A DNA stretch of 19,865 bases from Octopus sinensis (taxonomy: Eukaryota). The position numbers were made by a program, and so were the translations under genes. The notes under the pieces were generated by a model, which was not told where the DNA came from, did not search any database, and saw only the letters and a list, made by a program, of their open reading frames with translations. The stretch spans positions 1-19,865 of the forward strand of contig NW_021824104.1 in assembly GCF_006345805.1 (NCBI RefSeq). The letters run 5' to 3'. This document shows, piece by piece, positions 1-19,865 of the stretch (the first letter of the stretch is position 1; every line of letters begins with the position of its first letter).

Positions 1-289
1 TTATAATTTCAACAATTGAGGGTAAAATTAATTAATTAATCAATTTCACCAAGTGTTCAGTATGCAAAGGGATCATTTAAGGCGAATTCAAATTATTACA
101 TTATATAAAAGGGCTTAGTAAAATAAAATACTTTGCCGCATACTGAACTCATTAGAAATAGCAGCTAAAAAAACATTTATAAAACTATTTCTAATACTTA
201 AAGAAAACCTCTCTCATATAGTGTTTGCTCAATTCAACTCACGGAAGTATGGGGGTAGAGACATTAAAAAATCATATGCAAAGGTTATT

Positions 290-342
290 TGAGAACGTAC
301 GTTTCAAGATTAGTCAAAATCGACATTTCTATCATCAGCTCA
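290..342 (-). ncRNA. Type I hammerhead ribozyme motif (unit 1; repeated in each full unit)
   Basis: Minus strand reads UGAG (342-339), CUGAUGA (338-332), U-AGA-AAU-GUCG-AUUU-UGAC-UAA-UCU-U (helix II, 331-306), GAAA (305-302), C-GUAC-G-U-U (301-294), CUCA (293-290). Helix I is UGAG/CUCA, extendable to AGGG/CCUU in most units. Helix III is short with a palindromic GUAC loop. Predicted cleavage is after GUU, between 294 and 293. Caveats: the 10.1-11.1 position is U-U instead of the usual G-C, and H17 is U. Confidence 0.75.
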
Positions 343-3300
343 GAAATCCTGGTTTGGATTTGAAAACACTGAAAGTAGGAGCATACCCCATCGGCCTCCT
401 ATCGCTTCTGAAGATCCGCTCGTAACTAACAGTGCCAACAAACTCAAAAATGCAAGCGAAGAATTTCTGCTCTCCCCTTTCCACCAGCGTGGGTTAAAAT
501 CAGCAAACACTATTCTTTTTACGGTAAAATCCGAGGCATTTATATAGAGAGAGATGAATTATAATTTCAACAATTGAGGGTAAAATTAATTAATTAATCA
601 ATTTCACCAAGTGTTCAGTATGCAAAGGGACCATTTAAGGCGAATTCAAATTATTACATTATATAAAATGGCTTAGTAAAATAAATTACTTTGCCGCATA
701 CTGAACTCATTAGAAATAGCAGCTAAAAAAACATTTATAAAACTATTTCTAATACTTAAAGAAAACCTCTCTCATATAGTGTTTGCTCAATTCAACTCAC
801 GGAAGTATGGGGGGTAGAGACATTAAAAAATCATATGCAAAGGTTATTTGAGAACGTACGTTTCAAGATTAGTCAAAATCGACAATTCTATCATCAGATC
901 AGAACTCCCTGGTTTGGATTTGAAAACACTGAAAGTAGGAGCATACCCCTTCGGCCTCCTATCGCTTCTGAAGATCCGATCGTAACTAACAGTGCCAACA
1001 AACTCAAAAATGCAAGCGAAGAATTTCTGCTCTCCCCTTTCCACCAGCGTGGGTTAAATTCAGCAAACACTATGCTTTTTTCGGTAAAATCCGAGGCATT
1101 TAAATAGAGAGAGATGAATTATAATTTCAACAATTGAGGGTAAAATTAATTAATTAATCAATTTCACCAAGTGTTCAGTATGCAAAGGGACCATTTAAGG
1201 CGAATTCAAATTATTACATTATATAAAAGGGCTTAGTAAAATAAAATACTTTGCCGCATACTGAACTCATTAGAAATAGCAGCTAAAAAAACATTTATAA
1301 AACTATTTCTAATACTTAAAGAAAACCTCTCTCATATAGTGTTTGCTCAATTCAACTCACGGAAGTATGGGGGGTAGAGACATTAAAAAATCATATGCAA
1401 AGGTTATTTGAGAACGTACGTTTCAAGATTAGTCAAAATCGACATTTCTATCATCAGCTCAGAACTCCTGGTTTGGATTTGAAAACACTGAAAGTAGGAG
1501 CATACCCCTTCGGCCTCCTATCGCTCTGAAGATCCGCTCGTAACTAACAGTGCCAACAAACTCAAAAATGCAAGCGAAGAATTTCTGCTCTCCCCTTTCC
1601 ACTAGCGTGGGTTAAAATCAGCAAACACTATGCTTTTTTCGGTAAAATCCGAGGCATTTAAATAGAGAGAGATGAATTATAATTTCAACAATTGAGGGTA
1701 AAATTAATTAATTAATCAATTTCACCAAGTGTTCAGTATGCAAAGGGACCATTTAAGGCGAATTCAAATTATTACATTATATAAAAGGGCTTATTAAAAT
1801 AAATTACTTTGCCGCATACTGAACTCATTAGAAATAGCAGCTAAAAAACATTTATAAAACTATTTCTAATACTTAAAGAAAACCTCTCTCATATAGTGTT
1901 TGCTCAATTCAACTCACGGAAGTATGGGGGGTAGAGACATTAAAAAATCATATGCAAAGGTTATTTGAGAACGTACGTTTCAAGATTAGTCAAAATCGAC
2001 ATTTCTATCATCAGCTCAGAACTCCCTGGTTTGGATTTGAAAACACTGAAAGTAGGAGCATAACCCATCGGCCTCCTATCGCTTCTGAAGTTCCGATCGT
2101 AACTAACAGTGCCAACAAACTCAAAAATGCAAGCGAAGAATTTCTGCTCTCCCCTTTCCACCAGCGTGGGTTAAAATCAGCAAAAACTATGCTTTTTTCG
2201 GTAAAATCCGAGGCATTTAAATAGAGAGAGATGAATTATAATTTCAACAATTGAGGGTAAAATTAATTAATTAATCAATTTCACCAAGTGTTCAGTATGC
2301 AAAGGGACCATTTAAGGCGAATTCAAATTATTACATTATATAAAAGGGCTTAGTAAAATAATTACTTTGCCGCATACTGAACTCATTAGAAATAGCAGCT
2401 AAAAAAAGATTTATAAAACTATTTCTAATACTTAAAGAAAACCTCTCTCATATAGTGTTTGCTCAATTCAACTCACGGAAGTATGGGGGGTAGAGACATT
2501 AAAAAATCATATGCAAAGGTTATTTGAGAACGTACGTTTGAAGATTAGTCAAAATCGACATTTCTATCATTAGCTCAGAACTCCCTGGTTTGGATTTGAA
2601 AACACTGAAAGTAGGAGCATACCCCTTCGGCCTCCTATCGCTTCTGAAGATCCGCTCGTAACTAACAGTGCCAACAAACTCAAAAATGCAAGCGAAGAAT
2701 TTCTGCTCTCCCCTTTCCACCAGCGTGGGTTAAAATCAGCAAACACTATGCTTTTTTCGGTAAAATCCGAGGCATTTAAATAGAGAGAGATGAATTATAA
2801 TTTCAACAATTGAGGGTAAAATTAATTATTAATCAATTTCACCAAGTGTTCAGTATGCAAAGGGATAATTTAGGCGAATTCAAATTATTACATTATATAA
2901 AAGGGCTTAGTAAAATAAAATACTTTGCCGCATACTGAACTCATTAGAAATAGCAGCTAAAAAAACATTTATAAAACTATTTCTAATACTTAAAGAAAAC
3001 CTCTCTCATATAGTGTTTGCTCAATTCAACTCAAGGAAGTATGGGGGGTAGAGACATAAAAAAATCATATGCAAAGGTTATTTGAGAACGTACGTTTCAA
3101 GATTAGTCAAAATCGACATTTCTATCATCAGCTCAGCAGAAATCCCTGGTTGGATTTGAAAACACTGAAAGTAGGAGCATACCCCATCGGCCTCCTATCG
3201 CTTCTGAAGATCCGCTCGTAACTAACAGTGCCAACAAACTCAAAAATGCAAGCGAAGAATTTCTGCTCTCCCCTTTCCACCAGCGTGGGTTAAAATCAGC

Positions 3301-6300
3301 AAACACTATGCTTTTTTCGGTAAAATCCGAGGCATTTAAATAGAGAGAGATGAATTATAATTTCAACAATTGAGGGTAAAATTAATTAATTAATCAATTT
3401 CACCAAGTGTTCAGTATGCAAAGGGATCATTTAAGGCGAATTCAAATTATTACATTATATAAAAGGGCTTAGTAAAATAAAATACTTTGCCGCATACTGA
3501 ACTCATTAGAAATAGCAGCTAAAAAAACATTTATAAAAACTATTCTAATACTTAAAGAAAACCTCTCTCATAGAGTGTTTGCTCAATTCAACTCACGGAA
3601 GTATGGGGGGTAGAGACATTAAAAAATCATATGCAAAGGTTATTTGAGAACGTACGTTTCAAGATTAGTCAAAATCGACATTTCTATCATCAGCTCAGAA
3701 ATCCCTGGTTTGGATTTGAAAACACTGAAAGTAGGAGCATACCCCATCGGCCTCCTATCGCTTCTGAAGATCCGATCGTAACTAACAGTGCCAACAAACT
3801 CAAAAATGCAAGCGAAGAATTTCTCTCCCCTTTCCACCAGCGTGAGTTAAAATCAGCAAACACTATGCTTTTTTCGGTAAAATCCGAGGCATTTAATAGA
3901 AAGAGATGAATTATAATTTCAACAATTGAGGGTAAAATTAATTAATTAATCAATTTCACCAAGTGTTCAGTATGCAAAGGGACCATTAAGGCGAATTCAA
4001 ATTATTACATTATATAAAAGGGCTTAGTAAAATAAATTACTTTGCCGCATACTGAACTCATTAGAAATAGCAGCTAAAAAAAGATTTATAAAACTATTTC
4101 TAATACGTAAAGAAAACCTCTCTCATATAGTGTTTGCTCAATTCAACTCACGGAAGTATGGACGGTAGAGACATTAAAAAATCATATGCAAAGGTTATTT
4201 GAGAACGTACGTTTGAAGATTAGTCAAAATCGACATTTCTATCATTAGCTCAGAACTCCCTGGTTTGGATTTGAAAACACTGAAAGTAGGAGCATACCCC
4301 TTCGGCCTCCTATCGCTTCTGAAGATCTGCTCGTAACTAACAGTGCCAACAAACTCAAAAATGCAAGCGAAGAATTTCTGCTCCCCTTTCCACCAGCGTG
4401 GGTTAAATTAAAATCAGCAACACTATGCTTTTTTCGGTAAAATCCGAGGCATTTAAATAGAGAGAGATGAATTATAATTTCAACAATTGAGGGTAAAATT
4501 AATTAATTAATCAATTTCACCAAGTGTTCAGTATGCAAAGGGATCATTTAAGGCGAATTCAAATTATTACATTATATAAAAGGGCTTAGTAAAATAAAAT
4601 ACTTTGCCGCATACTGAACTCATTAGAAATAGCAGCTAAAAAAACATTTATAAAACTATTTCTAATACTTAAAGAAACCTCTCTCATATAGTGTTTGCTC
4701 AATTCAACTCACGGAAGTAGGGGGTAGGGTAGAGACATTAAAAAATCATATGCAAAGGTTATTTGAGAACGTACGTTTCAAGATTAGTCAAAATCGACAT
4801 TTCTATCATCAGCTCAGAAATCCCTGGTTTGGATTTGAAAACACTGAAATGTAGGAGCATACCCTTCGGCCTCCTATCGCTTCTGAAGATCCGCTCGTAA
4901 CTAACAGTGCCAACAAACTCAAAAATGCAAGCGAAGAATTTCTGCTCTCCCCTTTCCACCAGCGTGGGTTAAAATCAGCAAACACTATGCTTTTTACGGT
5001 AAAATCCGAGGCATTATATAGAGAGAGATGAATATAATTTCAACAATTGAGGGTAAAATTAATAATTAATCAATTTCACCAAGTGTTCAGTATGCAAAGG
5101 GACCATTTAAGGCGAATTCAAATTATTACATTATATAAAAGGGCTTAGTAAAATAAATTACTTTGCCGCATACTGAACTCATTAGAAATAGCAGCTAAAA
5201 AAACATTTATAAAACTATTTCTAATACTTAAAGAAAACCTCTCTCATATAGTGTTTGCTCAATTCAACTCACGGAAGTATGGGGGTAGAGACATTAAAAA
5301 ATCATATGCAAGGTTATTTGAGAACGTACGTTCAAGATTAGTCAAAATCGACAATTCTATCATCAGCTCAGAACTCCCTGGTTTGGATTTGAAAACACTG
5401 AAAGTAGGAGAACATACCCTTCGGGCCTCTATCGTTCTGAAGATCCGATCGTAACTAACAGTGCCAACAAACTCAAAAATGCAAGCGAAGAATTTCTGCT
5501 CTCCCCTTTCCACCAGCGTGGGTTAAATTCAGCAAACACTATGCTTTTTTCGGTAAAATCCGAGGCATTTAAATAGAGAGAGATGAATTATAATTTCAAC
5601 AATTGAGGGTAAAATTAATTAATTAATCAATTTCACCAAGTGTTCAGTATGCAAAGGGACCATTTAAGGCGAATTCAAATTATTACATTATATAAAAGGG
5701 CTTAGTAAAATAAATTACTTTGCCGCATACTGAACTCATTAGAAATAGCAGCTAAAAAAACATTTATAAAACTATTTCTAATACTTAAAGAAAACCTCTC
5801 TCATATAGTGTTTGCTCAATTCAACTCACGGAAGTATGGGGGGTAGAGACATTAAAAAATCATATGCAAAGTTTATTGAGAACGTACGTTTCAAGATTAG
5901 TCAAAATCGACATTTCTATCATCAGCTCAGAATCCCTGGTTTGGATTTGAAAACACTGAAAGTAGGAGCATACCCTTCGGCCTCCTATCGCTTCTGAAGA
6001 TCCGCTCGTAACTAACAGTGCCAACAAACTCAAAAATGCAAGCGAAGAATTTCTGCTCTCCCCTTTCCACCAGCGTGGGTTAAAATCAGCAAACACTATG
6101 CTTTTTTCGGTAAAATCCGAGGCATTTAAATAGAGAGAGATGAATTATAATTTCAACAATTGAGGGTAAAATTAATTAATTAATCAATTTCACCAAGTGT
6201 TCAGTATGCAAAGGGACCATTTAAGGCGAATTCAAATTATTACATTATATAAAAGGGCTTAGTAAAATAAATTACTTTGCCGCATACTGAACTCATTAGA

Positions 6301-7550
6301 AATAGCAGCTAAAAAAACATTTATAAAACTATTTCTAATACTTAAAGAAAACCTCTCTCATATAGTGTTTGCTCAATTCAACTCACGGAAGTATGGGGGT
6401 AGAGACATTAAAAAATCATATGCAAAGGTTATTTGAGAACGTACGTTTCAAGATTAGTCAAAATCGACATTTCTATCATCAGCTCAGAACTCCCTGGTTT
6501 GGATTTGAAAACACTGAAAGTAGGAGCATAACCCATCGGCTCCTATCGCTTCTGAAGATCCGATCGTAACTAACAGTGCCAACAAACTCAAAAATGCAAG
6601 CGAAGAATTTCTGCTCTCCCCTTTCCACCAGCGTGGGTTAAAATCAGCAAAAACTATGCTTTTTTCGGTAAAATCCGAGGCATTTAAATAGAGAGAGATG
6701 AATTATAATTTCAACAATTGAGGGTAAAATTAATTAATTAATCAATTTCACCAAGTGTTCAGTATGCAAAGGGACCATTTAAGGCGAATTCAAATTATTA
6801 CATTATATAAAAGGGCTTAGTAAAATAAATTACTTTGCCGCATACTGAACTCATTAGAAATAGCAGCTAAAAAAAGATTATTAAAACTATTTCTAATACT
6901 TAAAGAAAACCTCTCTCATATAGTGTTTGCTCAATTCAACTCACGGAAGTATGGGGGGTAGAGACATTAAAAAATCATATGCAAAGGTTATTTGAGAACG
7001 TACGTTTGAAGATTAGTCAAAATCGACATTTCTATCATTAGCTCAGAAACCCTGGTTTGGATTTGAAAACACTGAAAGTAGGAGCATACCCCTTCGGCCT
7101 CTATCGCTTCTGAAGATCCGCTCGTAACTAACAGTGCCAACAAACTCAAAAATGCAAGCGAAGAATTTCTGCTCTCCCCTTTCCACCAGCGTGGGTTAAA
7201 ATCAGCAAACACTATGCTTTTTTCGGTAAAATCCGAGGCATTTAAATAGAGAGAGATGAATTATAATTTCAACAATTGAGGGTAAAATTAATTAATTAAT
7301 CAATTTCACCAAGTGTTCAGTATGCAAAGGGATCATTTAAGGCGAATTCAAATTATTACATTATATAAAAGGGCTTAGTAAAATAAAATACTTTGCCGCA
7401 TACTGAACTCATTAGAAATAGCAGCTAAAAAAACATTTATAAAACTATTTCTAATACTTAAAGAAAACCTCTCTCATATAGTGTTTGCTCAATTCAACTC
7501 ACGGAAGTATGGGGGGTAGAGACATTAAAAAATCATATGCAAAGGTTATT

Positions 7551-7603
7551 TGAGAACGTACGTTTCAAGATTAGTCAAAATCGACATTTCTATCATCAGC
7601 TCA
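7551..7603 (-). ncRNA. Type I hammerhead ribozyme motif in a clean 560-bp unit (unit 14; reference copy)
   Basis: Plus strand TGAGAACGTACGTTTCAAGATTAGTCAAAATCGACATTTCTATCATCAGCTCA is the reverse complement of the intact motif. By eye, both CUGAUGA and GAAA are intact in 18 of 24 full units. Confidence 0.75.
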
Positions 7604-10600
7604 GAAATCCCTGGTTTGGATTTGAAAACACTGAAAGTAGGAGCATACCCCTTCGGCCTCCTATCGCTTCTGAAGATCCGCTCGTAACTAACAGTGCCAA
7701 CAAACTCAAAAATGCAAGCGAAGAATTTCTGCTCTCCCCTTTCCACCAGCGTGGGTTAAAATCAGCAAACACTATGCTTTTTACGGTAAAATCCGAGGCA
7801 TTTATATAGAGAGAGATGAATTATAATTTCAACAATTGAGGGTAAAATTAATTAATTAATCAATTTCACCAAGTGTTCAGTATGCAAAGGGACCATTTAA
7901 GGCGAATTCAAATTATTACATTATATAAAAGGGCTTAGTAAAATAAATTACTTTGCCGCATACTGAACTCATTAGAAATAGCAGCTAAAAAAACATTTAT
8001 AAAACTATTTCTAATACTTAAAGAAAACCTCTCTCATATAGTGTTTGCTCAATTCAACTCACGGAAGTATGGGGGGTAGAGACATTAAAAAATCATATGC
8101 AAAGGTTATTTGAGAACGTACGTTTCAAGATTAGTCAAAATCGACATTTCTATCATTAGCTCAGAACTCCCTGGTTTGGATTTGAAAACACTGAAAGTAG
8201 GAGCATACCCCTTCGGCCTCCTATCGCTTCTGAAGATCCGCTCGTAACTAACAGTGCCAACAAACTCAAAAATGCAAGCGAAGAATTTCTGCTCTCCCCT
8301 TTCCACCAGCGTGGGTTAAAATCAGCAAACACTATGCTTTTTTCGGTAAAATCCGAGTCATTTAAATAGAGAGAGATGAATTATAATTTCAACAATTGAG
8401 GGTAAAATTAATTAATTAATCAATTTCACCAAGTGTTCAGTATGCAAAGGGATCATTTAAGGCGAATTCAAATTATTACATTATATAAAAGGGCTTATTA
8501 AAATAAAATACTTTGCCGCATACTGAACTCATTAGAAATAGCAGCTAAAAAAACATTTATAAAACTATTTCTAATACTTAAAGAAAACCTCTCTCATATA
8601 GTGTTTGCTCAATTCAACTCACGGAAGTATGGGGGGTAGAGACATTAAAAAATCATATGCAAAGGTTATTTGAGAACGTACGTTTCAAGATTAGTCAAAA
8701 TCGACATTTCTATCATCAGCTCAGAAATCCCTGGTTTGGATTTGAAAACACTGAAAGTAGGAGCATACCCCTTCGGCCTCCTATCGCTTCTGAAGATCCG
8801 CTCGTAACTAACAGTGCCAACAAACTCAAAAATGCAAGCGAAGAATTTCTGCTCTCCCCTTTCCACCAGCGTGGGTTAAAATCAGCAAACACTATGCTTT
8901 TTTCGGTAAAATCCGAGGCATTTAAATAGAGAGAGATGAATTATAATTTCAACAATTGAGGGTAAAATTAATTAATTAATCAATTTCACCAAGTGTTCAG
9001 TATGCAAAGGGACCATTTAAGGCGAATTCAAATTATTACATTATATAAAAGGGCTTAGTAAAATAAATTACTTTGCCGCATACTGAACTCATTAGAAAAG
9101 CAGCTAAAAAAACATTTATAAAACTATTCTAATACTTAAAGAAAACCTCTCTCATATAGTGTTTGCTCAATTCAACTCACGGAAGTATGGGGGGTAGAGA
9201 CATTAAAAAATCATATGCAAAGGTTATTTGAGAACGTACGTTTCAAGATTAGTCAAAATCGACATTTCTATCATCAGCTCAGAACTCCCTGGTTTGGATT
9301 TGAAAACACTGAAAGTAGGAGCATAACCCATCGGCCTCCTATCGCTTCTGAAGATCCGATCGTAACTAACAGTGCCAACAAACTCAAAAATGCAAGCGAA
9401 GAATTTCTGCTCTCCCCTTTCCACCAGCGTGGGTTAAAATCAGCAAAAACTATGCTTTTTTCGGTAAAATCCGAGGCATTTAAATAGAGAGAGATGAATT
9501 ATAATTTCAACAATTGAGGGTAAAATTAATTAATTAATCAATTTCACCAAGTGTTCAGTATGCAAAGGGACCATTTAAGGCGAATTCAAATTATTACATT
9601 ATATAAAAGGGCTTAGTAAAATAAATTACTTTGCCGCATACTGAACTCATTAGAAATAGCAGCTAAAAAAAGATTTATAAAACTATTTCTAATACTTAAA
9701 GAAAACCTCTCTCATATAGTGTTTGCTCAATTCAACTCACGGAAGTATGGGGGGTAGAGACATTAAAAAATCATATGCAAAGGTTATTTGAGAACGTACG
9801 TTTGAAGATTAGTCAAAATCGACATTTCTATCATTAGCTAAAGAACTCCCTGGTTTGGATTTGAAAACACTGAAAGTAGGAGCATACCCCTTCGGCCTCC
9901 TATCGCTTCTGAAGATCCGCTCGTAACTAACAGTGCCAACAAACTCAAAAATGCAAGCGAAGAATTTCTGCTCTCCCCTTTCCACCAGCGTGGGTTAAAA
10001 TCAGCAAACACTATGCTTTTTTCGGTAAAATCCGAGGCATTTAAATAGAGAGTGATGAATTATAATTTCAACAATTGAGGGTAAAATTAATTAATTAATC
10101 AATTTCACCAAGTGTTCAGTATGCAAAGGGATCATTTAAGGCGAATTCAAATTATTACATTATAATAAAAGGGCTTAGTAAAATAAAATACTTTGCCGCA
10201 TACTGAACTCATTAGAAATAGCAGCTAAAAAAACATTTAAAACTATTTCTAATACTTAAAGAAAACCTCTCTCATATAGTGTTTGCTCAATTCAACTCAC
10301 GAAAGTATGGGGGGTAGAGACATTAAAAAATCATATGCAAAGGTTATTTGAGAACGTACGTTTCAGATTAGTCAAAATCGACATTTCTATCATCAGCTCA
10401 GAAATCCCTGGTTTGGATTTGAAAACACTGAAAGTAGAGCATACCCCTTCGGCCTCCTATCGCTTCTGAAGATCCGCTCGTAACTAACAGTGCCAACAAA
10501 CTCAAAAATGCAAGCGAAGAATTTCTGCTCTCCCCTTCCACCAGCGTGGGTTAAATTCAGCAAAACACTATGCTTTTTTCGGTAAAATCCGAGGCATTTA

Positions 10601-13479
10601 AATAGAGAGAGATGAATTATAATTTCAACAATTGGGGTAAAATTAATTAATTAATCAATTTCACCAAGTGTTCAGTATGCAAAGGGACCATTTAAGGCGA
10701 ATTCAAATTATTACATTATATAAAAGGGCTTAGTAAAATAAAATACTTTGCCGCATACTGAACTCATTAGAAATAGCAGCTAAAAAAACATTTATAAAAC
10801 TATTTCTAATACTTAAAGAAAACCTCTCTCATATAGTGTTTGCTCAATTAACTCACGGAAGTATGGGGGGTAGAGACATTAAAAAATCATATGCAAAGGT
10901 TATTTGAGAACGTACGTTTCAAGATTAGTCAAAATCGACATTTCTATCATCAGTCAGAACTCCCTGGTTGGATTTAAAAACACTGAAAGTAGGAGCATAC
11001 CCCTTCGGCTCCTATCGCTTCTGAAGATCCGCTCGTAACTAACAGTGCAAACAACTCAAAAATGCAAGCGAAGAATTTCTGCTCTCCCCTTTCCACCAGC
11101 GTGGGTTAAAATCAGCAAACACTATGCTTTTTCGGTAAAATCCGAGGCATTAAATAGAGAGAGATGAATTATAATTTCAACAATTGAGGGTAAAATTAAT
11201 TAATTATCAATTTCACCAAGTGTTCAGTATGCAAAGGGACCATTTAAGGCGAATTCAAATTATACATTATATAAAAGGGCTTAGTAAATATAAATTACTT
11301 TGCCGCATACTGAACTCATTAGAAATAGCAGCTAAAAAAACATTTATAAAACTATTTCTAATACTTAAAGAAAACCTCTCTCATATAGTGTTGCTCAATT
11401 CAACTCACGGAAGTATGGGGGGTAGAGACATTAAAAAATCATATGCACAAGGTTATTTGAGAACGTACGTTTCAAGATTAGTCAAAATCGACATTTCTAT
11501 CATCAGCTCAGAACTCCCTGGTTGGATTTGAAAACACTGAAAGTAGGAGCATACCCCTTCGGCCTCCTATCGCTTCTGAAGATCCGATCGTAACTAACAG
11601 TGCCAACAAACTCAAAAATGCAAGCGAAGAATTTCTGCTCTCCCCTTTCCACCAGCGTGGGTTAAAATCAGCAAACACTATGCTTTTTCGGTAAAATCCG
11701 AGGCATTTAAATAGAGAGAGATGAATTATAATTTCAACAATTGAGGTAAAAATAATTAATTAATCAATTTCACCAAGTGTTCAGTATGCAAAGGGACCAT
11801 TTAAGGCGAATTCAAATTATTACATTATATAAAAGGGCTTAGTAAAATAAATTACTTTGCCGCATACTGAACTCATTAGAAATAGCAGCTAAAAAAACAT
11901 TTATAAAACTATTTCTAATACTAAAGAAAACTCTCTCATATAGTGTTGCTCAATTCAACTCACGGAAGTATGGGGGGTAGAGACATTAAAAAATCATATG
12001 CAAAGGTTATTTGAGAACGTACGTTTCAAGATTAGTCAAAATCGACATTTCTATCATCAGCTCAGAACTCCCTGGTTTGGATTTGAAAACACTGAAAGTA
12101 GGAGCATACCCCTTCGGCCTCCTATCGCTTCTGAAGATCCGCTCGTAACTAACAGTGCCAACAAACTCAAAAATGCAAGCGAAGAATTTCTGCTCTCCCC
12201 TTTCCACCAGCGTGGGTTAAAATCAGCAAACACTATGCTTTTTTCGGTAAAATCCGAGGCATTTAAATAGAGAGAGATGAATTATAATTTCAACAATTGA
12301 GGGTAAAATTAATTAATTAATCAATTTCACCAAGTGTTCAGTATGCAAAGGGACCATTTAAGGCGAATTCAAATTATTACATTATATAAAAGGGCTTAGT
12401 AAAATAAATTACTTTGCCGCATACTGAACTCATTAGAAATAGCAGCTAAAAAAAGATTTATAAAACTATTTCTAATACGTAAAGAAAACCTCTCTCATAT
12501 AGTGTTTGCTCAATTCAACTCACGGAAGTATGGGGGGTAGAGACATTAAAAAATCATATGCAAAGGTTATTGAGAACGTACGTTTCAAGATAGTCAAAAT
12601 CGACATTCATCATCAGCTCAGAACTCCCTGGTTGGAATTGAAAACACTGAAAGTAGGAGCATAACCCCTTCGGCCTCCTATCGCTTCTGAAGATCGCTCG
12701 TAACTAACAGTGCCAACAAACTCAAAAATGCAAGCGAAGAATTTCCGCTCTCCCCTTCCACCAGCGTGGGTTAAAATGAGCAAACACTATGCTTTTTTCG
12801 GTAAAATCCGAGGCATTTAAATAGAGAGAGATGAATTATAATTTCAACAATTGAGGGTAAAATTAATTAATAATCAATTTCACCAAGTGTTCAGTATGCA
12901 AAGGGACCATTTAAGGCGAATTCAAATTATTACATTATATAAAAGGGCTTAGTAAAATAAATTACTTTGCCGCATACTGAACTCATTAGAAATAGCAGCT
13001 AAAAAAACATTTATAAAACTATTTCTAATACTTAAAGAAAACCTCTCTCATATAGTGTTTGCTCAATTCAACTCACGGAAGTATGGGGGGTAGAGACTTT
13101 AAAAAATCATATGCAAAGGTTATTTGAGAACGTACGTTTCAAGATTAGTCAAAATCGACATTTCTATCATCAGTTCAGAACTCCCTGGTTTGGATTTGAA
13201 AACACTGAAAGTAGGAGCATACCCCTTCGGCCTCCTATCGCTTCTGAAGATCCGCTCGTAACTAACAGTGCCAACAAACTCAAAAATGCAAGCGAAGAAT
13301 TTCTGCTCTCCCCTTTCCACCAGCGTGGGTTAAAATCAGCAAACACTATGCTTTTTTCGGTAAAATCCGAGGCATTTAAATAGAGAGAGATGAATTATAA
13401 TTTCAACAATTGAGGGTAAAATTAATTAATTAATCAATTTCACCAAGTGTTCAGTATGCAAAGGGACCATTTAAGGTCT

Positions 13480-13701
13480 CACTATATGAGAGAGGTTTTC
13501 TTTAAGTATTATAAATAGTTTTATAAATGTTTTTTTAGCTGCTATTTCTAATGAGTTCAGTATGCGGCAAAGTAATTTATTTTACTAAGCCCTTTTATAT
13601 AATGTAATAATTTGAATTCGCCTGAAATGGTCCCTTTGCATACTGAACACTTGGTGAAATTGATTAATTAATTAATTTTACCCTCAATTGTTGAAATTAT
13701 A
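13480..13701 (-). repeat. Inverted terminal copy of unit positions 2-223
   Basis: CACTATATGAGAGAGG...CAATTGTTGAAATTATA is the reverse complement of unit positions 223 to 2 (222 bp), with only 2 substitutions relative to the GACC/AATTA-type units. It is separated from the last forward base (13476) by TCT. Confidence 0.97.
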
Positions 13702-13706
13702 TATTA

Positions 13707-13753
<47 letters not shown>

Positions 13754-13798
13754 TATATTATATATATACATATATATATACACACACACACACACACA
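13702..13798. repeat. (TA)n followed by (CA)n microsatellite; candidate insertion target of the array
   Basis: Directly visible. It abuts the end of the inverted copy (...GAAATTATA|TATTAATATAATATATA...). Confidence 0.95.
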
Positions 13799-14052
13799 AA
13801 CATATAAGTGAGTTGTGTATGTGCGTGTATTCATTCAAACATTTACTAAAATATGTAGCTGCACCAAGTGGGAAATTCCGTTTGTACAATTGTTCCGAGT
13901 ATAAATTATTTGATAAACAAACCACTTGACAAACAGTAGAAAAGTAGACATTTAATATAAATTTTAATACAGAATAAGCAGGATAAGAAGAAAAAGGCGT
14001 AGCTAAGAGTCGCTCAGGAGATCACAGTATGTGAGACGAAAGAATTTATGCT

Positions 14053-14074
14053 AATAGTAATAATAATAATAATG

Positions 14075-14112
<38 letters not shown>

Positions 14113-14131
14113 CATAATAACAATAATAATA
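14053..14131. repeat. (AAT)n microsatellite; likely 3' tail of the adjacent minus-strand SINE
   Basis: Imperfect AAT run. It produces the spurious poly-Ile ORF 14048-14230. Confidence 0.95.
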
Positions 14132-14132
14132 G

Positions 14133-14342
14133 TCGTTCCTACTATAAGCACAAAGCCTGACATATTCTTGGATGGGGGGGAGTTAGTCGATTACATAGCC
14201 CCTAGTACTCAACTTGTATTTAATTTATAGACCTCGAAATGTTGAAATGTGAAGTTGACCTCGGGGGATTTGAACTCAGAAACTAATGATGGATGAAATA
14301 CTACCAAGCATTTTGCCCGGCGTGCTAACGATTCTGCCAGCT
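14133..14342 (-). mobile_element. tRNA-derived SINE, family 1, near full length
   Basis: Minus strand starts AGCTGGCAGAATCGTTAGCACGCCGGGC (A-box-like), has a GAGTTCAAATCC B-box, then a central CGAGGTCAAC...TTTCGAGGTCTATAAATTAAATAC domain and a (TTA)n tail. Homologous to copies at 14386, 14532 and 14916. Confidence 0.85.
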
Positions 14343-14350
14343 AAACCTCA

Positions 14351-14383
<33 letters not shown>
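14351..14383. repeat. (AAT)n microsatellite; tail of the next SINE
   Basis: Perfect AAT run immediately left of the SINE copy at 14386. Confidence 0.95.
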
Positions 14384-14385
14384 TA

Positions 14386-14531
14386 TCCTGTCTACTGGAA
14401 GCACAAGGACAAGTCCATTACATCGATCCCAGTGTGTAACTGGTACTTAATTTATCGTCTCCGAAAGGATGATGGGCAAAGTCGATCTAAGCGGAATTTG
14501 AACTCAGAATGTAGTGAGAGACGAAATACTT
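14386..14531 (-). mobile_element. SINE family 1, 5'-truncated copy
   Basis: CCCAGTGTGTAACTGGTACTTAATTTATCG...AAAGGATGATGGGCAAAGTCGA...GGAATTTGAACTCAGAA matches the neighbouring copies. The head is missing beyond GACGAAATAC. Confidence 0.85.
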
Positions 14532-14752
14532 ATCTCTTTACTACCACAAGGGGCTAAACACAGAGAGACAAACAAGGACAGACACGCTGATTAAGTCGAT
14601 TATATCGCCTCCAGTGCGTAACTGGTACTTATTTAATCGACTACAAAGGATGAAAGGCAATATCGACCTCGGTGGAATTTGCACTCGGTGGAATTTGAAC
14701 TCAGAACGTAACCGCAGACGAAATACTTCTAAACGTTTCGCCCGGCGTACCA
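14532..14752 (-). mobile_element. SINE family 1, variant with a different 3' region and an internal 16-bp duplication
   Basis: Same core (CCAGTGCGTAACTGGTACTTATTTAATCGAC...AAAGGATGAAAGGCAA...GGAATTTGAACTCAGAACGTA...GCCCGGCGT), but the 3' part is TACCACAAGGGGCTAAACACAGAG. CTCGGTGGAATTTG(C/A)A is duplicated at 14668-14699. Confidence 0.85.
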
Positions 14753-14779
14753 ACAACAACAACAACAACAACAACAACA
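14751..14779. repeat. (CAA)n microsatellite
   Basis: Directly visible. It gives the poly-Leu stretch in spurious ORF 14541-14876. Confidence 0.95.
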
Positions 14780-14915
14780 CAATAAAGTGAATATCAAATA
14801 TATATTGCGCGTGTTTCATTGGCAACAGACGACCATCTCCAAATAGAAGAATTTCTGTTTTAACACCCAATTTCAAAAATGCATGAACGTAATAATATTA
14901 AATATTAAGTAGAAT

Positions 14916-15048
14916 ATTCCGCCGAGGTTGTCTTTGCCTTTTATCCTTTCGGGGTCGATGAAATGAATATCAGTTATATACTGGGGTCGATGTAATCAAC
15001 TTACTCCTCCCCTGAATTGCTGGTGTTGTGCCAAAATTTGGAATCAAT
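14916..15048 (+). mobile_element. SINE family 1, 5'-truncated plus-strand copy
   Basis: ATTCCGCCGAGGTTGTCTTTGCCTTTTATCCTTTCGGGGTCGATGAAATGAATATCAG...CTGGGGTCGATGTAATCAACT is the reverse complement of the core of the preceding copies. Confidence 0.85.
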
Positions 15049-15196
15049 GTGTAGGAGAAATAAAACAAAACACAGCATCACTCACTAATGGACACCATGT
15101 TAATGGTTTTAACAAATTATAAAGTGAACGGCTTGGAGAGTGTTTCATCTTTATGCGTGTTTCCTTGGATTGAATCTGTGTAGGGGGGCATGTTTA

Positions 15197-15353
15197 GGCG
15201 CGGCTGTGTGGTAAGACGCTTGCTTCCAAATTTGGATTCGGGTTCAGTTCCACTGCGTGGCACGCTACATAAATGTCTTCTACTGTAGCCATTGGACTCT
15301 CAAAATCTTCAGGAGTGGATTTGGTAGATGGAAACGGAAAGAAGCCTATCGTG
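15197..15353 (+). mobile_element. tRNA-derived SINE family 2, 5' half (host element interrupted at ~15354)
   Basis: GGCGCGGCTGTGTGGTAAG (A-box-like), GGTTCAGTTCC (B-box-like), TGTCTTCTACT, GAGTGGATTTGGTAGATGGAAACGGAAAGAAGCC. Homologous to the copy at 19596. Confidence 0.85.
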
Positions 15354-15356
15354 ACT

Positions 15357-15720
15357 ATTCTTTTACTTGTTTCAGTCATTTGACTGCGGCCATGTTGGAG
15401 CTCCGCCTTTAGTCGAACAAATCGACCCTAGCACTTAACCTTTGTAATCCTAGTACTTATTCTATCAGTTTCTTTTCCAGAACCGCTATGTTACAGGGAC
15501 GTAAGCACACCAACATCGGTTGTCAAATGATGGTGGAGGGACAAATATAGACACACAAATACACACACACACATACGACGGGCTTATTTGAGTTTCCATC
15601 TATGAAATCCACTCACAAGACTATGGTCGGCCCTTGGCTATAGTAGAAGACACTCAGCCAAAATGTCTCGCAACGGGACTGAACCCGGAACAATGTGTTT
15701 CATACTCTACGGCCACTTCT
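15357..15720 (-). mobile_element. SINE family 2, near full-length antisense copy nested in the plus-strand copy
   Basis: Reverse complement of the head (GGGACTGAACC, TAGTAGAAGACA, AAATCCACTC), an internal (CA)n at 15551-15572, and the 3' half (CACACCAACATCGGTTGTCAA; TTTTACTTGTTTCAGTCATTTGACTGCGGCCATG). Confidence 0.85.
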
Positions 15721-15923
15721 ATGTCTATATATGTCTGTCTGTATGTATCAGTGGTTGTGTCTTTGTGTCAGTGTTTGTCCCACCGCTTGATGACCTGTGT
15801 TGGTGTGTTTACGTTCCGGTAACTTAGCGGTTCACCAATATACTCCAATAAACTAAGTACAAGGCTTAAAAAATTAAGTACAGAGGTCAATTAGTTCGAC
15901 TCAAAACTTCTCAAACCAGTGCC
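15721..15923 (+). mobile_element. SINE family 2, 3' half (likely continuation of 15197-15353)
   Basis: TG-rich linker, then CACCGCTTGATGACCTGTGTTGGTGTGTTTACGTTCCGGTAACTTAGCGGTTC...TAAGTACAAGGCTT...GGTCAATTAGTTCGACT. Homologous to 16335-16522. Confidence 0.75.
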
Positions 15924-16297
15924 ATCTCTATATATACACATAATCCTTTCCGAGCCATGTTCGTTAAAGGAATTGTTCGTTACACGAGAAATTGAAATAC
16001 ATACAAATAGAAGAAATCCGTTCATGCCACTCCCCAAAGCCACATAAAAGTATATATTATACCTTAGCGTTGATACAATAGAAAATCATGTAAAAGGTCG
16101 TATGTAGTGTGACTGCTCAGTTTGGTTTACCACTAAAACACCGGCTTGAACAGAAAAATGTGGTGCAGAAATTGGGTATCATGGGTTTAAGGTGTGGTTG
16201 ATCATTGAGCGGAGGGACATAAATTATAACAGATTAGGAGCAAGAAAAACATTTAGCCTTTTTCAAGAACATTCATTTTATAATTTATAATATAAGT

Positions 16298-16300
<3 letters not shown>

Positions 16301-16335
<35 letters not shown>

Positions 16336-16522
16336 TTTTTGTGTCTGTGTCTGTCCACCACCATCGCTTTACAACCGATGTTGGTGAGTTTACGTCCATG
16401 TAAATTAGTGGTTCAGCAAAGGAGACTCATAGAATAAGTACAAGTCTTATAAATAATAAGTTCGGTGAAAAAGGCATTGCTCCAGCATGGCTGCAGTGAA
16501 ATGGCTGAAACAAATAAAAGAA
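16301..16522 (+). mobile_element. (GT)n plus 3' half of SINE family 2 (headless)
   Basis: (GT)n at 16301-16333, then CACCATCGCTTTACAACCGATGTTGGTGAGTTTACGTCC...GCTCCAGCATGGCTGCAGTGAAATGGCTGAAACAAATAAAAGAA, the reverse complement of 15357-15540. Confidence 0.85.
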
Positions 16523-16859
16523 CTGTGCAGAGTGGTTACAAATATGCACAGAAAAAAGAAAATGCAGAAATGCATAATATCCTTAATCGAGGATATTATT
16601 CGTTCCCAGTCTTTTGGGAAACCATGGAGTTCTCAGATAAATGTGTCTGGTATTTTCGTGATCGAAGAGTTAGTAAAGTTTCCAGGAAAGTCCCTGGCAA
16701 AGGATAATGGAAATTAACAGTTGCATCTTTGAATAGAAAGTGAATCAGATTTGGAAGGCCTTGGAAGAGTCTATTATTGGGCGAATGAGAAATATATGAG
16801 AGTATATAGAGATTAGTCTATATAGTGAAGGGGTGTTTGACTTGGGGGTTAAAAGGATG

Positions 16860-17182
16860 CATGTATACACACACATACATACAGAGAGAGACATACACAT
16901 ACACACACGCACTAACATATGCAAACACACACAGACACACACACAGACACATATGCAGTGGCATATTCCTATTGATATACACACAGTCAGATACACACAC
17001 TTACGCGGCCATACATACACATCCATACGTATGAGTTTAGAAATGGACAGATAAATGTCTGTTTGTACGCACAGACACACCCACATACAAATTCTCGCAT
17101 AGTCATCGTAGATAATTATAGAGAGTTAAATTTAATTAAGTTATTAGAGGAGAGAGAGAGAAAGAGAGAGAGGAGAGTAGAG
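16860..17182. repeat. Degenerate (CA)n-rich low-complexity tract followed by (GA)n
   Basis: CA/TA-rich at 16860-17090 and GA-rich at 17146-17182. Explains the overlapping His/Thr- and Cys/Val-rich ORFs. Confidence 0.85.
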
Positions 17183-17234
17183 ATTGTTTAGTAATTAAGG
17201 ACGAGTAAAAGCAGATGTATAAACACCTGTCGCC

Positions 17235-17610
17235 TCATTGTATATTTGACTACCAATGTGGGCCAGAGTGATTAAATCGCCAAACTGGAAATACCCAGGA
17301 CCGGATAGCGTACAAGGATATTGGCTGAAAATTTCCCCAGCAGTACACAGAAGAATAGCCAAGCAAATATATAAAATGATCAACAACGGGGTACAAATCC
17401 CAAAGTGGCTGACCAAAAGTCAAACAATTCTTTGCCAAAATAATCCCAACAAAGCAATGCAGTGGATAATCACCGGCCTATCACCTGTCTGCCCCTCATG
17501 TGGAAGCTGATGACAGGAATAATATCTAATTAGGTGTATGATTTCCTGGAAATAAATTACAAAGCACCAGTGGAACAGAAAGGTACAGAAAGAATAGCCA
17601 AGGGACACTT
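17235..17610 (+). pseudogene. Degenerate non-LTR retrotransposon (R4/Dong-like) reverse transcriptase, N-terminal RT motifs
   Basis: Translates across one frameshift as SPNWKYPGPDSVQGYWLK...IPKWLTKSQTILCQNNPNK / [42 protein letters not shown]. This matches the PGPD..GYWLK, RPITCLP..WKL and EQKG motifs of R4-clade RTs. Contains a stop and a frameshift. Confidence 0.85.
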
Positions 17611-17624
17611 ACAGACTAATATGT

Positions 17625-17750
17625 TTTCAGAACGGAAAATGAAAAGGGAGACAGTGTTTGTAAGCAACCGCACACGATCAGGCATTCATAACTAACTACA
17701 TAAAATCCAAAATAGACAAAACCCAGGCAATTCCCAATGTAGAGACTTTT
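17625..17750 (+). pseudogene. R4/Dong-like LINE fragment, region leading into the C-terminal zinc knuckle
   Basis: Translates as KRETVFV / ATAHDQAFITNYIKSKIDKTQ / QCR, similar to the KRETE..I.AAQ.QA..TN.IK.KID......CR motif downstream of the RT in this clade. Confidence 0.7.
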
Positions 17751-17809
17751 AACATGAATTCACACAGAAAAGGGAGTCAGCAGTGAAGGCCAGATAGCAA
17801 GAAAGTAAT

Positions 17810-18413
17810 ATCACTGAAGGCAGAGAATCATAAGTGCTTCGGAGTATTAGAATCTGAGAGTGTACTAACAATGGAAATGAAAACAAAAATAGCTAAGGAG
17901 TACATCGGAAAGTTGAAGAAGCTAATGAAGGGAAAGCGAAGGGTTCTAAATCTAGTAAAGGTTGTAAAAACTTTGGGAAGTGTCGTTACTTCGGTATTCA
18001 GCAGAATTTGTTGATTGGAAAACATCTGAATTAGCAAATCTAGACAGAAGAACTAGGAAGGAATTCAATATGAATAGAGGACTTCAGCCTCGATTAGGAA
18101 GAGCAAGATTGCACTTACTTAGAATAACGAAGTTGGAAGCGGTTTAATATCAGCAGAAAGTAGGGTAGAGTTAGCTAGAATTGATATATATAATAATGAA
18201 TAAAATTTATGATTTGCCTGAGTTATAGTAGGAGATAGGAAAGGAAAAAGCCAAATGAAATTAAAACAATAAAAAAAGTAGGAAGATAATCTAACTGACA
18301 AGAGAATGTATGGCAATGTCGATTGGCAAAGATAGTTGCAGGAAATAGTAATATTGAGACATGGTTATGGTTGCTGAAAGGAAGCTGAAAAGGGAGACAG
18401 AGTTTCTAAGCAA
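17810..18413 (+). pseudogene. R4/Dong-like LINE fragment, RT C-terminal end and thumb region
   Basis: Frameshifted translation HKCFGVLESE...EMKTKIAKEYIGKLKKLMKGK..NLVKVVKT / VSLLRYSAEFVDW / ELANLDRRTRK..NMNRGLQP....ARLHL.R / GSGLISAE / DKRMYG / ETWLWLLKG / KRETEFL, following the YKYLG..., RYS..DW, RLY.PR..GG.GL and W.WL..G.LK.ETE motif order. Confidence 0.8.
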
Positions 18414-19595
18414 AAATTAATTGTAAGGTCGGACTTATATTTCGGAGAGATCTATGAAAATTAACATCCACATCATGTGATGTATTACAATAATGATTGC
18501 AGGTGTAGGTTTCAGGACTAATGATTGTCCATTACTTGAACGTTTGCGCTATCAGCCCTATCGTAAGCATTTGAGACAATGATATTCCATTGTCCCACAC
18601 CCTACCGTCTTAACCACGGAAAGAACACAACACACATTGCGATGTAAGTAAATCAACGGCATGATCATGGCCGAAACGCCTCTGATCATAGTCTTGTCAT
18701 CATTGAACAACAAGCATTCTTTACAAATAACTGAAATATATTCTGCGAAACGAGGAAAATTGGCCGGGTTTCCATTTTAGTAACTAGAGCGATGAGGTCC
18801 TATTTTTGAGCAGATATCGCCATCCCAATAATCGGTAAAAACAATGGCGTTTGTTTTAGAAAAGCGACAAGTAGATAAGAATATTCTGTGGGTGTTGTCA
18901 GGACATATGAAAAATAAAGTTTTGGTAATATAATAGAAGTCGAGGACATGAAATCGTGATTAAGGTCGTGATTTCAGATCCTGGGACGAGTGATGTTTTG
19001 TGCGCAGAACAATTCATCTTATGTTGCACAGCGACCATTTCAACACTCGACGTGTAGGAATGGTGACTAGCTGGAAAATGGATTTATTTTCCGGATATTA
19101 AAGAATTTCAGCCAATCACATACATCAAGAAAACATACTGCCACTCTCGTTTTAAAAATAATTAGAGAATTATTACAACAGGATATTTCATTCAGTATGC
19201 TTTTCGGATAGCACCTGGAAGGTTGAGACAAAAAACTTATATGAGGCAATAGAATATTCCGATAAGTGGATAAAACATTTAATTTCTGTCAAAAATTCAA
19301 ACCGAAGTCATATTTGGGGCCGGCTCTATAAAGGTAAATCAATTTTTGTTACTTTTCTTTTAAGATTTAACATTTGTATCTACACACACATGTATATATG
19401 ATTTATTTTTCCCTCTCTCTCTATCTTTCTATAACTATGCAAATTAATACAATTAATTGTTCCTGACGATCATTTGTCGGTGAGATTTTGTTCCAAGCAA
19501 CCATAACGTTGTTACATGCACGTCAGAAATTATTATTAAACATTCTTTGTCCTGTTCATCCTATATATAGACTTCTACATAAACACATATGCATA

Positions 19596-19865
19596 GGCGT
19601 GGCTATGTGGTAAGAAACATGCTTCACAAGCAGATAGTTCCAGGTTCAGTTTCACTGCATGGCAATTTGGGAAAGTGTCTTCTACTATAACCTCAGACCG
19701 ACCAAAGCCTTACGAGTGGATTTGGTAGACGGAAACCGAAAGAAGTGCGTTCTATATGTATCTATATATATTGAAGCATATATGTGTTTGTGTGTGTGGT
19801 GTGTGAGTTTGTTTGTTTGTGTTTGTGTGTTTCTGTCTTTGCGACTATGTTTGTTACCCATTCAT
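19596..19865 (+). mobile_element. SINE family 2, head and internal TG-rich tract, running to the window edge
   Basis: GGCGTGGCTATGTGGTAAG...GGTTCAGTTTCACTGCATGGCA...GTGTCTTCTACTATA...GAGTGGATTTGGTAGACGGAAACCGAAAGAAG, followed by TA/TG repeats. Confidence 0.85.

Follow-up and report, generated by a model that had tools for sequence, protein, structure and literature searches.

A tandem hammerhead array in Octopus sinensis as a probable insertion of a dispersed non-coding element with Penelope-type ends

Introduction

The first 13.5 kb of an Octopus sinensis contig (NW_021824104.1, positions 1 to 19,865; this whole stretch of 19,865 nucleotides is called the window) consist of tandem units, each with a hammerhead-like motif on the minus strand. 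The locus raises the question of what such an array is and how its RNA, if cleaved and circularised, could have been copied back into DNA. The return of animal retrozyme circles to the genome is so far a hypothesis, in which Penelope-like elements (PLEs) have been proposed from co-occurrence and pLTR homology. We think it probable that the array goes back to a single insertion of an element that is 559 bp long, non-coding and dispersed in the genome, bears a conserved type I hammerhead motif and has ends of the Penelope type; its RNA would be cut by the ribozyme, ligated to a circle and copied by a rolling-circle mode into (TA)n by a PLE enzyme with reverse transcriptase (RT) and GIY-YIG domains.

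Results

The array is the long arm of an inverted insertion

An anchor search gave 25 unit starts, corresponding to 24 full tandem units (552-561 bp, about 559 bp) plus 82 bp, with a mean pairwise identity of 97.2% and an end at position 13476. The initial annotation of a tandem hammerhead array of about 13.5 kb with a ~560-nt monomer was thus confirmed. Since the contig's first base is also the start of the array, 13.5 kb is a minimum size. Beyond 13476 the feature continues into an inverted arm, followed by (TA)n. The features are as follows.

1..13476, minus strand (RNA sense = minus): the insertion's long arm, made up of 24 units (~559 bp each) and a further 82 bp, truncated by the contig start
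290..342, minus strand: type I hammerhead of unit 1, recurring in all units; predicted cut between 294 and 293
560..655, minus strand: ~95-nt "tail" as in unit 2, bounded by the fixed 3' ends at unit positions 2 and ~97
1413..1969, minus strand: predicted monomer of 557 nt, cut site to cut site; circular fold z = -7.0
13052..13349, minus strand: long-range helix around the ribozyme domain of unit 24 (arms 13052-13077 and 13324-13349), with compensatory changes in the sister family
2525..9841, minus strand: span of five G5A units (2525-2577, 4200-4252, 6993-7045, 8111-8163, 9789-9841)
13477..13479, no strand: inversion junction, three bases outside both arms
13480..13701, plus strand: shorter arm in inverted orientation, running from unit position ~223 to 2, its 3' end facing outward at position 2 (81 nt at 99%, 199 nt at 96%)
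13698..13780, no strand: (TA)n target microsatellite

The G5A haplotype recurs in the array mostly at five-unit spacing, a block pattern that indicates local duplication after insertion. We nevertheless no longer describe the locus primarily as a satellite, as had been done, since the unit is dispersed and mobile and the window holds one unusually long arm.

Each unit carries a conserved type I hammerhead motif

The hammerhead annotated in unit 1 (342-290, minus strand) was found in register in all 24 units. It shows the arrangement CUGANGA...GAAA...UH with helices I-III and ends lying in helix I. In unit 1, helix I has 4 bp, the core reads CUGAUGA/GAAA, helix II has a U-U base and an internal loop, and helix III consists of two base pairs and a GUAC tetraloop; the earlier description of a 10-nt palindrome, of U-U at 10.1-11.1 and of a GUU triplet holds. 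Of the 24 units, 18 have an intact catalytic core, in agreement with the previous count, and 13 have the core and all three helices complete. Five units carry G5A, four of these also G12C, and one unit lacks an A of GAAA.

The motif is not a chance occurrence: among 20,000 dinucleotide-shuffled versions of a unit, only 4 matched the hammerhead descriptor, either strand being counted. That it is a real, conserved type I hammerhead is supported by relatives of 73% identity, which keep it with compensatory changes. When 31 hand-picked, related motifs from three subfamilies were aligned, 98.9% of the 558 cells in helices were paired, and two-sided changes were seen in four ribozyme pairs, three in helix II and one in distal helix I. 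On three of five covariation measures none of 500 shuffles scored as high; on the other two, with these related and hand-picked rows, the values did not exceed those of the shuffles (123/500 and 359/500). No two-sided changes occur in proximal helix I or in helix III, meaning that these are conserved but that covariation gives no test of them. Variability between loci was 0.4% at 11 core positions compared with 5.8% at 438 other positions, and a core change was fixed in none of 48 multi-unit stretches, a result that by itself says little, about 0.5 being expected as estimated from the locus-fixed variant rate. In the sister-family tandem L069 both units carry G5A, and one subfamily has a GUA triplet instead of GUU. 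A search with the Rfam hammerhead models, suggested as a check by the initial annotation, gave no match, either with the whole window at E<=1 or with a single motif at E<=10, which the extended helix II may explain; no other credible Rfam family was found in the window either.

Insertions of the unit end like Penelope-like elements

One 17-mer of the unit has 2,929 exact matches genome-wide, and we estimate that this young family comprises at least 1,500 loci. Insertion anatomy was scored at 50 consecutive loci, 37 of which had inverted arms and 13 a single arm. The arms (median ~570 bp) are made of the 559-bp unit alone, the RT + GIY-YIG ORF being absent. In the typical form, seen also at the window's own end, the 3' ends of two inverted arms face outward in (TA)n. 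Among the 87 visible outer ends at the 50 loci, 45 were at position <=6 and 40 at 84-104, and 82 lay in (TA)n. At 32 of the 36 scorable two-arm loci, the two arms had different ends, unit position 2 in one and ~97 in its partner; in a wider set the tail between these two fixed 3' ends, ~95-100 nt long, was present at one end only (164 of 167 arms). Both 3' ends sit at UAUA-like motifs, and the sister family has the same two. Fixed 3' ends, inverted arms and (TA)n make up the inverted-arm-plus-tail signature of PLEs, whose tail has been described as PLE-specific and as the product of two RT start sites (PMC8557442, PMC11167929).

By its anatomy the family fits two described groups. It has the tandem and inverted 5'-truncated arms with random 5' ends of a non-autonomous PLE. 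According to the operational definition of non-LTR retrozymes (bioRxiv 10.64898/2026.07.22.740005), it also consists of non-coding tandems with at least two consecutive complete type I hammerheads and no LTR, PBS or PPT, and occurs in many dispersed copies in a genome that also has autonomous PLEs.

We then considered the PLEs of the same genome, which include intact, near-identical copies. Intact RT + GIY-YIG families of 775 and 784 aa insert in (TA)n with inverted arms and a pair of 3' ends, and these insertion ends, common to them and to the unit, support the earlier proposal of a Penelope-type enzyme acting in trans. Among 82 PLE stretches, drawn from a handful of families out of thousands of candidates, there was no autonomous PLE whose DNA, pLTR included, resembled the unit, and 27 atypical 3' junctions likewise yielded no such similarity. 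A protein search with a PLE ORF returned relatives without names, and the clade was not fixed by it.

Arms read through the cut site and stop at random

At the 50 loci, 74 of 88 arms crossed the predicted cut site and 25 crossed it twice or more, the read-through junctions being free of scars. The 157 5' ends showed no hotspot (P = 0.18), with 3 at the cut site against 2.1 expected. There was also no excess of true termini at the cut site, with 5 among 2,929 passes compared with 3 and 5 at two control sites, for which the denominators are estimates from local counts (74 and 73 vs 104) rather than genome-wide counts. These counts come from the refined form of a cut-site footprint search, whose first pattern had recovered the GUA-triplet subfamily instead. 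One arm, at L040, terminates exactly at the cut site, after which its last 9 and 6 bases are repeated, and four other arms end exactly there.

Units within one insertion were mostly uniform. We counted 121 unit-private variants without a counterpart in the other arm's mirror unit, versus 5 that were mirrored; L214 has three mirrored variants, and 26 variants were shared within the same arm. At L217, L219 and L189 a private haplotype was present in both arms (0.1-0.7% within the locus vs 0.7-2.4% to the nearest other locus), whereas at L221, L223, L224 and L176 uniformity within the locus was no greater than to the nearest other locus.

Predicted folding of the monomer

The active hammerhead fold was predicted at -2.6 kcal/mol, compared with -10.9 kcal/mol for the predicted minimum; the predicted pair probability of helix I in context was ~0.17, and the RNAalifold consensus did not recover helix III. 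As a circle, the monomer 1413..1969 is predicted to fold at z = -7.0, and its opposite strand at -3.8. Four monomers taken as circles gave predicted values of -5.3 to -8.3 on the ribozyme strand, in 4/4 cases stronger than on the other strand. This circular fold is conserved, with 19 covarying pairs versus 3-8 in eight column shuffles and 11 on the other strand. Taken together, the read-through, the uniform 5' ends and the conserved circular fold give only indirect support to the predicted cleavage and circularisation.

Cleavage as a dimer through the palindrome had been put forward. A favourable 8-bp self-duplex (-9.8 kcal/mol) speaks for it, as does HHR_Amex2 of the axolotl, the closest published motif, which cleaves better as a dimer (PMC7229834), but as a family trait it is doubtful, many sister-family copies having non-palindromic loops (e.g. 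GUGAGC).

Part of the unit is contained in 23 sequencing runs from five organisms; 17 of these runs are presumed to be RNA. In four presumed-RNA runs the contigs span 27-30 of 30 bins, and in three runs they bridge the head-to-tail junction; these data are unstranded, give no ends or levels, and some contigs enter the TA flanks. A candidate GT-AG-like intron on the minus strand was rejected, its joint being absent from the contigs of the four runs and its acceptor being lost in the sister family. Visual inspection had also suggested octamer/PSE-like and A/B-box-like motifs, which were discarded as not conserved between families. The 24 locus-fixed variants include 3 A>G changes, which is no excess and gives no sign that the template underwent A-to-I editing; a bacterial promoter scan had no bearing.

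Discussion

In the mechanism that we propose, the minus strand would be transcribed across at least two units, and one hammerhead cut per unit would give monomers whose ends, held by helix I, could then be ligated, as in the published class. A PLE protein supplied in trans may break both (TA)n strands and prime from each end, using two fixed internal sites that lie 95 nt from each other; the 3' ends are observed and the enzyme is the putative part of this step. Each cDNA would circle through the ligated cut site until a random stop, in keeping with the read-through and random stops found, and the two 5'-truncated arms would be joined head to head as they are seen in the genome. Some arms, including the window's, would lengthen later by local DNA duplication, to which the recurring variant blocks attest. 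The chances seem to us evenly balanced that a telomerase-related PLE RT carries out rolling-circle target-primed synthesis on a ribozyme-made circle, at both ends of one break and from two fixed UAUA sites that lie within a branched, conserved RNA domain, with recruitment by RNA structure without sequence likeness to the partner. If true, this would supply the direct connection that has been missing between the retrozyme circles of animals and the PLE machinery, and would explain the birthplace of tandem hammerhead satellites.

The same insertion ends are expected if a non-autonomous PLE is copied from long uncut linear transcripts, the ribozyme being slow, protein-gated or used at another step, the tandem arms being copies of a tandem donor, and local duplication and conversion keeping arrays long and uniform. 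We regard this as unlikely, though a serious candidate. It would suit the weak predicted ribozyme fold and the cleavage in vitro of only one in nine Xenopus retrozyme dimers (bioRxiv 10.64898/2026.07.22.740005), as well as the purified anole PLE, whose insertion in vitro was independent of ribozyme cleavage and used uncut RNA as the dominant template (PMC8557442, PMC11167929); G5A in both L069 units, the mirrored variants of L214, the 26 same-arm variants and the five-unit blocks of the window array fit as well. A linear RNA, however, has a fixed 5' end, either its start or the cut site, yet the 5' ends have no hotspot. Mirrored variants are moreover rare (5 vs 121), L217, L219 and L189 have their private haplotype in both arms, and with a median arm of ~570 bp copying alone would shrink arrays each generation.

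If the ribozyme yielded linear monomers and the PLE enzyme made tandems by jumping precisely off the 5' end of each monomer template onto the next one's 3' end, no circle would be needed. The repeats at L040, the four further arms ending at the cut site and the kinship of PLE RTs with telomerase (PMC8557442, PMC11167929) are in line with such jumps, which we nevertheless find improbable: cut-site termini are no commoner than control-site termini, and to leave scarless read-through junctions the jumps would have to be near-perfect. Least probable, and largely refuted, is a reading in which the element acts at the DNA level, as a foldback or MITE-like element or a spreading satellite, and the hammerhead-like motif is a relic or due to chance. 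Large inverted repeats in TA tracts, the lack of an Rfam match and the DNA-level duplication in the window array could be read in this way, but the outer ends are offset by a fixed 95 nt instead of matching, the inner ends fall at random, the motif seldom arises by chance and covaries across subfamilies, and autonomous PLEs of the genome have the same end pattern. Copying of a ribozyme-made circle is the reading that we retain as probable.

The retrozyme class is already known, and the octopus family displays its copying route unusually clearly. Like the animal non-LTR retrozymes (Cervera and de la Pena 2020, PMC7229834), among which HHR_Amex2 is nearest in motif, it has non-coding tandems with GC <45%, one type I hammerhead per unit, a two-pair helix III with a tetraloop, U-U at the helix II base and a strongly self-paired predicted circle. 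It differs from them in its 559-nt unit (theirs ~170-400 nt) and GUU triplet, and whereas expression and circles were demonstrated for those retrozymes, the octopus circle is a predicted one. The unit length, which had been taken to suggest an undescribed family, is no mark of novelty, since published families range from 51 to 972 bp (bioRxiv 10.64898/2026.07.22.740005). The 2020 paper calls PLEs only a strong candidate mobiliser, and the words "inverted" and "microsatellite" are absent from it (PMC7229834). Li, Clavereau and Pollet reached the same conclusion on origin as we do, namely that retrozymes are non-autonomous PLE derivatives, from co-occurrence and pLTR homology in 35 genomes that include no molluscs; they expect tandems to arise via local amplification, and the word "tail" does not occur (bioRxiv 10.64898/2026.07.22.740005). 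Our evidence is instead insertion anatomy, no homologous pLTR having been found in the 82 PLE stretches, and in the octopus family tandems appear to be laid down at insertion.

With EN+ PLEs of the Neptune/Nematis type (PMC8557442, PMC11167929) the family shares 5'-truncated tandem or inverted arms, a one-ended tail, (TA)n targets and a hammerhead upstream of the start sites, but its unit has no ORF and its tail is ~95-100 nt instead of 30-40 nt. Its start sites at UAUA-like motifs could pair with the target, whereas the anole Poseidon enzyme starts without homology to the cut DNA (PMC8557442, PMC11167929). The non-autonomous Chlamys elements such as MRC1 (PMC8557442) are likewise non-coding PLE parasites with multicopy head-to-tail insertions; they have no canonical hammerhead and a 3' end resembling that of the autonomous partner, while the octopus unit has a hammerhead and no detected partner homology. 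We found no cephalopod retrozyme and no PLE-type ends on retrozymes in the literature, and the family may already be catalogued in Repbase or Dfam.

The base-precise PLE tail signature of this family leads to exact predictions: synthesis should begin at two sites, have (TA)n as its target and pass through the ligated cut site. The in vitro assay already published for PLEs makes the circle-to-genome question directly testable. A short structured RNA inserted into TA tracts by an RT/endonuclease is also of interest as a tool.

An array that turns round in the window

The window is a complete contig from a genome of 2.7 Gb. Its positions 1-13476 are filled by 24 units of 552-561 bp each, plus 82 bp, which are 97.2% alike and bear out the tandem array of ~560-nt units recognized in the initial annotation. 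Unit positions (q) follow the plus strand, with q1 at the start of the unit (window 559 in unit 2); since the ribozyme is encoded on the minus strand, low q lies towards the RNA 3' side. The array turns round at a feature that had been overlooked:

13480-13701, an arm in inverted orientation whose end, at q2, lies in (TA)n

This visible end, q2 plus (TA)n, fits the two-end pattern of the family, and we predict that the unseen end of the insertion is q97 plus (TA)n. Variant blocks, including a G5A + G12C haplotype, recur along the array, mostly five units apart, and the median arm elsewhere in the family is ~570 bp; most likely, then, the window's arm was originally shorter and was lengthened by DNA duplication. 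The array is a family outlier and not the typical form. Long arrays with a short inverted arm are also present at the fetched loci L215-L216 (G000:C2:27.92-27.94 Mb) and L023-L024, with ~25 and ~16 units and with variants common to one arm, as in the window. The right flank (14130-19865) contains microsatellites, SINE-like repeats and, at about 17250-18400, a decayed stretch of non-LTR-like sequence (labels by eye), in which two short frames had no Pfam match. The flanking repeats may be of cephalopod type.

Insertions of the family carry the Penelope signature

The genome contains 2,929 occurrences of a 17-mer that adjoins the cut site. All 50 loci behind its first 100 places were fetched, presence of the 17-mer being the sole selection (two of them, L184 and L185, look like one duplicated insertion), and scaling from this sample gives an estimated family size of ~1,500 loci. 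A search of contigs with the unit gave 172 matches from the 39 scored of 1,725 candidates, many contigs being matched.

The 50 loci hold 88 arms. Outer ends are visible in 87 cases; 45 fall at q<=6 and 40 within q84-104, the other 2 lie outside both ranges, and 82 abut (TA)n. At 37/50 loci the arms are inverted and their RNA 3' ends both point outward, and 13/50 have a single arm; a q2 end is paired with a q97 end in 32 of the 36 scorable two-arm loci. In a wider set, 164/167 arms use one of the two fixed ends, and the sister family B (~73% identity; 4,095 first-look candidates) has the same two end sites, ~100 nt apart. Craig et al. (PMC8557442) list as traits of Penelope-like elements (PLEs) copies that are inverted and 5'-truncated, a tail of 30-40 bp present at one end, and insertion into (TA)n; Frangieh et al. 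(PMC11167929) showed that the tail spans the interval separating two internal RT start sites. The tail of the window's family is ~95 nt, compared with 30-40 bp in published PLEs. The insertions thus carry the Penelope signature, and we consider PLE-type mobilization of the family very probable.

Candidate enzymes in the same genome

At least three young, intact PLE families (RT plus C-terminal GIY-YIG; 775, 781 and 784 aa) are present, each with an upstream ORF of ~440-480 aa for which no clear Pfam family was found. Intact RT + GIY-YIG PLEs lie at these loci:

L279:3195-5519
L236:3855-6206
L080:1872-4214

Their CX4CXXC-type linker suggests the Neptune/Nematis type. Many copies of the 775-aa family are 99-100% identical over 400 aa, and it is therefore probably still active. 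Insertions of the 775- and 784-aa families have inverted arms and (TA)n, and their 3' ends fall at two sites with TATA-like motifs, spaced ~30-40 nt. In the 82 fetched PLE stretches, the only DNA homology to the unit came from independent copies of the element inserted nearby, which points to no particular PLE partner. The terminal repeat at L279 (775-aa family) contains, ~505-550 bases past the ORF stop, a minimal hammerhead-like motif whose core is the variant CCGAAGA and which has the U-U at the helix II base and the GUAC loop in common with the window's motif; that of the 784-aa family is more degenerate.

The hammerhead motif and the predicted circular fold

The minus strand of each unit carries UGAG CUGAUGA (helix II) GAAA CGUACG UU/CUCA, with predicted cleavage between q295 and q294. 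The core is intact in 18/24 units, the count obtained originally, and core plus three helices in 13/24; the descriptor matches 4/20,000 shuffled units. The proposed search with hammerhead models, run against Rfam, found no hammerhead. From 82 distinct motifs, 31 were chosen by hand for an alignment covering the window's family (A), its subfamily C (88-93% identity, GUA triplet, G-U at the helix II base) and B. In this alignment 98.9% of the 558 cells of the hammerhead structure plus distal helix I are paired, and four pairs are changed on both sides, three in helix II and one in distal helix I. On three covariation measures 0/500 shuffles reach the observed value and two are unremarkable (123/500, 359/500), related rows inflating such tests. 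Between loci, core positions vary by 0.4% and others by 5.8%. The motif thus shows structural conservation among relatives. RNAalifold, unaided, recovered helices I and II, paired the core with helix III and did not form helix III.

Since the helix III loop varies (GUAC, GUUAAC, GUGAGC, GUGAC), the palindrome is not a family constant; in A and C, however, an 8-bp self-duplex is possible, of the kind suggested for pairing between neighbouring ribozymes. G5A inactivates hammerheads, and GUU is a slow triplet in them. HHR_Amex2 (PMC7229834) shares the two-pair helix III and the U-U with the window's motif, and its dimer cleaves better.

Folded as a circle, the monomer gave z values of -7.0, -5.3, -6.7 and -8.3 on the ribozyme strand and -3.8, -4.2, -5.0 and -2.6 on the other (25-40 shuffles), which predicts a strong circular fold of the whole monomer for the ribozyme strand. 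In a circular consensus of 32 sequences 19 pairs covary, of which one or two may be alignment artefacts; the other strand has 11, and eight column shuffles gave 3-8.

Circular or linear template

The cut site is crossed at least once by 74/88 arms and at least twice by 25/88, sampling favouring such arms. A genome-wide terminus pattern, which catches about a quarter of termini, matched 7 times at the cut site for 2,929 passes, and 5 of these matches were true termini; at two control sites 3/4 and 5/6 matches were true. No hotspot was seen among 157 5' ends (P = 0.18). Given this free crossing, the few termini at the site and the lack of a 5'-end hotspot, the usual template is not a cut linear monomer, and no fixed 5' end is apparent. 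In a single case (L040:2904-3264) an arm stops precisely where cleavage is predicted; repeats of its last 9 and 6 bases follow, and then the inverted arm, which would suit an enzyme stuttering at a template end.

When the two arms of one insertion were compared, 121 private variants, which include assembly errors, were absent from the mirror unit and 5 were mirrored; a further 5 were cross-arm and unmirrored, and 26 common to one arm. A private haplotype runs through both arms at L217, L219 and L189; L221, L223, L224 and L176 do not stand out by haplotype. A core change is fixed in none of 48 multi-unit A/C stretches (two arrays counting as two stretches each), a result weak alone, and G5A is present in both units of one B tandem (L069). 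A ligated RNA circle best accounts for the conserved ribozyme, the free read-through, the endless-looking template and the mostly uniform units. An uncut linear multimer is a possible template too, an uncut template having also been seen with the anole PLE in vitro (PMC11167929). We lean towards the full circle model, in which a ribozyme-cut, ligated RNA circle would be copied rolling-circle by a PLE enzyme in trans, into (TA)n.

Known retrozymes and related families

The feature is real, and the retrozyme class (hammerhead-bearing non-coding retroelements) and its PLE link are already in print. Animal non-LTR retrozymes are described in PMC7229834, where circles are shown in coral, mussel and axolotl and PLEs are proposed as mobilizers; a 2026 preprint (bioRxiv 10.64898/2026.07.22.740005) argues that retrozymes are non-autonomous PLEs and reports one active dimer in nine and, from a mollusc-free sample, units of 51-972 bp, so that the novelty initially suggested from the unit length is not supported. 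Multicopy insertions are made by non-autonomous elements of Chlamys (PMC8557442), and 235 Rfam hammerheads have been counted in the giant squid genome. No report of a retrozyme whose insertions combine a PLE tail with inverted arms turned up in our literature search, which covered few subscription papers; the supplements of PMC7229834 and of the preprint may list related families or insertion ends. With a base-precise insertion record and intact candidate enzymes, the way in which retrozyme circles return to the genome becomes testable.

Short inverted insertions at L047:2616-2848 and L290:1249-1528 are more distant relatives (69-87% to A and B); the group therefore has older branches. L083:5286-6228 and L245:~7600-7691 hold another inverted insertion in (TA)n that is non-coding and carries a hammerhead; its helix II is long and its tail measures roughly 165 nt, and it probably represents a further retrozyme-like family.
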